Shown here: positions 1 to 64,000 of the stretch, in pieces
Numbering within the stretch: the stretch's first letter is position 1
Layout of the letters: every line of letters begins with the position of its first letter
Assembly (NCBI GenBank): GCA_964524915.1
Contig: CAZGEB010000002.1
Span: 5,094 to 69,093 of the forward strand
Direction: 5' to 3'
Source: an uncultured Candidatus Saccharibacteria bacterium
GTDB lineage: Bacteria > Patescibacteriota > Doudnabacteria > UBA920
DNA: 64,000 bases
Position numbers and translations under genes: made by a program
The notes under the pieces: model-generated
What the model saw: only the letters and a program-made list of their open reading frames with translations
Told to the model about the DNA's origin: nothing
Database searches by the model: none

Positions 1-650
1 AAACCTGGAGACAAAATCATGAGAAATTTAAAAAAATATTTCTCACACTTGGACTTTTATTTGGAAGCTTAGGCCTACTCTTTTCAATGTCCCGGGCCGG
101 CTACTTAGCACTGACTGTAGCAGCCAGTATTTTTCTATTTCAAAAGTTATCCAAACTGCAATTAGTTTGTACTTTTATAATCGGAGTTGTGGCAATCATC
201 GGGCTAGTGAATTTTTTGCCAATTGTGAAATACAGGCTTACTCACGCGGCTTTCAAAGACAACGCTAGTAGCGCGAGACTAGAGCTTTGGAAAGGCGGAG
301 TAAACCTGCTCAAGCAAAATCCAGTTTTCGGCGTTGGCCTAGGAGGGTTTTCACGAGAATATGCAAAGCTAAACATTGACCCAATTTACGGCACGCACAC
401 CTCTCCTCATAATATTTTTCTACATTTTTGGCTAGAAACTGGACTGCTTGGGCTTTTATCCATCTCTTCAATCTTTATTTTCTTGATCTGGCAAGGTTTT
501 TTCCAAAAATCTGTAACTCTTAACCAAAAAGCCTTGGGTTTATTTGTGATGGCAATCATCATACATGGCCTTTTTGATATCGCCTACTTCAAAAATGACC
601 TCGCTCTTACCTTTTGGCTCATATTGGCGACATTTGGGCAAAATGAATAA
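1..650 (+). CDS. O-antigen ligase (Wzy_C) family membrane protein, C-terminal portion; reading frame is open to the window start
   Basis: Frame 3 has no stop from base 3 to 650. Motifs RLELWKGG..NPVFGVGLGGF and HNIFLHFWLETGLLGL match the Wzy_C/O-antigen ligase family. Multi-pass hydrophobic. Confidence 0.6.
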   Translation, partial: TWRQNHEKFKKIFLTLGLLFGSLGLLFSMSRAGYLALTVAASIFLFQKLSKLQLVCTFIIGVVAIIGLVNFLPIVKYRLTHAAFKDNASSARLELWKGGVNLLKQNPVFGVGLGGFSREYAKLNIDPIYGTHTSPHNIFLHFWLETGLLGLLSISSIFIFLIWQGFFQKSVTLNQKALGLFVMAIIIHGLFDIAYFKNDLALTFWLILATFGQNE

Positions 651-671
651 TTCCTTTATACTATATAGGCG

Positions 672-2090
672 ATGGAATCATATAATCAAAAAAATCATAT
701 AATAGGCCCAAAAATCCAAACAGTATCCATAAATACGGATCATTTGCCGCAAAAAAATCCTGGCAAGAAAAGTCGCTGGAAAAAAATCGGTGTTGCGCTG
801 ACACTGTTTTTGGTTGTCGTCCTTTTGGGTGCTGGCGCGGCAATCGCCTATTTTTCCGAAGCCACTAAGTCTATTTTCAAAAACCAACCCTCACAAAATA
901 TCATCAGTCAAGTTGGTGGACTATTTCAAGCTAAACTTCAAGGTGAAAACGAAGGGCAGATAAATGTACTTCTTTTGGGAATAGGCGGAGAAAATCACGA
1001 TGGCGGATATTTGTCTGACTCCATAGTTTTAGCACAGATACATACAGATAGTAAACAAGTTGTCCTCACCTCCATACCCAGAGATTTAGTGATCAATATA
1101 CCTAGACTGCAAGGTAGAAAGATCAATGCAGCCCTAGCAGAAGGATATTTGAAAAACCACAATTGGCAAGAAGGAATTTCACTCGCCACCCAATCAGTAG
1201 AAAGCGTAACGGGTCTTCAAATACCATATACTGGCATCATAGACTTCCAAGGATTTACCAAAATTATCAACCAGTTAGGTGGAGTAGACGTACAAATTGT
1301 GAGCACCTTCACAGACAACCAATACCCAGACGGCAAAGATGGATATATCGCACCAGTCACATTTAAAGCTGGTCCAGAGCACATGACCGGAGAACGCGCG
1401 CTAATCTTTGCCCGTTCTAGACATGCAGGTGGAAGTGAGGGTTCGGATTTCGCCAGAAGTAAAAGACAGCAGCTAGTAATAGAGGCGGTAAAGAAAAAAG
1501 TACTTTCTGGGGCCATCATTACCAAAATATCTAATCTCAATCAAATTCTACAGACCACGGCCGAACATATACACACCAACCTCAATCAAGATGAACTGTG
1601 GCGAATGTTCACTCTAACAAAAGGTATGGATATAGTGGCCATGTCGCTTACTCCAGACACTGGGCTCATTTGCCCGAAAATCCAGGAAGCTACAGGAGCA
1701 TATATTTTGGATCTCTGCCCAGGCAAGACTGAAGATGATTTAAGTGCGTTTTTTAAAAACACTAAATACACAGCCAAAGCCAACCAAGAAACAAGTCGAA
1801 TCCTTTTGGCAGCCAAAAACGCCTTCAATACCAAAGCCTCAGAAATCAGCCGTGAAATGGAAAATTCTGGAGCAGTTGTAACTAGACTAAATTACGACGA
1901 AATTCAACCAGAAGAAAATATTTTTTATCAACTAAACTCAAAGCCAGAAACAGTCAATTATTTAAAACACGTCTTTGGAGCCACCGAGGTAGTATTACCA
2001 CCTCCGAGCATTAAGATAGATAGAGAAAAATACGATATTATAATTGTACTAGGGAATCAAAATTCTAGTGCGGAAAACATGGAATTTTAA
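672..2090 (+). CDS. LytR-CpsA-Psr (LCP) family cell-envelope phosphotransferase
   Basis: N-terminal TM anchor followed by VLLLGIGGENHDGGYLSDSIVLAQIHTDSKQVVLTSIPRDL, the typical LCP core. Confidence 0.8.
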   Translation: MESYNQKNHIIGPKIQTVSINTDHLPQKNPGKKSRWKKIGVALTLFLVVVLLGAGAAIAYFSEATKSIFKNQPSQNIISQVGGLFQAKLQGENEGQINVLLLGIGGENHDGGYLSDSIVLAQIHTDSKQVVLTSIPRDLVINIPRLQGRKINAALAEGYLKNHNWQEGISLATQSVESVTGLQIPYTGIIDFQGFTKIINQLGGVDVQIVSTFTDNQYPDGKDGYIAPVTFKAGPEHMTGERALIFARSRHAGGSEGSDFARSKRQQLVIEAVKKKVLSGAIITKISNLNQILQTTAEHIHTNLNQDELWRMFTLTKGMDIVAMSLTPDTGLICPKIQEATGAYILDLCPGKTEDDLSAFFKNTKYTAKANQETSRILLAAKNAFNTKASEISREMENSGAVVTRLNYDEIQPEENIFYQLNSKPETVNYLKHVFGATEVVLPPPSIKIDREKYDIIIVLGNQNSSAENMEF

Positions 2091-3447
2091 AATTCCGAAT
2101 ATTTTTATGACACCCATAGTTGCCATAGTAGGACCAATCAATGCTGGAAAATCAACACTTTTTAATCGTCTGGCCGGACAACGTCTAGCTGTCACCTCAG
2201 AGGTGGCTGGAACCACCCGCGACAGACAATACGCGGAAATAGAATGGAACAACAAAGCCTTTCTCTTGGTAGACACGGCCGGGCTTTCTTTTGATGCCAA
2301 TGAAAATGAGATTTTGGAAAAAAATGTTTTGAAACAAATCAAAACTGCCCAGCAAGAAGCAGATATTTTGATTTTCTTGGTAGACGGAAAAGAAACCCCA
2401 GAAAGTTTAGATAGAAAAGTCCTCTTAGAATTTCGCAAAAGCAAAAAGCCAGTAATACTCGCCGTCAACAAATTAGATTCTCCAAAAAAACAGCTGGAAG
2501 CGTCCATTACTTTTGCCAAACTGGGTATCAAAACTATCATTCCCATTTCCTCTACCACAGGTGGCGGCACGGGTGACTTACTTGACGCCATCGCCGCCAT
2601 ATTACCATCTGCATCCCAAGCTACAAGCCAACAGCTACAAGCTACAAGCTCAATCTCTATCGCCATTGTCGGCAAGCCAAATGTGGGCAAAAGTAGTCTC
2701 TTTAACAAAATTATCAAAAGCGAAAGGATGGTAGTCTCACCAGTTCCAGGCACTACCAGAACTGCCATAGACAGCCAAATAGATATAGACGGCAGAGAAT
2801 TTACCTTTATAGATACAGCTGGGCTAAAAAGAAAAGCCAATAAACAAATAGAGCCGGAAATTTTTTCCTCTTACCAAGTTTATAAATCCATCCGCAGAAG
2901 TGATGTGTGTTTTTTGGTGATAGACATAAGCGAAACCATCACCCACCAAGATTTGGCAATCGCAGAAATCATCACTGAACAACAAAAAGGCTGCGTGATC
3001 ATAGCCAACAAGATTGACATTGTAGGAATCAAAGCCACAAAGCAAGAAGCAGACAAAACTCAGGCGCTACTTTCTGCCAAGTTTCCATTCCTCTGGATGT
3101 GCCCACTCTTTTTGGTTTCAGCCAAAACTGGCACAGGAGTCAAAGACGCCATCAAAGCTGCGGAAAGAATCTACACTTCTCGCCATAAAACCATCACCCA
3201 AGAAAGACTAGACGCCTTCTTGGCCAATAGGATGAAAGAAAATCCACCAAAAAGATTGAAAGATCAAAAAGAGCCCAAAGTTTTTGGACTCAAACAAATC
3301 AGTACAGACCCTCCTGCCTTTGCTATTACGGTCAACCAGCCCTCTGCTATTTCTAAACAATTTCAAAATGCATTGCGTAATGCTATTATAAAAGAGTTAG
3401 ATTTCTGGGGCACACCCATCAAAGTGCTGATGAAGAAGAAAATTTAG
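2068..3447 (+). CDS. der: ribosome-associated GTPase EngA/Der (tandem GTPase domains + KH-like C-terminus)
   Basis: Two G-domains: GPINAGKSTLFN..DTAGL and GKPNVGKSSLFN..DTAGL. The start may instead be at 2107 (MTPIVAIVG). Confidence 0.9.
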   Translation: MRKTWNFKIPNIFMTPIVAIVGPINAGKSTLFNRLAGQRLAVTSEVAGTTRDRQYAEIEWNNKAFLLVDTAGLSFDANENEILEKNVLKQIKTAQQEADILIFLVDGKETPESLDRKVLLEFRKSKKPVILAVNKLDSPKKQLEASITFAKLGIKTIIPISSTTGGGTGDLLDAIAAILPSASQATSQQLQATSSISIAIVGKPNVGKSSLFNKIIKSERMVVSPVPGTTRTAIDSQIDIDGREFTFIDTAGLKRKANKQIEPEIFSSYQVYKSIRRSDVCFLVIDISETITHQDLAIAEIITEQQKGCVIIANKIDIVGIKATKQEADKTQALLSAKFPFLWMCPLFLVSAKTGTGVKDAIKAAERIYTSRHKTITQERLDAFLANRMKENPPKRLKDQKEPKVFGLKQISTDPPAFAITVNQPSAISKQFQNALRNAIIKELDFWGTPIKVLMKKKI

Positions 3448-3683
3448 TAGCCACCAAGGGGCGCTGATTCAGCCCGCTCATTACGGAACCGTCGAACAGC
3501 ACAATCATTTGTCGCCTCACAAACTTCCCTAGTCTTGCTGCAATATTTGCAAACCCCCTTTTCAGTATATTGAACTTCCACCTTAGTGCCAAAATTGGCT
3601 GACACTTTTGCCGCTCTTGCAAATTCCCTATCCCAAAAATTACCATAATGCTCTTCCGTTCCCAAACCTAAAACTTCCAACAT
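3444..3683 (-). CDS. hypothetical small Cys-rich protein
   Basis: 79-aa ORF in the 286-bp der-pth gap containing CKYCSKTREVCEATNDC. No recognisable family. Confidence 0.25.
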   Translation of the reverse strand: MLEVLGLGTEEHYGNFWDREFARAAKVSANFGTKVEVQYTEKGVCKYCSKTREVCEATNDCAVRRFRNERAESAPLGGY

Positions 3684-3733
3684 AGATATATTAAAATTAA
3701 ATTTATAAAATCTACTGTCTATTAACTAATATT

Positions 3734-4315
3734 ATGCACCTAATCGTTGGACTTGGCAACCCAGGCAAAAAATACGAAAATACCAGACACAATGCTGGCT
3801 TTTTGGCTGTGGATCATTTTATGGAAGGCAGAGAAAAAATCTCTTGCCAACACAAATTCCAAGGAGAGCTGTGTGAGCTGCAATTTATAGCCAAAGAAAT
3901 TCAAGGACAAAATATCAAGGTCTTATTCTTGAAGCCCCAAACCTACATGAACAATTCAGGCGTTGCAGTAGCTGAAGCTGTAAGATTTTACAAGATTGAT
4001 ATTGAAAAAGAATTGCTAATAATTCACGATGAACTAGATTTGAAGTTTGGATATATCAAACCCGCTTTTGACAGTGGCCCTGCAGGCCACAACGGCATTA
4101 AATCTATTATTGAAAATTTGGGCACACAAAAATTCCACCGCCTGAGAATTGGGGTGGAGTCCAGACTTTCTAGAAACGAAAGACCAACCGAAGATTACGT
4201 TTTGGAAAACTTTAATGCAACTGAAATAGAAAACCTCAAAAATTCTGTATTCCCAAAAACAGATGAGTATATAGCAAGATTTTTACTAAATACTGGCACT
4301 AAAAGTGTTCAGTAG
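3734..4315 (+). CDS. pth: peptidyl-tRNA hydrolase
   Basis: MHLIVGLGNPGKKYENTRHNAGF is the canonical Pth N-terminus. Confidence 0.9.
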   Translation: MHLIVGLGNPGKKYENTRHNAGFLAVDHFMEGREKISCQHKFQGELCELQFIAKEIQGQNIKVLFLKPQTYMNNSGVAVAEAVRFYKIDIEKELLIIHDELDLKFGYIKPAFDSGPAGHNGIKSIIENLGTQKFHRLRIGVESRLSRNERPTEDYVLENFNATEIENLKNSVFPKTDEYIARFLLNTGTKSVQ

Positions 4316-4535
4316 GTTGGCTATCAAGGATTAAAGATTAAGGATCAAGGATAACCACTCTGTGGTCTTAGTCCCACTTGCAAGCGGAAGTCTCACACAA
4401 CAAAAGCTATGCAAAACTTCCCTTGCCTGAAATCCACTTGTGCTAGGAGGGATGCTCAAGCTGGATCTCAACTTGCAAGCAGGACCAAAACCGCAATTCA
4501 TTTGCAATATACTTTAAAATCTTTCATCTTGTCAA

Positions 4536-5645
4536 ATGCCTACCAATTTTGACCAAGAAAGTCTATACAGACACTGCTTTAATTTAGTCCCAAATATAGG
4601 GCAACGTAGGCTCTCCAAAATCCTACAGTATTTTGAGAGCGCAAGACAAGCTTGGATGGCAAAAAATTCTGAATGGGAAAATATTGACTTAGAAAAAACT
4701 ATCATAGAAAATATTTTTGCCTATAAAACAAAAATAAATCCCGCAGAGGAGCAAAATAAATTAAAGCAGCTGCAAATAAACCTTCTAATCCCAGAAGATC
4801 CGAGGTTTTTCACAGCACTTAAAGAAATACACGATCCTCCGCAACTCCTCTATTATAGAGGACACCTTCCAGAGCCAGACAGTCTTATGGTCGCGGTGGT
4901 TGGTACGAGAATGATTACTGGATATGGAAGAGTAACCACTCCGATCATCACAAAGTCTTTGGCTAGTGGCGGCGCGGTGATTGTCTCTGGACTGGCGTAT
5001 GGAGTAGACGCAGAAGCCCACAAAGCTGCCATAGAGGCCAAAGGAATCACACTGGCAGTGCTGGGGTGCGGCATAGACGACGCCACTATATATCCAAAAG
5101 ACCATCTACTTTTAGCCACTCAAATTTTAGAAAACCGAGGCTGCATAATTAGCGAACACCCACCCAAAACCCCAGGACTCAAACAAAACTTCATCATGAG
5201 GGACAGAATTATGTCTGGGCTATGCCAGGCCATCGTAGTGGTAGAGTGCGACCTAAAAAGTGGATCGCTAATCACCGCCAAATTCGCAGTTGAACAAAAC
5301 CGCCTCCTTTTTGCTGTACCGGGAAATATAACCTCTAAAATGTCAGAAGGTCCCAACAGACTCATTCAACAAGGAGCACGGCCCATCCTAGAAGGACGCG
5401 AGGTATTTAGTGAATTAAATATCACACCCACCGCCTCCAATTCTGCCGAAATTTTTCAAATACCAAAATTGAATACCCAAGAAACTATCATTTTTGGATT
5501 TTTATCCAATACTCCCAAATACCCAGACCAGCTAGTGGCTGAAAGTGGTTTGTCCGCAAGTCAAGTTACCGCCACACTTGGGATGCTAGAATTAAAAGGT
5601 GTCATCAAAAACTTGGGCGGTAATCAATACGTAAGAAATGTCTAA
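4536..5645 (+). CDS. dprA: DNA-processing protein DprA (Smf)
   Basis: VAVVGTRMITGYGRVTTPIITKSLASGGAVIVSGLAYGVDAEAHKAA is the Rossmann-like DprA core. Confidence 0.85.
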   Translation: MPTNFDQESLYRHCFNLVPNIGQRRLSKILQYFESARQAWMAKNSEWENIDLEKTIIENIFAYKTKINPAEEQNKLKQLQINLLIPEDPRFFTALKEIHDPPQLLYYRGHLPEPDSLMVAVVGTRMITGYGRVTTPIITKSLASGGAVIVSGLAYGVDAEAHKAAIEAKGITLAVLGCGIDDATIYPKDHLLLATQILENRGCIISEHPPKTPGLKQNFIMRDRIMSGLCQAIVVVECDLKSGSLITAKFAVEQNRLLFAVPGNITSKMSEGPNRLIQQGARPILEGREVFSELNITPTASNSAEIFQIPKLNTQETIIFGFLSNTPKYPDQLVAESGLSASQVTATLGMLELKGVIKNLGGNQYVRNV

Positions 5646-6903
5646 TATCAAATTTCTAATTTCTAAAAAACACGCAGCGCTGGCGATAATTATGGCCACT
5701 TGCATCATTATCACAATGGTCGGCTTTTATTTATTTCAAAATAATAAATCTCCTCTCCCCACCTCCAATGCCTCAATAGACACCCTTGAAGATGCGTGGG
5801 CCGTAGCCGCACAAAATATTAAAGATACAAACCAAACAACTGAAGTGACCTTCTTGGCAGTTGGAGATATTTCCCTTTCTCGTAATATCGCCTACACTAT
5901 CCAAAAAAATGGCAACGACCCAGACTACCCGTTTCGTAACATCTCTGCACTCCTCAAATCCACTGATTTTAATTTTGGTAATCTAGAAACTCCTTTTTCA
6001 TCTAGCGATAGGTTTACCCCAAGCAATACTCTAGTATTTAATGCGCCAAAGCTTAATGTCAAAGGCTTGGTAGATAACAATTTTAAAATTCTCAACCTAG
6101 CCAACAACCACTCTTTTGACCAAGGCATGGACGGCATCCGTACTACACAAAAAGTTCTCAAGGAAAACGACATTCAGTTTATGGGCACAGGAGAAAGCCT
6201 GGATGAATCATGGCAGCCTGCAATCATAGAAAAAAATGGAATCAAAATTGGCTTTATCGGCGCATCCTATGCTTCTATAAATGATGGCGGAAAATCTACA
6301 AACAACTTCGTCTCACGTATAGAAGACATTTCCCATCTTCAACTCGCAATTCGTAATACTAAACTCGTAGCAGATTTTCTAGTAGTTACCATGCACGCAG
6401 GCACAGAATACACCACCAAACCAAATCAATCTCAAATAGATTTTGCGCATGCAGCAATTGATGCTGGTGCAGACATGGTCATTGGCGCTCATCCCCACTG
6501 GGTACAAGAAAAAGAAATATATTGCCCGAAATCAGTTTCCTCCCCTGTCCAAGGGGAGGCTAGGTGGGGTGAAAATTCTGCGCAACTCGCAAATTCAAAT
6601 GAATTCACAGAACCTAAACAAACAAATTGTAAACCCATTTATTATTCTCTAGGTAATTTTATTTTTGATCAATCTTGGAGTAAGGAAACCACAGAGGGTT
6701 TGGCTTTAAAGATTACATTAAACAAAACTGTTTCTTCTCTATCCCCTAGTGAGGGGAAAGATGGCTTGCCCGCCAGTGAAAGGCTCTGGCAGGCAGGAGA
6801 TGGGTTGTATGAAAATAATTCACCCACCACTATAAAATCCTTAGAAGAAATTCCTATAAAAATAGAAAACAACTGCTGCGCAGTTGTCTCAAAAAAAGAA
6901 TAA
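5638..6903 (+). CDS. CapA/PgsA-family metallophosphatase (poly-gamma-glutamate capsule synthesis-like)
   Basis: LAVGDISLSR..NFGNLETP..VVTMHAGTEYT..GADMVIGAHPHWVQ. The C-terminal part carries two GC-rich palindromic in-frame insertions. Confidence 0.75.
   Translation: MSNIKFLISKKHAALAIIMATCIIITMVGFYLFQNNKSPLPTSNASIDTLEDAWAVAAQNIKDTNQTTEVTFLAVGDISLSRNIAYTIQKNGNDPDYPFRNISALLKSTDFNFGNLETPFSSSDRFTPSNTLVFNAPKLNVKGLVDNNFKILNLANNHSFDQGMDGIRTTQKVLKENDIQFMGTGESLDESWQPAIIEKNGIKIGFIGASYASINDGGKSTNNFVSRIEDISHLQLAIRNTKLVADFLVVTMHAGTEYTTKPNQSQIDFAHAAIDAGADMVIGAHPHWVQEKEIYCPKSVSSPVQGEARWGENSAQLANSNEFTEPKQTNCKPIYYSLGNFIFDQSWSKETTEGLALKITLNKTVSSLSPSEGKDGLPASERLWQAGDGLYENNSPTTIKSLEEIPIKIENNCCAVVSKKE
6529..6580. 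repeat. GC-rich palindromic element (cctcccc-tgtccaa-ggggagg) in frame inside capA-like CDS
   Basis: Inverted repeat CCTCCCC/GGGGAGG in a 38% GC gene; encodes SSPVQGEARWGE. Confidence 0.5.
6741..6765. repeat. GC-rich palindromic element (tcccct-agtg-agggga) in frame inside capA-like CDS
   Basis: Perfect 6-bp inverted repeat with a 4-nt loop; encodes LSPSEGK. Confidence 0.45.
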
Positions 6904-6912
6904 AAGAGTTTA

Positions 6913-7188
6913 TTAAAACAAGCCTTCCCTTGAGTCAAACTTAAACCCAGCCTCTCTCCCTTTAACTTCACTCAAAGCTCTGTCAATATCTGCTTCTGCA
7001 TTAGGCAAATATGTCTGCCAATCACCGTCAAAAATCTTGTATATTCCGGGGTAGGCCTTTATTCTTGCCTCGATATCACTTACGGTAATAGGCTTATAGT
7101 TTCTATTGGGGTGCTTCCTTTCTGAAAGGATAAGTTGTACCGCAAACTCAACGGCTTGCTTAGGATTTGTGATTGAATTAATGTTCAT
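6913..7188 (-). CDS. hypothetical protein
   Basis: 91-aa ORF between capA and topA on the opposite strand. No recognisable motif. Confidence 0.35.
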   Translation of the reverse strand: MNINSITNPKQAVEFAVQLILSERKHPNRNYKPITVSDIEARIKAYPGIYKIFDGDWQTYLPNAEADIDRALSEVKGREAGFKFDSREGLF

Positions 7189-7203
7189 ATATGATTTTCA
7201 AAT

Positions 7204-7233
7204 TTGACAAATCTACTTAATTCCCCGTACAAT
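7204..7233 (+). promoter_or_regulatory. sigma-70-like promoter upstream of topA (TTGACA-18-TACAAT)
   Basis: TTGACA at 7204-7209 and TACAAT at 7228-7233, about 65 bp upstream of the topA ATG. Confidence 0.5.
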
Positions 7234-7300
7234 CTAGACTGTATTATAAAATAACTAGAAGATTACTGCAAATAGATAGATTTCACCATATTTTAACCCC

Positions 7301-9685
7301 ATGTCAAAACCTTTAATAATAGTAGAGTCCCCCACCAAAGCCCGAACCATCACCAAGTTCCTCGGGAGTGAATATATAGTGGAGGCAAGTGTGGGCCATA
7401 TCAGGGACCTCCCTAAATCCAAGATTTCTATTGATGTTAAAAATGATTTTACCCCCACCTACGTCATTCCACCTGCCAAAGCAGAAATAGTAGAAAAACT
7501 GAAACACCTAGCAGCAAAAGCCTCAGAAATCATTCTAGCAACCGACGCCGACCGAGAAGGTGAGGCTATTTCTTGGCATCTGATCCAAGCCCTAGGCTTG
7601 GAAAATAAGAAAACAGAAAAAAGAAATCAGAAAAATCAATTGGAGGCTGCCTCTGCTTCCGAGCTCACGCCTCACGCCTCTCCGCCAGCCGGCGGACTCA
7701 CGCCTATCAAGAGAATTGTTTTTCACGAAATTACCAAATCAGCCATTGAAGAAGCCTTAAAACACCCAAGAGACTTAGATCAAAATCTGGTAGATGCCCA
7801 GCAAGCTCGCCGCGTACTAGATAGACTAGTAGGCTATGAGCTCTCACCTTTCCTCTGGAGAAAAGTACGCTACGGACTTTCTGCTGGCAGAGTCCAAAGT
7901 GTAGCTGTGAGGCTCGTCGTGGAAAGAGAAAGAGAAATTCAAAAATTTAAAACAGATGAATACTGGAGTATCAAAGCCCTAGCAGAAAACCAAGCAAAAT
8001 TCACTTTCGAAACCAGACTACACAAAGTAGCCGAAAAAAACCTGGGCAAATTAGATATTACAAATCAAGCTCAAGCAGAAAAGTATGTAGGAGAAATGCA
8101 AAAAGCTTCTTGGGTGGTTTCTAGCGTGCAGAAAAAAGAAGCCAAGCGCAACCCTTCAGCACCTTTTACCACCTCCACCCTCCAGCAAGAAGCAGCAAGA
8201 AAACTTGGATTTAGCGCCAAACAAACCATGGCAGTTGCCCAAGGTTTGTACGAGCAAGGTTTTATCACCTACATGCGTACCGATAGTTTGAACTTGTCAG
8301 ATTCAGCGATTAAACAAGCCAAAGAGATTATAACTGGACAATTTGGAAACCAGTATACACTAGAGACGCCAAGAATATTTACAAACAAATCCAAAGGCGC
8401 ACAAGAAGCTCACGAAGCCATTCGTCCCACAGACCTATCTAAACTTCCACAACATTTAAGTGGGGACCTGGACAGAAATCAATCCAGACTCTACGACCTT
8501 ATTTGGAAAAGAACCATCGCCTGTCAAATGCAACAAGCTTTGGTAGAACAAACTACAGTAGATATAGAAGGTAAATGTACCACAGAAAATAATCCTTACA
8601 CCTTGAGAGCCAACGGACAGATCATTAAATTTGATGGATTTATCAGAGTTTATACAGAAGGCAAAGACGCAGAAGATGACACAGAAGAAGACGGTGAAAA
8701 AACTTTGCCGGACTTAAAAGAAGGAGAGACTATCAGCGTCACCGACATTACTCCCGAGCAACACTTCACCGAACCACCTCCTAGATATACTGATGCCACA
8801 CTTATCAAAGCCCTAGAATCAGCTGGCATAGGCAGACCTTCTACCTACGCCCCCACCCTCACTACCATTCAAGAGAGAGAGTATGTAGACAAAGAAGACA
8901 AAAAATATAAACCAACTGAAGTTGGAATAATCGTTAATGATCTTTTGGTAGAACATTTTCCAGAAATTGTGGACATCAATTTCACCGCTAGGATAGAAGA
9001 AGAATTTGATGAAATCGCCGAAGGCAAAACTAAGTGGGTACCGGTAATTCGGGAATTTTACGAACCCTTTAAAAAACATTTGATAGAAAAAGAAGCTGCA
9101 GTAGAAAAGCAAGTAGAAGAATCAAATGTCCCCTGCAGCCACTGCGGCAAGATGATGATCATCAAATTTGGTAGAGCAGGCAGATTCCTCGCCTGCCCAG
9201 ATCCTGAAAGCAAAATTACTCAGCCACTACCAGAGGAAGCCGCCAAGATCAAAGAGCTAGAAGAAAAAACCAAAGACGAGAGATGCCCTATTTGCGACAA
9301 GCCTATGGAGGTCAAGCGTGGCAGGTTTGGATTTTTCCTTGGCTGCACTGACTACCCCAAGTGTAAAGGCATATCAAAAATTTGGAATAAGACTGGTTTC
9401 AAGTGTCCGAACTGTTTAGAAAATGCAGACAGAAAAAATAAACCGGGCGACATCGTAGAGAAAAAAGGGCGTGGTCGCGCCAAACCTTTTTGGGCATGCA
9501 CTAGGTGGCCTGATTGTGAATTTATTATAAACGTCCATCCAGAGTCAGAGACCCAGCTCAAAGAGCTGTTTGAAGCTTGGAAAAAAGCTCCCAAAAAAGA
9601 CAAGGATGAAAAGAAGTCTCGCTATACAAAAAAGCCTACCACCAAGAAAACTGCAGCCAAAACAAAAAAGGATTCGGGCAAGTAA
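7301..9685 (+). CDS. topA: DNA topoisomerase I with C-terminal Zn-ribbon repeats and a Lys-rich tail
   Basis: Toprim N-terminus LIIVESPTKARTI, active-site GFITYMRTDS, and three C4 zinc ribbons (CSHCGKMM..C, CPICDKPM..C, CPNC..C). Confidence 0.95.
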   Translation: MSKPLIIVESPTKARTITKFLGSEYIVEASVGHIRDLPKSKISIDVKNDFTPTYVIPPAKAEIVEKLKHLAAKASEIILATDADREGEAISWHLIQALGLENKKTEKRNQKNQLEAASASELTPHASPPAGGLTPIKRIVFHEITKSAIEEALKHPRDLDQNLVDAQQARRVLDRLVGYELSPFLWRKVRYGLSAGRVQSVAVRLVVEREREIQKFKTDEYWSIKALAENQAKFTFETRLHKVAEKNLGKLDITNQAQAEKYVGEMQKASWVVSSVQKKEAKRNPSAPFTTSTLQQEAARKLGFSAKQTMAVAQGLYEQGFITYMRTDSLNLSDSAIKQAKEIITGQFGNQYTLETPRIFTNKSKGAQEAHEAIRPTDLSKLPQHLSGDLDRNQSRLYDLIWKRTIACQMQQALVEQTTVDIEGKCTTENNPYTLRANGQIIKFDGFIRVYTEGKDAEDDTEEDGEKTLPDLKEGETISVTDITPEQHFTEPPPRYTDATLIKALESAGIGRPSTYAPTLTTIQEREYVDKEDKKYKPTEVGIIVNDLLVEHFPEIVDINFTARIEEEFDEIAEGKTKWVPVIREFYEPFKKHLIEKEAAVEKQVEESNVPCSHCGKMMIIKFGRAGRFLACPDPESKITQPLPEEAAKIKELEEKTKDERCPICDKPMEVKRGRFGFFLGCTDYPKCKGISKIWNKTGFKCPNCLENADRKNKPGDIVEKKGRGRAKPFWACTRWPDCEFIINVHPESETQLKELFEAWKKAPKKDKDEKKSRYTKKPTTKKTAAKTKKDSGK
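7661..7705. repeat. in-frame insertion: hairpin CTCCGCCAGCCGGCGGACTC flanked by TCACGCC direct repeats
   Basis: tcacgcc tcacgcc [tctccgccagccggcggac] tcacgcc. The 20-bp core is identical to 38424-38443 in the pnp leader. Encodes ELTPHASPPAGGLTPIK. Confidence 0.6.
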
Positions 9686-9925
9686 ATAAGGCGCTATTTT
9701 ATATGTCACTCATTCGAGACTTCCGGGAAGCCATGGTAAATGCGAGGAAGATTATAGAAACCAAAAAAGAAATTACAATTTTAAGAAGAGAAAATTAAAT
9801 ATTAAGCCAGAAGATAAAGGCGTTAGAGCCCATCGAATTAGAAAAAATAGACGGCGTCTGGACAAGCACAAGAGAAACATCACCAAGACCAACAAAATCA
9901 TAACTAACTAGTAGCACAAATAAAC

Positions 9926-9954
9926 AACCCCTGAAACTTCAGGGGTTGTTTTGG
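9926..9954. terminator. bidirectional intrinsic terminator between topA(+) and the 9964 ORF(-)
   Basis: aacccctgaaacttcaggggtt is a perfect 8-bp G/C stem, followed by gttttgg. Confidence 0.6.
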
Positions 9955-9963
9955 TTATAAAAT

Positions 9964-10266
9964 TTATTCTTTTTCTGTTTTTGCTCCAGATGGCAAAAAT
10001 CTTCCAAGCCACACAGAAACCAAAGCAGCGATAACAGTTATCAATGCAGCATAACCGATTTCTCCTACCAAAGAATCACCATGGAAAAATCTTTCAAACA
10101 AATGATGCAAAGCTTTGTCCCAAGCGAGAGCAGCAATGAGTCCCACCGCAGCAATAACTAAAAAAATAATCCTTTGCATCACACTCAAATACACATGCCT
10201 GACTTCATGCTTTTCCAAAAACTTCTCTAGTTCTGCGACTATGATTTTCTGCTCACTATCCAACAT
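9964..10266 (-). CDS. hypothetical small membrane protein
   Basis: 100 aa with two predicted TM helices (IIFLVIAAVGLIAALA, YAALITVIAALVSVWL). Confidence 0.45.
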   Translation of the reverse strand: MLDSEQKIIVAELEKFLEKHEVRHVYLSVMQRIIFLVIAAVGLIAALAWDKALHHLFERFFHGDSLVGEIGYAALITVIAALVSVWLGRFLPSGAKTEKE

Positions 10267-10299
10267 AAAAAATTAATATTTTACCTCCGTGCTATTCTT

Positions 10300-10509
10300 T
10301 TAATCTTCTAGATCCCCAAGAGTGCTTGTGGGGCTGGCTGTTATCTCTTTATGGCCGCCAAAACTAGGCCACTTTGCTTTAACCGAAACTCCAGTTTGTT
10401 TAGCTAATTCAATCAATTTTTGAGCAAAGTTTTTAAAACTATCATCATAGCCAAACTCAATTTCAGCGGATAATCCACTAACCTTCATATATATTATAGA
10501 AAATAGCAA
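10300..10509 (-). CDS. hypothetical protein
   Basis: 69-aa ORF immediately upstream of tRNA-Lys. No motif. Confidence 0.3.
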   Translation of the reverse strand: MLFSIIYMKVSGLSAEIEFGYDDSFKNFAQKLIELAKQTGVSVKAKWPSFGGHKEITASPTSTLGDLED

Positions 10510-10510
10510 A

Positions 10511-10588
10511 TGGTGGGTTCGCCGGGGATCGAACCCGGGACCGTTGGCTTAAGAGGCCACTGCTCTACCAGCTGAGCTACGAACCCGC
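10511..10588 (-). tRNA. tRNA-Lys (anticodon CTT), CCA encoded
   Basis: Reverse complement GCGGGTTCGTAGCTCAGCTGGTAGAGCAGTGGC-CTCTTAA-GCCAACGGTCCCGGGTTCGATCCCCGGCGAACCCACCA. Cloverleaf with a G27:A43 mismatch; anticodon loop CTCTTAA. Confidence 0.85.
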
Positions 10589-10792
10589 AAAATACAATAC
10601 CAAAATCAATAATTCAAAATAACTATTCCCAATATTCAAAAACCCACCGTCTTTATACTACTCCAATACAACAAACAGGAAAATTTTATCGCACGAACCT
10701 GGCTAGTCGCCCGAAGATTTAACGTAAATCGTGGTTACACCACCAGAGAGCTTTACAGGGTGGCTGTGCCACCCGGAGCTTTAGCGTAGGGT

Positions 10793-10867
10793 GGTGGGTT
10801 CGCCGGGGATCGAACCCGGGACCGTCTCCTTAAAAGGGAGCTGCTCTACCGACTGAGCTACGAACCC
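10793..10867 (-). tRNA. tRNA-Lys (anticodon TTT), CCA encoded
   Basis: Reverse complement GGGTTCGTAGCTCAGTCGGTAGAGCAGCTCC-CTTTTAA-GGAGACGGTCCCGGGTTCGATCCCCGGCGAACCCACCA. Same G27:A43 mismatch as its neighbour. Confidence 0.85.
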
Positions 10868-10976
10868 AAAACGTACAGACAGATACTTCAATATTTTACC
10901 TATATTTCAAAATATTTTCAAGTGGTCTGTCAATTTGCCAAGAACGCCCCAAAAGACTACACTTATATCATAAATC

Positions 10977-11429
10977 TTGATAATTATTCATTTTATGGAA
11001 AATACCAACCCAGCCCAAACCCCACAATCCCCAATGGAAGAAAAAACTTGGAGGCAATGGATTCCCCTAGGCATCCTCATCGTGGCAGCCGCTCTCATAG
11101 GCTGGCAATTAGGCAAGCCTACCACCAAGGATATGAATGACAAAAATAAAGAGCAAACCAGCTCTGTGCAAACCACTCAAAAAGAAGAAAGCATTCAAAA
11201 ACCCAGCTCTGGCAGTCAAAGCATTCAAGGCGATCAATTAAAACTGGAAGGCGTAATGCTCCCATCCAAAGAACCCAAGCGCGGCAATGTAGTACTGCAA
11301 TCAGGCGACCAAATTATTTACCTCTGGACCAGCCGTGACATTGGTCAATTCATCGACAAAGAAGTCACCGTGACCGGCACAGGCAGCATCACTAGTTTTA
11401 AAATTTCTAGCATTGAATTAAAAAAATAA
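10977..11429 (+). CDS. hypothetical membrane-anchored protein
   Basis: N-terminal TM helix (WIPLGILIVAAALIGW) then a Ser/Gln-rich linker and a beta-rich C-terminus. Start may be at 10995. Confidence 0.45.
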   Translation: MIIIHFMENTNPAQTPQSPMEEKTWRQWIPLGILIVAAALIGWQLGKPTTKDMNDKNKEQTSSVQTTQKEESIQKPSSGSQSIQGDQLKLEGVMLPSKEPKRGNVVLQSGDQIIYLWTSRDIGQFIDKEVTVTGTGSITSFKISSIELKK

Positions 11430-11447
11430 AAAACATTTATAGATAAA

Positions 11448-12377
11448 ATGCAAAATTTCGTACCCCAATCCACCGGCGATTTCGAGCTTTTAGATTCAGG
11501 CATGTCCATGCGCCTAGAGAAATGGGGGCAGTATACTTTGTCACGCCCAGACCCACAAGCCATTTGGCAACCTTCTCTTCCCAAAGAAGAATGGGAAAAA
11601 GCTGATGCGGTTTTTGACGATGGCTGGAAAATAAAAAATAAAATCCAGCAACCTTGGGTGTATAAGTACAACCTCTCTGCCCCAATCAAAGCATCGGGGC
11701 ATCTCCCCTCACAAGGAGAGAGTATAAGGTTGTTCGCAAGGCTCACGGCTTTTAAACACACTGGTATTTTTCCAGAGCAAGCCTACAACTGGCAATGGCT
11801 TTCCCACAAGCTAAAAGCTATAAGCTATAAGCTAAAAATCCTCAACCTCTTCGCTTACACAGGTGCTACCACTTGTCTACTAGCTAGCCTTGGCTGCCAG
11901 GTAACTCATGTTGATGCATCAAAACCCTCTATTGAGTGGGCGAAAAATAATGCGAAGCTGAATAATCTCCCAGAAGATAGTATCCGCTGGATTTTAGATG
12001 ATGCGGCCAAGTTTGTAAAAAGAGAAATTAGGCGTGGGGCCGAGTACGACGGCATCATCATGGACCCGCCTGCTTTTGGGCACTCCCCTAGTGGTAAAAC
12101 TTGGAAATTTTCAGAAAATTTACCAGAACTGCTTTCCGATTGCATAAAGCTCTTGAGCCCACATGCACAATTTTTGATAATCAATGCCTACGCCACCAAC
12201 ACTTCTAGCATTGCGCTACAAAATTTATTAGAAGACAGCTTGCCCCCTCCCCTTCTGAGGGGAGGGTTGGGGAGGGGTGGTATTGAATCAGGCGAACTTT
12301 TACTTGAGCAAAAAAATAAACGCCTGCTATCCACAGGCATTCTCGCTAGATGGTCAAAACACACTAATCACAACTAA
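11448..12377 (+). CDS. class I SAM-dependent methyltransferase (RlmI/RlmK-like rRNA methyltransferase fold)
   Basis: FAYTGATTCLLASLGCQVTHVDASK...DGIIMDPPAFG. Carries an in-frame heptamer repeat (11806-11835) and a GC-rich palindromic insertion (12241-12290). Confidence 0.7.
   Translation: MQNFVPQSTGDFELLDSGMSMRLEKWGQYTLSRPDPQAIWQPSLPKEEWEKADAVFDDGWKIKNKIQQPWVYKYNLSAPIKASGHLPSQGESIRLFARLTAFKHTGIFPEQAYNWQWLSHKLKAISYKLKILNLFAYTGATTCLLASLGCQVTHVDASKPSIEWAKNNAKLNNLPEDSIRWILDDAAKFVKREIRRGAEYDGIIMDPPAFGHSPSGKTWKFSENLPELLSDCIKLLSPHAQFLIINAYATNTSSIALQNLLEDSLPPPLLRGGLGRGGIESGELLLEQKNKRLLSTGILARWSKHTNHN
12241..12290. repeat. GC-rich palindromic element (ccccctcccc-ttctg-aggggaggg-tt-ggggagggg) in frame in methyltransferase CDS
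   Basis: Reverse orientation of the CCCTCCCCTCAGAAGGGGAGGGG core. Encodes PPPLLRGGLGRGG. Confidence 0.6.
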
Positions 12378-12387
12378 TCCTTATCAC

Positions 12388-13662
12388 ATGACAGAGTTGT
12401 TGACGTTCACACAAGAATTATCCACCTCGGAGTGGAAGACCCAATTCCAAAAGGCAGCCAGAACCATTACCGACTTACGGGGTTATTTCAATTTTACCGA
12501 AGCAGAAATTCAAGAGATGAGTGAGACACTCAAAAATACTAGGATGAACATAACTCCTTATTTACTGAGTCTAATTGAAGTAGACACCAATTTAAAAATC
12601 AAACCTAACGATCCTATTTGGCTACAATATGGTCCGTCCAAAATAGAAGCAAATATCTATGATAAAGAGCAAACATGGGAAAGACGGGCAGAGATGTTTG
12701 CGAGTGGACTTGATAATGAGACATTATCTCAAGATTTAGAGCAAGAAGACTTTTTAGGACAACACAAATACCCAGACAAAGTAGTCATACGAATTGCCCA
12801 CCATTGCGGGGCGTATTGTAGATTCTGCTACGAAAGAAGGCGAACCCTAGAGCAAAATCCACCCAGTACTTCCAGAAAAGCACTGGAGCAAGCAGTGCAA
12901 TATTTACAAACTCACCCAGGAGTGAGAGAGGTTATCCTATCAGGTGGAGATCCGCTTGCACTACCCGATAATGCGATTGAAACATGGATTACAAGTTTCA
13001 GCAAAATAAGCACCATAGAATCAGTGCGTATTCATACTAGAATGTTAGCGCAAAACCCATATCGCACTACCCCAGAGCTGATTGAGATTTTAAAAAACAA
13101 TGGAGTTAAGTGGATAAACGTACAAGTTAATCATCCTAAGGAGATCACCGACGAATTTCTTTGTGCCGTAAAAAATATCAAAAAAAATGGTATCATCGTC
13201 AAAACAGAAAGCCCCATTATTCATAGACTAAACGACGACCCTGAGATTCTGGCAACACTAATTAAACTGTGTCGCAGACATGGTATACAACATCATCATT
13301 GGTTTCATTCTATGCCAAGCACCCCCGTAGAAATGCGCACCTCCATAGAAAAGGCCATATTGTTGTTCCAAAAAACAAAAAAACTATTGGGTATACGCTG
13401 GAATTCATCGGAGCTGGGAGACCTAGTAATCCCACACCCTGACGGCAAGCGAACAGTTCCTTGGGAAGAAATTAACATTGACACCACCCTGCCAAGAGAA
13501 AAATGGGGGACACAAAATTTTCAGTTTACAACTAACAATGATGGTAAACCTATTATAAAATTTACTTCTTGGAATTCACATCAAACAGAACTGCAGGAAT
13601 ACCTAGACCCTAACATAAATCTATACGATATTAGCAAAAGCGATTTTATCGGTTTACTTTAA
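12388..13662 (+). CDS. KamA-family radical SAM protein (lysine 2,3-aminomutase / EpmB-like)
   Basis: CGAYCRFCYER is the KamA-type CX3CX2C cluster. The 12277 ORF start overlaps the upstream gene, so the start is taken at ATG 12388. Confidence 0.75.
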   Translation: MTELLTFTQELSTSEWKTQFQKAARTITDLRGYFNFTEAEIQEMSETLKNTRMNITPYLLSLIEVDTNLKIKPNDPIWLQYGPSKIEANIYDKEQTWERRAEMFASGLDNETLSQDLEQEDFLGQHKYPDKVVIRIAHHCGAYCRFCYERRRTLEQNPPSTSRKALEQAVQYLQTHPGVREVILSGGDPLALPDNAIETWITSFSKISTIESVRIHTRMLAQNPYRTTPELIEILKNNGVKWINVQVNHPKEITDEFLCAVKNIKKNGIIVKTESPIIHRLNDDPEILATLIKLCRRHGIQHHHWFHSMPSTPVEMRTSIEKAILLFQKTKKLLGIRWNSSELGDLVIPHPDGKRTVPWEEINIDTTLPREKWGTQNFQFTTNNDGKPIIKFTSWNSHQTELQEYLDPNINLYDISKSDFIGLL

Positions 13663-13747
13663 TAATCAGACACATTTACTCACAAACCTCTGTTTTTAAT
13701 AAAAAAAATAATACTCCCACCTATAAGCTATAAACTATAAGCTAATT

Positions 13748-14293
13748 CTACACTTCTTGTCTGTTTGCCACAAATCGGCCAAACACGACCAGGAAAATCA
13801 CAGGAGAGACCAACCAAAAAACTTTTGCCCCTGCATACAAAAACACTTGTTGTACCAAAGGTGCAAACCCGTCCCTTACAGGCCCAGGCAAATAACCCAA
13901 AACTATACTTGTCAGCAAGCCGACCTGCAAAACCGAAAAAATAATTATAAAAATCAACCCCACCCCCCTGCCTTCAGCCGAAAGCTTGAAAGCGTGCTTG
14001 GAAAGTGCTAGAAAAATTATCACGAACAAAACCCCAAACACTACTAAATTTTGCAAATCCCCATCTGCGACTGACAGTCTTTCTGCCACCATTTTGTGCA
14101 ACCATGGCACCTCAAGAGCAAGCAACCTGGATACATAAATAGCAATCAAAAGCCCAAGCACTCTTCCCCTACCAGCAGAAAATGCATAGAGAATAGAAAC
14201 ACCCAGCCACCCCAAAAGAATAAATAGGCTCCAAGAAGGCTGGCTCCAATTAAAACCCCTCACTAAATTTTCAACATGACTAAAATCCAACAT
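13748..14293 (-). CDS. CvpA-family membrane protein
   Basis: 181 aa with four TM segments, resembling CvpA (colicin V production) topology. Confidence 0.55.
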   Translation of the reverse strand: MLDFSHVENLVRGFNWSQPSWSLFILLGWLGVSILYAFSAGRGRVLGLLIAIYVSRLLALEVPWLHKMVAERLSVADGDLQNLVVFGVLFVIIFLALSKHAFKLSAEGRGVGLIFIIIFSVLQVGLLTSIVLGYLPGPVRDGFAPLVQQVFLYAGAKVFWLVSPVIFLVVFGRFVANRQEV

Positions 14294-14354
14294 AAATATA
14301 TTATACCATTAATTTAGTGGTATAATATATTTGTATTATTAAAATAAATAAAGT

Positions 14355-14669
14355 ATGAGAAAAATCCTACTCACTGGTGGAGTTGTGATAGCGGCATTGC
14401 TCGCATTTATCACAATGAACGCCAAAAGATCCCAAAGTCCAACCGATTTGGTGGACCAGAACATGACAAACAATAGCAGAGCAGAAGCTGTTATCCCAAA
14501 CTCACCATCCACCGGCAACCCTGTGGATGACGTGGCCCAAGCTATCAGCAACGAGACCGAAGCTGAAAATAAAATCGCAAGCGAGGCTGAAGTCGCCCCA
14601 GCAGACTTCACAGCTGAAGTTACAGAAACTAATGCTATAAATAATTTCTATGATGCAAATAAATTCTAA
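14355..14669 (+). CDS. hypothetical secreted/anchored small protein
   Basis: Signal-anchor MRKILLTGGVVIAALLAFITM followed by an acidic tail. Confidence 0.4.
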   Translation: MRKILLTGGVVIAALLAFITMNAKRSQSPTDLVDQNMTNNSRAEAVIPNSPSTGNPVDDVAQAISNETEAENKIASEAEVAPADFTAEVTETNAINNFYDANKF

Positions 14670-15462
14670 AATTATATTTTCAGCAACTCTAGTTGCTAGT
14701 CTTTCTTTGGTTTTTCCAGTTTCAGCAGCCCAGGCAAAATTAGAAGGCCCTGAAACCAATAGGCCAACCACGACCAAAGAAGCCATTTCAACAAATAAAG
14801 ATACAGCCAAAGAAGCAGCTGGAAATTTTTGTACCAGATTTAGCACAGAACACACAAATCTAGAATCAAAATTAGCAGAAAAGGAACAAGAGCTAAACAC
14901 CCGACGCCAAGAAAGAGCGGAGAAAACTATTGAAAAAAGAGAAACTAGAGATGAAAAGTTGGACAGTGTGAGAGATCAGGGAGATACACAAAGAGAAGCT
15001 AATTTTACCAAGCTCCTAGAAAAAGCTGACACCGACGCCAAGAAAGCTGCGGTAGAAGCCTACAAAAAGACTATCCAAGATGCTATAACAAAAAGACGCA
15101 CCGCAGTAGATGCAGCACTCAAAACTTTTCGCGATGGCGTAAATGCTGCAGCAGTCACCCACAAAGCTGCGGTAGACAAAGCCATAGAAACTCTCAAAAC
15201 CGCAACTGATGCAGCTACCACAAAAGCCGCCGCTGACTGTGCAGCAAACGTCCCCCCCACCACAGTTAGACAGACTTTCATGAAATCTATGGAAGCTGCC
15301 AGAAAAGCTTTTCAGACAGCTAGAAATTCCACTTCAAACCCAGGCAAGAAAGTAGAAGAGCTTGCTAAAGCTAAAAATGCCAGCATCAAAGCTGCTTTTG
15401 ATGAATTTAGAACCACTGCAGAAAAAGCTCGCGCCACCCTCAAAACTGCTTTCGGAATGTAA
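14650..15462 (+). CDS. hypothetical secreted coiled-coil protein (contains a C7 homopolymer tract)
   Basis: Signal peptide ...FPVSAAQA followed by Lys/Ala/Glu-rich helical repeats. C7 run at 15252-15258 encodes VPPTT. Confidence 0.5.
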   Translation: MMQINSKIIFSATLVASLSLVFPVSAAQAKLEGPETNRPTTTKEAISTNKDTAKEAAGNFCTRFSTEHTNLESKLAEKEQELNTRRQERAEKTIEKRETRDEKLDSVRDQGDTQREANFTKLLEKADTDAKKAAVEAYKKTIQDAITKRRTAVDAALKTFRDGVNAAAVTHKAAVDKAIETLKTATDAATTKAAADCAANVPPTTVRQTFMKSMEAARKAFQTARNSTSNPGKKVEELAKAKNASIKAAFDEFRTTAEKARATLKTAFGM

Positions 15463-15532
15463 AATATATAAAAAATATGTTTAAAAAGCCCAACTTTTAA
15501 AGCTGGACTTTTTTTATTAGAGAGGTTATTTT

Positions 15533-16264
15533 TTAAGTCAATGAAATATTATATTTTTGAAGAGCCTTTTGTAGTTCGTCCCAACGAATCGGCATATTGT
15601 GATTATCTTTCAAATCCAAAGCTATCGGATAAATCAACTTTGCTATTTCTACAGCCTTGTCTTTTTCCCCAATTTGCAAAAACACCAAAGCCAACCTAGC
15701 TAGGTTTCCACTATGAACAACCTTCTGATGCCAGCCCCGAAGTTCAGTTTTACCACTCGTCATCTCTACAGCTTTTTCTAAATTAGAAACCCCCTCTTCT
15801 ATTTTCCCATCAAAAGCTTGCGCCTTGCCTAATTGACTTAAATACTCCGCATACTCTCCAGGCTTTTCTTTTTCAATATCACCCAAGTTTTGGATGGCTT
15901 TTTCCATCTCCCCCAAAGCTTCTGGATATTTTTTATAATGAAAAAAGTAATCCCCTGCTCGCAAATGCATCACCGCCACTGCCTGGCCAGACAATTTTAA
16001 ATCTACTGCCAACTGAAGCCCTGCAGCTGTGACTCCATGCATCAAGTGTAGATAAAACTCCTGCCCAGTTTTTGTAAATTGATCTTTGAAAATCAGTAAC
16101 TGATGCCAGTAAGCATTCACTGCCAAAACACCATCTTTTTTCAAAGCAGCATCAAGTAAAGCTTTTTGACTCAAAAGTAAAGCCTGGTCAATATCCCCAG
16201 ACTCCCTCGCCTTTTCTAATGGCTCAAAATATTGTACGTAATCCATATAAAACAAGGATACCAA
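15533..16264 (-). CDS. hypothetical protein with TPR-like helical repeats
   Basis: 243 aa with repeated A..Y/L..A helical patterning. No catalytic motif seen. Confidence 0.45.
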   Translation of the reverse strand: MVSLFYMDYVQYFEPLEKARESGDIDQALLLSQKALLDAALKKDGVLAVNAYWHQLLIFKDQFTKTGQEFYLHLMHGVTAAGLQLAVDLKLSGQAVAVMHLRAGDYFFHYKKYPEALGEMEKAIQNLGDIEKEKPGEYAEYLSQLGKAQAFDGKIEEGVSNLEKAVEMTSGKTELRGWHQKVVHSGNLARLALVFLQIGEKDKAVEIAKLIYPIALDLKDNHNMPIRWDELQKALQKYNISLT

Positions 16265-16299
16265 AATATGATTTTCCTAGCAAATGCTATACTAAGCTC

Positions 16300-17166
16300 A
16301 TGGGCATATTTTATGCAATTTTAGCTATGCTTTCTTGGGGTGGTGGAGATTTTTTAATAGAAAGATCTAGCAGAAAATTTGGCGCGCCCTTGGCACTTTT
16401 TTATGTGACTGCAGTCGGAAGCCTCATAACACTACCTTTTATATACAAAGATTTATGGAGCATCCTGCAAAATCCACCCGCGAGCTTGATGGTGTTACTT
16501 CTAGCCTCTATCATCACCCTCTTCGCCTCCATAATAGACTTTGAGGCATTAAGAATTGGCAAGCTTTCAGTGGTAGAACCAGTTTACGCCACAGAAGTTT
16601 TTGTGACCATAGTTTTAAGTACTGTAATCATTCAAGAAATAATTTCTAAAGGACAAATCATCTTGGTCATTCTTTTAATGCTTGGGGTGGCCATGGTCTC
16701 ACTGAAATCCTTACGCCGCCTCAAAAAAGTTTTTCTAGAAAAAGGCGTGGGCCTAGCATTTCTTTCTGCTATCCTAATGGGCTTTACCAATTTCTTTGTA
16801 GGTTACAGTTCCAGACTCACCTCACCTCTACTTACTCATTGGTTCACCTGTACAATAATTGCTGTGGCAATGCTGATATATTTGTGGAAAAACAAAGCAT
16901 ACAAAAAGATATTAGGCTCAATAAAAAATAATGCCTTACTCATTACATCCGTTGGCATACTAGATACTCTAGCCTGGGTCAGTTTTTCTTATAGTGCCAT
17001 ACTAATACCCATAGCCATAGCCACCGCAATTTCGGAAAGCTATATAGCCATTGCCGCCATATTGGGACTCGCTCTAAACAAAGAAAAACTAAAAAAACAC
17101 CAAAAACTTGGTGTTTTCATAGCTATCATCTCCGCCATTTTCCTGGCTTATTTATCGGAAAAGTAA
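16300..17166 (+). CDS. DMT-superfamily (EamA-like) transporter
   Basis: About ten TM helices starting MGIFYAILAMLSWGGGDFL. Start moved to 16300 to avoid overlap with the upstream minus-strand gene. Confidence 0.65.
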   Translation: MGIFYAILAMLSWGGGDFLIERSSRKFGAPLALFYVTAVGSLITLPFIYKDLWSILQNPPASLMVLLLASIITLFASIIDFEALRIGKLSVVEPVYATEVFVTIVLSTVIIQEIISKGQIILVILLMLGVAMVSLKSLRRLKKVFLEKGVGLAFLSAILMGFTNFFVGYSSRLTSPLLTHWFTCTIIAVAMLIYLWKNKAYKKILGSIKNNALLITSVGILDTLAWVSFSYSAILIPIAIATAISESYIAIAAILGLALNKEKLKKHQKLGVFIAIISAIFLAYLSEK

Positions 17167-17215
17167 AAATCAAATTGGGGTTTTTTAAATGAAGCATCCA
17201 AGCAAAGTAAACACA

Positions 17216-17890
17216 TTATCGCTTTACCGCCTTTATTAACATAAAAGCTGGGTATTTGTCGTTGTTTACTCTTTCAGCATTTGAAGGATCATACTTTTCA
17301 TCATAATCAATCAAATCAAAGTGCGATAAAAAATATGGGCTGAAAAACTCTGAAAATGTATGGCTTGGTTCGTGAACCACAAGCTTGCCACCAAACAGAA
17401 CAGAATGCACTAACTCTTTTTTGAAAAAATCTTTCCCATTCTTTTTCTTTTCCATAAACTGACGGATTGGATGCACAACCACAAAACAAAACACGCCCCC
17501 TTTTTTCAACACACGAAAAACTTCCTTGTAAGTTGGGTCTAAAGTTTTGGAGGTTTGAAATACATATTTACTAGCTACATAATCGAAGAAATTATTCCTG
17601 AAGGGTACTTTTTCATTTTTTGCTACCACCAACTCTGACCCTGGCAATCTTTTCTTGGCAAGCTCTATCATTTCCCTTGACACATCAACGCCATATACTT
17701 TAGCACCAGCAGTTTGAAAATTTTTCAGATCAATAGCATCACCACAACCTAGATCCAATATTTTTTTACCTTTCATCCCTGAAAGCAGTCGCGGATAATA
17801 AGCAGCATTTGTTATCTTGTCCAATTTGGAATGCAACAAAGAAAACTTACCTGCAATTTTATCGTATTGTTTAAGCTCTTCTAATTTCAT
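17216..17890 (-). CDS. class I SAM-dependent methyltransferase
   Basis: Motif I ILDLGCGDAID; post-I VYGVDVS; FDYVAS. Confidence 0.75.
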   Translation of the reverse strand: MKLEELKQYDKIAGKFSLLHSKLDKITNAAYYPRLLSGMKGKKILDLGCGDAIDLKNFQTAGAKVYGVDVSREMIELAKKRLPGSELVVAKNEKVPFRNNFFDYVASKYVFQTSKTLDPTYKEVFRVLKKGGVFCFVVVHPIRQFMEKKKNGKDFFKKELVHSVLFGGKLVVHEPSHTFSEFFSPYFLSHFDLIDYDEKYDPSNAERVNNDKYPAFMLIKAVKR

Positions 17891-18474
17891 AATTTTACTG
17901 GCTTACCTTTTACTTTTACCACCTTCGATCTTTTGCCCAGACACGTAAACTGTACTAGACTTTTTGGTCTTATGCCAGTCTCGTTCTCTATTCTGTCTAT
18001 ACCAGCATACTCCTCTTTGTCAGCTAGGCATATAATATCCAGAATGTTAATTTTATGCTTTCGTAGCAGTTTAACCATCGATATTATAGTACCACCTGTA
18101 TCAATCAGATCTTCAACCAATACCACATTATCGCCTTTCTTACACCCCAACAGATACATCTTGCCTTCCGTATAAGCGTTTCTAAAATCTACTCCTATTT
18201 TAGCTTTCAAATGCGGAGGATTCCATTTCACCATCCCTAGTGATTTCTTTTGTGCATAAGCAATAAGAGCAGCCACAAAGCCACCCCTATCCTCCTCACC
18301 AACAATCTTGTTGGCTTTATAAAAACTAGTTAGCCCTGAAAGCTCTTTAACCACATCGCTTAATAATGCATAGGTCGCATCAGGGCTATGATCGGTAATT
18401 GGATTGACTAAATAATTGTGCCCACCAACCTTTACGATCTTTTGATTATTAAAAGCTTTAATTACTTCTTTCAT
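17887..18474 (-). CDS. phosphoribosyltransferase-family protein (purine PRTase-like)
   Basis: PRPP-binding loop VVLVEDLIDTGGTI. Confidence 0.65.
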   Translation of the reverse strand: MKEVIKAFNNQKIVKVGGHNYLVNPITDHSPDATYALLSDVVKELSGLTSFYKANKIVGEEDRGGFVAALIAYAQKKSLGMVKWNPPHLKAKIGVDFRNAYTEGKMYLLGCKKGDNVVLVEDLIDTGGTIISMVKLLRKHKINILDIICLADKEEYAGIDRIENETGIRPKSLVQFTCLGKRSKVVKVKGKPVKL

Positions 18475-18555
18475 GGATTGCTTGTTCTTTCATCCCAGCA
18501 GAAGATCTGTTATGTCCCCTCCGGGATTACTAAAATTATACCGCCATTATAAAAA

Positions 18556-19725
18556 CTAAAATCCTTCTTTCACGCTTTCCCAAAAACCTTTATCTACTTC
18601 CACGCTTTCACCACGCAACTTTGCGAGCTCTGACAAGAGCTCTTTTTCTTTTTTAGATAATTTATTTGGCACCAAAACTCGCACCGTCAAAAACAAGTCG
18701 CCCTTTTTAGAAGAATTGACATGCGGCACACCCTTGCCAGAAACTTTTAGCACTGTCTCACTTTGCGTACCAGCAGGAACTTTGATTTCGATCTTTCCGT
18801 CAATGGTATCCAGCTGAATTTTGGAGCCCAAAGTTGCCTGCAAAAAGCTCACTGGTAAATTTTTATACAAATCAAATCCATCCCTACGAAAATCTTTGGA
18901 CTCTTGTACTTTTACGTTTATAAATAAATCTCCAAAATGAGAACCCTTGTAGCCCACTTCTCCCTCTCCTTGCATACGAATTCTTTGACCATTATCAATA
19001 CCTGCCGGAATATTTACTTCCAAAGTTTTAGTACGACGAAGAGCGCCTCTACCACCACAAACAGAGCAAGGCACTTCAGGTATTTTTCCATCCCCTTCGC
19101 ACTTATCACACTGAGTAGCCTGTTGCATCACCCCAAAAACCGTTCGCCTTTGTGTCAAAATCTGCCCCTGGCCATGACACTTTGAACAAGTTACGACTTT
19201 GGTGTCTGGCGCAGCCCCGCTCCCATTACATACATTGCAAGCGTCAGTTTTTTCCAGAGAAATGGTTTTCGTCACTCCATGCATGGATTCTTCAAAGCTG
19301 ATAGAAATAGGCATTTCCAAATCCACGCCACGCTGCCTGCGAGATTGACGCGACTGTCCTCCCCCAAAGAGATCAGAAAAAATATCTCCGAAATCTCCGC
19401 CAAAGGCGGATCCTCCTTGAGCGGAAAAATCACCAAACCCAAATCCTTCAAATGGATTGCCACCACCAAAACCGCCAAAGCCTGACCCGCCAGCCCCACC
19501 CCCGCGTGAAGCTTGGTCAAAAGTCTGCCCGTATGTATCATACTGCTGCTTTTTAGTGGCGTCTGACAAAACCTGGTAAGCCTCGTTTACTTCTTTAAAC
19601 TTCTCCTCGTTGCCAGTGCCTTTGTCGGGATGAAATTCATGCGCCTTTTTTCTATAGGCACGTTTAATTTCATCCGCCGAAGCAGACTTTGTAACTCCTA
19701 GAATTGAATATAAATCTTTAGCCAT
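18556..19725 (-). CDS. dnaJ: chaperone DnaJ
   Basis: J-domain with HPD, a Gly/Phe-rich region, and four CxxCxGxG repeats. Confidence 0.95.
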
Positions 19726-19736
19726 AGCTCAACCTT

Positions 19737-19762
19737 ATAGGTTATACCTGATACCTTATAGA
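19737..19762. repeat. left inverted repeat flanking the four-helix-bundle gene
   Basis: taggttatacctgataccttatagaa. Its reverse complement ttctataaggtatcaggtataaccta matches the right flank acctataaggtataaggtatccc. Confidence 0.5.
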
Positions 19763-19766
19763 ATAA

Positions 19767-20132
19767 CTAGATACGCAATTTGGCAATCATCACATTTAAC
19801 ATTTTCATAACCTCTGTTAAAACAAAACCCACTTGTTCTTTTTGTGGCTGGTTAATAAAATTCAACATCAAGGCAACTTCTAATTGTGTTTCGAGTTCTG
19901 CCCCAGAAGCAAAAGCAACTGACAAAAACTGGCAATAATCTTTTTTGGTACTTCTGTACCTGCCCTCGGCGATATTAGACGGGATCGAAACAGAACACCT
20001 TCGCATTTGAGACACCAGCCCAAACTTTTCATTTTCAGGAAACCTTGAAGTTACTTGATAAACCAGCTTCACCACCTGCATGGATTTTTGCCAAACAATT
20101 AAATCTTTATAGCTTTGTTTTTTGTCTTCCAT
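19767..20132 (-). CDS. four-helix-bundle protein (TIGR02436 / 23S rRNA intervening-sequence protein family)
   Basis: DLIVWQKS..FPENEKFGLVSQMRRCSVSIPSNIAEG..FL..A.GS..E..TQL. Confidence 0.8.
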   Translation of the reverse strand: MEDKKQSYKDLIVWQKSMQVVKLVYQVTSRFPENEKFGLVSQMRRCSVSIPSNIAEGRYRSTKKDYCQFLSVAFASGAELETQLEVALMLNFINQPQKEQVGFVLTEVMKMLNVMIAKLRI

Positions 20133-20154
20133 AAATTATTCCGCCGCATGCCTT

Positions 20155-20180
20155 TACCTATAAGGTATAAGGTATCCCGC
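20155..20180. repeat. right inverted repeat flanking the four-helix-bundle gene ((GGTATAA)n-like)
   Basis: acctataaggtataaggtatcccgc, in inverted orientation relative to 19737-19762. Confidence 0.5.
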
Positions 20181-20189
20181 TAAAAGACC

Positions 20190-20528
20190 CTAATCTATCT
20201 TAAACCCTATTTTTTGATCAGGTACCACTGCTAGCTGAATAGTCCCAAACTGCTCCTCATAACGAGCTAAGTTCTCTTGCATGGCCCGGGCTAGGCGCTT
20301 ATAATGACTTGGCGACAAAATCATACGAGCGGTGAGTTGCCCTGCTGGTGGCATAATAGTCATAAAATCCATGATAAACTCTTCGCCTGTGTGGGCCACC
20401 TGTACCATATTAGCATACTGTCCACGCAAGACCTTGTCCTCTACCTTCACCTGAATCTGTTGCCCTACCGGCGGCGTCTGGTCACCCTGTCCACCTTGTG
20501 CCTGCGGCACTGGTTGATTTTGTTCCAT
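20190..20528 (-). CDS. DUF3467-family protein
   Basis: QYANMVQVAHTGEEFIMDFMTIMPP, with a Gln/Gly-rich N-terminus. Confidence 0.6.
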   Translation of the reverse strand: MEQNQPVPQAQGGQGDQTPPVGQQIQVKVEDKVLRGQYANMVQVAHTGEEFIMDFMTIMPPAGQLTARMILSPSHYKRLARAMQENLARYEEQFGTIQLAVVPDQKIGFKID

Positions 20529-20579
20529 AAATAATCTACTATTGCATTAATAATATATTAGCCATACGCGCTCAAACTT

Positions 20580-20870
20580 ATGTCTGAAAATACAAAAGAA
20601 ACCAGAAATATACCGAGAACCACAATAGGAATAAAATACATGCAACCCGACAAAGAATATTTCATACTAAGCGTAGACCCACAAGGTAACCAAGTAACAG
20701 ATCTACGGCCGTCAGAAACAGGCAATATCGTTCTTATTTCAAAAACTGCCAGAGTTTACACAAGAACATTCACAACCGGTAATGCACTTTACCCTATAAA
20801 GTATATAGATGGCAAGTGGATTCTCAAAAGAACTCAACAAGAAATAGAGTATGAAGTTGTCTTGTACTAG
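20580..20870 (+). CDS. hypothetical protein
   Basis: 96-aa ORF on the opposite strand inside the heat-shock gene cluster. No motif. Confidence 0.3.
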   Translation: MSENTKETRNIPRTTIGIKYMQPDKEYFILSVDPQGNQVTDLRPSETGNIVLISKTARVYTRTFTTGNALYPIKYIDGKWILKRTQQEIEYEVVLY

Positions 20871-21283
20871 CTGCTAACGGTGTTTAAAAACTCTCTCATA
20901 TACGGCATCAAGTTTGGCAACTGCAATATTTCTTGAGCGGTTAAGAATTTAAGCTCGGAATGCTCTTCTCCAGTCTGAACGTCCTTAGGATCTCCAGTAA
21001 TTCTTACATCATAAATTATGAAATGTACTGGAGTAGTATCTAAATGACCATGAAATTCAAAAGCCTGCTGACTTTCTGCAACCTCCAAACCAGTTTCTTC
21101 CCACACTTCTCTTTTTAACCCATCCTCTTTAGTCTCTAACGCCTTTTTCCACTTACCTCCCGCGAAATCCCAAAGCCCATGAAAGGCCTTGGAATTCCGC
21201 AAGAGCACTAAATACGTATCACCTGAACGTATCACGGCCTTCAACGCAACAATACCTTCTTTTTTTTCTAGTTCAGGAGTCAT
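20867..21283 (-). CDS. NUDIX hydrolase
   Basis: Nudix box GGKWKKALETKEDGLKREVWEETGL. Confidence 0.8.
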   Translation of the reverse strand: MTPELEKKEGIVALKAVIRSGDTYLVLLRNSKAFHGLWDFAGGKWKKALETKEDGLKREVWEETGLEVAESQQAFEFHGHLDTTPVHFIIYDVRITGDPKDVQTGEEHSELKFLTAQEILQLPNLMPYMREFLNTVSS

Positions 21284-21289
21284 GACTAT

Positions 21290-23176
21290 TTATTTCTTCT
21301 CATCCCCACTTACATCTTTGAACTCCGCATCTACGGTTGAGTTTGAATCTGTCCCTTGAGCTGAATCTGCTGCGTTACCACTAGCCGCTTGTCCCTCGCC
21401 ACTTGTTGCTCCCTGCGCATACATAGCCGCCCCCACCTTTTGAATCGCAGCTGAAAGCTCATCAATTGCTTTTTGTATGCTAGTCGTGTCTGAGCCCTCC
21501 TTTGCAGTTTTTAAAGCTGCAACTTTGACTTCTACTTCTGCTTTGTCTTCTGCTTTGGCTTTGTCACCTGCATCCTTCAAAGTTTTTTCAGAAACCGCCA
21601 TCAAAGTATCAGCATGATTTCGCAAATCTACCAATTCTTTCCTCTTTCTATCTTCCTCTGCGTGTGCTTCTGCTTCTTTTTTCATCTTTTCTACTTCTTC
21701 TTTAGAAAGTGAAGTAGAGCCTTGGATAGTAATATTCTGCTCTTTGCCAGTTGCTTCATCCTTTGCTGTCACTTTTACAATACCACTTGCGTCTATATCA
21801 AAAGTAACTTTGATTTGTGGCACACCCCTTGGCGCTGGTGGAACACCATCCAAAACAAATCTCCCCAAAGACTTATTGTCTGCGGCAAATTCACGCTCTC
21901 CTTGCAAGACATGAATCTCTACTGAAGTTTGATTGTCCGCTGCGGTTGAAAAGACCTGTGATTTAGAAGTTGGGATAGTAGTATTGCGATCAATGATCGG
22001 AGTCCTCACCCCACCAAGTGTTTCAAGCCCGAGAGTCAAAGGAGTTACGTCCAAAAGCAAAATTTCCTTGCCTTGCACATCCCCAGATAAAATTCCCCCT
22101 TGAATAGCCGCGCCCTTGGCAACAGCTTCCATTGGATCCACACCACGCTCTACTTGTTTGCCAATAAAATCTTCCACAAATTTCTGCACAATCGGCATAC
22201 GAGTTGGACCACCAATCAAAATAATCTTATCAATATTTTGTGGAGTAAGCTTGGCATCACTTAAAGCCTGAGTAATAGGCGTACGCATTCTTTCTACTAT
22301 TGCTCTAACCAAATCTTCCAACTTTGCGCGAGTGATTTTCATCTGCAAATGCTTAGGACCTGTTGCATCTGCTGTAATAAATGGCAAATTGATTTCAGTT
22401 TCCAAAGTAGTAGAAAGCTCTATCTTGGCTTTTTCTGCGGCCTCGCGTACACGATTCATCGCCATTTTATCTTGCCCCACATCTATGCCACTTTGTCCTT
22501 TAAACTCACCAGTGATAAAATCAATCAAAGCCTTATCCATGTCTTTGCCGCCTAGAGCTGTATCTCCACTAGTAGAAAGCACTTCAAAGGTTGCCTGCCC
22601 ATCTACTTCAGAAAAATCCATTATGGTCACATCAAAAGTGCCTCCACCAAGGTCAAAAACTAATATTTTTTGATCCTTAGCAGAAGTCTTGTCCAGTCCA
22701 TAAGCAAAAGCTGCAGCAGTAGGCTCATTGATCACACGCACTACTTCTAGACCTGCAATTTCTCCAGCATTTTTAGTAGCCTGACGCTGGGCATCATCAA
22801 AATAAGCTGGCACAGTAATCACCGCTTTTTCTACTTTTTCACCCAAAAAACTTTCCGCATCTTTTTTCACCTTCTGCAAAATAAAAGCAGAAATTTGTTC
22901 GGGCGCATAGTCCTTGCCCGCAATAGTAAACTTTTCCTTGGTACCCATCTTGCGCTTCGCCTCATAGATAGTACCCTCTGGATTTGTCACTGCTTGGTTT
23001 TTTGCAGGGCCACCCACAAGCAGCTCACCATCTTTGGTAAAAGCTACGTATGATGGAAAAGCTTTTCCTCCAACTGAAGTTCCTTCAGCAGCTGGAATAA
23101 TCACAGGACTTCCCCCCTGCATAACCGCGGCTGCTGTATTTGTCGTACCCAAATCTATACCAATAATTTTACTCAT
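21290..23176 (-). CDS. dnaK: chaperone DnaK (Hsp70)
   Basis: [18 protein letters not shown], and the EKAKIELS..region; full-length Hsp70. Confidence 0.97.
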
Positions 23177-23222
23177 ATATTTTTCTCCTTGTTATTTAGA
23201 ATAATGAAGTAAGTATAAAGAA

Positions 23223-23606
23223 TTAAGAATAAAAACTTTTTGACTTTTTAATTAAACCATTAATTATTTTATGTAACTCCACTAATGTACTGCTTATATA
23301 ATTGTAATCCGTTTTAGTAATAAATCCTAAATCCCTAGAAATCATAAATTGATTTTGGACTTCGGTAACAGACCCCAAGCTGATCGCATAGAATCTCGCC
23401 TTGTCTGCATAAGTACTCCTACTAAACCCCTCCGCAATATTGGATGTTATGGAAACCGATGCCCTGCGCAACTGATTGGTCAAACCAAACATTTCGGCTT
23501 TTGGAAAAGAATTAGTTAAACGATAAACCTCCAAGACTAACTCATGACCTTTTTTCCAAGCAAGTAAATCAGTAAAATTATGAATCTTGGCTTTTTCTTC
23601 ATTCAT
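23223..23606 (-). CDS. four-helix-bundle protein (TIGR02436 family), second copy
   Basis: LLAWKKGHELVLEVYRLTNSFPKAEMFGLTNQLRRASVSITSNIAEG. Confidence 0.8.
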   Translation of the reverse strand: MNEEKAKIHNFTDLLAWKKGHELVLEVYRLTNSFPKAEMFGLTNQLRRASVSITSNIAEGFSRSTYADKARFYAISLGSVTEVQNQFMISRDLGFITKTDYNYISSTLVELHKIINGLIKKSKSFYS

Positions 23607-23643
23607 AGGGCTTTACTCTTTACTCTTACTTCTTTAATCTTGC

Positions 23644-24177
23644 TTATTTCTTCTTCCCAATCCCTACCCCACTTGGTCTGACTACTTTGCCGCCGATCAT
23701 GTAGCCAGGCACATATTCCTCCACCACCACACCATCTTCCCCGCCCTCTATTTCTTTAATAGCTTCATGGAAATTTGGATCAAACTTTTTTCCCAAAGCT
23801 TCAACTCTTTGCACTCCCAACTCTTCCAGTGCCTTATCCAACTGCTTGATTAATCCTGCAATACCATTTTTCCAGTCACTGTATTTCTCCACAAATTCTT
23901 TATTCTTTATTCTTAATTCTTCATTCTCCTCTGGCATATGCCTGAGCGCTTGCCCTAAAGAATCCAAGGAAGGCAAAAGTTTTGCCACTGCCACTTCCCT
24001 TGCAAAGTCCACCAACTCTTTACTTTTCTTTTCTTGCCCTGCTTGAAAATTTAGTAGGTCCGCCTGCGCCCGCTTCCAACCATTTAGATTTGCTTCGGCT
24101 TCCGACTTGGCCTCATCCAGTTGTTGGATTAAAGTCTTTTCTTCTTGATCGTTAGTTGTGTAATTATCATCGCTCAT
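23644..24177 (-). CDS. grpE: nucleotide exchange factor GrpE
   Basis: GWKRAQADLLNFQ..and the C-terminal beta-domain GYMIGGKVVRP. Contains an in-frame (TTATTCT)4 repeat at 23891-23918. Confidence 0.9.
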   Translation of the reverse strand: MSDDNYTTNDQEEKTLIQQLDEAKSEAEANLNGWKRAQADLLNFQAGQEKKSKELVDFAREVAVAKLLPSLDSLGQALRHMPEENEELRIKNKEFVEKYSDWKNGIAGLIKQLDKALEELGVQRVEALGKKFDPNFHEAIKEIEGGEDGVVVEEYVPGYMIGGKVVRPSGVGIGKKK

Positions 24178-24319
24178 AAATTCGAAATTCTAATATCGTA
24201 ATCCGAAACAAATTCAAAGCCATAAAATATAAAATAAGAATGCAAAGTTTTAAATTTTTAAATTCGAATTTTAATATTGTTTCGAATTTAGTGCTTCGTA
24301 ATTCGATTTTCTTTATTAC

Positions 24320-25087
24320 TTAAATATTTACGTGATTAAATATCTCCAAGAACACTACAACCACTGCTCCACCACCTCCAAGTAATTTTGTAATGTATTC
24401 CAAAATTCCCATGTTCTTTTGGTACTTCATAGATTTGGGGCCCAGAAGTCCTACCACCCCGCGCTTACCATCCGGGAGGCTTACACCCGACACCACCATA
24501 GAGTAATCACTTTTGCCAATCTGAATTTCCTGCCCTATTACAGCCTTGGGTGTCTGGTCACCATAATCTGCAATAATCTGCTCTGCATAGCTGTCTATAT
24601 TGTCAAAAAATTCTGCAATCTCTCTAGCGTCTTCTTTGGGAAGACCAGGATTATTTAAAATATTTGAAAGACCAACAGTAGAAGTTTCTCCAGGAAGAAG
24701 TGTAAAGCTTGCTTGATCGCTTGCTTCTGCCAAAAGCTTGGCTAGTCTTCTGCCCACTTCTACATTGATAGTTTGAAGTTTCAACACTTCTCTTTTTAAT
24801 TTATCCTGCTCTTTTATAGAAAGCTGCACTCGCTCCATGAGCTGGGAAACAAAATAACGAAAACCCATATCCGTCGGCACTCTCCCACTAGAGGTATGCG
24901 GCTGATGGATAAAGCCCAACTTTTCCAAAGCCTGCATCTCATTTCTCAAAGTCGCAGCAGACACATCAAAATACCCTTTTTCAATCAAATCCTGACTTGC
25001 CACCGGGCTTCCGGTGTCGCAATTTTCCTTCACTATAGCCGCCAAAACCTGTGCTTGACGGGGGGTAATTTGTGGATAATCTGACAT
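24320..25087 (-). CDS. hrcA: heat-inducible transcription repressor HrcA
   Basis: Winged-helix N-terminus ITPRQAQVLAAIVKENCDTGSPVASQDL..ATLRNEMQALEKLGFI. Confidence 0.9.
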   Translation of the reverse strand: MSDYPQITPRQAQVLAAIVKENCDTGSPVASQDLIEKGYFDVSAATLRNEMQALEKLGFIHQPHTSSGRVPTDMGFRYFVSQLMERVQLSIKEQDKLKREVLKLQTINVEVGRRLAKLLAEASDQASFTLLPGETSTVGLSNILNNPGLPKEDAREIAEFFDNIDSYAEQIIADYGDQTPKAVIGQEIQIGKSDYSMVVSGVSLPDGKRGVVGLLGPKSMKYQKNMGILEYITKLLGGGGAVVVVFLEIFNHVNI

Positions 25088-25108
25088 TGCTTACATAATA
25101 TACAACCT

Positions 25109-25135
25109 TTAGCACTCTGTCAAGTAGAGTGCTAA
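25109..25135. promoter_or_regulatory. CIRCE operator (HrcA binding site) upstream of hrcA
   Basis: TTAGCACTC-tgtcaagta-GAGTGCTAA is a perfect 9-N9-9 match to the CIRCE consensus, about 22 bp upstream of the hrcA start. Confidence 0.9.
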
Positions 25136-25155
25136 AATGCTATACTATAATTCTT

Positions 25156-25659
25156 ATGCCATACAAGAAAATTCTCTTAGTCTTGGGGCTCCTGGTGTGC
25201 CTAGCGGCCTTCTGGCAGCATGTTCAAAAACAACCAGAAAACAGCCAAAACCCTCCCTCGCCAACCACCACCCCAAATATCCAAGTTGGGCTAAATCAAA
25301 CTGAAAACTTTTCCCAAAAGCCCTCTGCGAAGGGGGAAAATTTTGTGCTGCCCAATTATTTAAAGCTCCACACTTATGCACTGGAAGGCTTTTGGCGTTT
25401 CAGTGAGGACGCAGCCTTGCTTGATAAATCAAATGGCAAAATCAAATTGCATTTTTATGGAAAAAAAGTCATCTTGCGAGCAGAAAGCAAAAAGCCGGCT
25501 ACTATAAAAATAGCAACCGACTCCCTTGCTCCTACCTTTTTAGAAATAAGCAGTTTACAAGACTATATAGTTTTTGAAAGTAATTCTGCAAATGAACACA
25601 CTTTAGAGATCACAGTAAGCAACCCAGAATTTCAACTAACAAATATGCACTTTCGATAA
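25156..25659 (+). CDS. hypothetical secreted protein
   Basis: Signal/anchor MPYKKILLVLGLLVCLAAF, then a Pro/Thr-rich linker and a beta-rich domain. Confidence 0.45.
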   Translation: MPYKKILLVLGLLVCLAAFWQHVQKQPENSQNPPSPTTTPNIQVGLNQTENFSQKPSAKGENFVLPNYLKLHTYALEGFWRFSEDAALLDKSNGKIKLHFYGKKVILRAESKKPATIKIATDSLAPTFLEISSLQDYIVFESNSANEHTLEITVSNPEFQLTNMHFR

Positions 25660-25707
25660 GTATGGCCTCAAAGATTACCGGATCTAAACAAAGCCAAGCT
25701 CAAAGTG

Positions 25708-26049
25708 TTATTCGGTAAGGTATTGGCATCCCTCAAAAGCAGCTACTGCATTGTTCATATTATTTTCTGCAAACTCTAGGGTATTTCCACCACTATTGTC
25801 TTGACCCTTTACTTGCTGGTAAGCACTCATAGCATCGGCTAAAACCGCAGCCCTTTCCTGGCATTCCCTTATTGCATTTACAATAGAAGAAAAAGCATCT
25901 GCTTTACTTTTTTGCGGGGTTAATAAAGAGTTACCCTGCAAATTTAAAACTAAAGAAAATATAGATATAAAAGCAAGCATTCCGATCAACCAATTTTTTT
26001 GGGTATTGGTAAACCAGTTGCCATTTGGACTATTTTGTTCTTCTTGCAT
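25708..26049 (-). CDS. hypothetical membrane-anchored protein
   Basis: Single TM helix LIGMLAFISIFSLVL. Confidence 0.4.
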   Translation of the reverse strand: MQEEQNSPNGNWFTNTQKNWLIGMLAFISIFSLVLNLQGNSLLTPQKSKADAFSSIVNAIRECQERAAVLADAMSAYQQVKGQDNSGGNTLEFAENNMNNAVAAFEGCQYLTE

Positions 26050-26147
26050 ATTTATTTTGTTAAAATTTTATTCTTGACATTAAAAATTTAAAATCCTAAT
26101 CCAGATATACTAATTATCTCTAACAGCTGTAATTATTATAGCACAAA

Positions 26148-27164
26148 TCAACTGTTGCTCTGATCCCCCGAAAACTCTTCTATGACAACCATGATAGCAC
26201 TGGCAAGTGGCACGGCAAGAAGTAGACCAACTATTCCACCTAGTTTAAATCCGATCAACAAAGCAAAGATCACCACCAAAGGCGACACCCCCACAGTTTT
26301 TTCCATTATCTTCGGCACCAATACATAGCTTTCAGTTTTTTGAATAAGTAGATACAAAACTATCACCCCCAAAGCCAAAGCAGGACTTTGGAGTAAAGCA
26401 AAAAGAAAAGCTGGTACCGCAGATACTATAGGACCTATATACGGCACCACCTCCAAAAGCCCAGCAATAAGCGCCAGCACCAAAGCATACTCTACTCCCA
26501 AAATAGAAAGTCCTATATAAGTAAAAACAAAGATTGCTAAACTCAAAATAATTTGTCCTAAAACCCACAAGCCCATTTTTTTCTGAATCACTTCTATGAG
26601 ATGAATCACCTGTTCTCTTCTAGAAACTGGCACCAACGGGCGAATCAATTCCTTTATGCCCTTCCTTTCTGCGACCACTAGATAAAACGACACCACCAAA
26701 ACTGTAAAGAAACTGAAAAATCCACTGAAAGCCCCGAGGGTACGACTCACTACAGTATTTCCCTCACTGCCTCCAGAGACTACATCACGCACCAAACCCG
26801 AAAGACCTTCTTGCCCACCAAAAAGTGAAGCTAGCCCAGGATATGAAGATTGCAGTCTTGCCAGTGCATCTGGTAAATTCAAAGCCAATTTTTGCATTTG
26901 TGCGCTGATAGGCGGCAAAATACTAGAAATCGCCAAAGCAGCCAAACCCATTACTAGCAAATACACAGCCACTACCGACACCCCGCGAGGAATTTTTTTC
27001 TTGTGCAAATAATCAGCCAGAGGATCCATAGCACTAGCCAAAACCAAAGCTAGCAAAAAAAGTGCCAAGACGTCTCTGACCGCCCAAAGAAAAGCTGCGC
27101 CCAAAACCACCAAAGCGATTTTGATAATCACTCTTGTGGAATATTCTAGTTCTGAAAATTTCAT
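26148..27164 (-). CDS. AI-2E family transporter (PerM-like)
   Basis: About eight TM helices with the AI-2E pattern (ALFLLALVLASAMDPLADYL...). Confidence 0.75.
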   Translation of the reverse strand: MKFSELEYSTRVIIKIALVVLGAAFLWAVRDVLALFLLALVLASAMDPLADYLHKKKIPRGVSVVAVYLLVMGLAALAISSILPPISAQMQKLALNLPDALARLQSSYPGLASLFGGQEGLSGLVRDVVSGGSEGNTVVSRTLGAFSGFFSFFTVLVVSFYLVVAERKGIKELIRPLVPVSRREQVIHLIEVIQKKMGLWVLGQIILSLAIFVFTYIGLSILGVEYALVLALIAGLLEVVPYIGPIVSAVPAFLFALLQSPALALGVIVLYLLIQKTESYVLVPKIMEKTVGVSPLVVIFALLIGFKLGGIVGLLLAVPLASAIMVVIEEFSGDQSNS

Positions 27165-27211
27165 ATAAATTTAGTATATACCTATATACCAATAAAACAA
27201 AACCCCGAGCT

Positions 27212-27493
27212 TTAAGCCTCTGGGGTTGTAGTTTGTTCTGTACCTGAATTTACAATGGCACTAATTTTTGCAATTTCTTCTTCTGTCCTTCTCATGCCCT
27301 CCACAGCGTATGCCAAGATTTGACCTGACACTGTATCCGACAAGCCTTCTGCCAGCAAGGCCTCCACCAGCATCCTCTGCACGGTCTGGTCCTCTACACA
27401 TTCAAATATTAAATGAACAATATCTTGAATAGCAGGACTCACCAAAGGCTTACTCTGCATTGCCATGTGCCCCCCGCTCATTATTAACTGCAT
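27212..27493 (-). CDS. hypothetical protein; possibly the 3' part of a longer gene split at a poly-G tract
   Basis: A 43-aa upstream ORF in another frame (MEVGKENVMNNEERLHELEIKLSAFQRLINAVNNE...) joins this ORF at the C6/G6 tract at 27470-27475. Confidence 0.35.
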   Translation of the reverse strand: MQLIMSGGHMAMQSKPLVSPAIQDIVHLIFECVEDQTVQRMLVEALLAEGLSDTVSGQILAYAVEGMRRTEEEIAKISAIVNSGTEQTTTPEA

Positions 27494-27639
27494 TTATCAA
27501 TCTCTGAAAAGCTGACAGTTTAATTTCCAATTCATGTAATCTTTCCTCATTATTCATAACATTTTCTTTTCCCACTTCCATATATATTTTTCCTTTGTTT
27601 ATATATTAATTAAATTTTTAATTTATTTACTAATTTTCA

Positions 27640-28536
27640 TTATAACGAATCTCGAATTTTCTTTAAGATTTTTACATCCTCTTTCACTCTATCATGATCA
27701 GTTTCCAAAATCAATGGAAAAGTAATGTCATTCTTACTCTTTGAGAGAAGACTGTCAAGAGCTTTCAAAAAGGCCATTATTCCAGCCTTTCCAAGCTTCC
27801 CTTGCCCTATATGTTCATGCCTATCTTTGTGACTACCTAGCTCCACTTTACTGTCATTTACGTGCGACATGCGTAGAAACTTCAGTCCAATAATTTTATC
27901 AAACTGTTTCAAAACTTCGAGCGCTGATTTTTCTGTACGCAAATCATAACCGCTACCAAAAGCATGCTGAGTATCAAAACAAATTCCCCCAAAACCTTTT
28001 TTGCCAACTAGCGGCTTCATCAAATCTCTAACTTCTTCAAAAGTATCGCCCAAGACAGCTCCCGCACCTGCAGAAATTTCTATAAGCAACTCTGTAGTGC
28101 CTTTGTAATTTTTCAAAACTTCCACCAAACCTTTTTGTGCTTGCGCAAATCCTTTTTCTTCATTGTCTTTTAAACTTCCCGGATGGAACATGACAAACTT
28201 TGCACCCAGCAATGTGCCACGCTCCAATTCATCTCGCACTATAGCAATAGAAGATTTATAAGTAGCGGGCTTTGGTGAACCAAAGTTGATGTAATAAGGC
28301 GCATGAATAACAAAGCACGCCCCCTCTCCTTTTGAGGAGAGGGATGGGGAGAGGTTGTATTTCCCAGTCTCCCCTCTAAACTGTTCCAAAACTTCTTTGG
28401 TCAATTTCGGAGCTGGACCTCCCTGAGGTGAACGAGAAAATATTTGAAAAGTCTCGCAGCCCAAAGCCGCCGCCATTTTCGGCGCATTAAATACTCCTCC
28501 CGCAATACTCACATGACAACCTATTTGAAATTTCAT
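27640..28536 (-). CDS. nfo: endonuclease IV (AP endonuclease, Nfo)
   Basis: MKFQIGCHVSIAGG..HAPYYINFGSP..LIEISAGAG..FDTQHAFGSGYDL..HVNDSK. Carries an in-frame GC-rich palindromic insertion (28321-28385) encoding GETGKYNLSPSLSSKGEGA. Confidence 0.85.
   Translation of the reverse strand: MKFQIGCHVSIAGGVFNAPKMAAALGCETFQIFSRSPQGGPAPKLTKEVLEQFRGETGKYNLSPSLSSKGEGACFVIHAPYYINFGSPKPATYKSSIAIVRDELERGTLLGAKFVMFHPGSLKDNEEKGFAQAQKGLVEVLKNYKGTTELLIEISAGAGAVLGDTFEEVRDLMKPLVGKKGFGGICFDTQHAFGSGYDLRTEKSALEVLKQFDKIIGLKFLRMSHVNDSKVELGSHKDRHEHIGQGKLGKAGIMAFLKALDSLLSKSKNDITFPLILETDHDRVKEDVKILKKIRDSL
28321..28385. repeat. GC-rich palindromic element (CCCCTCTCC-TTTTG-AGGAGAGGG-AT-GGGGAGAGG...CTCCCCTCT) inside nfo
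   Basis: Inverted G/C arms in an AT-rich gene; the reading frame is maintained. Confidence 0.6.
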
Positions 28537-28988
28537 AATTTTTCCTTTACCCCCTCCCCTTTCTGCGAGTTCGCCGAAGCTTTAGCGTAGGAGAATGAGG
28601 GGAGGGTTGGGGAGGGGTTGGTTACTACTTGTTTAATAACCTCCAGCACTCCTTCTAAATTTTTATCAATCTCATTATTCCAAAAATGTAAAACAATGTA
28701 GCCTTGCGATTCCAAAAATTCTTGTTTCTGATTATCTGTAAATTTACCACTGGCCTCATTATGTTGACTACCATCCAACTCAATAGCCAACTTTTTGGCT
28801 CGACAAGAAAAATCAACAATCACAGCACCGATTTGTACTTGGCGCTTAAATTGTAAGCCTAAAAAACGATGGGCTCGCAGACGTGACCACAGCTTCGCCT
28901 CCCAAGGAGTTTGAGACTTACGAAGTTGTCGGGAATAAGACAAATAAGGCTCATGAACAAGTCGTTTTGGCATACTTTCATTATACAA
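28533..28988 (-). CDS. DUF559 endonuclease-domain protein (Vsr/restriction-endonuclease-like fold)
   Basis: LRK..T..E..LW..LR...GLQFKRQVQIGAVIVDFSC...LAIELDGSQH...VLHFWNNEI. Its C-terminal ~25 aa are encoded by the GC-rich element at 28549-28625. Confidence 0.6.
   Translation of the reverse strand: MYNESMPKRLVHEPYLSYSRQLRKSQTPWEAKLWSRLRAHRFLGLQFKRQVQIGAVIVDFSCRAKKLAIELDGSQHNEASGKFTDNQKQEFLESQGYIVLHFWNNEIDKNLEGVLEVIKQVVTNPSPTLPSFSYAKASANSQKGEGVKEKL
28549..28625. repeat. GC-rich palindromic element with long loop (CCCCTCCCC...GAGGGGAGGG-TT-GGGGAGGGG)
   Basis: The loop contains cgccgaagctttagcgtagg, which recurs between the two tRNA-Lys genes (10770-10790). Confidence 0.6.
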
Positions 28989-29040
28989 CCCCTCCCTTGA
29001 TCCCTCCCCTCAGAAGGGGAGGGGTTTAAGACACAAACTG
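28981..29040. repeat. GC-rich palindromic element (CCCCTCCC-TTGAT-CCCTCCCC-TCAGAA-GGGGAGGGG) between the DUF559 and M16 peptidase genes
   Basis: Canonical copy of the family, at the 5' end of the DUF559 gene and over the C-terminal codons and stop of the M16 peptidase gene (29026). Confidence 0.6.
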
Positions 29041-30291
29041 TTTAAACTTCTTCTCGTCCTTAAAAGGACCTAAAACCACCATGGACATTTTGTTTTTTTG
29101 GAAAAGTTCTTTGGCAACATCTTTTACTTGCTTTGCGGTTACCGCGTCCACGCGAGCAAAGGCTTCTTCTGGAGTGCGAATTTGTTTTTTAAAAGCCGCT
29201 TGTTCCAGCACCCAGTCTAGTCTAGTTTGATTATCTTCCAAGGCCAAAGCAGTTTTTCCTTTCAAATACTCTTTGGCTTTTTTCATTTCCTCCTCACCAA
29301 CTATTTCTTCCGAAATACGCTTGAGTTCTGCCAAAATTACAGAGATAGCCTCATCGCATTTCTCCACGCGCACTCCCGACATTACTCCAAATTCCCCCAC
29401 ATCTTGATATGAATTAGGTGATGCCACCACATAATATGCCAAGCCTCTTTTTTGTCTGACCTCTTCCCAAAGCCTAGAGGACATACCGCCACTCAAGATA
29501 GCAGACAAAACTGCCGTAGCAGGCCCTCGCTTGTCGTCATTTGGAAAACCTTTAAAACCAATACAAACAACTGCTTGCTCATTTTCTTTGTAAATGACTT
29601 TGAGACGTGGCTTTGTTTGTTTGTCTTTGGCTTTTTCCCAGCCACCGCCTTTTTTCTTTTTGACACTTCCCCAATATTTTTTAATCAAAGAATCCAATTC
29701 TCTTTCGTCAAAATTTCCAGACACCCCAATCAACATATTGGTAGTCTGGTAATGCCTTTGCATGTACTCTCTAAAATCTTTTGCGGTAAATTTTTGAATG
29801 GTTTTTTTGTAACCAATAATCTCTCTTCCTAAATGATCTTTTTGCCACATGAGTTTATCCAGGGCTTCTGCTGCGACATTTGTCGGCTGATCCTTGCCCA
29901 TATTCAACTCTTCTATGATCACACCTTTTTCTTTTTCCATCTCCACCTCGTCCAAAAGTGGATTTTGCACCATATCTGTCAAAATATCAAAGATCAAAGC
30001 CAAATGCTTGCCGCGAGTTTTTATAAAAAACTGTGTGTGCTCTTTTCCAGTATTGGCATTGAAGTCGCCACCCAAGCCATCTACTACAGCATTAATAGCC
30101 AAAGGGCTTGGATATTTTTTTGTACCTTTAAATAAAAAGTGCTCTAAAAAATGAGAAATCCCAGCTTCTTTTTCAGACTCACTCCTTGAGCCAGTTTTCA
30201 CAAAAATATCCACGACCACGCTTTCAGTGTCCCTACTTGGAACCTTGATAATTGTCAGTCCATTTGCCAAAACTTGTTTTGTGTAATGCAT
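29026..30291 (-). CDS. M16-family zinc peptidase (insulinase/pitrilysin-like)
   Basis: Inverted zinc motif HFLEHFLFKGT (HxxEH). Confidence 0.85.
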   Translation of the reverse strand: MHYTKQVLANGLTIIKVPSRDTESVVVDIFVKTGSRSESEKEAGISHFLEHFLFKGTKKYPSPLAINAVVDGLGGDFNANTGKEHTQFFIKTRGKHLALIFDILTDMVQNPLLDEVEMEKEKGVIIEELNMGKDQPTNVAAEALDKLMWQKDHLGREIIGYKKTIQKFTAKDFREYMQRHYQTTNMLIGVSGNFDERELDSLIKKYWGSVKKKKGGGWEKAKDKQTKPRLKVIYKENEQAVVCIGFKGFPNDDKRGPATAVLSAILSGGMSSRLWEEVRQKRGLAYYVVASPNSYQDVGEFGVMSGVRVEKCDEAISVILAELKRISEEIVGEEEMKKAKEYLKGKTALALEDNQTRLDWVLEQAAFKKQIRTPEEAFARVDAVTAKQVKDVAKELFQKNKMSMVVLGPFKDEKKFKQFVS

Positions 30292-30292
30292 A

Positions 30293-30550
30293 TTATTTAT
30301 TTTTTAAAAAAGCAAGCAGATCAATCATAAGTTGACTAAACTCCTCCTCAAACCACAACTCCCAGAAGTGATCAGTACTGCTCTTTTCAAGCCGGGCAAT
30401 CCCACTTTCTAGCTTTTGTCTTGCCGCCATAACCGAAGCCGTATTGGGAGATACCACATGATTACACCTAAACTGTTCCAAAGCCCGCCTGGCACTGTCT
30501 AAATCGTCTAAATATCTACGCAACAAAGATTGTTCTGGTGAGTTAGACAT
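30293..30550 (-). CDS. hypothetical protein
   Basis: 85-aa ORF with no motif, part of a run of small minus-strand ORFs. Confidence 0.3.
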   Translation of the reverse strand: MSNSPEQSLLRRYLDDLDSARRALEQFRCNHVVSPNTASVMAARQKLESGIARLEKSSTDHFWELWFEEEFSQLMIDLLAFLKNK

Positions 30551-30582
30551 AAATCATCTTATTATTCAAAAAGTGCAATACT

Positions 30583-30885
30583 CTACCTCCATAAGCACAT
30601 ATATCTTTCGATATCTTTTTTAAAAATTAGTTCTAAGTGTGCCAGCCTAGCATCCGCAGTAGCCACAGATGAAAAATAATATTCATGATTCATAGTGGTG
30701 TGTATTCTAAGATCTCTATGGGCTACTTGCATATCATCAGCCATTTGCCAAAGTTCTGCACCATGCTTATCTCGTAACTCAGGAATACCCCACAAATATT
30801 TCGCTCGTTCCTTTATTGCAAGAGCCAGCTCCGTATAATAATTTATCTCCCTTTGGTATATTTCCTCTTCCGTCACTTGACTCAT
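30583..30885 (-). CDS. hypothetical protein
   Basis: 100-aa ORF with no motif. Confidence 0.3.
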   Translation of the reverse strand: MSQVTEEEIYQREINYYTELALAIKERAKYLWGIPELRDKHGAELWQMADDMQVAHRDLRIHTTMNHEYYFSSVATADARLAHLELIFKKDIERYMCLWR

Positions 30886-31212
30886 TTTACGCTCCTTATA
30901 AAAATCAAAGTCATTAATTCTGAAAATAAAACTTACCGCGGCCTTTGAGTCAATTACTCAAAATATTTATTGACCAAATTCATATAACAAAACAATGCTT
31001 CGCTTGCGGTGCTTAGACAAGCTCTCTTGCCGTATCATAGCATTTATATAGTCTATAAATCTAGCAGCTTCTGACCAAAAAATCTCATCATTTTTTCCTT
31101 GCCATTTTAAAGCCCCAGAAAACTCACCACCAAAGTTTGTCAGCTGTAAACATAACAGTATTCCTAAAAATCTTTGCTCATATATTTAACTTACCAAAAT
31201 AGCACCCTCTTT

Positions 31213-31286
31213 TTGTCATCCCGAGCGAGGTTTTACGAGCCGAGGGATCCCTCCATTCCGCAAAGCCTCCAGTCGGGATGACACAA
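31213..31286. mobile_element. MITE-like element with TTGTCATCCCGAG / TCGGGATGACACAA terminal inverted repeats
   Basis: 11-12-bp terminal inverted repeats about 48 bp apart, immediately 3' of the GIY-YIG nuclease gene. Same terminal inverted-repeat family as 38361-38462 and 40540-40644. Confidence 0.5.
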
Positions 31287-31295
31287 GAGGAATAG

Positions 31296-31595
31296 TTACC
31301 ACTCTAGACTTAAATCTTTCCAACTAGGATTCATTTGTTTTATTAAAAATTCTTTTTTCTCCCTACGCCAACCCTTCAGTTGTTTTTCTCTGATAATGGC
31401 TGATTCAATATTTTCAGTCTCTTCAAAGAAAATCAATTTATGACAATTGTATCTTTTAGTAAATCCTTCTAGTAAATTATTTTTATGCTCGTACACTCTT
31501 CTGACTAAATCATTTGTCACACCAACATACAAAGTCCCGCTCGTACTTGCCATAATATAAACATAATAAAATCTATTTTGCATAATGCAAACCAT
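31296..31595 (-). CDS. GIY-YIG nuclease-domain protein (UPF0213-like)
   Basis: FYYVYIMASTSGTLYVGVTNDLVRRVYEHK...EKQLKGWRREKK. Confidence 0.75.
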   Translation of the reverse strand: MVCIMQNRFYYVYIMASTSGTLYVGVTNDLVRRVYEHKNNLLEGFTKRYNCHKLIFFEETENIESAIIREKQLKGWRREKKEFLIKQMNPSWKDLSLEW

Positions 31596-31626
31596 GCAAC
31601 TTCTTTACCAAAACAATCTCAAAATT

Positions 31627-31977
31627 CATAGCTGTCTCTTAATTTGTATGCGGTGCTTTTTAATATAAGCACTTATATCTGTGACATTCTGAAATTCTTC
31701 AAAAAATACTTCGCAATGTGCAGCCTCTGTACTATAAGCAATTGCATCTATATTTTCCCCCTTATGATACGGCTCTAATTTTTCAATCTTACCATACACA
31801 ATAGCATTCCTTAACTAATCTTGTGGATCTGTCGACCAAGTACTCGCAAGCAACGAAGCCAACTTATTCTGCAAAGCTTCCGCCTCACGCATAAGAGGTG
31901 TGGCATTTCTGCGCTCAAACTGCCGTACCGGTTCTGTAACTCTTACAATAAAATTATCTAATTTACTAAATAAATTC
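31627..31977 (-). pseudogene. disrupted gene: ~116-codon reading frame interrupted by an in-frame TAG at 31813-31815
   Basis: MNLFSKLDNFIVRVTEPVRQ...STDPQD-TAG-LRNAIVYGKIEKLEPYHKGENIDAIAYST...IKRQL. All other genes in the window use standard stops. Confidence 0.35.
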
Positions 31978-32022
31978 ATAAGAATACAATTTTAGTTCTC
32001 AAAAGCATATTGCAAACCTACA

Positions 32023-32316
32023 CTACATACAACCACCCAACAGTTTTACGCACTCCGCTTTTGCCTTAGCATAAAGACTTTCAAAGTCAGGAGAAATACT
32101 AGGTCGGTCCAACATTTCAAGACACTGTGAAAATGCCACCACTACTTGATTATAAGCCTCAAAATCAAATACTGACCCACCCTGAGACAAAGCAAACCTC
32201 AAAACCCTCTCCCACTGTTTAACCTCTGCCACCAATGCAACCCTATCTCTCTCGCGACCAACCGCAGCAGCAGCTAGATTACCACCCTGCAAATACCTCC
32301 AATTTATTTCTGACAT
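32023..32316 (-). CDS. hypothetical protein
   Basis: 97-aa ORF directly upstream of glyQS. No motif. Confidence 0.3.
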   Translation of the reverse strand: MSEINWRYLQGGNLAAAAVGRERDRVALVAEVKQWERVLRFALSQGGSVFDFEAYNQVVVAFSQCLEMLDRPSISPDFESLYAKAKAECVKLLGGCM

Positions 32317-33741
32317 CTATATTTTCTCTCCTAAGTAAGCTGGTAAATCTTTTACAGAAATGCGAACCTGTTCTTGTGTGTCACGGTCGCGTACGGTTAC
32401 AGTATCATCCTCCAAAGTTTGGAAATCTACGGTAATGCAAAAAGGTGTACCAATTTCATCTTGTGAATAATACCTCTTGCCTACATTGCCACGGTCATCC
32501 CAAGCTATGGGTAGGAGTTGCGAGTTGCGAGTTGCGAGTTGCGAGTAAATACTGCGGGCTTTTTCTACCAGCTCGGGTTTGTTTTTTAGCAGTGGAAACA
32601 CTGCACATTTATAAGGAGCTAATTTTGGTGGTAGCGCAAGCCACACTCGTTTTACTTGCGCGTTGTCGTCTAGATCTTCTCTGTAAAACTCAAAAAGAGT
32701 AGATAAAAACAAACGGTTAAAACCCAAAGAAGACTCCACTATATATGGATTAAACCTCTCGCCTGTTGCCTCGTCAAAATAAGTCAAATCTTGACCGGAA
32801 AATTTGGAGTGTTGATCCAGGTCGTAGCTGCCACGATTGTGCAGCCCTTCTATTTCCTTAAATCCCATTTCGGAAAACTCGTACTCTATATCCCATGCAT
32901 CCCTAGCGTAAAAAGCTCTCTCATCCTCTTCGTGTTGACGCCACCTGACACGCTCTTTACTAAATCCCAGAAAATCCACATAAAAATTTTTACGATATTC
33001 TTTCCACTCTTCATAATGTTTGTCTGCGTCCACGGGCGCACAAAAATACTGCACGTCCATTTGTTCAAATTCCCGAGTTCTAAAAAGAAAATTCTTTACT
33101 GTAATTTCATTACGAAAAGCCTTGCCTATTTGGGCAATACCAAAAGGGAGTTTCCTACGAGTAGTATTTTGCACCGACCTCCAGTCCACATAAATATTTT
33201 GGCAACTTTCCCCCTTCAAATAAACAAGGTTACTTGCTTCTTCTGTAGGGCCTAAAAATGTCTTTACTAATAAATTAAACTTTTTGGCAGCGGATAATGC
33301 ATTACCATCTGGACTTTTCAGTCCTTTTGACTGGATGAGGTCACTAGCTTGTTCCGCGGTCAAGGACCCTGCATTTTCCATTAAACCTGCCTCTTCTATC
33401 AAATGATCTGCTCTGTATCTTTTGTGCGTCACCAGATCTTCTACAAGTAAATCAGCAAAACCACCTACGTGACCACTGGCCTCCCAAACTCTTGGGTGCA
33501 TAAAAATCGCACCCTCAATTTCCACCACATCTTCCCGCTTTTGCGTATTCCAATATCTCCAAGCATGTTCTAAATTTTTCTTGAGCAAAAACCCCAAAGG
33601 ACCAAAGTCGTAGGTAGCAGCAAAACCCCCATAAATTTCTGAAGAGGGAAATACAAACCCACGACGCTTACAGAGCGCCACTATTTTTTCCATCTTTCCC
33701 TCCGAAGCCTTGGCAGAGGATAGTAAATTTTCTTGTTGCAT
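32317..33741 (-). CDS. glyQS: glycine--tRNA ligase (dimeric GlyQS type)
   Basis: MEKIVALCKRRGFVFPSSEIYGGFAATYDFGPLG and class II motifs. Carries an in-frame (GAGTTGC)4 repeat at 32515-32545. Confidence 0.9.
   Translation of the reverse strand: MQQENLLSSAKASEGKMEKIVALCKRRGFVFPSSEIYGGFAATYDFGPLGFLLKKNLEHAWRYWNTQKREDVVEIEGAIFMHPRVWEASGHVGGFADLLVEDLVTHKRYRADHLIEEAGLMENAGSLTAEQASDLIQSKGLKSPDGNALSAAKKFNLLVKTFLGPTEEASNLVYLKGESCQNIYVDWRSVQNTTRRKLPFGIAQIGKAFRNEITVKNFLFRTREFEQMDVQYFCAPVDADKHYEEWKEYRKNFYVDFLGFSKERVRWRQHEEDERAFYARDAWDIEYEFSEMGFKEIEGLHNRGSYDLDQHSKFSGQDLTYFDEATGERFNPYIVESSLGFNRLFLSTLFEFYREDLDDNAQVKRVWLALPPKLAPYKCAVFPLLKNKPELVEKARSIYSQLATRNSQLLPIAWDDRGNVGKRYYSQDEIGTPFCITVDFQTLEDDTVTVRDRDTQEQVRISVKDLPAYLGEKI
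32515..32545. repeat. heptanucleotide tandem repeat (AGTTGCG/GAGTTGC)x4 in frame inside glyQS
   Basis: gagttgcgagttgcgagttgcgagttgcgag encodes SQLATRNSQL on the minus strand. Identical tract in tgt (34660-34691). Confidence 0.9.
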
Positions 33742-33750
33742 ATAAATAAC

Positions 33751-33888
33751 TTATTTGCGCAATTTTTTAAGAATAATCTGTCCGATTTCTCGATGCTTGG
33801 GACAAGTATCCTGATGAGTTTCTGAAGAAGTAGCACCACAACTGCAAATAACTTTTTCTGTCTCCTGATTCACTTCTGTGTTTGACAT
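33751..33888 (-). CDS. hypothetical 45-aa Cys-containing peptide
   Basis: MSNTEVNQETEKVICSCGATSSETHQDTCPKHREIGQIILKKLRK. Below the ORF-track cutoff; found by manual translation. Possible Zn-ribbon (C..C...C..H). Confidence 0.25.
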   Translation of the reverse strand: MSNTEVNQETEKVICSCGATSSETHQDTCPKHREIGQIILKKLRK

Positions 33889-34111
33889 ATTTCAGCTTAT
33901 TAAAAATAATAATAAAACAAAAAACTCATCACTAAATATTAGTTTAACACTAAATACTTAGGGACGAGTTTTGAAAAAATAAACCCGCGGTTCCACCCTA
34001 CTTCCCCGCCGATAGCGGGACCACTTTATTAAAATTTATAGCTCCAGCCTGCCACAGCCTTCATAGCTACCATAAGTATATGACAACGACCCCCATGTGT
34101 CAAAAACGAAT

Positions 34112-34384
34112 TTATTTTTTATAATACCTAGGAATCTCGCCACCACCATACTGTTCAGAAGAATTTTCATTATCATCTGGCCATGGTTGAAGCCCTCGAC
34201 GCTCTATTCTTCTAGCAATTTCTTCCGCACTTAAACCACATATAGATTTGTTGTGTTGTGAATGATGAGGCTCGTTAAACACAATCCCAGCTGGACGAGG
34301 AGACAGTCTTAGCTGTTTTGGATCAAAAAAAACCGTCACAGAAAAAATCATGCCGCACTTTTTACACTGTTTTATATCTCTCAT
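34112..34384 (-). CDS. hypothetical small protein
   Basis: MRDIKQCKKCGMIF... 90-aa ORF immediately downstream of tgt. Confidence 0.3.
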   Translation of the reverse strand: MRDIKQCKKCGMIFSVTVFFDPKQLRLSPRPAGIVFNEPHHSQHNKSICGLSAEEIARRIERRGLQPWPDDNENSSEQYGGGEIPRYYKK

Positions 34385-35556
34385 GACTTAATTTCCCTAA
34401 AATCTTCCACCATCTTATCAAAATAATCAAACTCTATTGCTAGCCTGATTTTGCCCATGAGGTTTAGATAAAATCTGAGGTTGTGCATGGTGGCAAGGCG
34501 TAAAGCTAAAGGCTCTCCTGTGGCAAAAAGATGCCTGAGATAAGCTCTGGTGTGATTTAAACAAGCATAGCAATTACAATTTGGATCAATGGGCGTAAAA
34601 TCCTCCGCATACTTCTGTACACGAATATCTATGGTCTCGTAGCCCTCCCCGATTTCTAGTTGCGAGTTGCGAGTTGCGAGTTGCGAGGAAATATATAGTC
34701 TGCCGTGACGCGCTTCTCTACTTGGAATCACACAGTCAAAAGTATCACACCCTCTAGCAACTGCTTGCACTATATCAAAGGGGGTACCCACACCAAGCAA
34801 ATGTTTTGGTGAATTTTCTGGTAAATGTGGGACAGCAGACTCTACCGCGATCATCATTTCATCGTGACCTTCCCCTACTGCCACTCCACCGATAGCAAAA
34901 CCCTCAAACCCCAAAGCCACCATGTCTTCAGCTGATTTCTTTCTTAAATCTGGGAAAGATGCGCCTTGTACAATCCCCCAAAGTTTTTGTCCGCGGTTTA
35001 CCGGGTCACCATCCAAAACTATTCTTTGATGCTCCTTTACAGCCCTCTCTGCCCATCTTTTTGTCAGCTCTATAGACTGTTTTGATCTTTCATACTCAAA
35101 AGGAAAGCCTGGAAAATCATCTAGAATCAAAGCCACATCTGATCCTAAATTTGCTTGAATCTGCACAGACTTTTCTGGAGACAACATTTCTTCTCTACCG
35201 TCTAGGTCAAATTGAAAAAACACTCCGGCTTCTGTCACTTTTCGCATTTTTGCCAAAGAAAAAACTTGAAAGCCGCCACTGTCAGTAAAAATCGGCCCTT
35301 GCCAATTCATAAACTGGTGGAGTCCTCCGGCTTTATAAACAAGTCCATCCCCAGGGCGTTGCCACAAATGATAGGTGTTGGCAAGGATCATTTCTGCCCC
35401 CCAAAATTTCAGCTCTTCACTCGTGACACTTTTTACTGTGCCGCGCGTGCCAATAGGCAAAAAGATCGGCGTATGAACCTGACCGTGATGCGTATTTATA
35501 ATTCCAAGCCTTGCTTTTGACTTAGAATCTTTTTTTAAAATTTCAAAATATGGCAT
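34381..35556 (-). CDS. tgt: queuine tRNA-ribosyltransferase
   Basis: LPIGTRGTVKSV..., zinc site CNCYACLNH. Carries an in-frame (AGTTGCG)4 repeat at 34660-34691. Confidence 0.9.
   Translation of the reverse strand: MPYFEILKKDSKSKARLGIINTHHGQVHTPIFLPIGTRGTVKSVTSEELKFWGAEMILANTYHLWQRPGDGLVYKAGGLHQFMNWQGPIFTDSGGFQVFSLAKMRKVTEAGVFFQFDLDGREEMLSPEKSVQIQANLGSDVALILDDFPGFPFEYERSKQSIELTKRWAERAVKEHQRIVLDGDPVNRGQKLWGIVQGASFPDLRKKSAEDMVALGFEGFAIGGVAVGEGHDEMMIAVESAVPHLPENSPKHLLGVGTPFDIVQAVARGCDTFDCVIPSREARHGRLYISSQLATRNSQLEIGEGYETIDIRVQKYAEDFTPIDPNCNCYACLNHTRAYLRHLFATGEPLALRLATMHNLRFYLNLMGKIRLAIEFDYFDKMVEDFREIKS
34660..34691. repeat. heptanucleotide tandem repeat (AGTTGCG)x4 in frame inside tgt
   Basis: agttgcgagttgcgagttgcgagttgcgag encodes SQLATRNSQL, the same peptide as in glyQS. 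Confidence 0.9.
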
Positions 35557-35565
35557 TGCGTGTCT

Positions 35566-35817
35566 TTACTTACAATTTTTCGCTATCCATTCTTTAGAAA
35601 AAGCAATTCTTGCGTTAATGTCTTCCTTTGGGATTTTGGCATTGTGCATAGCCAAGATTAGCCCCGTCATGTGATCAATACTTAACTCTTTAATACCCAA
35701 CGCAGCAAAATTAACTTCAATAGTGCCGGCACGAAAACCACCACTTGCCACTCGGGACAATGGTGATTTTCTAAATTCTCCACTTGATAGTTCAAAATTC
35801 ATCAGACAAAAAATCAC
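35566..35817 (-). CDS. hypothetical protein
   Basis: 83-aa ORF between tgt and pnp. Confidence 0.3.
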   Translation of the reverse strand: MIFCLMNFELSSGEFRKSPLSRVASGGFRAGTIEVNFAALGIKELSIDHMTGLILAMHNAKIPKEDINARIAFSKEWIAKNCK

Positions 35818-36110
35818 TTAGTTACTGGTTTGGGCGTATAAAATATATCAACCTTAGCCTTACTCAAGTCCACCTCTTCTACAAATTCAAATTCATGTAG
35901 CCTAACATATTTCAAAACTCTTTTTTTCGGCACTCTTCTAACAGGCCCCACCTCAACCTCATAATCTTCTGAAGGTAAATCTAAACTCAAACGAGCAGAC
36001 ACCTCAATCGATTCGTCTGGCAAATCGGCTGGCCTGACCTCCATTTCAGCATGTAACCACTGCATATTTTCCAATTTACCACCATCTAATATTCTTTTTA
36101 TTACGCCCAT
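35814..36110 (-). CDS. hypothetical protein
   Basis: ORF trimmed to the internal ATG at 36110 to avoid overlap with the pnp stop. No motif. Confidence 0.3.
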   Translation of the reverse strand: MGVIKRILDGGKLENMQWLHAEMEVRPADLPDESIEVSARLSLDLPSEDYEVEVGPVRRVPKKRVLKYVRLHEFEFVEEVDLSKAKVDIFYTPKPVTK

Positions 36111-36117
36111 ATAAAAA

Positions 36118-38340
36118 TTAATTATCTCTTTGTCCGTTTCCACCATGTGGTTTCCAATCAAAACCTCTTTGACCGCGGTCGTGAGGAGGGCCTTGGCGTT
36201 CTGGTGCTGGCTTTGCAAAAGGTCTGTGAGTTAAATTGATACGGCCTTGACTATCTATTTCTTGTACTTTCACTTTCAAAGTGTCGCCAATATTTACTAC
36301 ATCCTCTACACGATTTACTCTGTAATTTGCAAGCTCAGAAATATGTACCATACCATCTTGACCTGGAATCAATTCCACAAAAGCACCAAAGTTCATTATG
36401 CGTACTACTTTACCTTCAAATTCTTCACCTACTTGAATTTGGCGAGTGAGATCTTTGATCCACTTCACAGCTTTTGCATTTCCATCTTCATTGACTGAGC
36501 AAACCATTACAAGACCTGAGTCTTCTATGTCTATCTTCACACCAGTTTCAGCAATGATTTGGTTAATCACTTTGCCTCCGGGACCTATCACATCGCGAAT
36601 CTTGTCTACTGGTATATAGAAGCTGACAATGCGTGGCGCATAAGGAGACATTTCAGGGCGAGGCGCTGGCAAGGCTTCTTTCATTTTTTGAATAATGTAA
36701 AGTCTACCAGGCTTTGCTTGCTCCAGAGCTTTTGCAAGTATTTCTACTGTAAGTCCTTTGACTTTGATATCTAGCTGCAAAGCCGACACGCCTTCTTCTG
36801 AGCCTGTGACCTTGAAATCCATGTGACCATTAAAGTCTTCTATACCAGCGATATCAGTCAAAACTTTGTAATTTGAAGGATTACTTTCATCCATTACCAG
36901 ACCCATCGCCACACCACCAATAACTTTTGAAATAGGCACACCAGCGTCCATTAGCGCCAAAGAAGACCCACAAGTACTTGCCATGGAAGTGGAACCATTA
37001 CTGGCTATAGCTTCACTCACCAATCTCATGGTATAAGGGAAATCTTTTTGAGCAGGCAAAACCCCAGACGCATCCAAAGCTTTTTCAGCCAAAGCCCCGT
37101 GTCCAATTTCACGACGGCCAGGACCCCTTAGAGGTGACACTTCACCAACTGAGTAACCAGGCATGTTGTAGTGATGAATATAGCGCTTGTTTGTGCCCTC
37201 AGCTGGATCCTCTATACCATCTAGCAGCTGCTCATCGCCTTTGCTACCCAAGGTCACAACTGTCAAAACCTGAGTTTCACCGCGAGTAAATAAAGCTGAC
37301 CCATGAGTACGAGGCAAGATCCCAACTTCGCAGGAAATTTTGCGAGTCTCGTCTAGTCTTCTACCGTCTACTCTACGATCATTTTCTAATATTTGCTTTT
37401 GCTGATACTTTTTTAATATATAATCTGCGCAAAAAGTCACCTCTTTGGCAATTTTTTCTTGCTTGATAATTTCAGGTTTATCCGCAAACTCAACTGAAAT
37501 GATTTCTTCAATTTCTTTTAAGACAGCATTTATTCTCTCTTCTCTTTCAGCTTTTTCTTTCACATACACAGCAGCTTCAATTTTTTCTTCTGTCAAAAGC
37601 TCTTTTGTCCTGGCCATTATACTTTCATTTGGCAAAACAAAAGCAGCGGCAGCTTTTTCTTTGCCAATTTCGGTTCGCCACTGATTCTGCATCTCCACTA
37701 ATTCACCCAAAAACTTTTGAGCAAATTTTACACCCTCTACAATATCCACTTCACTCACCAATTCAGCACCCATCTCCACCATCAAGATGTGCTCTCCGGT
37801 ACCAGAGACCACTAAATCCATAGAAGATTTTTCTCGCTGTTCATGAGTTGGATTGACTACATATTGACCATTAATTTTTCCAACCCTCACAGCTGCCACA
37901 GGACCATCAAAAGGAATGTCAGAAATAGTCAAAGCAGTGGAAGCTGCTACCACAGCCAGCATATCTGGATCATTCTGCATGTCTACTGACAACACTGTAA
38001 CTACTACCTGCACATCATTGCGCATGCCGTAAGGAAAAAGTGGACGAAGTGTGCGATCGATCACACGCCCCGACAAAATAGCGTCATCGGTTGCCCGACC
38101 TTCACGCTTGACCCATCTACTACCCTTGATTTTGCCAGCAGCGTAAAGACGCTCTTCGTAATCCACCAAAAGTGGAAAATAATCTAAATCCCGAGGCTTG
38201 TCTGTCATTACACAAGTCGCCAAAACTACTGTATCTCCCAAACGAGCCAAAACTGCACTATTGGCCTGTAAAGCCATGCGTCCAGTTTCAAAACTCATTT
38301 TTTCTGTACCAATAATTCTTTCTATCGTTTGCACTGCCAT
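36118..38340 (-). CDS. pnp: polyribonucleotide nucleotidyltransferase (PNPase)
   Basis: Two RNase PH domains plus KH and S1 domains, with a Gly/Arg-rich tail. Start set at MAVQTIERIIG (38340). The 76 codons upstream in the ORF track lie over MITE-like repeats and are unlikely to be coding. Confidence 0.93.
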   Translation of the reverse strand: MAVQTIERIIGTEKMSFETGRMALQANSAVLARLGDTVVLATCVMTDKPRDLDYFPLLVDYEERLYAAGKIKGSRWVKREGRATDDAILSGRVIDRTLRPLFPYGMRNDVQVVVTVLSVDMQNDPDMLAVVAASTALTISDIPFDGPVAAVRVGKINGQYVVNPTHEQREKSSMDLVVSGTGEHILMVEMGAELVSEVDIVEGVKFAQKFLGELVEMQNQWRTEIGKEKAAAAFVLPNESIMARTKELLTEEKIEAAVYVKEKAEREERINAVLKEIEEIISVEFADKPEIIKQEKIAKEVTFCADYILKKYQQKQILENDRRVDGRRLDETRKISCEVGILPRTHGSALFTRGETQVLTVVTLGSKGDEQLLDGIEDPAEGTNKRYIHHYNMPGYSVGEVSPLRGPGRREIGHGALAEKALDASGVLPAQKDFPYTMRLVSEAIASNGSTSMASTCGSSLALMDAGVPISKVIGGVAMGLVMDESNPSNYKVLTDIAGIEDFNGHMDFKVTGSEEGVSALQLDIKVKGLTVEILAKALEQAKPGRLYIIQKMKEALPAPRPEMSPYAPRIVSFYIPVDKIRDVIGPGGKVINQIIAETGVKIDIEDSGLVMVCSVNEDGNAKAVKWIKDLTRQIQVGEEFEGKVVRIMNFGAFVELIPGQDGMVHISELANYRVNRVEDVVNIGDTLKVKVQEIDSQGRINLTHRPFAKPAPERQGPPHDRGQRGFDWKPHGGNGQRDN

Positions 38341-38360
38341 ATTTTTACCTTTCTTATGGT

Positions 38361-38462
38361 TTGTCATCCCAGAATTTTCTGCTTTGAGAAAATATCTGGG
38401 ACCCAGATTGGATTCCGGATCGCACTCGCCTCCGCCAGCCGGCGGACTCGTTTGTCCGGAAT
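38361..38462. mobile_element. MITE-like element (TTGTCATCCCAG...CCGGAATGACAT) in the pnp leader, containing the CTCCGCCAGCCGGCGGACTC hairpin
   Basis: Terminal inverted repeats related to the 31213 and 40540 elements. Core 38424-38443 is identical to topA 7679-7698. Confidence 0.5.
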
Positions 38463-38502
38463 GACATACCCACATGCAGTGACTTGCAAGCTCACAAAGA
38501 CA

Positions 38503-38527
38503 TTGTCTTGTCATCCCCGAGTAGTCG
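38503..38527. repeat. collapsed MITE-like hairpin TTGTCATCCCCGAG-TAG-TCGGGGAT
   Basis: Same terminal motif with arms directly abutting. Confidence 0.45.
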
Positions 38528-38587
38528 GGGATCTTTTCTTGCTTAATGAAATATGAAAATTTCCACACTCATACTTCTTAAGTAGAG

Positions 38588-38612
38588 ATTCCCGTCTTCA
38601 CGGGAATGACAT
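38588..38612. repeat. collapsed MITE-like hairpin ATTCCCG-TCTTCA-CGGGAATGACAT
   Basis: Right terminal inverted repeat CGGGAATGACAT paired with a short left arm. Confidence 0.45.
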
Positions 38613-38672
38613 GCAATAAATCTTCGTACAGTCTGCAAACCACTACAGTTAATTAATTTTTAAATAAGCTTT

Positions 38673-38957
38673 TTATCTTATAACGCCTTCATCAAACCTT
38701 TTAATAATACTTTCAAGCTTCGCAATCACATTCCTCATAACATCCTTACTTGTTGGATTAGCACCTCTTCCCAAATTTTGATTCAATTCTACAACATACT
38801 TCTTATGCAAATTAAAGGCTCTAGCGGCTCTTGAATCATTTGGCAATACCCCTTGATAAAATTCTTTTATACGAGACTCCAAAGTATCAACCAAACCATT
38901 TAAATCATTGAGAAGTTGGTCATATGTCGCCCCCCCTTCTTGTTTTTCTCCTGGCAT
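38673..38957 (-). CDS. hypothetical protein (contains a G7/C7 homopolymer near the N-terminus)
   Basis: 94-aa ORF between rpsO and pnp. C7 run at 38930-38936 encodes EGGA. Confidence 0.4.
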   Translation of the reverse strand: MPGEKQEGGATYDQLLNDLNGLVDTLESRIKEFYQGVLPNDSRAARAFNLHKKYVVELNQNLGRGANPTSKDVMRNVIAKLESIIKRFDEGVIR

Positions 38958-39022
38958 AAAATTAAGTTGGGTTACTTATTTTAATCAAATAGGGGTGTAG
39001 ACTTCCACACCCCACAAAAAAA

Positions 39023-39358
39023 TTATTCAGAAACCACTACTTCACCACTTGCCACTTGAGCCGCATCTTGCTGGGCTTGACTTGCTTTGAGCAAATTTTG
39101 AAGTCCAAGTTTCTTTGCAATCTTCATTGCTCTTTCCAAACTTTCATCTTCCAAAAATCTAAAAAGTCTCCTGCGGTTACCCACCATCTTCAAAAGACCT
39201 CTTCTGGAGTGGTTGTCTTTTTTGTGCACTTTCAAATGTTCACTTACGAGACGAATTTCTTCGGTCAAGATAGCGATCTGTACCTCAGGACTACCAGTGT
39301 CTTCTCTGTGAATTCTAAATTTGCGAATAATCGCATCTTTGTCTTTTTTATCAAGCAT
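39023..39358 (-). CDS. rpsO: 30S ribosomal protein S15 with a C-terminal extension
   Basis: [28 protein letters not shown] is the S15 signature; about 20 extra C-terminal residues. Confidence 0.9.
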
Positions 39359-39538
39359 AAATATTCCTTTCGCATCAACAATTATTAAATAAATGTGATG
39401 CGTTCTCTACGGCTTTCACCCTAGAGAACTGTACGAACTGAGCTGCTTAAAGTCCCAGCCGTAGATTAATTAATTCTATATATACTATACTATATATAGG
39501 GTGGTTTATGCAAATGCATATTTTGCCCAAAATACCCC

Positions 39539-40522
39539 ATGAATTCCAAGAATCAAATAGAGCAATATATCCAAGATTTCCTAGAATATTGCGAAATTGA
39601 GAAAAATCGCAGCCCCAAAACTTTGGTGGCTTATGCTCATTATTTAAAAAGATTTGCTGATTTCACCAAAAGCAAAAACATCTCATCTCCGGACAAAATA
39701 GACCTAGAAGCCGTCAGGCAATTTCGCCTACATTTAAACAGGCTCAGTGACGACAAAGGCAAAAACCTCAAACTGATCAGTCAATCTTATCACATCATAG
39801 CTCTTCGGGCTTTCTTGAAATATTTATCCAAACGAGATGTGACCACCCTTGCCGCAGAAAAAATCGAACTGCCAAAAAATCCCTCACGCGAAGTCACCGC
39901 TCTTTCAGACGATGAGCTCCACAGAATTTTAGCCGCAGTAAACGACAACGAAGACCAAATGCAGCAACTCCGAGACCGCGCCATCCTACTCACCCTCTTC
40001 TCTTCTGGGGTGCGTATTTCTGAATTGGTTTCCCTCACCCAAAAAATGGTAAGCCTAGACAGGGGCGAATTTACTGTCCGTGGAAAAGGCGATAAACTCC
40101 GACTAGTTTTTTTGTCTACAGAAGCTACCGCTGCTATAAAAAATTATTTAAGCAAAAGAAAAGACAACCACCCTGCCCTTTTTATAGCTCACGGTAAATC
40201 TAAAAATGAATTAGAAAGAGAAATCTCCGCCCAATCCTCTGATCTATCAGGTATAAGGTATAAGGTATCAGCTACCGGCCTCACCGCAAGGTCAATCCAG
40301 AGACTCATCCACAAATACGCCATGCTTGCTGGAGTTTACAAAAAAGTCACCCCCCACACCCTCCGACACTCTTTTGCAACCGATCTTTTACGTAATGGCG
40401 CAGATATTCGCTCTGTACAAACCATGCTTGGCCACGCCTCAATCACCACTACGCAAATCTACACTCATGTAACCAATGAATCTTTGCGTGAAGTACACAA
40501 AAAATTTCACGGAAAAAATTAG
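39539..40522 (+). CDS. tyrosine recombinase XerC/XerD family
   Basis: R..HTLRHSFATDLL..GHASITTTQIYTHV (catalytic RHRY). Contains an in-frame (GGTATAA)n repeat at 40251-40270. Confidence 0.85.
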   Translation: MNSKNQIEQYIQDFLEYCEIEKNRSPKTLVAYAHYLKRFADFTKSKNISSPDKIDLEAVRQFRLHLNRLSDDKGKNLKLISQSYHIIALRAFLKYLSKRDVTTLAAEKIELPKNPSREVTALSDDELHRILAAVNDNEDQMQQLRDRAILLTLFSSGVRISELVSLTQKMVSLDRGEFTVRGKGDKLRLVFLSTEATAAIKNYLSKRKDNHPALFIAHGKSKNELEREISAQSSDLSGIRYKVSATGLTARSIQRLIHKYAMLAGVYKKVTPHTLRHSFATDLLRNGADIRSVQTMLGHASITTTQIYTHVTNESLREVHKKFHGKN

Positions 40523-40539
40523 CAACAACGCTTGCCTAG

Positions 40540-40644
40540 TTTGTCATTGCGAGGAGCGAAACTTTGTGAGCAACGAAGCAATCCAGACTGAGGACACCCT
40601 AGATTGCTTCGTCTCCGCCTAGGCGGACTTCTCGCAATGACAAG
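40540..40644. mobile_element. MITE-like element with perfect 14-bp terminal inverted repeats (CTTGTCATTGCGAG ... CTCGCAATGACAAG)
   Basis: Internal inverted repeat CGAAGCAATC/GATTGCTTCG and a CTCCGCCTAGGCGGACTTCTCGC hairpin related to the topA/pnp-leader hairpin. Lies 18 bp after the xerC stop. Confidence 0.55.
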
Positions 40645-40673
40645 AATAAATGTTTAGTATGAAATTCTATCAA

Positions 40674-41270
40674 TCATTTCAATCTTTTAAATTTTGTTCT
40701 TACCACATGCCAAATTCCAGGACTTATAGACAGTAGTATTATCAACACAACTCCAGGAATAATATATTTCTCAATATTTGGCACTGTACTTCCAAGCCAA
40801 AACCCAAGCAGCGTCAAACCAACTGACCAAAGCAAGGCCCCCACAACAGAATACAAAATAAATTTAGCAAACGGCATTCTTGCCACCCCAGACACCACTG
40901 GACTAAAAGTCCGAACCACTGGCACAAATCTCGCAATCACCACAGCCTTACCACCATGTTTTTCAAAAAAATCATGACTGCGTTTTAAGTGCTCTGGATT
41001 GAAAAGCCTAGACTTTGGCCGAGAAAAAAGTTTTGGTCCAGCATGCTTGCCGATCTGATAGCCTACATTGTCCCCCAAAAGTGTAGCCAAAAACAAAACC
41101 AAGCATAACCAAAAAATATTCAAGAAACCCTGTCCAGACAAAATCCCAGCAGTAAAAAGTAGGCTGTCCCCGGGCAAGAAAAACCCCACCAGAAGACCTG
41201 TTTCCGCAAAAACTATTCCAAAAAGCCCCGCATATCCGGCTGTCCTAATAATCGTCTCTAAATTAAACAT
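40674..41270 (-). CDS. DedA-family membrane protein
   Basis: VFAETGLLVGFFLPGDSLLFTAGIL is the DedA signature. Start trimmed to the internal ATG at 41270; the upstream 17 codons lie in a hairpin-rich leader. Confidence 0.75.
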   Translation of the reverse strand: MFNLETIIRTAGYAGLFGIVFAETGLLVGFFLPGDSLLFTAGILSGQGFLNIFWLCLVLFLATLLGDNVGYQIGKHAGPKLFSRPKSRLFNPEHLKRSHDFFEKHGGKAVVIARFVPVVRTFSPVVSGVARMPFAKFILYSVVGALLWSVGLTLLGFWLGSTVPNIEKYIIPGVVLIILLSISPGIWHVVRTKFKRLK

Positions 41271-41429
41271 AAATAAAATAGCACTGAGTAATGAGAAGTG
41301 AGCAGTGAGATTGCAGCCCAAGACTCATTCCTCAAGTCTCACTTCTCACGGCTTTTTATAAATTTGCCACACACCCCACTTTTCTAGTATACTATAAAAA
41401 GAATTTTTAAATAAATTCATAAATACTCT

Positions 41430-41506
41430 GGTCCCGTAGCTCAGTTGGATAGAGCGCAAGCTTGCGGAGCTTGAGGTCGCAGGTTCGACCCCTGCCGGGA
41501 TCACCA
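41430..41506 (+). tRNA. tRNA-Arg (anticodon GCG), CCA encoded
   Basis: GGTCCCGTAGCTCAGTTGGATAGAGCGCAAGC-TTGCGGA-GCTTGAGGTCGCAGGTTCGACCCCTGCCGGGATCACCA with full cloverleaf. G34 instead of the usual A34/I34. Confidence 0.8.
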
Positions 41507-41568
41507 TTCTTAACGTGGTAATGGTGGTGTTTCAACCCCCACCATGCAACATCACAAATGTATACTCC

Positions 41569-41645
41569 GACTCCGTAGCTCAGTTGGATAGAGCGAGAGA
41601 CTTCTAATCTCTAGGTCGCTGGTTCGATCCCAGCCGGAGTCACCA
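41569..41645 (+). tRNA. tRNA-Arg (anticodon TCT), CCA encoded
   Basis: GACTCCGTAGCTCAGTTGGATAGAGCGAGAGA-CTTCTAA-TCTCTAGGTCGCTGGTTCGATCCCAGCCGGAGTCACCA. Confidence 0.85.
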
Positions 41646-41955
41646 CTGTATTATTTTTATTAGTATATGGAAAAGATAGAATTTCTAACAGTACTTGGAG
41701 GAACAGCAGCAGAAATAGAAGAAGCGGAATTGTGCATAAGAACCTGCTCGCATTATCTAAGGGCATTAGAATTAGCAAGATTAAGCCATGGCACCCCACA
41801 GCCTTGTCGTTACTCAGAGAATAGAACCGTTCTTAAAGGGGACCAGCAAATTAAAAGCCTAATACTCCCTTGTGCCCTAGAAGTCAAATACGATCCTTTT
41901 AGTTCTCCGGAGATAAGTGTTAGTTCTAGGTGTTTTAAAAAATAACCTCGCCAGC

Positions 41956-42651
41956 ATGCCCGAAATCCGTTTACAAAAAATATTAAACCAAGCAGGAGTA
42001 GCTTCGAGGCGTAGAGCCGAGGAGCTTATTTTGTCTGGCAAAGTAAGGGTAAATGGAAACGTGGCAAAACTTGGTGACAAAGCCGACCCAGAAGTGGACA
42101 AAATCACTGTCGGCAGGCATCCCATAGAAAAGCCCAGTAATGAAAAATTGATCTACTTAGCCCTCAACAAACCAAAAGGCTACATGTCCAGTAAACACGA
42201 CCCGCAAGGCCGTCCAACTATTTTTAAATTACTACCACCAGAACTCAGGACAAAAGTTTGGAACGTGGGAAGATTGGATTATCAAACTGAAGGACTGCTA
42301 CTCATGACAAATGATGGTGAGCTCACACAAAAACTCGCCCATCCATCATTTGAACACGAAAAAGAATACGAAGTAGTGCTCAACCAGTCCCCCACCAAAG
42401 AGCAACTCAAAGACCTCCGAGGTGGAGTAAAAATAGCTACAGGTATCACACGCCCGGCAAATATCAAAGCCACTGCTGGCACCACACTATACATGATTAT
42501 TCATGAAGGCAAAAAAAGACAAATCCGTCGCATGCTAGAAGCAGTGGACCTAAAGGTAAAAAATCTCAAGCGCATTCGCATGGGCAAACTCAAACTTCCC
42601 AATATCCCAGTTGGCACATACAAAGAAATCAAAAAAGAAGACATTATTTGA
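41956..42651 (+). CDS. rluB: pseudouridine synthase, RsuA/RluB family
   Basis: S4 domain RLQKILNQAGVASRRRAEELILSGKVRVNG and catalytic NVGRLDYQTEGLLL. Confidence 0.85.
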   Translation: MPEIRLQKILNQAGVASRRRAEELILSGKVRVNGNVAKLGDKADPEVDKITVGRHPIEKPSNEKLIYLALNKPKGYMSSKHDPQGRPTIFKLLPPELRTKVWNVGRLDYQTEGLLLMTNDGELTQKLAHPSFEHEKEYEVVLNQSPTKEQLKDLRGGVKIATGITRPANIKATAGTTLYMIIHEGKKRQIRRMLEAVDLKVKNLKRIRMGKLKLPNIPVGTYKEIKKEDII

Positions 42652-42724
42652 AAACAATCCGAAAATTTTAGGGTTGTTTTTTTAATCTTCACAAAAACGC
42701 CTAGTCTTTTGCTATAATAAACAA

Positions 42725-43147
42725 ATGAGCACAGACAAACTAGAAATCCGGCCCAAACAATCTAAATACAAACTTCGGGCAAAAAAATCTTCAGCTGGAC
42801 TTGGACTTTTTACAGATAGTGAAATACCAAAAGGAGCACAAATTATTCAGTACGGTGGCTACAAGCTTACAAATGAACAAGCAGAAAAAAAGGGCGGCAA
42901 ATATTTATTTGAAGGAGTAGACGATAAATTTACCATAGACGGTACACCCAGATGGAACATAGCTAGATATATCAACCACTCTTGCAAACCCAACGCCGAA
43001 GCTATTTGGTACGGCAATCAAGTTTTTATTTGCTCCAAAAGAAAAATCAAGCCAGGAGAAGAGATTACCTACCACTACGGCAAAGACTATTACAATATTC
43101 TTTTGGGTGGCAAAAAAGGCTGTAAATGTCTAGAGTGTAAAAAATAA
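42725..43147 (+). CDS. SET-domain protein (protein-lysine methyltransferase-like)
   Basis: NHSCKPN and the post-SET GCKCLECKK; 140 aa. Confidence 0.8.
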   Translation: MSTDKLEIRPKQSKYKLRAKKSSAGLGLFTDSEIPKGAQIIQYGGYKLTNEQAEKKGGKYLFEGVDDKFTIDGTPRWNIARYINHSCKPNAEAIWYGNQVFICSKRKIKPGEEITYHYGKDYYNILLGGKKGCKCLECKK

Positions 43148-43148
43148 A

Positions 43149-43715
43149 ATGACATTTCATCAAAAATATATTGGGAAAATAATTGTAGTTATTTTATTAT
43201 TATTGTCTCTAACTTTAGCGATATGGGTACTACTCTACCCAGAATCCTATTTCCTGAGGTCTTGGATTGGATGCAAAAGCAGACCGTATTCAGAAATAGG
43301 CCGTGACAATACTGGAAACTGGTGTCAAAACAGCTCGGGTTCAATTAAAATTTATCAGCCGCAAAATACAACAGCAGAGTCAATAGAGCCACTCAAGTTT
43401 ATAAATATTAGCCAAGACCAAAAAATCTCATCCCCACTCACGATCAAAGGACAAGCTCCGGGCAATTGGTTTTTTGAAGGCAGCTTTCCTATAAAAATTA
43501 CCGATTCAACTGGAAACACTTTGGGCAGTGGTACTGCGAAAAGTATTGGTGACTGGATGACAAGTAGCTTGGTTGATTTTACTGCTATAATTACATTTGA
43601 GGAAACTCATGACACACAAGGATTTATAATTTTCTCAAAAGATAATCCATCTGGCTTACCAGAAAACGACCAATCAATTAAATTACCAATTAAATTTGAA
43701 ACAAATAAAAGATAA
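43149..43715 (+). CDS. membrane-anchored Gmad2-like immunoglobulin-domain protein
   Basis: N-terminal TM anchor; GQAPGNWFFEGSFPIKITDSTGN resembles the Gmad2 Ig-like domain. Confidence 0.45.
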   Translation: MTFHQKYIGKIIVVILLLLSLTLAIWVLLYPESYFLRSWIGCKSRPYSEIGRDNTGNWCQNSSGSIKIYQPQNTTAESIEPLKFINISQDQKISSPLTIKGQAPGNWFFEGSFPIKITDSTGNTLGSGTAKSIGDWMTSSLVDFTAIITFEETHDTQGFIIFSKDNPSGLPENDQSIKLPIKFETNKR

Positions 43716-44234
43716 ATGTTAAAATATAATATGCACCAAAAACAATCAGGATTCACACTTATAGAACTTTTAGTAGTTTTGGCCATCATTGGCCTTATGG
43801 CAGCTATCGCCACAGTCAGCTATGGCGTAGCCAGAGACAAATCCAGAAACGGTAAAGCCCAAGGAGATATTAAGCAACTCTATACGGCGTCTGAACAAAT
43901 GGGCATAGACACTAGCAAGCGTCCCGGCGGCTGTGCCTTCAGCCAAACAGCAGCAGGAGTCATGATCTTACTTAATTCAGCCAACTCAGGCCTAGAAACT
44001 CAGCCTACAGCAGGCACCACAGTATCTCCATGCGCCTGGACAGCTACAGATATAGCTGGATGGAAAGGTCCATACCTACCCTCCTCCACCATGCTGGATC
44101 CATGGGGAACTGCCTATTACTTTGACATGGGTTACCAAACTGGCACTAGCACTATCGCAGCTTTGGTCTCTTGGGGCAAAAACAAACTCGTTGGCACCTA
44201 TGACAGTGACAACATATACTTACAGCTTAAATAA
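43716..44234 (+). CDS. type IV pilin / pseudopilin (prepilin N-terminal methylation motif)
   Basis: QSGFTLIELLVVLAIIGLMAAIA is a class III signal peptide with G|FTLIE. Confidence 0.7.
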   Translation: MLKYNMHQKQSGFTLIELLVVLAIIGLMAAIATVSYGVARDKSRNGKAQGDIKQLYTASEQMGIDTSKRPGGCAFSQTAAGVMILLNSANSGLETQPTAGTTVSPCAWTATDIAGWKGPYLPSSTMLDPWGTAYYFDMGYQTGTSTIAALVSWGKNKLVGTYDSDNIYLQLK

Positions 44235-45875
44235 ATGTTTGACACCAAAGATTTACAAAATACATTCTCGGGAGATCTTCTCTCTGACCAAGAATCTTTA
44301 AACAATTTTCGCAAAGACGCGAGCATTTTTGAAGCCACCCCAAAACTCATAGCTAGGCCAAAAAATGTCCAGGACATTTCTGCTTTAATAAATTTCGCCA
44401 CCACCCAAGTAAAAAATGGCAACAAAACTAGCCTTACCGCTAGCTGCGGACGCACAGACATGACCGGCGGCTCTATCTCAGAAGATATCATTGTAGATTT
44501 TGCCAAATACTTAAATCACATTGGAGAAATAAACTCAGACACAATCACGGTAGAGCCAGGAGCTTTCTACCGAGACTTTGAAAAGAAAACTCTAGAACAT
44601 AATTTAATCATGCCGAGCTTCCCTGCTTCAAAAAGTATTTGTGCTGTGGGAGGCATGGTGGGTAATAATTCCGGAGGAGAACTTTCTCTCAAATACGGAC
44701 AAACAGTGAATTTCGTAAAAGAGCTAGAAGTAGTTTTGGCGGACGGGAATATCTACACTCTAAAGCCATGGAACCAAACAGAGCTTCTAGAAATAATCAA
44801 ACAAGACAACTTTCTCGGAAAAACAGTTGCCAAGCTTTGGCAGCTGATTTCTGAAAATAAAGATTTAATTCAAAAATCAGAGCCCACTACTTCCAAAAAT
44901 TCTTCTGGATATTATCTTTGGAAAATTTGGGATGGAAAATTTTTTGATCTCACCAAACTTTTCACTGGCTCACAGGGCACTTTGGGAATCATCACAAAAA
45001 TCAAATTTCAGTTAGTCCCCATAAAACAGCACAAAAAACTTCTGGTAATTTTCTTGCACGAAATCGACAAGCTAGGCGATATCGTCAACCTAGTCAAAAA
45101 AAGCCACCCAGAATCCATGGAGCTTTTCGATGATCACACTCTCAAATTAGCCTTGAGATTTTTTCCTGATATTGCCAAAAAAATGAAAGCGGGTATTTTG
45201 AAGCTCTTGTGGCAATTCCTTCCCGAAGCTTTTATGGCGATTACAGGCGGACTTCCACGCATGGTTATTCTAGTAGAATTTGCCGAAGACTCAAAAGAAG
45301 AAGCTGCAAAACTTGCCCGAAATCTCCAAAGTCAACTACAACAAAATTTTAAAATCAAAACTCACATAACCAAAAACGAGGGGGAATCGCAAAAGTATTG
45401 GACTATTCGCAGAGAAAGTTTCAATCTTTTAAGACAGCACGCCCACGGCAAGATCTCCTCCCCTTTTGTAGAAGATATCATTGTGCACACAGAACAGCTG
45501 CCAGAATTTCTTCCAAGGCTTACAGCAATATTTTCAAGATACCCCAGCTTTGAGTACACTATAGCAGGACATGCAGGAGATGCCAATTTTCATATCATCC
45601 CCTTTGTGGATTTGAAAAATCCAGAAGAAAGAAAAATGGTAGAAAGGCTCTCAGAGGAAATTTATACTTTGATCAAAGAGTTCAAAGGCTCTATCACAGC
45701 CGAACACAACGACGGTATCTCTCATGGCGTGTATCTAAACATGATGTTTGGTCCAGAAATTTTGGAACTTTTCCGTCAAACCAAAACTCTCTTTGACCCA
45801 CTAAATATCTTCAACCCTCACAAAAAAATCCAAGCAACTTTTGAATACTTCGAAAAGCATTTAAGAAAAGAATAA
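44235..45875 (+). CDS. FAD-linked oxidase (PCMH-type FAD-binding domain, GlcD/D-lactate dehydrogenase-like)
   Basis: PSFPASKSICAVGGMVGNNSGG..YGQTVNFVKELEVVLADGNIY, with a C-terminal FAD-oxidase domain. Confidence 0.8.
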   Translation: MFDTKDLQNTFSGDLLSDQESLNNFRKDASIFEATPKLIARPKNVQDISALINFATTQVKNGNKTSLTASCGRTDMTGGSISEDIIVDFAKYLNHIGEINSDTITVEPGAFYRDFEKKTLEHNLIMPSFPASKSICAVGGMVGNNSGGELSLKYGQTVNFVKELEVVLADGNIYTLKPWNQTELLEIIKQDNFLGKTVAKLWQLISENKDLIQKSEPTTSKNSSGYYLWKIWDGKFFDLTKLFTGSQGTLGIITKIKFQLVPIKQHKKLLVIFLHEIDKLGDIVNLVKKSHPESMELFDDHTLKLALRFFPDIAKKMKAGILKLLWQFLPEAFMAITGGLPRMVILVEFAEDSKEEAAKLARNLQSQLQQNFKIKTHITKNEGESQKYWTIRRESFNLLRQHAHGKISSPFVEDIIVHTEQLPEFLPRLTAIFSRYPSFEYTIAGHAGDANFHIIPFVDLKNPEERKMVERLSEEIYTLIKEFKGSITAEHNDGISHGVYLNMMFGPEILELFRQTKTLFDPLNIFNPHKKIQATFEYFEKHLRKE

Positions 45876-45876
45876 T

Positions 45877-46260
45877 ATGCAAACCCAAACAGACGACCTC
45901 AAGGACACACTGGATCCACTAACTTTCCACGTCACCCAAGAAAAAGGCACAGAAGCACCTTTTACTGGTAAATACGTAAACGAACACGCAAGTGGCATTT
46001 ACAAATGTGTCGTTTGTGGACAAGAACTTTTCTCGTCTGAAGCAAAATTTGACTCCGGCACTGGCTGGCCATCTTTTGACGAGCCAATGAATCTAGAACA
46101 CGTGAATTTAATAACAGATGATTCCCACGGTATGCACCGCACAGAAGTTGAATGCAAAAAATGCGGAGCTCATTTAGGACACGTTTTTGACGACGGCCCC
46201 ACAAAAACAGGGCAAAGATTCTGCATCAATTCCTGTGCACTCAACCTAGAAAAGAAATAA
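45877..46260 (+). CDS. msrB: peptide-methionine (R)-S-oxide reductase
   Basis: CVVCGQELF..GWPSF..RTEVECKKCGAHLGHVFDDGP. Confidence 0.9.
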   Translation: MQTQTDDLKDTLDPLTFHVTQEKGTEAPFTGKYVNEHASGIYKCVVCGQELFSSEAKFDSGTGWPSFDEPMNLEHVNLITDDSHGMHRTEVECKKCGAHLGHVFDDGPTKTGQRFCINSCALNLEKK

Positions 46261-46270
46261 CAAAAAACAA

Positions 46271-46306
46271 AAGGATCCCCTATATTTTATAAGGGATCCT
46301 TTTAAA
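46271..46306 (+). terminator. intrinsic terminator after msrB
   Basis: aaggatccc-ctatattttataa-gggatcctt followed by ttaaaat. Confidence 0.65.
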
Positions 46307-46331
46307 ATCCAAAATTTGCTATACTAGGCTC

Positions 46332-47684
46332 ATGAGAAAATACTTTATTTATTTATTTGGGCTAATAAATTTAAGTCTTATCTTTTATTTCTGGGCGGCA
46401 AACTCCTGGCATCTTTTAAGCCAAGACCGTGCCAGTATAAATCTGGCCATAGGCAGGCTTTCCGGTTTACTGCTGGTTTCTTGTATCTTACTGCAATTTC
46501 TCATCATGAGTCGTGCCCCTGCCTTAGAGCAAACTTTCGGGCTAGACAAGCTCTCCCGTCTACACCATTTCATTGGCAAATACCTGGTCATAATATTTTT
46601 ATTTTGCCATGTACTACTTATAACGATCGCCTATGCAAGCTTTAGCGAGCGCGGGTTTTTCTCTCAATACCTAGGTTTTCTGAAATTTGAGGACCTACCA
46701 AATGCCATGATTGCTCAATGGCTGTTTATTTTTGTGATTATTTATTCCATTTTTATGGTGCTCAAAAAATGGAATTTTGAAAAATGGTACTACGCACACC
46801 TCTCAGTTTATATAGCCATCATCCTCGCCTTCGGTCATCAACTAGAACTCGGTGGTGACTTTGCGGAAAGTAAAATCTTCACCTGGTACTGGTACCTACT
46901 CTATGCCTTTGTTGCCCTAATGCTGGCAATATACCGCTTTGGAAAACCCTTATGGCTGTTTTATAAACATCGCTTTTATATAGAAAAGATAATAGCCGAG
47001 ACTCCAGATGTAACTTCTGTATATATTTCTGGCAAACAAATGGATAAATTCAAATTCCATCCCGGACAATTTGTCATAGTGAGATTTTTGGATAAACAAA
47101 GGCGCTGGCAAGCCCACCCTTTTTCTCTGTCGCAACCTTTTAACGGACAGAATATCCGTCTCTCTATAAAAGCCTCTGGCGACTTCACCTCTCAAGCCTC
47201 ACTCCTCACTCCTCACTCCTCACTCCTAATTGAGGGCCCCTATGGTGTCTTTACTCCTAATAAATTGAAAAATAATAAAGCACTGCTCATCGCGGGCGGT
47301 ATTGGCATTACCCCTATCCGCGGAATAATGGAGGCTTTAGGCGAGAATAAAAAAGAAGCCATACTACTCTACGCCAACAAAACAGAAAAAGATATTGCCC
47401 TGCGTGAAGAAATAGAAAAACTTGGAGAAAAATACCACTTCCCAATTCACCACATACTAAACAACCAGCCCAAGTCTCCCAATCTCAAGTCTCAAGTCTC
47501 AAGCCTCATCACTATACACGATGGTATGATAAATCAAAATCTCATACAGTCTGAGGTAGATGATATCACGCACTGGGAGGTATTCCTTTGTGGTCCCCCA
47601 CCCATGATGACCGCTATCACAAAAGTTTTAATCGCCTTGGGTGTCCCCAAACAAAGTATTTACTTTGAAAGATTTAGTTTGTAA
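46332..47684 (+). CDS. NOX-like ferric-reductase-domain flavocytochrome (TM heme domain + FAD + NAD(P)H-binding domains)
   Basis: Six TM helices with paired His, HPFSLS (FAD), GGIGITP (NAD). Carries two in-frame heptamer tandem repeats. Confidence 0.7.
   Translation: MRKYFIYLFGLINLSLIFYFWAANSWHLLSQDRASINLAIGRLSGLLLVSCILLQFLIMSRAPALEQTFGLDKLSRLHHFIGKYLVIIFLFCHVLLITIAYASFSERGFFSQYLGFLKFEDLPNAMIAQWLFIFVIIYSIFMVLKKWNFEKWYYAHLSVYIAIILAFGHQLELGGDFAESKIFTWYWYLLYAFVALMLAIYRFGKPLWLFYKHRFYIEKIIAETPDVTSVYISGKQMDKFKFHPGQFVIVRFLDKQRRWQAHPFSLSQPFNGQNIRLSIKASGDFTSQASLLTPHSSLLIEGPYGVFTPNKLKNNKALLIAGGIGITPIRGIMEALGENKKEAILLYANKTEKDIALREEIEKLGEKYHFPIHHILNNQPKSPNLKSQVSSLITIHDGMINQNLIQSEVDDITHWEVFLCGPPPMMTAITKVLIALGVPKQSIYFERFSL
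47191..47225. repeat. heptanucleotide tandem repeat (CACTCCT)x4-5 in frame inside the NOX-like gene
   Basis: Encodes SLLTPHSSLL between the FAD and NAD subdomains. Confidence 0.85.
47471..47500. repeat. heptanucleotide tandem repeat (CAAGTCT)x3 in frame inside the NOX-like gene
   Basis: ctcaagtctcaagtctcaagcctc encodes NLKSQVSSL. Confidence 0.8.
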
Positions 47685-47687
47685 GAA

Positions 47688-48383
47688 ATGAACAAGCACT
47701 CCAGAATAGTGAAAGAGCACTTTGATATTAAGTACAAAGACTACGACTCGCTCATCAAAAAACTCATACCCAAATACACCACCATGCACAAAAAGGCTGT
47801 AGGGGCCTTGCTTTCCAAAATGCCAAAACAAAGCAATATTTTAGACTTAGGTATTGGCACCGGACAAACTGCCCTAGAAATTTTAAAATCACAGCCTCAA
47901 TGTAAAATATTTGGCATAGACATTTCTTCGGGCATGATAAAACAAGCTCAAGACAGACTTTTAGAGTATAAAAAACAAATCCGATTCTTAAATCAAGACA
48001 TCAATAATCTAAAGATCAAACATAGATTTGAAGGCTGCATTTCCGTGCTATGCATCCACCATTTAAACGAAAAACAAAAATTGAAATTATTTCGTAAAAT
48101 ATTTTCCTCCCTAAAATCCCAATCCACTTTCGTCATAGCAGACCTGGTAAACTTCCCCACCACCAAAGAAACCAGACAAATAGAAAATAAATGGAAGAGG
48201 TATCTGTATAACGGACTAGGTAAAAAGCAAGGCGAATACTGGTTTCAAAATTATTTAGAAGAAGACCTACCCAGCTCCACACCAGAGCAAATTCACTGGC
48301 TTAAAAAAGCAGGGTTTGTAAATGCTGATTGCATTTGGAAACATCTAAATTATGCGGTGATAGTAGCCAAAAAACCTCAATAA
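47688..48383 (+). CDS. class I SAM-dependent methyltransferase
   Basis: Motif I ILDLGIGTGQTAL; post-I IFGIDISSGM. Confidence 0.7.
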   Translation: MNKHSRIVKEHFDIKYKDYDSLIKKLIPKYTTMHKKAVGALLSKMPKQSNILDLGIGTGQTALEILKSQPQCKIFGIDISSGMIKQAQDRLLEYKKQIRFLNQDINNLKIKHRFEGCISVLCIHHLNEKQKLKLFRKIFSSLKSQSTFVIADLVNFPTTKETRQIENKWKRYLYNGLGKKQGEYWFQNYLEEDLPSSTPEQIHWLKKAGFVNADCIWKHLNYAVIVAKKPQ

Positions 48384-48406
48384 TTCGCCTTAAATAAGCG
48401 GAGCAT

Positions 48407-48435
48407 TTGACTATTTCTATAAAAAGTGATATAAT
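48407..48435 (+). promoter_or_regulatory. consensus sigma-70 promoter TTGACT-17-TATAAT
   Basis: ttgact atttctataaaaagtga tataat; near-perfect hexamers with a 17-bp spacer. Confidence 0.55.
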
Positions 48436-48467
48436 ACGTTATTGTTGAATAATTAATATTCACCTGA

Positions 48468-48503
48468 ACCAGCCATGGTATTTTAACTGGCTGGTTTTTA
48501 TTT
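48468..48503 (+). terminator. terminator-like hairpin about 30 nt downstream of the 48407 promoter (possible attenuator or tiny sRNA)
   Basis: aaccagcca-tggtattttaac-tggctggtt followed by tttatttac. Confidence 0.45.
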
Positions 48504-48540
48504 ACAATTTTGAGTCTCTATGTTGTGTTATTATTAGATT

Positions 48541-49953
48541 ATGAAAATCACTTTCAATGGAGCAGCACTAAATGTGACAGGCTCTAAACATTTGATAGAA
48601 ACCAACGGACTCAAGATCCTTTTTGATTGCGGATTACACCAAGGCAAAAGAGCAGAAACCACTGCAAAGAACCGCTCTTTCCCCTTCAATCCAAAAGAAA
48701 TTGATGCGGTAATCTTGTCTCACGCCCACGCAGACCATTGTGGTATGTTGCCGCTACTGGTCAAACAAGGATTTTCTGGAAAAATATATGCCACTCCCGC
48801 CACGCGTGACATTGCCGAGTACATCATGCTGGACTCCAGCCATATCCAAAAACAAGACGCGGAGTATTTCAACACTCACCTACCAGAAGGAGATCAGCCC
48901 ATAGAGCCCATATATGACGATGAGGATGTAAAAGCAGCCCTAGCCCAATTTGAACCAGTTGAGTATTTTTTGCATTCAGGGAAATGGACTAGTATCTCTA
49001 AAACTGTAAAATTTAAATTTTTGGACGCAGGTCACATCCTTGGATCCAGCATAGTTGTGCTGACCTCCCAAGAGGGCAAAACAGATAGCCATAAAAAAAC
49101 CATAGCTTTTTCCGGTGACCTCGGTGGTAGGGCCAAACCCCTACTCAGAGACCCAGAAATTATCGAGGAACCACTAGATGCTTTTCTCCTTGAATGCACC
49201 TACGGCAACCATACCCATAGGCCTTTGAGATTTGCCAAACAAGCACTAGCAGATTTAATTAATCGCGCGGTCAAACACAAACAAAAGATTTTGGTGCCGG
49301 CTTTTGCCTTGGGTAGAACTCAAGAAATCATCTATATACTCCACCAACTCACAGACAGCAGACAAATCCCTCGCATCCCTATTTACATAGACAGTCCGCT
49401 CGCCTCACACATTACCAAAGTTTTTGAAGGGTACAATGAAGAATACGATGCAGAAAGCTGGAGAGATTTTTCACGCAAAGGTGAGCCACCTTTTTCTTTT
49501 ACCAATTTGAACTACACACAAAGCCCGGAAGAGTCCAAAGAGCTCAATACTCTCGAGGGGCCGTGGATGGTAGTATCATCTTCTGGCATGTGCGAAGCCG
49601 GTAGAATCCTCCACCACCTCAAAAATCACATCACTGACCCGGATACCATAATAGCTTTCACTGGCTACCAAGCGGAACACACGCTTGGAAGAAAAATTTT
49701 GACCGGACAATCCCCAGTAAAAATTTACGGGCAATACATGGACGTCAAAGCTCAAGTAGAAGTCTTTAACGAATTCTCCGCTCATGCAGACCAATCAGGG
49801 CTACTAGACTACCTCAAAATGATCCAAACTCAAAAAGTTTGTCTAGTGCACACAGAAGAGCCCCAGGCACAAGAATTTAAAGCTGTTTTGGCAGAAAAAA
49901 TGCCGGAAATCAATGTAATAATCCCAGAAGACAGGGAGTCCCTGGATTTATAG
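48541..49953 (+). CDS. MBL-fold beta-CASP ribonuclease (CPSF/RNase-J-like family)
   Basis: HAHADHCG, the beta-CASP region, and C-terminal RNA-specificity domain pattern. Confidence 0.75.
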   Translation: MKITFNGAALNVTGSKHLIETNGLKILFDCGLHQGKRAETTAKNRSFPFNPKEIDAVILSHAHADHCGMLPLLVKQGFSGKIYATPATRDIAEYIMLDSSHIQKQDAEYFNTHLPEGDQPIEPIYDDEDVKAALAQFEPVEYFLHSGKWTSISKTVKFKFLDAGHILGSSIVVLTSQEGKTDSHKKTIAFSGDLGGRAKPLLRDPEIIEEPLDAFLLECTYGNHTHRPLRFAKQALADLINRAVKHKQKILVPAFALGRTQEIIYILHQLTDSRQIPRIPIYIDSPLASHITKVFEGYNEEYDAESWRDFSRKGEPPFSFTNLNYTQSPEESKELNTLEGPWMVVSSSGMCEAGRILHHLKNHITDPDTIIAFTGYQAEHTLGRKILTGQSPVKIYGQYMDVKAQVEVFNEFSAHADQSGLLDYLKMIQTQKVCLVHTEEPQAQEFKAVLAEKMPEINVIIPEDRESLDL

Positions 49954-50057
49954 AGTATTGACGAAACCTGAGCTTCGGCGGTAAAATACATACCGTGTTT
50001 TTTAAACACCTCAAGCGGGGTGTTTATTGTTTGGCGAATAATTTAATACTAAAAAAT

Positions 50058-50900
50058 ATGGCTGATAGATGGGATTATTTTCGTAGACAAATACCTGACA
50101 TTAAAATACCAAATATGGAAAAAGAAAGAAGAATTTTGGATGCATGGGATATTGGATACATAGCAAGAACAAAAGCAGAACCCCTGCGAGACGACTTTAC
50201 TCTCACATGCATAGATGGAAGAAGTTATGGCAAAAATACTGCGGGGATCGGCGGGGCGGACGCGGGAGGACTGGGAAAGATGAAGGCCGCGTGTAATGAC
50301 TTGGACATATCAATAACCCCAAAACAAGCTTGTGAAATAATCATAGAAGCCAAGGGCGGAGCAGATTTTGTATATGGTCATACAAGCCAAAGTGACACAG
50401 GCTCCCTTTTGTGCGTATCTGGCTGCGGGCACTGTATGGGAATGACCAAGCCAAATAAATTAAAAGCTTATGGACTGAAACCTGGGGATGATGAGTGGAT
50501 GGTTGAGGCTTACGAAATAATGAAAGAGTGCCGTATACAAATTATAAAATACCCAGGCACCCACCAAGAAGGCGCGCTAACCATAGTCAGGGGCAATGTA
50601 TTCCTCCCCCATAATGGTATACTAGAAACAGGTGAGGACTGGCAAAGCTTTATATATAACGTAGATGTGGACAGGGATGAAACAACCAAGCTCGCAGATA
50701 CATTTAGTCAGATGGTGAGAACGTCTAGAATAACGCCCAGTGCCCTAAGAAATCTTTTCTGGGAAAAGGCACAAGCTCAAATCCAAAAAACCGCACATGA
50801 CCTCGCTGTATTTGAAGGTCGTCCCCTACCAGTTTTTGAAGTTTCTTTTGCTAACCCACGAAATCCAAGAAATACTTTTAAAGTCACACAACTATCTTAA
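50058..50900 (+). CDS. hypothetical protein with conserved Cys/His cluster
   Basis: TCIDGRS...GGADAGG...VYGHTSQSDTGSLLCVSGCGHCMG. No confident family; start taken at MADRWDYF. Confidence 0.4.
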   Translation: MADRWDYFRRQIPDIKIPNMEKERRILDAWDIGYIARTKAEPLRDDFTLTCIDGRSYGKNTAGIGGADAGGLGKMKAACNDLDISITPKQACEIIIEAKGGADFVYGHTSQSDTGSLLCVSGCGHCMGMTKPNKLKAYGLKPGDDEWMVEAYEIMKECRIQIIKYPGTHQEGALTIVRGNVFLPHNGILETGEDWQSFIYNVDVDRDETTKLADTFSQMVRTSRITPSALRNLFWEKAQAQIQKTAHDLAVFEGRPLPVFEVSFANPRNPRNTFKVTQLS

Positions 50901-51188
50901 ATGATCAAACATCTAAACATAACTATCACTGGCAAAGTACAAAGATCTGGTTTTCGTTTTGAAGCAATTATAGCGGCTCAAGAACTAGGACTGTTTGGGT
51001 TTGTAGAATACAAAGAAAAAAGTGTCTATATAGAAGTAGAGGGTGAAGTAGAACATTTAAAAAAATTCTTGGGCTGGTGCCACAAAGGTCCAGAAGGTAG
51101 CCTCATAGAAAAAGTGGGCTACGAGTCAACCGAAGACTTAAAAAACTTTAAAGACTTTAAAGCAAAAACAGAAGAAGATGAATATTAA
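50901..51188 (+). CDS. acylphosphatase-like protein
   Basis: 95 aa; ITGKVQRSGFRFEA resembles acylphosphatase motif 1. Confidence 0.5.
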   Translation: MIKHLNITITGKVQRSGFRFEAIIAAQELGLFGFVEYKEKSVYIEVEGEVEHLKKFLGWCHKGPEGSLIEKVGYESTEDLKNFKDFKAKTEEDEY

Positions 51189-51648
51189 AATCAACCAAAA
51201 AGCTCCAGCCTTTTCCTTGCCAGACCAAGCTGGAAAAATTCACAGCCTCAAAGATTACCTGGGGCAATGGGTCATCCTATATTTTTACCCAAAAGATGAC
51301 ACTCCAGGCTGCACTAAAGAGGCTTGTGGTTTTCGAGATAATCTGCCAAAGTTTAAAAAGATGGACGCCATAATTTTCGGAGTGAGCGCCGACTCAAGCG
51401 CTAAACACGAAAAATTTGCCACCAAATACAAACTTCCCTTTACCCTACTTTCTGATGAGAAAAAAGAAGTTTTGGAAAAATACAGTGTCTGGGCAAAAAA
51501 GAAATTTATGGGACGTGAATATATGGGCATCCTTCGCACCACTTTCTTGATCAACCCCGAAGGCAAAATTGCCAAAATTTACGAATCTGTCAAACCAGAA
51601 ACTCACGCAGAAGAAATCTTGAAAGATTTAAAAAGTTTACAAAAATAA
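51178..51648 (+). CDS. bcp: peroxiredoxin Bcp (thiol peroxidase)
   Basis: FYPKDDTPGCTKEACGFRD. Confidence 0.85.
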   Translation: MNIKINQKAPAFSLPDQAGKIHSLKDYLGQWVILYFYPKDDTPGCTKEACGFRDNLPKFKKMDAIIFGVSADSSAKHEKFATKYKLPFTLLSDEKKEVLEKYSVWAKKKFMGREYMGILRTTFLINPEGKIAKIYESVKPETHAEEILKDLKSLQK

Positions 51649-51709
51649 TAGTTTGGATACAACAAAAGCTCGTCGTAAAAATGACGGGCTTTTGTGTTAT
51701 AATCACGGT

Positions 51710-53521
51710 ATGGAAAGTAAGCAGCATAATAAATTTTCACTCAAAGAATTATTAAAAAACTCGTTCCGCATTACACAGATACTTTGGCAGGAACAAAAAC
51801 TTTTAATAATAGGCACGGGAATAACAATACTATTCTCTGCCCTACTGCCTTTTATACGCTCTTGGTTAAGCGGGCAGCTGATAAACAATCTCATCAAACT
51901 CATCGGTACACATTCTGCAAATGAATCATTGTGGTTGCTGATTGGGGGGATTATCACGATCAGCATCGCAAGCACATCAATAAACACTTTTCAATCCTAC
52001 CAAGCAATTCTTTTAAGACATTATATTGAGGAAAAGTTTGACCTGTTGATTCTAAAAAAACGTACTGAAATAGATGTTGCCAGCTATGAAAACCCAAAAC
52101 TACACGATCTTTTTCAAAGCGTTAGAGATGATGGCTGGTGGAGAATTCATGGTCAAGCAGAAAGACAATTCTATCTTCTAGAGAATATTATTGAAGTATT
52201 CATAGCCAGTTTAATAATATCAAGCAAAGCTTGGTGGCTCTTACCACTGGTTGTCTTTGGCGCATTGCCAGAACTAGTCGCTGAAACAAAAAATGGGGAC
52301 AGGACATGGAGCATCAACAGCTCAAACGCTGAAGACAGACGTAGATACTGGCAACTAAAAGAGCATTTTACTTTTCTTCCAAATTTAATAGAAGTGAAGC
52401 TTTTAGGCTTAGCTAAAAACTTTTTAGAGAGAATATCTCTCTTATACCAAAACTTTAGGAGTAAGGAAAAACGTAATGAAAGAAAAAGACTTCTGTGGAA
52501 CCTCTGCACCTCTTCTATAAACCAATTGGCCATGGCTATGGCTATTATTTATTTTGCCGTGCAAGTCATAAATGGGCATCTGGATATAGGAAATTTCTCT
52601 TTCCTGTTAGCCTCAATCGCCTCACTGCAATCTTCTTTTTCTTCAACATTTAGAAACTTGGCTAGACAATACGAAGACAATCTATTTATAACTGATGTAT
52701 TTCGCCTTTTGGACCTTAAACCAGAACTAACGCATACAAAAAAACCCTTGCTTGTAAAAACAAAGTCTTCGCCATCAATCCATTTTAAAAATGTTTCTTT
52801 TAAATACCCAGGAAAAGATGCTTGGGTTTTGAAAAATATCAACCTAGAGATTAGACCTGGCGAAAAAGTAGCAATGGTTGGAATCAACGGAGCCGGCAAA
52901 ACCACTCTGGTAAAACTTTTGTGTAGATTTTATGACCCTGTAGACGGACAGATACTCATAGACGGCAAAGACTTAAAAGAAATTGAAAAAGAAAGTTGGT
53001 ATAGATCTTTAGGTATCCTTTTTCAAGACTATGCCACTTATAATTTTAAGATCAAAGATGCCATCGCAATAGGAAAAATCACTGAAAAAGAAAACTTAAA
53101 CAAAATCCGTCTTGCTGCAGAACAAAGCGAGGCTATGAAGTTTATAGAAGAATTTCCAGATAAACTAAACCAGCAACTTGGACGCGAGTTCCCTGGTGGC
53201 ACAGAGCCTAGCCAAGGACAATGGCAAAAGTTGGCCCTAGCCCGGATCTTTTACCGCAATGCCAATGTCTGGATTTTGGATGAACCTACAGCCTCAATTG
53301 ACGCAGAAAGTGAAGCCAAGATATTTGAGAAATTAGAAAAACTTCCAAAAGACAAAACTGTGATTTTGATATCTCACCGCTTCTCCACTGTCAGAAATGC
53401 CGATAAAATCATCGTACTAAAAGATGGAACCATAAGTGAGCAAGGCACTCATACAGAGCTACTAAAAAATAAACAAGACTACGCTAGACTCTTCCACATG
53501 CAAGCCAAAGGTTACGAATAA
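51710..53521 (+). CDS. ABC transporter, fused permease/ATP-binding (MsbA-like exporter)
   Basis: Six-TM domain, then Walker A GINGAGKTTL, signature SQGQWQKLALAR and Walker B ILDEPTASID. An extended -10 (TGTTATAAT, 51693-51701) sits just upstream of ATG 51710. Confidence 0.85.
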   Translation: MESKQHNKFSLKELLKNSFRITQILWQEQKLLIIGTGITILFSALLPFIRSWLSGQLINNLIKLIGTHSANESLWLLIGGIITISIASTSINTFQSYQAILLRHYIEEKFDLLILKKRTEIDVASYENPKLHDLFQSVRDDGWWRIHGQAERQFYLLENIIEVFIASLIISSKAWWLLPLVVFGALPELVAETKNGDRTWSINSSNAEDRRRYWQLKEHFTFLPNLIEVKLLGLAKNFLERISLLYQNFRSKEKRNERKRLLWNLCTSSINQLAMAMAIIYFAVQVINGHLDIGNFSFLLASIASLQSSFSSTFRNLARQYEDNLFITDVFRLLDLKPELTHTKKPLLVKTKSSPSIHFKNVSFKYPGKDAWVLKNINLEIRPGEKVAMVGINGAGKTTLVKLLCRFYDPVDGQILIDGKDLKEIEKESWYRSLGILFQDYATYNFKIKDAIAIGKITEKENLNKIRLAAEQSEAMKFIEEFPDKLNQQLGREFPGGTEPSQGQWQKLALARIFYRNANVWILDEPTASIDAESEAKIFEKLEKLPKDKTVILISHRFSTVRNADKIIVLKDGTISEQGTHTELLKNKQDYARLFHMQAKGYE

Positions 53522-53633
53522 TAATAATATAGAGACAGAATAGCGAGACCTGAAAAAGATAACAAGAAAAAAATAAAGCCGTGATGTCTTAGTACTCAAG
53601 ACTCACGGCTCATTTCTCATTACTAATTACTTA

Positions 53634-54986
53634 TCAATAGTAATCTCTCAACTTTTTGGTTTCTGGATGAGCTTTGATTTTTTCTAGAGCCTTAAATTCA
53701 ATCTGACGAATACGCTCACGAGTCACTCCAAATTCAGCGCCCACTTCTTCCAAAGTATGTTCTATATTATCATCCAAACCAAAACGCATACGCAAAACTC
53801 TTTGCTCTCTTGGGTCTAGCTCCTGCATGACCACCTGTGTGTAGGCTTTTAGCAGTTGCCTACCCGCAACCTCATTTGGACGACTCTGTACGTCATCTGC
53901 GGCGATCATATCACTCAAAGCAGATTCGTCTTCGTTGTCTGCGCTAATTGGAGAGTCTATGGAAACAGTGTCCTGAGAAATCTTTCTCAAATGATAAACC
54001 TTTTCCACATCAATACCCATTTCAGCAGCAATCTCTTCTGCCAGAGGTTCTCTTCCTAAATCTTGCACCAACTGTCTTTCTGCTTGAAAATATTTATTCA
54101 AAGTCTCTACCATGTGCACTGGAATGCGGATGGTACGAGACTGATCAGCCAATGCGCGAGTAATAGCCTGACGAATCCACCAAGTAGCATAAGTAGAAAA
54201 TTTATAGCCCTTTGTATAATCAAACTTCTCTACTGCGCGAAATAATCCCAAGTTTCCTTCTTGAATCAAATCAAGCAGGCTTAAATTTCTGCCGTTATAT
54301 TTTTTTGCGTTGGACACCACCAAACGCAAATTCGCCTCTGTCAATCTTTTCTTCGCCGCCACATCACCCTTGGCAATCCTCTTTGCCAGCTCTATTTCTT
54401 CTGTAGCAGAAAGCAACGGCACCTTACCAATTTCACGCAAATACATCTGAACAGAGTCATCATAAATATCCCCAAGGTCATAGGCCTCTGGCATCTCAAC
54501 TGACTTCTTGTTTGTAGATCCTTTTGCTGGTACCGATTGTTCCCACACACCAGCCACCTCCTGATCTACCACTTCTATGCCATTTCTCTCAAGTTCAGAC
54601 AAAATTCTTTCCAGAGCCACCACATCCTCTTCCAGCTTTGGCAGCACGTGCAAAACTTCTGCTTCAGTAATAAAAGAACGCGTTTGACCCTTCTTGAGCA
54701 AACTCTGTAAAGCTTTCATGTGCTCAGCATCCAAAGGCACAGACGGTGGCAAAACCACCTTTCGGGCAGTCTTAGTTTTATTTACAGAAGCTTTCACGGA
54801 CTTCTTTTTATTATTTTTTCTCACGGCAGAAGCTTTTGTCTTTGCGGTAGCCTTATGTGAACCAGAAACAGATTTATGAATCGGCTTCTTCTTTGCAGGC
54901 TTCGCCTTTTTGTGCACCTTCAAAACAGCCTTTTTATTTTTCAAAGGTTTTTTTGAAATTGCTTTCTTGGCCATCTTTTTTACCAT
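53634..54986 (-). CDS. rpoD: RNA polymerase sigma factor RpoD (sigma-70) with Lys-rich N-terminus
   Basis: Regions 2.x ([13 protein letters not shown]) and 4.2 ([19 protein letters not shown]). Confidence 0.95.
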
Positions 54987-55022
54987 AAAATTTAACTAAC
55001 AAAAAATTAATGAAACAAATAA

Positions 55023-56756
55023 TTACTGTTCCAACAAAAGACGCTTCTGGGCAAGATCTGCCGCAGAAGTTTTTAAAAATTTTATAGACTCTAAGTCGCC
55101 TTGATTTTGGGCCTCTTGAAGTTTCAAAGAAATTTCCTTCAGGCTTCTAGAAAGACCCCTTTGGCGTAGAAGACGGCAGCTCTTTTCCAACTGTTCTAAG
55201 ACATCGCTGGCACTACCATTCTCCGAATTTTGATATAGTGATTCTACCACAAACTCAGCCTCTTTGGCTATAGGTAAACTTTTGACCAAAGCCACCTCTC
55301 CACGCATCAAAAGATCCACTATTTTTTTATTTTCAGTACCCACAAAATCATCAGACGAAATGCCCAAGTCTCTTGCGAAAGCCATCAATTTTTCAAAGAG
55401 CAAAAAGCCTCCCAAAACCTGTTTTTCCAAACCAAACTGCTGACCACTCTCTACTTCCACACTTTTATCACTACTACCCTCCAGTGCCAAAGACAGGCCA
55501 TGCTCAGAAATCCCAAGTTCAGAGACCACCCTGTCTTGCCAGTGCTCCCTCTCAAGCGGGTCTTTGATTAATTTTAATAATGGAGTTAAAAACTCAGTTG
55601 CAAACTTTACCCGACTTAAACTACCCGAGGTATGTAAAGTTTTCGCCATTTGAATATAATGATCCAAAACATGCTTTTTACTAGCCAAAGCCATTTTCCA
55701 AGCTTCTAAATTTGTGCGGATCAACTCATCTGGATCCTTACTCTCTCCCAAGGACACCACAAAAACCTCCAGGCCAATGCCCAAACAAGACAATGCCGCC
55801 TTGCGCAGAGCCTCCTGCCCAGCTTTGTCACTATCAAAACATAAAATAATAGAGCCGGCCACTCGCCTAACCACCTTGGCCTGAATTTCTGTAAAAGCTG
55901 TTCCGGAAGTTGCTACAGTATTTTCAAAACCCGCTTGATGACAACTAATACAATCCATCTGCCCCTCCACCACAAGCAACTCCTTGCTCTTTGCCGCAAA
56001 TTCTTTTGCCTGAAAAAGACCAAATAAAATTTCACTCTTGTGATATATAGGACTTTCGGCGCTGTTTACATATTTAGCAAAATTGGCATTTGCCTCCAAA
56101 ATTCTCGCACTAAATCCCACTACTTGTCCGCGAATATTAAAAATGGGAAAAGTTACTCGACCCCGAAACCTGTCGTAAAAAATATTTTTATCGCTGCGAG
56201 AATAAATCCCGCTACGAACAATTTTGTCTCCAGAAATCTTATACTTGGCCAATTCCTTAAGCACAGCCTGACCATCCATAGGACAAAAACCAATTTTCCA
56301 TTTTTTGATAGTTTGCAAAGTAAGGCCGCGACCAGACAAATATTTAAGCGCGGCAACCCCTGAAGGAGACAAAAGCGTGCGATGGTAAAACTCAGCTGCA
56401 AAGGCTGCTATTTTCAAAAGCTCTTCTTTTTCTTGCTTGTTTTTTTTCTCTCCTGGATCAAAGCTTGGCAATTCTATTCCCGCTTGTTCTGCCAGCATTT
56501 CCAAAGCTTCACGAAATTCCAATTTTTCAATCTTCTGAACAAAACTAATTACATCCCCGCCTTCCCCACAGCCAAAACAATGCCAGATCTGCCTTGCAGG
56601 GGTCACGTGAAAACTAGGAGTTTTTTCACCGTGGAAAGGACAAAGGCCCCGAAAATTTACACCGGCTCTTTTAAGCGGCATGTAGCGACTTATAACCTCG
56701 GCAACGTCTAAACGACTCTTTACCTCCTCTACTGAATTGTTTTGCGAAGCTTGCAT
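55023..56756 (-). CDS. dnaG: DNA primase
   Basis: Zinc finger CPFHGEKTPSFHV..WHCFGCGEGGDVISF and Toprim EGQMD. Confidence 0.9.
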   Translation of the reverse strand: MQASQNNSVEEVKSRLDVAEVISRYMPLKRAGVNFRGLCPFHGEKTPSFHVTPARQIWHCFGCGEGGDVISFVQKIEKLEFREALEMLAEQAGIELPSFDPGEKKNKQEKEELLKIAAFAAEFYHRTLLSPSGVAALKYLSGRGLTLQTIKKWKIGFCPMDGQAVLKELAKYKISGDKIVRSGIYSRSDKNIFYDRFRGRVTFPIFNIRGQVVGFSARILEANANFAKYVNSAESPIYHKSEILFGLFQAKEFAAKSKELLVVEGQMDCISCHQAGFENTVATSGTAFTEIQAKVVRRVAGSIILCFDSDKAGQEALRKAALSCLGIGLEVFVVSLGESKDPDELIRTNLEAWKMALASKKHVLDHYIQMAKTLHTSGSLSRVKFATEFLTPLLKLIKDPLEREHWQDRVVSELGISEHGLSLALEGSSDKSVEVESGQQFGLEKQVLGGFLLFEKLMAFARDLGISSDDFVGTENKKIVDLLMRGEVALVKSLPIAKEAEFVVESLYQNSENGSASDVLEQLEKSCRLLRQRGLSRSLKEISLKLQEAQNQGDLESIKFLKTSAADLAQKRLLLEQ

Positions 56757-56898
56757 ACTCTTACTTTACTCGTTTCTACCCACTTTGACAAACACGATAT
56801 TATGGTAAAATATAGTAGGTGTTACCCTTGCAAATACTGGTTAAAATTGGCGTAAATCAACAGTCGCTGGCATTAGAGATATCCTCAAAAACTCATTA

Positions 56899-57891
56899 AT
56901 GGAAAATGAAATTACAATCTATAAAGCAGAAAATGGACCAGAAGTAAGGGTTCAATTTGAAGATGAAACTGTATGGCTGACGCAAGCACAAATGGCTGAA
57001 TTATTCCAGAAAGACGTCCGCACCATTTCTTTTCATATTAAAGCCATTTATAAAGAAAAAGAATTAGAAATAGCCAAAACCTCCCGCAAACAAGCCAATT
57101 CTCATATTATTGGAATTGGCTTAAATAAGCCAACTACTTATTATAACTTGGATGTGATTATTTCAGTTGGCTACAGAGTCAAATCAAAACGCGGCACACA
57201 GTTTCGTATCTGGGCAACTGCGAAACTTCGGGACTATATGCTGAAAGGTTTTGCGGTCAACGCAGACAAGCTAAAAGAAAAAAATAGCAATAGTCTAAAA
57301 GAACTAGAGGGTGCGGTAAAACTTTTGCAAGGAGCCATAGAATCCGGCCGCCTGGATGGTTATGAAAAAGAATTGCTAAAAATCATCACCGACTATACTG
57401 ACACATGGGTACTGCTAAACAAATACGATCATGACCAGCTCAAGATAGAGAACACCACCAAGAAAGTCATATTTAAATTAGACTACGAAAATATCACTGC
57501 GTCTATCCAGCAATTTAAAAAGAGATTAATAGTAAAGGGCGAAGCTACCTCTCTTTTTGGTAAAGAATCAGGAGACAAACTCCAAGGACTTTTAGGCAAC
57601 ATAGAACAAACTTTTGACGGCAAGCCAGTTTATGAAAGCCTAGAAGAAAAAGCCGCCCACCTCCTTTACTTTGCTATAAAGGATCATCCTTTTGTAGACG
57701 GAAACAAGCGCATCGGCTCCCTACTTTTCTTGCTCTATTTAATAAAGAATCACAGTCTATATAACAAACGTGGTGAACGCAAACTAAACGACAATGCCCT
57801 AGCCGCCCTCGCCCTTTTGATTGCCGAAAGCAAACCAGAACAAAAAGATATAATGGTCAGGCTAGTAGTGAATTTGATAAATAAAAAATGA
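56899..57891 (+). CDS. RhuM-family protein with C-terminal Fic/Doc domain
   Basis: RhuM-like N-terminus (EVRVQFEDETVWLTQAQMAELF) and Fic motif HPFVDGNKRIGS. Confidence 0.7.
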   Translation: MENEITIYKAENGPEVRVQFEDETVWLTQAQMAELFQKDVRTISFHIKAIYKEKELEIAKTSRKQANSHIIGIGLNKPTTYYNLDVIISVGYRVKSKRGTQFRIWATAKLRDYMLKGFAVNADKLKEKNSNSLKELEGAVKLLQGAIESGRLDGYEKELLKIITDYTDTWVLLNKYDHDQLKIENTTKKVIFKLDYENITASIQQFKKRLIVKGEATSLFGKESGDKLQGLLGNIEQTFDGKPVYESLEEKAAHLLYFAIKDHPFVDGNKRIGSLLFLLYLIKNHSLYNKRGERKLNDNALAALALLIAESKPEQKDIMVRLVVNLINKK

Positions 57892-57898
57892 TGAATCT

Positions 57899-58306
57899 AT
57901 GGCGAATCTATACGTAGTGTCTACTTTTATGTCCGAAGAAATGGCTAGCTATAGCCATGAGCTATTTTCCGCACTCACCAAAAGAGGCATAGTATGCCTC
58001 AAACCATCTTTTTCTGGAAAAGCAGAAGAAAGTAAAAAGCAAGCAGAAGAACTATTCCTCCACCTATGTTTAGACATAACAAAAGCTGAAACAATACTCT
58101 TTATTGCAGAAAACGAAACTACAGACTGGGGAGCGGTTTTAGGTTTTGCATATGGACTAAAAAAGGAGATTATTATTTTAGCAGAAGAGGATACCTACAT
58201 TTCTTTTATGGCGTCTCGTATGAAAACCAAATCACTTAGGGTTAAATCCATAAAAGAAATCGAAGCATATGCTGACAACTTAGCAGAATTAATCAAAAAG
58301 GACTAA
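57899..58306 (+). CDS. hypothetical protein, possibly nucleoside 2-deoxyribosyltransferase-like fold
   Basis: LYVVSTF...DWGAVLGFAYGLKKEIIILAEE is a weak resemblance only. Confidence 0.3.
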   Translation: MANLYVVSTFMSEEMASYSHELFSALTKRGIVCLKPSFSGKAEESKKQAEELFLHLCLDITKAETILFIAENETTDWGAVLGFAYGLKKEIIILAEEDTYISFMASRMKTKSLRVKSIKEIEAYADNLAELIKKD

Positions 58307-58316
58307 CATATCAGAC

Positions 58317-58895
58317 ATGAAAGTTATCCTAGGAACAGTCGCCGCGGTACTATCCATTGCCGCCACCATTCCTTATATAATAGATACCTATAAAGGAACA
58401 ACCAAGCCGCATTCTATCTCTTGGTTTATTTGGGGTACTCTTGCTGGAATTATTTTTCTAGCTCAAATTTTAAATGGGGGTGGTAGCGGAGCTTGGGCAA
58501 CAGGCATGGTAGCCGCACTAAACCTTTTTGTTTTTTTCCTATCGCTCAAACACGGAGAAAAACACATCACACCATTTGACTGGACATGTTTGGGTGTGGC
58601 TATAGTCGCCATTTTAATATGGCTAATAATAAAAGATCCAACAATCGCCATTATCATCATAAGTGCTGTAGATTTAACAGGCGCCCTTCCAACCATAAGA
58701 AAACTCTATAGTAAGCCCTACGAAGAAACCCTAAAAACATACATTTTATATTTCATCACCTGGACACTTTCACTTGCTGCACTAAAGAATTATAATCTAA
58801 TTACAGTACTAGACACAGCCACCCTACTAGTAATGAATTTTGCAATCATTATGATTACGGTCGTAAGAAGGGAGCAACAAAAAAATGACAAGTAG
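58317..58895 (+). CDS. hypothetical 6-TM membrane protein
   Basis: Six predicted TM helices. No motif. Confidence 0.4.
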   Translation: MKVILGTVAAVLSIAATIPYIIDTYKGTTKPHSISWFIWGTLAGIIFLAQILNGGGSGAWATGMVAALNLFVFFLSLKHGEKHITPFDWTCLGVAIVAILIWLIIKDPTIAIIIISAVDLTGALPTIRKLYSKPYEETLKTYILYFITWTLSLAALKNYNLITVLDTATLLVMNFAIIMITVVRREQQKNDK

Positions 58896-59271
58896 GAAAG
58901 ATCTCCCATTATTGAGTAATATTTTCTTCCTGGCGCCAGTTTATATGGCCGTTCAATGGTCTATTTTCTGGTACTCTGTGGTCCTGGTCGGACTGCTACT
59001 CGCATCAACCGCGCACCATTATTACCCAGAACACAATTCCATAGACAAAACAGACACAATGATTTCTCGAGCACTAATGCTCGCCAATACTCTCCTGCTG
59101 GTGATGGGTCATTTCACACCACTAATATACTCAATGGCCACAATCGCATCGGCGATTATTGCAGTTTATTTATTTCGTATACAAAAAAGAAATTATGATA
59201 TTATACACACTGGTTTTCACATTTTTTCCAGCCTGGTCTGCATTTTCTCATTACTAACTTACCGCAACTAA
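58885..59271 (+). CDS. hypothetical 4-TM membrane protein
   Basis: Hydrophobic segments. No motif. Confidence 0.35.
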   Translation: MTSRKDLPLLSNIFFLAPVYMAVQWSIFWYSVVLVGLLLASTAHHYYPEHNSIDKTDTMISRALMLANTLLLVMGHFTPLIYSMATIASAIIAVYLFRIQKRNYDIIHTGFHIFSSLVCIFSLLTYRN

Positions 59272-59278
59272 ATTATCC

Positions 59279-60604
59279 ATGACCAAACTTAAACCCTCCA
59301 AAAAAACCATTTATTTAGACCACGCGGCTACTACCCCAATCCGCGAAGAAGTCTTGCGCGTGATGAAGCCATATTTTGCAGAAAAATTTGGTAACCCTTC
59401 TAGTCTTTACAAGCTGGGAGTAGAAGCAAAGAATGCAATAGAGGATGCTAGAAAATCTATTGCGGAGAATCTAAACGCCAGAGCAGAAGAAATCATTTTT
59501 ACCGCTGGAGGTAGTGAGAGTGTAAATTTGGGAATACTTGGAGTTGCCAAGAATCACAAAGCAAAACAACCTCTCTCTATCTCTCCCCTCACAAGGCGAG
59601 AAAACCGGAAAAGAACGCACGGACACATCATCACTTCCAAAATAGAGCATCATGCTGTATTAAATACATTAGAACAACTGGAAAAAGAGGGCTTTGCCGT
59701 GACACAAATCAGTGTGGACAATGAAGGTTTTTTTGATATTGAAGAATTTAAAAAAGCTATCCGCCCAGATACTTTTCTGGTAAGTCTCATGTACGCCAAT
59801 AATGAAATAGGCACCATAGAGCCTATCCGTGAAATTTCAAAAATAATCAAACAGGAAAATCTACACCGCTTCCAACTAAAAACTAAAAACTCTCAACTAA
59901 AAACCCCCATCCTCCTCCACACCGACGCCTGCCAAGCAGCTGGCTTTTTGGATCTAAATGTGCAAAGACTTGGCGTGGACCTAATGAGCATCAATGCCAG
60001 TAAAATCTACGGCCCCAAACAAATTGGTTGCTTGTATGCAAAAAAAGGGATCGCCCTCTCCCCTATTATTTTTGGGGGCGGGCAAGAAAGAAATCTCAGG
60101 AGCGGTACAGAGAATGTTGCAGGCATAGTTGGTTTTGCTAAAGCTTTGGAATTGGCGGCTTTGGAAAGAGATAAAGAGGTACAGAGACTAGAGAAATTAA
60201 GGGATTATTTATTTAAAGAAATAATTAAAATAAATAAAAACTCTGTTTTAAATGGTCCGAGTATCGCAAATACAACCTCTCCCCTAACCCCTCTCCTCAG
60301 AAGGCGAGGGGAAACAGGTCGCCGCCTACCAAATAATTTAAATATTACATTTCCAAATGCTGAAGGTGAAGCGCTCATGCTTTACTTGGATGCTTACAAT
60401 ATCGCAGTTTCCACAGGGAGCGCCTGCACGGCCTACGAAACTGACCCTTCTCATGTACTGAAAGCTGTTGGGTTAAGCGATGAGGATGCCAAATCTAGCC
60501 TGCGCATCACATTGGGAAAATCTACCAACAAAAAAGATTTAGAGTACTTTATAAAAGCCCTCAAAGAAACTCTCGAAATAGTTTCAAAAAATACAGTTGC
60601 GTAA
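59279..60604 (+). CDS. iscS: cysteine desulfurase (IscS/NifS family) carrying two in-frame repeat insertions
   Basis: LDHAATTP, PLP-Lys SINASKIYGPKQIG, active Cys STGSACTA. Insertions at 59571-59610 (SISPLTRRENRKRT) and 60271-60320 (TSPLTPLLRRRGETGRRL). Confidence 0.9.
   Translation: MTKLKPSKKTIYLDHAATTPIREEVLRVMKPYFAEKFGNPSSLYKLGVEAKNAIEDARKSIAENLNARAEEIIFTAGGSESVNLGILGVAKNHKAKQPLSISPLTRRENRKRTHGHIITSKIEHHAVLNTLEQLEKEGFAVTQISVDNEGFFDIEEFKKAIRPDTFLVSLMYANNEIGTIEPIREISKIIKQENLHRFQLKTKNSQLKTPILLHTDACQAAGFLDLNVQRLGVDLMSINASKIYGPKQIGCLYAKKGIALSPIIFGGGQERNLRSGTENVAGIVGFAKALELAALERDKEVQRLEKLRDYLFKEIIKINKNSVLNGPSIANTTSPLTPLLRRRGETGRRLPNNLNITFPNAEGEALMLYLDAYNIAVSTGSACTAYETDPSHVLKAVGLSDEDAKSSLRITLGKSTNKKDLEYFIKALKETLEIVSKNTVA
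59571..59610. repeat. degenerate GC-rich palindromic element (CTCTCCCC-TCACAA-GGCGAG) in frame in iscS
   Basis: Related to CCCTCCCCTCAGAAGGGGAGGG. Confidence 0.5.
60271..60320. repeat. GC-rich palindromic element (CTCTCCCCT-AA-CCCCTCTCC-TCAGAA-GGCGAGGGG) in frame in iscS
   Basis: Same TCAGAAGG loop as the 28981 copy. Confidence 0.6.
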
Positions 60605-60675
60605 ATACTGACTGCAATTATAAGACTTCTGGATAAGATAATGGTTGCTGTAAATTTAGTATTTATAAAACACTG

Positions 60676-60712
60676 GATCCCGGATATTTTTGGCTTTCTA
60701 AAAATATCCGGG
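60676..60712. promoter_or_regulatory. perfect 15-bp inverted repeat ATCCCGGATATTTTT-N7-AAAAATATCCGGGAT downstream of iscS
   Basis: No clean U-tract on either strand, so it may be an operator-like palindrome rather than a terminator. Confidence 0.4.
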
Positions 60713-60803
60713 ATGAAAAAAGTGCAGCAGAAAATTAAAAAGTATAGTTTTTAAAAGACCAAAAACAGTCGCTAAACAAGTCTTTTTCTGGAAAAATACA
60801 CAG

Positions 60804-60833
60804 TTGCACAAAATAGCAATATTTTGTTATAAT
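60804..60833 (+). promoter_or_regulatory. sigma-70-like promoter for tRNA-Tyr (TTGCAC-18-TATAAT)
   Basis: ttgcac at 60804-60809 and tataat at 60828-60833, about 10 bp before the tRNA 5' end. Confidence 0.5.
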
Positions 60834-60843
60834 GCAAATATGT

Positions 60844-60930
60844 GGGTCGGTGGCGGAGCGGTCAATCGCAGCTGACTGTAAATCAGCCGTCCTCGTGGCT
60901 ACGCAGGTTCGAATCCTGCCCGGCCCACCA
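60844..60930 (+). tRNA. tRNA-Tyr (anticodon GTA), class II with long variable arm, CCA encoded
   Basis: GGGTCGGTGGCGGAGCGGTCAATCGCAGCTGA-CTGTAAA-TCAGCCGTCCTCGTGGCTACGCAGGTTCGAATCCTGCCCGGCCCACCA. Confidence 0.85.
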
Positions 60931-61108
60931 CGAATCAAGCAAAAATTCTGGTTCATAGCATAGCTATTAAACCGAAACAAAGATCGAGGCGTGTCCTGCA
61001 CTGGAGGCTTTGCGACTAGCGCAGGACTATACAGATAGCGCTCAATGCTTACAAAACCTCATTAAATATTACGCGACTTCCTCAGCTAATATACAAAACC
61101 TCAATATT

Positions 61109-61141
61109 AAAACTGTCCCGCCTATGGCGGGACAGTTTTAA
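61109..61141. terminator. bidirectional intrinsic terminator between tRNA-Tyr(+) and rnj(-)
   Basis: aaaactgtcccgcc-tatg-gcgggacagtttt is a perfect 10-bp stem flanked by A/T runs on both sides. Confidence 0.7.
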
Positions 61142-61189
61142 TTATGCTGTTTTATCTGTGTAAATCTGCGTCCTAAATATCTGCGAACT

Positions 61190-63070
61190 TTACACTTCTA
61201 TAATCACCGGTAAGACCATGGGTCTACGATTGGTTTTGTGGAAGAGATACTCGCCCACTTGATCGCGAATCAAATTTCTGAGATAAGCAGAACCAGGCTC
61301 ATTAGCATCTTTAGGCTTCGCACCTTTCACTTCACAAGTCTTTCGTACTTCATGCTTGATCTCGCGGATGATATCTTCATTGCCCTTCATATAAATGAAG
61401 CCTCTAGAGACAATATCCGGCAAGTTGATTAGTTTTCCTGTGTGATGATCTATGGTAGTAATGATCACTACCATACCATCTTTTGCCATGACTTGGCGGT
61501 CCCTCAAAACCACTTCTTCTACATCCCCCACGCCAAGACCATCTACAAAGACATAACCAGCCTCCACTTTGTCATCCAAAAGTTTGGCTGAGCCGTCGCT
61601 GCGAATTTCTAGGACAGAGCCGTTATCCATCACAAAACAATTTTCTTGTGGTATGCCCACACTTTGCGCCAGCTTAGTATGCGCCACCAGCATGTGGTGT
61701 TCACCGTGAATTGGCACGAAGTATTTAGGTTTTACCAACCCAAACATCATTTTCAATTCTTCTTGCTGACCATGACCAGAAGAGTGAATATCTAGAACTT
61801 TATTATAAATCACATTGGCGCCCTGTCGAGTCAAATTGTCCAAGACCTCCACAATAGAGCCTTCATTGCCAGGAATTGGAGAAGAAGACAAAACTACAGT
61901 ATCACCTTGCTTGATCTTCACAATCTTGTGCTCGCCGCGGGACATTCTGGCCAAAGCAGACATTTCTTCACCTTGGGAACCAGTTGTCAAAACTACCAAT
62001 TGATTGTCTGGATACCTAGAAGCTGCTTCTGATTTAATAAAAATCTTCGGCTGGATCCTGAGGTAGCCCATAGACAAAGCAATTTCTATGGCGTTGACCA
62101 TACTTCTTCCAGTCACAATAATCTTACGATTATGCTTGGCAGCAGCATCACAAACTGATTGGATACGAGAAAGCAGTGATGAGAAAGTTGCTACTATCAT
62201 ACGAGATTTGGCATCTTGCATGATTCTATCAATCACATTTGCTAATTCTTTTTCACTCACACAGTATCCAGGCTTTTCAGCGTTGGTGGAGTCACCCATG
62301 AAAAGTATTACACCTTCGCCGCCGTACTTGGCAATCTTGTCAAATTCAGTTGGTCTTTGGTCAGTTGGTGTGTGGTCAAATTTCCAGTCAGTTGCGTAAA
62401 CTATTTTGCCTATTGGGGTAGAAATTCGGAAACCTACACAGTCTGGAATATTGTGATTCAAGCGGAAAAATTCTACATGAAAAACTCCGAGACTCAAAGT
62501 GTCATCCTTGGTAATAGGATTAACCTTTGCCCTACCCACCATATTAAATTCCTCAAGGCGCTTCTTGATCATAGCAATACTGAGTGGCATGCTATAAATA
62601 GGCGGATCCCCCAATTTTGCCAGCACATAAGGCAAGGCACCAATATGGTCCAAGTGAGCATGAGTCACTAAGATGCCACGAATTTTGTGCTTATTATCTT
62701 CTAAATATTTGGTATTTGGAATGATATAGTCAATTCCAGGAGTAGTTTCGTCTGGAAAATGAAAACCCATATCCACGATAATAATATCGTTACCAAATTC
62801 AAAAGCAGTACAGTTCATTCCCACTTCTTCCACACCACCCAAAGGAATTACCCTCAAAGTATTGCGATTGGTGAGGCCTGCGTGCAAAGTCGCACTAGAG
62901 ACTGGTCTGTCTAGGCCGCCAGCAGTTTTCTGTGTAGGCCTAGTATTTACCCGTCTGGCACTGCGAGTTAAAGGCAGTGGTGGCATTCTACGCTGAGGAG
63001 ACCTCCCCCTCCCATGAGGCTGCGATGGAGATTTTCCTCCTGCAGCAAAAGTATTCTTGTTGAATATCAT
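61190..63070 (-). CDS. rnj: ribonuclease J with ~70-aa Arg/Pro-rich N-terminal extension
   Basis: MBL motif THAHLDHIGALP, beta-CASP and C-terminal domain. N-terminal GRGRSPQRRMPPLPLTRSARR low-complexity extension. Confidence 0.9.
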   Translation of the reverse strand: MIFNKNTFAAGGKSPSQPHGRGRSPQRRMPPLPLTRSARRVNTRPTQKTAGGLDRPVSSATLHAGLTNRNTLRVIPLGGVEEVGMNCTAFEFGNDIIIVDMGFHFPDETTPGIDYIIPNTKYLEDNKHKIRGILVTHAHLDHIGALPYVLAKLGDPPIYSMPLSIAMIKKRLEEFNMVGRAKVNPITKDDTLSLGVFHVEFFRLNHNIPDCVGFRISTPIGKIVYATDWKFDHTPTDQRPTEFDKIAKYGGEGVILFMGDSTNAEKPGYCVSEKELANVIDRIMQDAKSRMIVATFSSLLSRIQSVCDAAAKHNRKIIVTGRSMVNAIEIALSMGYLRIQPKIFIKSEAASRYPDNQLVVLTTGSQGEEMSALARMSRGEHKIVKIKQGDTVVLSSSPIPGNEGSIVEVLDNLTRQGANVIYNKVLDIHSSGHGQQEELKMMFGLVKPKYFVPIHGEHHMLVAHTKLAQSVGIPQENCFVMDNGSVLEIRSDGSAKLLDDKVEAGYVFVDGLGVGDVEEVVLRDRQVMAKDGMVVIITTIDHHTGKLINLPDIVSRGFIYMKGNEDIIREIKHEVRKTCEVKGAKPKDANEPGSAYLRNLIRDQVGEYLFHKTNRRPMVLPVIIEV

Positions 63071-63280
63071 TTCTTTTTCTTAATTATCTATCCTAAAGGC
63101 GAAAACAAACACGCGAAATTACTGTGAATAAAAAAGTAATTATGCGAAGACAAAATTAATCGCAAGCAAAATGCTTTTCAAATTTTTATGTCTTGAAATA
63201 AAGTCTGAAAAAATCAGAGCCTATTCGCCAATATACCCAAGTGTACTTAAAATAAATACACTTGAAATACTCACGAAAAA

Positions 63281-63561
63281 TTATTTTTCTTTTTCAATAT
63301 CTATGACTGGACCATCGATTTGTTTCGGTTCTTGGACTTTTGAAATCCTTGCAAAAGTCTCTTTAAAAAGGGCTCCTTCTCCATCCAATACTGGACCCAC
63401 AACAACAGCGTCACCATGAACCAATACCACCCCCCATCAGGAGATAATATTCTGCCAGATTTTATAACCACAATCTCAGAATTAGTACCGCCTGGGGAAA
63501 TTATTCCTGGTTCACTTGTTAATTTTTTAAGCATAAAACTATTTTTTAAACTCAGCAACAC
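63281..63561 (-). pseudogene. beta-helix (bactofilin-like) small gene split by a frameshift at a C6/G6 tract
   Basis: Frame A MLKKLTSEPGIISPGGTNSEIVVIKSGRILSPDGG and frame B VLVHGDAVVVGPVLDGEGALFKETFARISKVQEPKQIDGPVIDIEKEK* join at 63430-63435. Either a true frameshift, phase variation or a homopolymer sequencing error. Confidence 0.3.
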
Positions 63562-63666
63562 TGGCGAAAATAAACCGCCCTAGATTCCCAAAACAACACC
63601 GCCCCTCCCCCACAACCTTGCGACTATATGTACCTTCGCCCAGCACTTTCCACAGCTTTAAGCTCT

Positions 63667-63740
63667 TGGTGCTCACGGGGAGAGTCGAACTCCCACGACC
63701 TTGCGGTCACCCAGACTCAGAGTCGGGGCGTATCTGCCAA
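63667..63740 (-). other. tRNA-like 3' fragment (T-arm + acceptor 3' strand + CCA) with non-canonical 5' half
   Basis: Reverse complement ends ...GGGAGTTCGACTCTCCC-CGTGAGC-A-CCA. The 5' region (TTGGCAGATACGCCCCGAC...) cannot pair with the acceptor 3' strand and lacks a D-arm. Contains a GACC-GCAA-GGTC hairpin. Confidence 0.3.
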
Positions 63741-63827
63741 TGGTGGGCGTGGAGAGACTCGAACTCTCACGAGATTGCTCCCATACGCACCTGAAGCGTA
63801 CGTGTATACCAATTTCACCACACGCCC
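63741..63827 (-). tRNA. tRNA-Leu (anticodon CAG), class II, CCA encoded
   Basis: Reverse complement GGGCGTGTGGTGAAATTGGTATACACGTACGC-TTCAGGT-GCGTATGGGAGCAATCTCGTGAGAGTTCGAGTCTCTCCACGCCCACCA. Confidence 0.85.
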
Positions 63828-64000
63828 AAGCTTAGTTTATTTAACTTTTAGGATAATGGAGGTTATAGACAAGCCGACAAACAAAACCGCCAAGACAATA
63901 GTGAAAAAGAAAATCCATTTCTCAGAGCCCCTGCGAGCTTGGATCACCCCACCACTACCGCCAAAAACAGTGGAGAGCCCACCTGCAGAACGATTTTGGA

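What the first reader, a model, noticed from the sequence alone, without database searches (positions are those of the whole stretch)
48407..48503. Near-consensus promoter immediately followed by a terminator hairpin upstream of the beta-CASP nuclease gene
TTGACT-17-TATAAT followed about 30 nt later by a perfect 9-bp stem plus T-run would give a transcript of about 55-60 nt. This is either a tiny sRNA or a transcription attenuator/riboswitch-like leader controlling the RNase gene. The hairpin contains CCATGG (an ATG in the stem), compatible with occlusion of a start codon.
Basis: seen in the sequence. Interest (0 to 1): 0.5.

Follow-up and report, generated by a model that had tools for sequence, protein, structure and literature searches.

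The report
Orphaned leader promoter running into a terminator
The promoter and the hairpin terminator are both real and conserved, but the promoter is most likely left over from a lost antibiotic-resistance-type ABC-F gene and now runs straight into a terminator, rather than being a switch that controls the RNase gene.

Summary
TTGACT-17-TGaTATAAT (48407-48435) is the only near-consensus sigma-70 promoter in the 64 kb. AACCAGCCA/TGGCTGGTT plus a T-run (48467-48503) is one of five terminator-grade hairpin loci.

Comparison changes the interpretation. The organism is a Patescibacterium. In two sister genomes (L026, L027) the identical promoter drives a 31-codon leader ORF, an antiterminator/terminator pair and an ARE-like ABC-F gene. 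More distant genomes (L035, L036) keep the same ABC-F leader module at this locus. The promoter (P1) is therefore the ABC-F leader promoter, and this genome has lost the leader ORF and ABC-F.

A diverged copy of the window-type layout (L033) keeps P1, both stem arms and the T-run unchanged. It changes 11 of 31 bases of the transcribed 5' part and turns CCATGG into CCATCG, so start-codon occlusion fails.

The beta-CASP gene has its own extended -10 (TGtTATTAT) six bases before its ATG. Three other operon-first genes in the window share this leaderless design.

Best reading: an orphaned promoter gives a ~58-nt terminated RNA, and the hairpin insulates the beta-CASP promoter. A minimal attenuator or an sRNA is not excluded. 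There is no expression data.

The parts
47688..48383 (+). Class I SAM-dependent methyltransferase gene (MTase-W). It is the last gene of the upstream ferric reductase-MTase unit, and its stop codon lies 23 nt before the -35.
   Evidence: Pfam Methyltransf_25/31/11. It is replaced by an unrelated MTase (26% aa identity) in L026 and L027.
48371..48436 (+). Conserved 66-nt block: the last 13 nt of the MTase ORF plus promoter P1. It is flanked on both sides by segments that differ between strains.
   Evidence: blastn gives 97% identity to L026 897-962 and 92% to L027 1666-1730, with no similarity on either side. Alignment A2.
48407..48435 (+). Promoter P1: -35 TTGACT (48407-12), 17-nt spacer, extended -10 TGaTATAAT (48427-35).
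   Evidence: There are 0 differences in 29-30 nt among window, L033, L026 and L027, while the 23 nt just upstream differ at 2-5 positions. The -10 TG(A/G)TATAAT is also invariant in the ABC-F leaders of L035 and L036.
48436..48466 (+). Start of the P1 transcript (predicted start about 48441-48443). This 5' part is poorly conserved and has no AUG. It contains TTG TTG AAT AAT TAA (48442-48456).
   Evidence: 11 of 31 positions differ in L033. The central 15 nt differ at 2 positions, both third-codon and synonymous in that frame, against 9 of 16 in its flanks. There is no significant similarity to the L-type leader.
48467..48503 (+). Intrinsic terminator: stem AACCAGCCA/TGGCTGGTT, 12-nt loop, U-run UUUAUUU.
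   Evidence: In L033 both arms and the T-run are unchanged, and all 3 changes fall in the loop at unpaired or bulge positions.
48497..48519 (+). T-run plus 20 nt downstream (TTTATTTACAATTTTGAGTCTCT), fully conserved in L033. Its role is unknown. It could be terminator-distal sequence or the upstream region of P2.
   Evidence: 0 of 23 differences.
48526..48534 (+). Predicted promoter P2 of the beta-CASP gene: extended -10 TGtTATTAT, 6 nt before the ATG. This implies a leaderless mRNA.
   Evidence: Three other operon-first genes have the same TGnTAnnnT-N6-ATG layout, at 42725, 46332 and 14293(-). L033 has TGtTATGAT-N6-ATG. L036 has TGtTATGAT and L026/L027 have TGgTATGAT upstream of beta-CASP, each after a hairpin.
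48541..49953 (+). beta-CASP ribonuclease gene (TTHA0252 type). It has no Shine-Dalgarno sequence.
   Evidence: Pfam Lactamase_B, Beta-Casp and RMMBL. PDB 2dkf (Ribonuclease TTHA0252) at E = 4e-83.

Best explanation
P1 is a genuine, strong sigma-70 promoter with a -35 and an extended -10. It is the orthologue of the promoter that, in sister Patescibacteria, transcribes the leader of an antibiotic-resistance-type (ARE-like) ABC-F gene. That leader carries a leader peptide and an antiterminator/terminator pair, the architecture of ribosome-mediated attenuation.

In this genome the leader ORF, the antiterminator and the ABC-F gene are gone. P1 now fires into about 25 nt of unconstrained sequence and then a conserved intrinsic terminator. 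It should give a constitutively terminated, non-coding RNA of about 58 nt, plus whatever reads through.

The hairpin's main job is ordinary. It ends the upstream ferric reductase-MTase transcript and the P1 transcript. That insulates the beta-CASP RNase gene, which is transcribed as a leaderless mRNA from its own extended -10 promoter P2 six bases before the ATG.

Shown: the sequence elements, their non-random occurrence, their conservation pattern, the ABC-F leader module in relatives, and the leaderless promoter layout in this genome.

Inferred: that P1 fires, that the hairpin terminates, that P2 is the beta-CASP promoter, and that the ABC-F state is ancestral.
For: (1) P1 and the hairpin are each far above chance.

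(2) L026 and L027 have beta-CASP at more than 90% aa identity. They carry the identical P1 followed, after exactly 6 nt, by ATG of a 31-codon ORF. A segment of that ORF pairs with the 5' arm of a strong terminator. The next gene passes the NCBIfam cutoff for 'ribosomal protection-like ABC-F' (417.9 against 380 bits).

(3) That leader differs at about 5 of 170 nt between L026 and L027, while fourfold-degenerate sites in beta-CASP differ by 23%. The leader is therefore constrained.

(4) The outgroups L035 and L036 (ABC-F about 50% identical to L026's) also have ABC-F upstream of beta-CASP at this locus; in L035 it lies between ferric reductase and beta-CASP. They share the -10 TGnTATAAT, the leader-peptide core IRxG....AVxVLGK, the invariant GGGCTGTTTTnGTATTGGG and the terminator. 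The ABC-F state is thus ancestral, and P1 belongs to it.

(5) In the window type there is no AUG after P1, and the 5' 31 nt change at 35% between window and L033. P1 (0/30), the stems (0/18) and the T-run plus the following 20 nt (0/23) do not change.

(6) A terminator followed by an extended -10 precedes beta-CASP in the window type, and a hairpin followed by an extended -10 does so in L026/L027 and L036. Inside the window, the intergenic region 46261-46331 has the same hairpin then TGcTATACT-N6-ATG layout.

(7) The genome encodes a primary sigma factor with regions 2, 3 and 4.

(8) ARE ABC-F genes are typically controlled by leader-peptide transcription attenuation: PMC10314930, read.
Against: There is no expression data of any kind.

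P1 is perfectly conserved between the two window-type sequences although its flanks have diverged. A purely useless relic should decay, so P1 may still be doing something.

Only two distinct window-type sequences exist, so the stem shows conservation but no compensatory change.

Downstream of the -10, the window-type segment has no significant similarity to the L-type leader or to the L-type 3' intergenic region. Loss of ABC-F is therefore inferred from outgroup gene order, not from a visible deletion scar.

P2 is a motif-level prediction: 4 of about 66 gene starts carry the motif, against 17 among all ATGs of the window.
Confidence: 0.5

Rival explanations
1. Functional promoter-proximal attenuator. 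P1 is the main promoter of the beta-CASP operon, and the hairpin is a regulated or leaky terminator. The simplest mechanism would be a ribosome sitting on the tiny frame TTG TTG AAT AAT TAA (48442-48456). That frame ends 10 nt before the stem, so a stalled ribosome would cover the 5' arm and block hairpin formation, as described for msrD.
For: P1 is maintained (0/30) in both window-type sequences while its flanks vary. The 15-nt frame shows 2 changes, both synonymous, against 9 of 16 in its flanks. The geometry fits direct occlusion of the terminator by a stalled ribosome (mechanism in PMC10314930). The module descends from a ribosome-sensing leader.
Against: There is no AUG. In L033 the first codon is TTA and the only start-like codon is an internal TTG, with no Shine-Dalgarno sequence. 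There is no alternative antiterminator pairing. The signal rests on one sequence pair (Fisher p about 0.02, my arithmetic). Beta-CASP has its own well-placed leaderless promoter. It is separated from upstream transcription by a terminator-like hairpin in L026, L027 and L036 too. Other relatives have no intergenic region before beta-CASP.
Confidence: 0.2
2. Independent trans-acting small RNA of about 58 nt, with the moderately conserved UUGAAyAAUUAA as its seed.
For: It has its own strong promoter and its own terminator, both conserved. It has no coding capacity. The central 15 nt are better conserved than their flanks.
Against: Most of the single-stranded 5' part is not conserved. There is no Rfam family. 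Complementary sites in the window all carry 2 mismatches in AT-rich sequence, and none sits at a start codon. In sister genomes the same promoter makes an mRNA leader, not this RNA. The element is confined to one very narrow lineage.
Confidence: 0.15
3. Silent consensus look-alike. The promoter does not fire in this organism, and the hairpin is simply the terminator of the upstream operon.
For: An AT-rich intergenic region produces promoter-like hexamers easily: 19 weak matches in 5 kb against 11.7 expected. There is no expression data.
Against: The full pattern is expected 0.07 times per window. It is invariant in four sequences and homologous to the -10 of ABC-F leaders in outgroups. In L026 and L027 it sits exactly 6 nt before an ATG, the leaderless spacing used elsewhere in this genome.
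Confidence: 0.07

Closest known systems
Leader-peptide (ribosome-mediated) transcription attenuators of ARE ABC-F genes (msrD/msrDL, vmlR, vga(A), lmo0919, lmrC)
   Same: P1 is orthologous to the promoter of such a module in sister genomes. Those carry a constitutive strong promoter, a short leader ORF, an ORF segment that can pair with the terminator's 5' arm, an intrinsic terminator and then an ABC-F gene of the ribosomal-protection type (literature PMC10314930).
   Different: In the window the leader ORF, the antiterminator and the ABC-F gene are all absent. Only the promoter remains, followed by an unrelated terminator and a beta-CASP RNase gene.
Canonical intrinsic (Rho-independent) terminator placed between convergently organised operon end and next promoter
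   Same: It has a 9-10 bp stem with 5 G-C pairs, a U-run, and a position at the end of an operon and ahead of the next gene's promoter. Stems are conserved and the loop varies.
   Different: The loop is unusually long at 12 nt, although 2-3 inner pairs can shorten it. A strong promoter sits between the stop codon and the terminator, so the hairpin also ends a 58-nt transcript.
Terminated leader transcripts that persist as small RNAs (for example riboswitch-derived SreA/SreB of Listeria; recalled from memory, not checked here)
   Same: A promoter plus a promoter-proximal terminator gives an abundant short RNA that could act in trans.
   Different: Here there is no ligand-binding or otherwise conserved body, and no evidence of any trans activity.
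Leaderless mRNAs transcribed from extended -10 promoters
   Same: P2 (TGtTATTAT-N6-ATG) and, in L026 and L027, P1 itself (TGaTATAAT-N6-ATG) have the spacing that places the transcription start on the A of the ATG. Most genes in the window lack a Shine-Dalgarno sequence.
   Different: In the window, P1 is not followed by an ATG, so its transcript is not a leaderless mRNA.

Membership tests
sigma-70-type promoter with extended -10 | -35 close to TTGACA, 17 +/- 1 nt spacer, -10 TATAAT, TG one base upstream of the -10 | tested here: met
   TTGACT-17-TGaTATAAT scores 11 of 12 and is unique in the 64 kb.
sigma-70-type promoter with extended -10 | Host encodes a primary sigma factor with regions 2, 3 and 4 | tested here: met
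   Window 53634-54986(-) carries Sigma70 r1.1, r1.2, r2, r3 and r4 and lies next to dnaG.
sigma-70-type promoter with extended -10 | Conservation above the local background | tested here: met
   There are 0 changes in 29-30 nt in four distinct sequences, against 2-5 changes in the adjacent 23 nt. The -10 is invariant in outgroup leaders.
sigma-70-type promoter with extended -10 | Transcription start about 7 nt after the -10 | not testable with these tools
   This needs 5'-end mapping.
Intrinsic terminator | Stable G+C-containing stem directly followed by a U-run | tested here: met
   The stem is 9-10 bp with 5 G-C pairs, folds at -15.1 kcal/mol (z = -3.7) and is followed by UUUAUUU. This class is about 100-fold enriched over shuffles.
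Intrinsic terminator | Stem maintained in relatives while the loop varies, ideally with compensatory changes | tested here: inconclusive
   L033 shows 0 of 18 stem changes and 3 of 12 loop changes, all unpaired. No compensatory pair is available from one diverged sequence.
Intrinsic terminator | 3' ends of RNA at the U-run | not testable with these tools
   This needs Term-seq or 3' RACE.
ARE ABC-F leader-peptide attenuator | Translatable leader ORF between promoter and terminator | tested here: not met
   There is no AUG. Only TTG TTG AAT AAT TAA is present, and its first codon is TTA in L033. The feature is met in L026, L027, L035 and L036.
ARE ABC-F leader-peptide attenuator | Alternative antiterminator pairing that competes with the terminator | tested here: not met
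   Folds of 48442-48503 and of L033 show only the terminator, and the small 5' hairpin is not conserved. The feature is met in L026.
ARE ABC-F leader-peptide attenuator | Downstream ABC-F ribosomal-protection gene | tested here: not met
   The next gene is a beta-CASP RNase. In L026 it is an ABC-F gene that passes NF000355.
Riboswitch or other structured cis-regulatory leader | Conserved structured sensor domain upstream of the expression platform, or a match to a known family | tested here: not met
   Only about 25 nt precede the terminator and 35% of them have changed. There is no Rfam match at gathering score, and the best E-value in the region is 0.42.
Trans-acting sRNA | Own promoter and terminator, non-coding | tested here: met
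Trans-acting sRNA | Conserved single-stranded seed with identifiable targets | tested here: inconclusive
   The central 15 nt match at 13 of 15 between window and L033. No convincing complementary site exists in the window, and the rest of the genome is not available.

The most novel reading that the evidence does not exclude
After loss of the ABC-F gene, the orphaned leader promoter was not left to decay but was exapted. Together with the new hairpin it would form a minimal, selectively maintained control unit for a beta-CASP RNase in a CPR bacterium. That unit would be either a ribosome-occlusion attenuator using a 4-5-codon non-AUG frame, or a small RNA of about 58 nt. The perfect conservation of P1 and the terminator beside rapidly changing flanks is what this reading would explain.
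Probability: 0.2. Interest if true: 0.5.

Novelty: new member of a known kind. Interest (0 to 1): 0.3.

Why it matters
For the window itself the result is modest. It explains an odd promoter-then-terminator order as the footprint of gene loss at a variable locus. It also warns against reading such pairs as riboswitches or sRNAs without comparison to relatives.

The context is more useful than the finding. It reveals a conserved leader-peptide attenuator in front of ARE-like ABC-F genes in Patescibacteria, a group with almost no characterised gene regulation. It also shows a recurrent 'terminator, extended -10, six bases, ATG' layout that predicts leaderless transcription units in this genome.

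If P1 turns out to be retained for a purpose, it would be an example of a regulatory promoter re-used after its gene was lost.

Tried and rejected
(1) Rfam gave only tRNAs at gathering thresholds over the whole window. A permissive scan of 48300-48650 gave only chance-level hits. Scanning L026 and L027 gave nothing at gathering score. The permissive scan of L026 900-1260 gave its best hit, HTH-XRE, at 25.9 bits against a gathering score of 49.8 (E = 0.005); I treat this as noise.

(2) The genome-contig scan with the beta-CASP protein found a best match of 59% identity and no close relatives.

(3) The metagenome scan with the promoter pattern TTGACTATTTCT-N7-GTGATATAAT found two unrelated chance matches, L028 and L029.

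(4) I tested whether the window-type segment 48436-48540 descends from the L-type leader or from the L-type 3' intergenic region. MAFFT alignments looked suggestive. Local and anchored alignment scores are no better than shuffles, with p = 0.15-0.97, so I claim no homology.

(5) Start-codon occlusion by CCATGG is rejected, because the motif is CCATCG in L033.

(6) The uORF ATGTTGTGTTATTATTAG (48520-48537) is rejected, because its ATG is GGG in L033.

(7) A minus-strand role is rejected. On the minus strand no T-run follows the hairpin, the minus-strand -10-like TAAAAT lies in the variable loop, and there is no credible minus-strand ORF.

(8) A target search for the putative seed was uninformative.

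(9) Repeat or mobile-element copies of the hairpin in the window: none.

(10) A first dinucleotide-shuffle script timed out. I replaced it with block shuffles.

Full report
**1. What is in the sequence**

The 157-nt gap between a SAM-dependent methyltransferase gene (47688-48383) and a beta-CASP ribonuclease gene (48541-49953) contains four elements in order.
- A promoter, TTGACT (48407-12), 17 nt, TGaTATAAT (48427-35).
- About 31 nt of AT-rich sequence.
- A hairpin, AACCAGCCA (48467-75), a 12-nt loop, TGGCTGGTT (48488-96), followed by TTTATTT.
- A further 44 nt up to the ATG.

The promoter scores 11 of 12 with an extended -10. The pattern TTGACW-N16-18-TATAAT occurs only here in 64 kb, against 0.07 expected.

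The hairpin folds at about -15 kcal/mol, z = -3.7. Perfect stems of at least 9 bp with a T-run occur at 6 strand-sites (5 loci) in the window, against 0.05 in shuffles, and all lie at gene ends.

Rfam has no family here.

**2. Organism and transcription and translation style**

DnaK's best named relatives are Doudnabacteria and Patescibacteria at 77-79% identity. The window also carries RNase J, PNPase, an LCP protein, DnaG and a primary sigma-70 with regions 1.1 to 4.

Most genes lack a Shine-Dalgarno sequence. Four operon-first genes have TGnTAnnnT, exactly six bases, then ATG. They start at 42725, 46332, 48541 and 14293 on the minus strand. This is the geometry of leaderless mRNAs.

The intergenic region 46261-46331 shows a hairpin with a T-run followed by TGcTATACT-N6-ATG. 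The layout downstream of the hairpin under study is the same: TGtTATTAT (48526-34), TAGATT, ATG. I call this promoter P2.

**3. Close relatives**

The beta-CASP protein has only a handful of relatives above 90% identity, and the next are at 66%.

L021, L032 and L034 are identical to the window over the region.

L033 has the same layout but has diverged. The differences between window and L033, by segment, are:

| Segment | Differences |
|---|---|
| MTase 3' end | 1/43 |
| Stop codon to -35 | 4/23 |
| P1 | 0/30 |
| -10 to hairpin | 11/31 |
| 5' arm | 0/9 |
| Loop | 3/12 |
| 3' arm | 0/9 |
| T-run plus the following 20 nt | 0/23 |
| Last 21 nt before the ATG | 3/21 |

The three loop changes are at a bulge, at the apical loop, and at one position that creates an extra pair. 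One of them turns CCATGG into CCATCG. One of the three changes just before the ATG is the least critical position of the P2 hexamer (TATTAT to TATGAT).

The small 5' hairpin predicted in the window is not predicted in L033. The ATG at 48520 is GGG in L033.

Promoter, terminator and P2 therefore behave as constrained elements. The body of the short transcript does not, apart from a central 15 nt with 2 changes.

**4. Sister genomes with a different filling**

L026 and L027 have beta-CASP at 91-95% nt identity. They share the 66-nt block 48371-48436 at 97% and 92%, but nothing on either side of it until 2 nt before the beta-CASP ATG.
- To the left is an unrelated methyltransferase, 26% aa identity.
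- To the right of the identical P1, after exactly 6 nt, comes ATG of a 31-codon ORF.
- A stretch of that ORF (GGCUGUUUUGGUAUUGGGU) can pair with the 5' arm and loop of a strong terminator.
- Next is a 483-513-aa ABC-F protein that passes NCBIfam's 'ribosomal protection-like ABC-F' cutoff, 417.9 against 380 bits.
- It is followed by its own terminator, an extended -10 (TGgTATGAT) and beta-CASP.

The leader differs at about 5 of 170 nt between L026 and L027, while fourfold-degenerate sites differ by 23%. This is the architecture of ribosome-mediated attenuation described for msrD, vmlR, vga(A), lmo0919 and lmrC (PMC10314930).

**5. Direction of change**

Two outgroups have ABC-F proteins about 50% identical to L026's, and each sits on a contig with the same length as that of a beta-CASP homologue at 58-61% identity.
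- L035 has the order ferric reductase, 263 nt, ABC-F, a small gene plus PIN, beta-CASP.
- L036 has ABC-F, then two other genes, then beta-CASP.

Their ABC-F leaders align with those of L026 and L027. Shared features are:
- an invariant -10, TG(A/G)TATAAT;
- a 29-31-aa leader peptide with invariant I-R-x-G-x4-A-V-x-V-L-G-K;
- an invariant DNA core, GGGCTGTTTTnGTATTGGG;
- the terminator.

ABC-F with this leader is therefore ancestral at the locus, and P1 belongs to it. The window type, and independently L022 and L023 where ferric reductase overlaps beta-CASP, have lost ABC-F.

I could not find a deletion scar. Downstream of the -10 the window-type sequence is not significantly similar to any part of the L-type region.

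**6. Interpretation**

The most economical reading has three parts.
- P1 is an orphaned ABC-F leader promoter that now transcribes about 58 nt of non-coding RNA ending at a conserved intrinsic terminator.
- The terminator also closes the ferric reductase-MTase unit.
- Beta-CASP is expressed from P2 as a leaderless mRNA.

A hairpin followed by an extended -10 precedes beta-CASP in the window type, in L026 and L027, and in L036. This argues that insulation of this gene is the conserved feature, not control by P1.

The riboswitch-like and start-codon-occlusion ideas fail on length, conservation and the CCATCG variant.

**7. What remains open**

P1 shows 0 of 30 changes between the two window-type sequences, although the adjacent 54 nt show 15. 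This is unexpected for a useless relic. Using the flank rate, the probability is about 5e-5 (my arithmetic).

Possible reasons are that the short RNA or its read-through is used (rivals 1 and 2), or that the block is homogenised because it serves as a recombination anchor between two strain-variable segments.

The central frame TTG TTG AAT AAT TAA ends 10 nt before the stem and changes only synonymously in L033. That fits a ribosome-occlusion attenuator, but it lacks an AUG and rests on one sequence pair.

There is no expression evidence. All functional statements are inferences from sequence and comparison.

**8. Verdict**

The elements are ordinary, a promoter and an intrinsic terminator, and their odd order is explained by loss of an ABC-F resistance-type gene. 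Interest is low to moderate.

Noticed in passing
L026 940-1136 and 1237-2778; L027 1709-1906; L035 3800-3975 and 4001-5464; L036 55-245 and 264-1757: A conserved leader module sits in front of ARE-like ABC-F genes in Patescibacteria. It has the -10 TGnTATAAT, a 29-31-aa leader peptide with invariant IRxG....AVxVLGK, an invariant RNA core GGGCUGUUUUnGUAUUGGG that can pair with the terminator's 5' arm, and an intrinsic terminator. In L026 and L027 the leader ORF is itself leaderless (TATAAT-N6-ATG). This looks like an undescribed antibiotic-sensing attenuator family in the CPR.
   Followed up: partly
window 42709-42727, 46318-46334, 48526-48543, 14293-14310 (minus strand): Four operon-first genes have TGnTAnnnT, exactly 6 nt, then ATG, and most genes in the window lack a Shine-Dalgarno sequence. 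This suggests widespread leaderless mRNAs from extended -10 promoters in this genome.
   Followed up: partly
window 47688-48540 compared with L026 216-2900, L027 977-3582, L035 3738-6195, L036 1758-3959, L022/L023 3001: The space between the ferric-reductase gene and the beta-CASP gene is a hot spot of gene-content change. It holds two unrelated methyltransferases, ABC-F present or absent, a PIN toxin-antitoxin pair, radical-SAM plus TrmB genes, or nothing at all (overlapping genes). The two methyltransferase genes share only their last 13 nt with the conserved promoter block.
   Followed up: partly
window 48436-48466 compared with L033 960-990: The first 31 transcribed bases after P1 differ at 35% between window and L033. 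The adjacent methyltransferase gene differs at 3.6% (fourfold-degenerate sites 3/66). This local excess of change is unexplained. It could be a recombination mosaic, transcription-associated mutation, or relaxed selection on an older allele.
   Followed up: no
window 12245-12266 (+), 29002-29023 (-), 28322-28343 (+), 60289-60310 (-): A G+C-rich palindrome, CCCTCCCCTTCTGAGGGGAGGG, occurs four times (0-3 mismatches, none expected by chance). Some copies lie inside or at the edge of ORFs. It could be a repeated hairpin element or a repeated coding motif.
   Followed up: no
window 61190-63070 (-) and 48541-49953 (+): The window encodes both a full-length RNase J (with beta-CASP and RNase J C-terminal domains) and the separate TTHA0252-type beta-CASP RNase. 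The latter also scores 6e-124 against the Cas14 (type VII CRISPR) model, but at 414 bits it is far below that model's cutoff of 800.
   Followed up: no
window 49958-50003: The short gap between beta-CASP and the next ORF (a GTG start at 49995) holds TTGACG-18-TAAAAT and a small hairpin, GCGGTAAAATACATACCGT, followed by GTTTTTT that overlaps the annotated start. The start of that 301-aa protein, which has no family match, may be mis-set.
   Followed up: no
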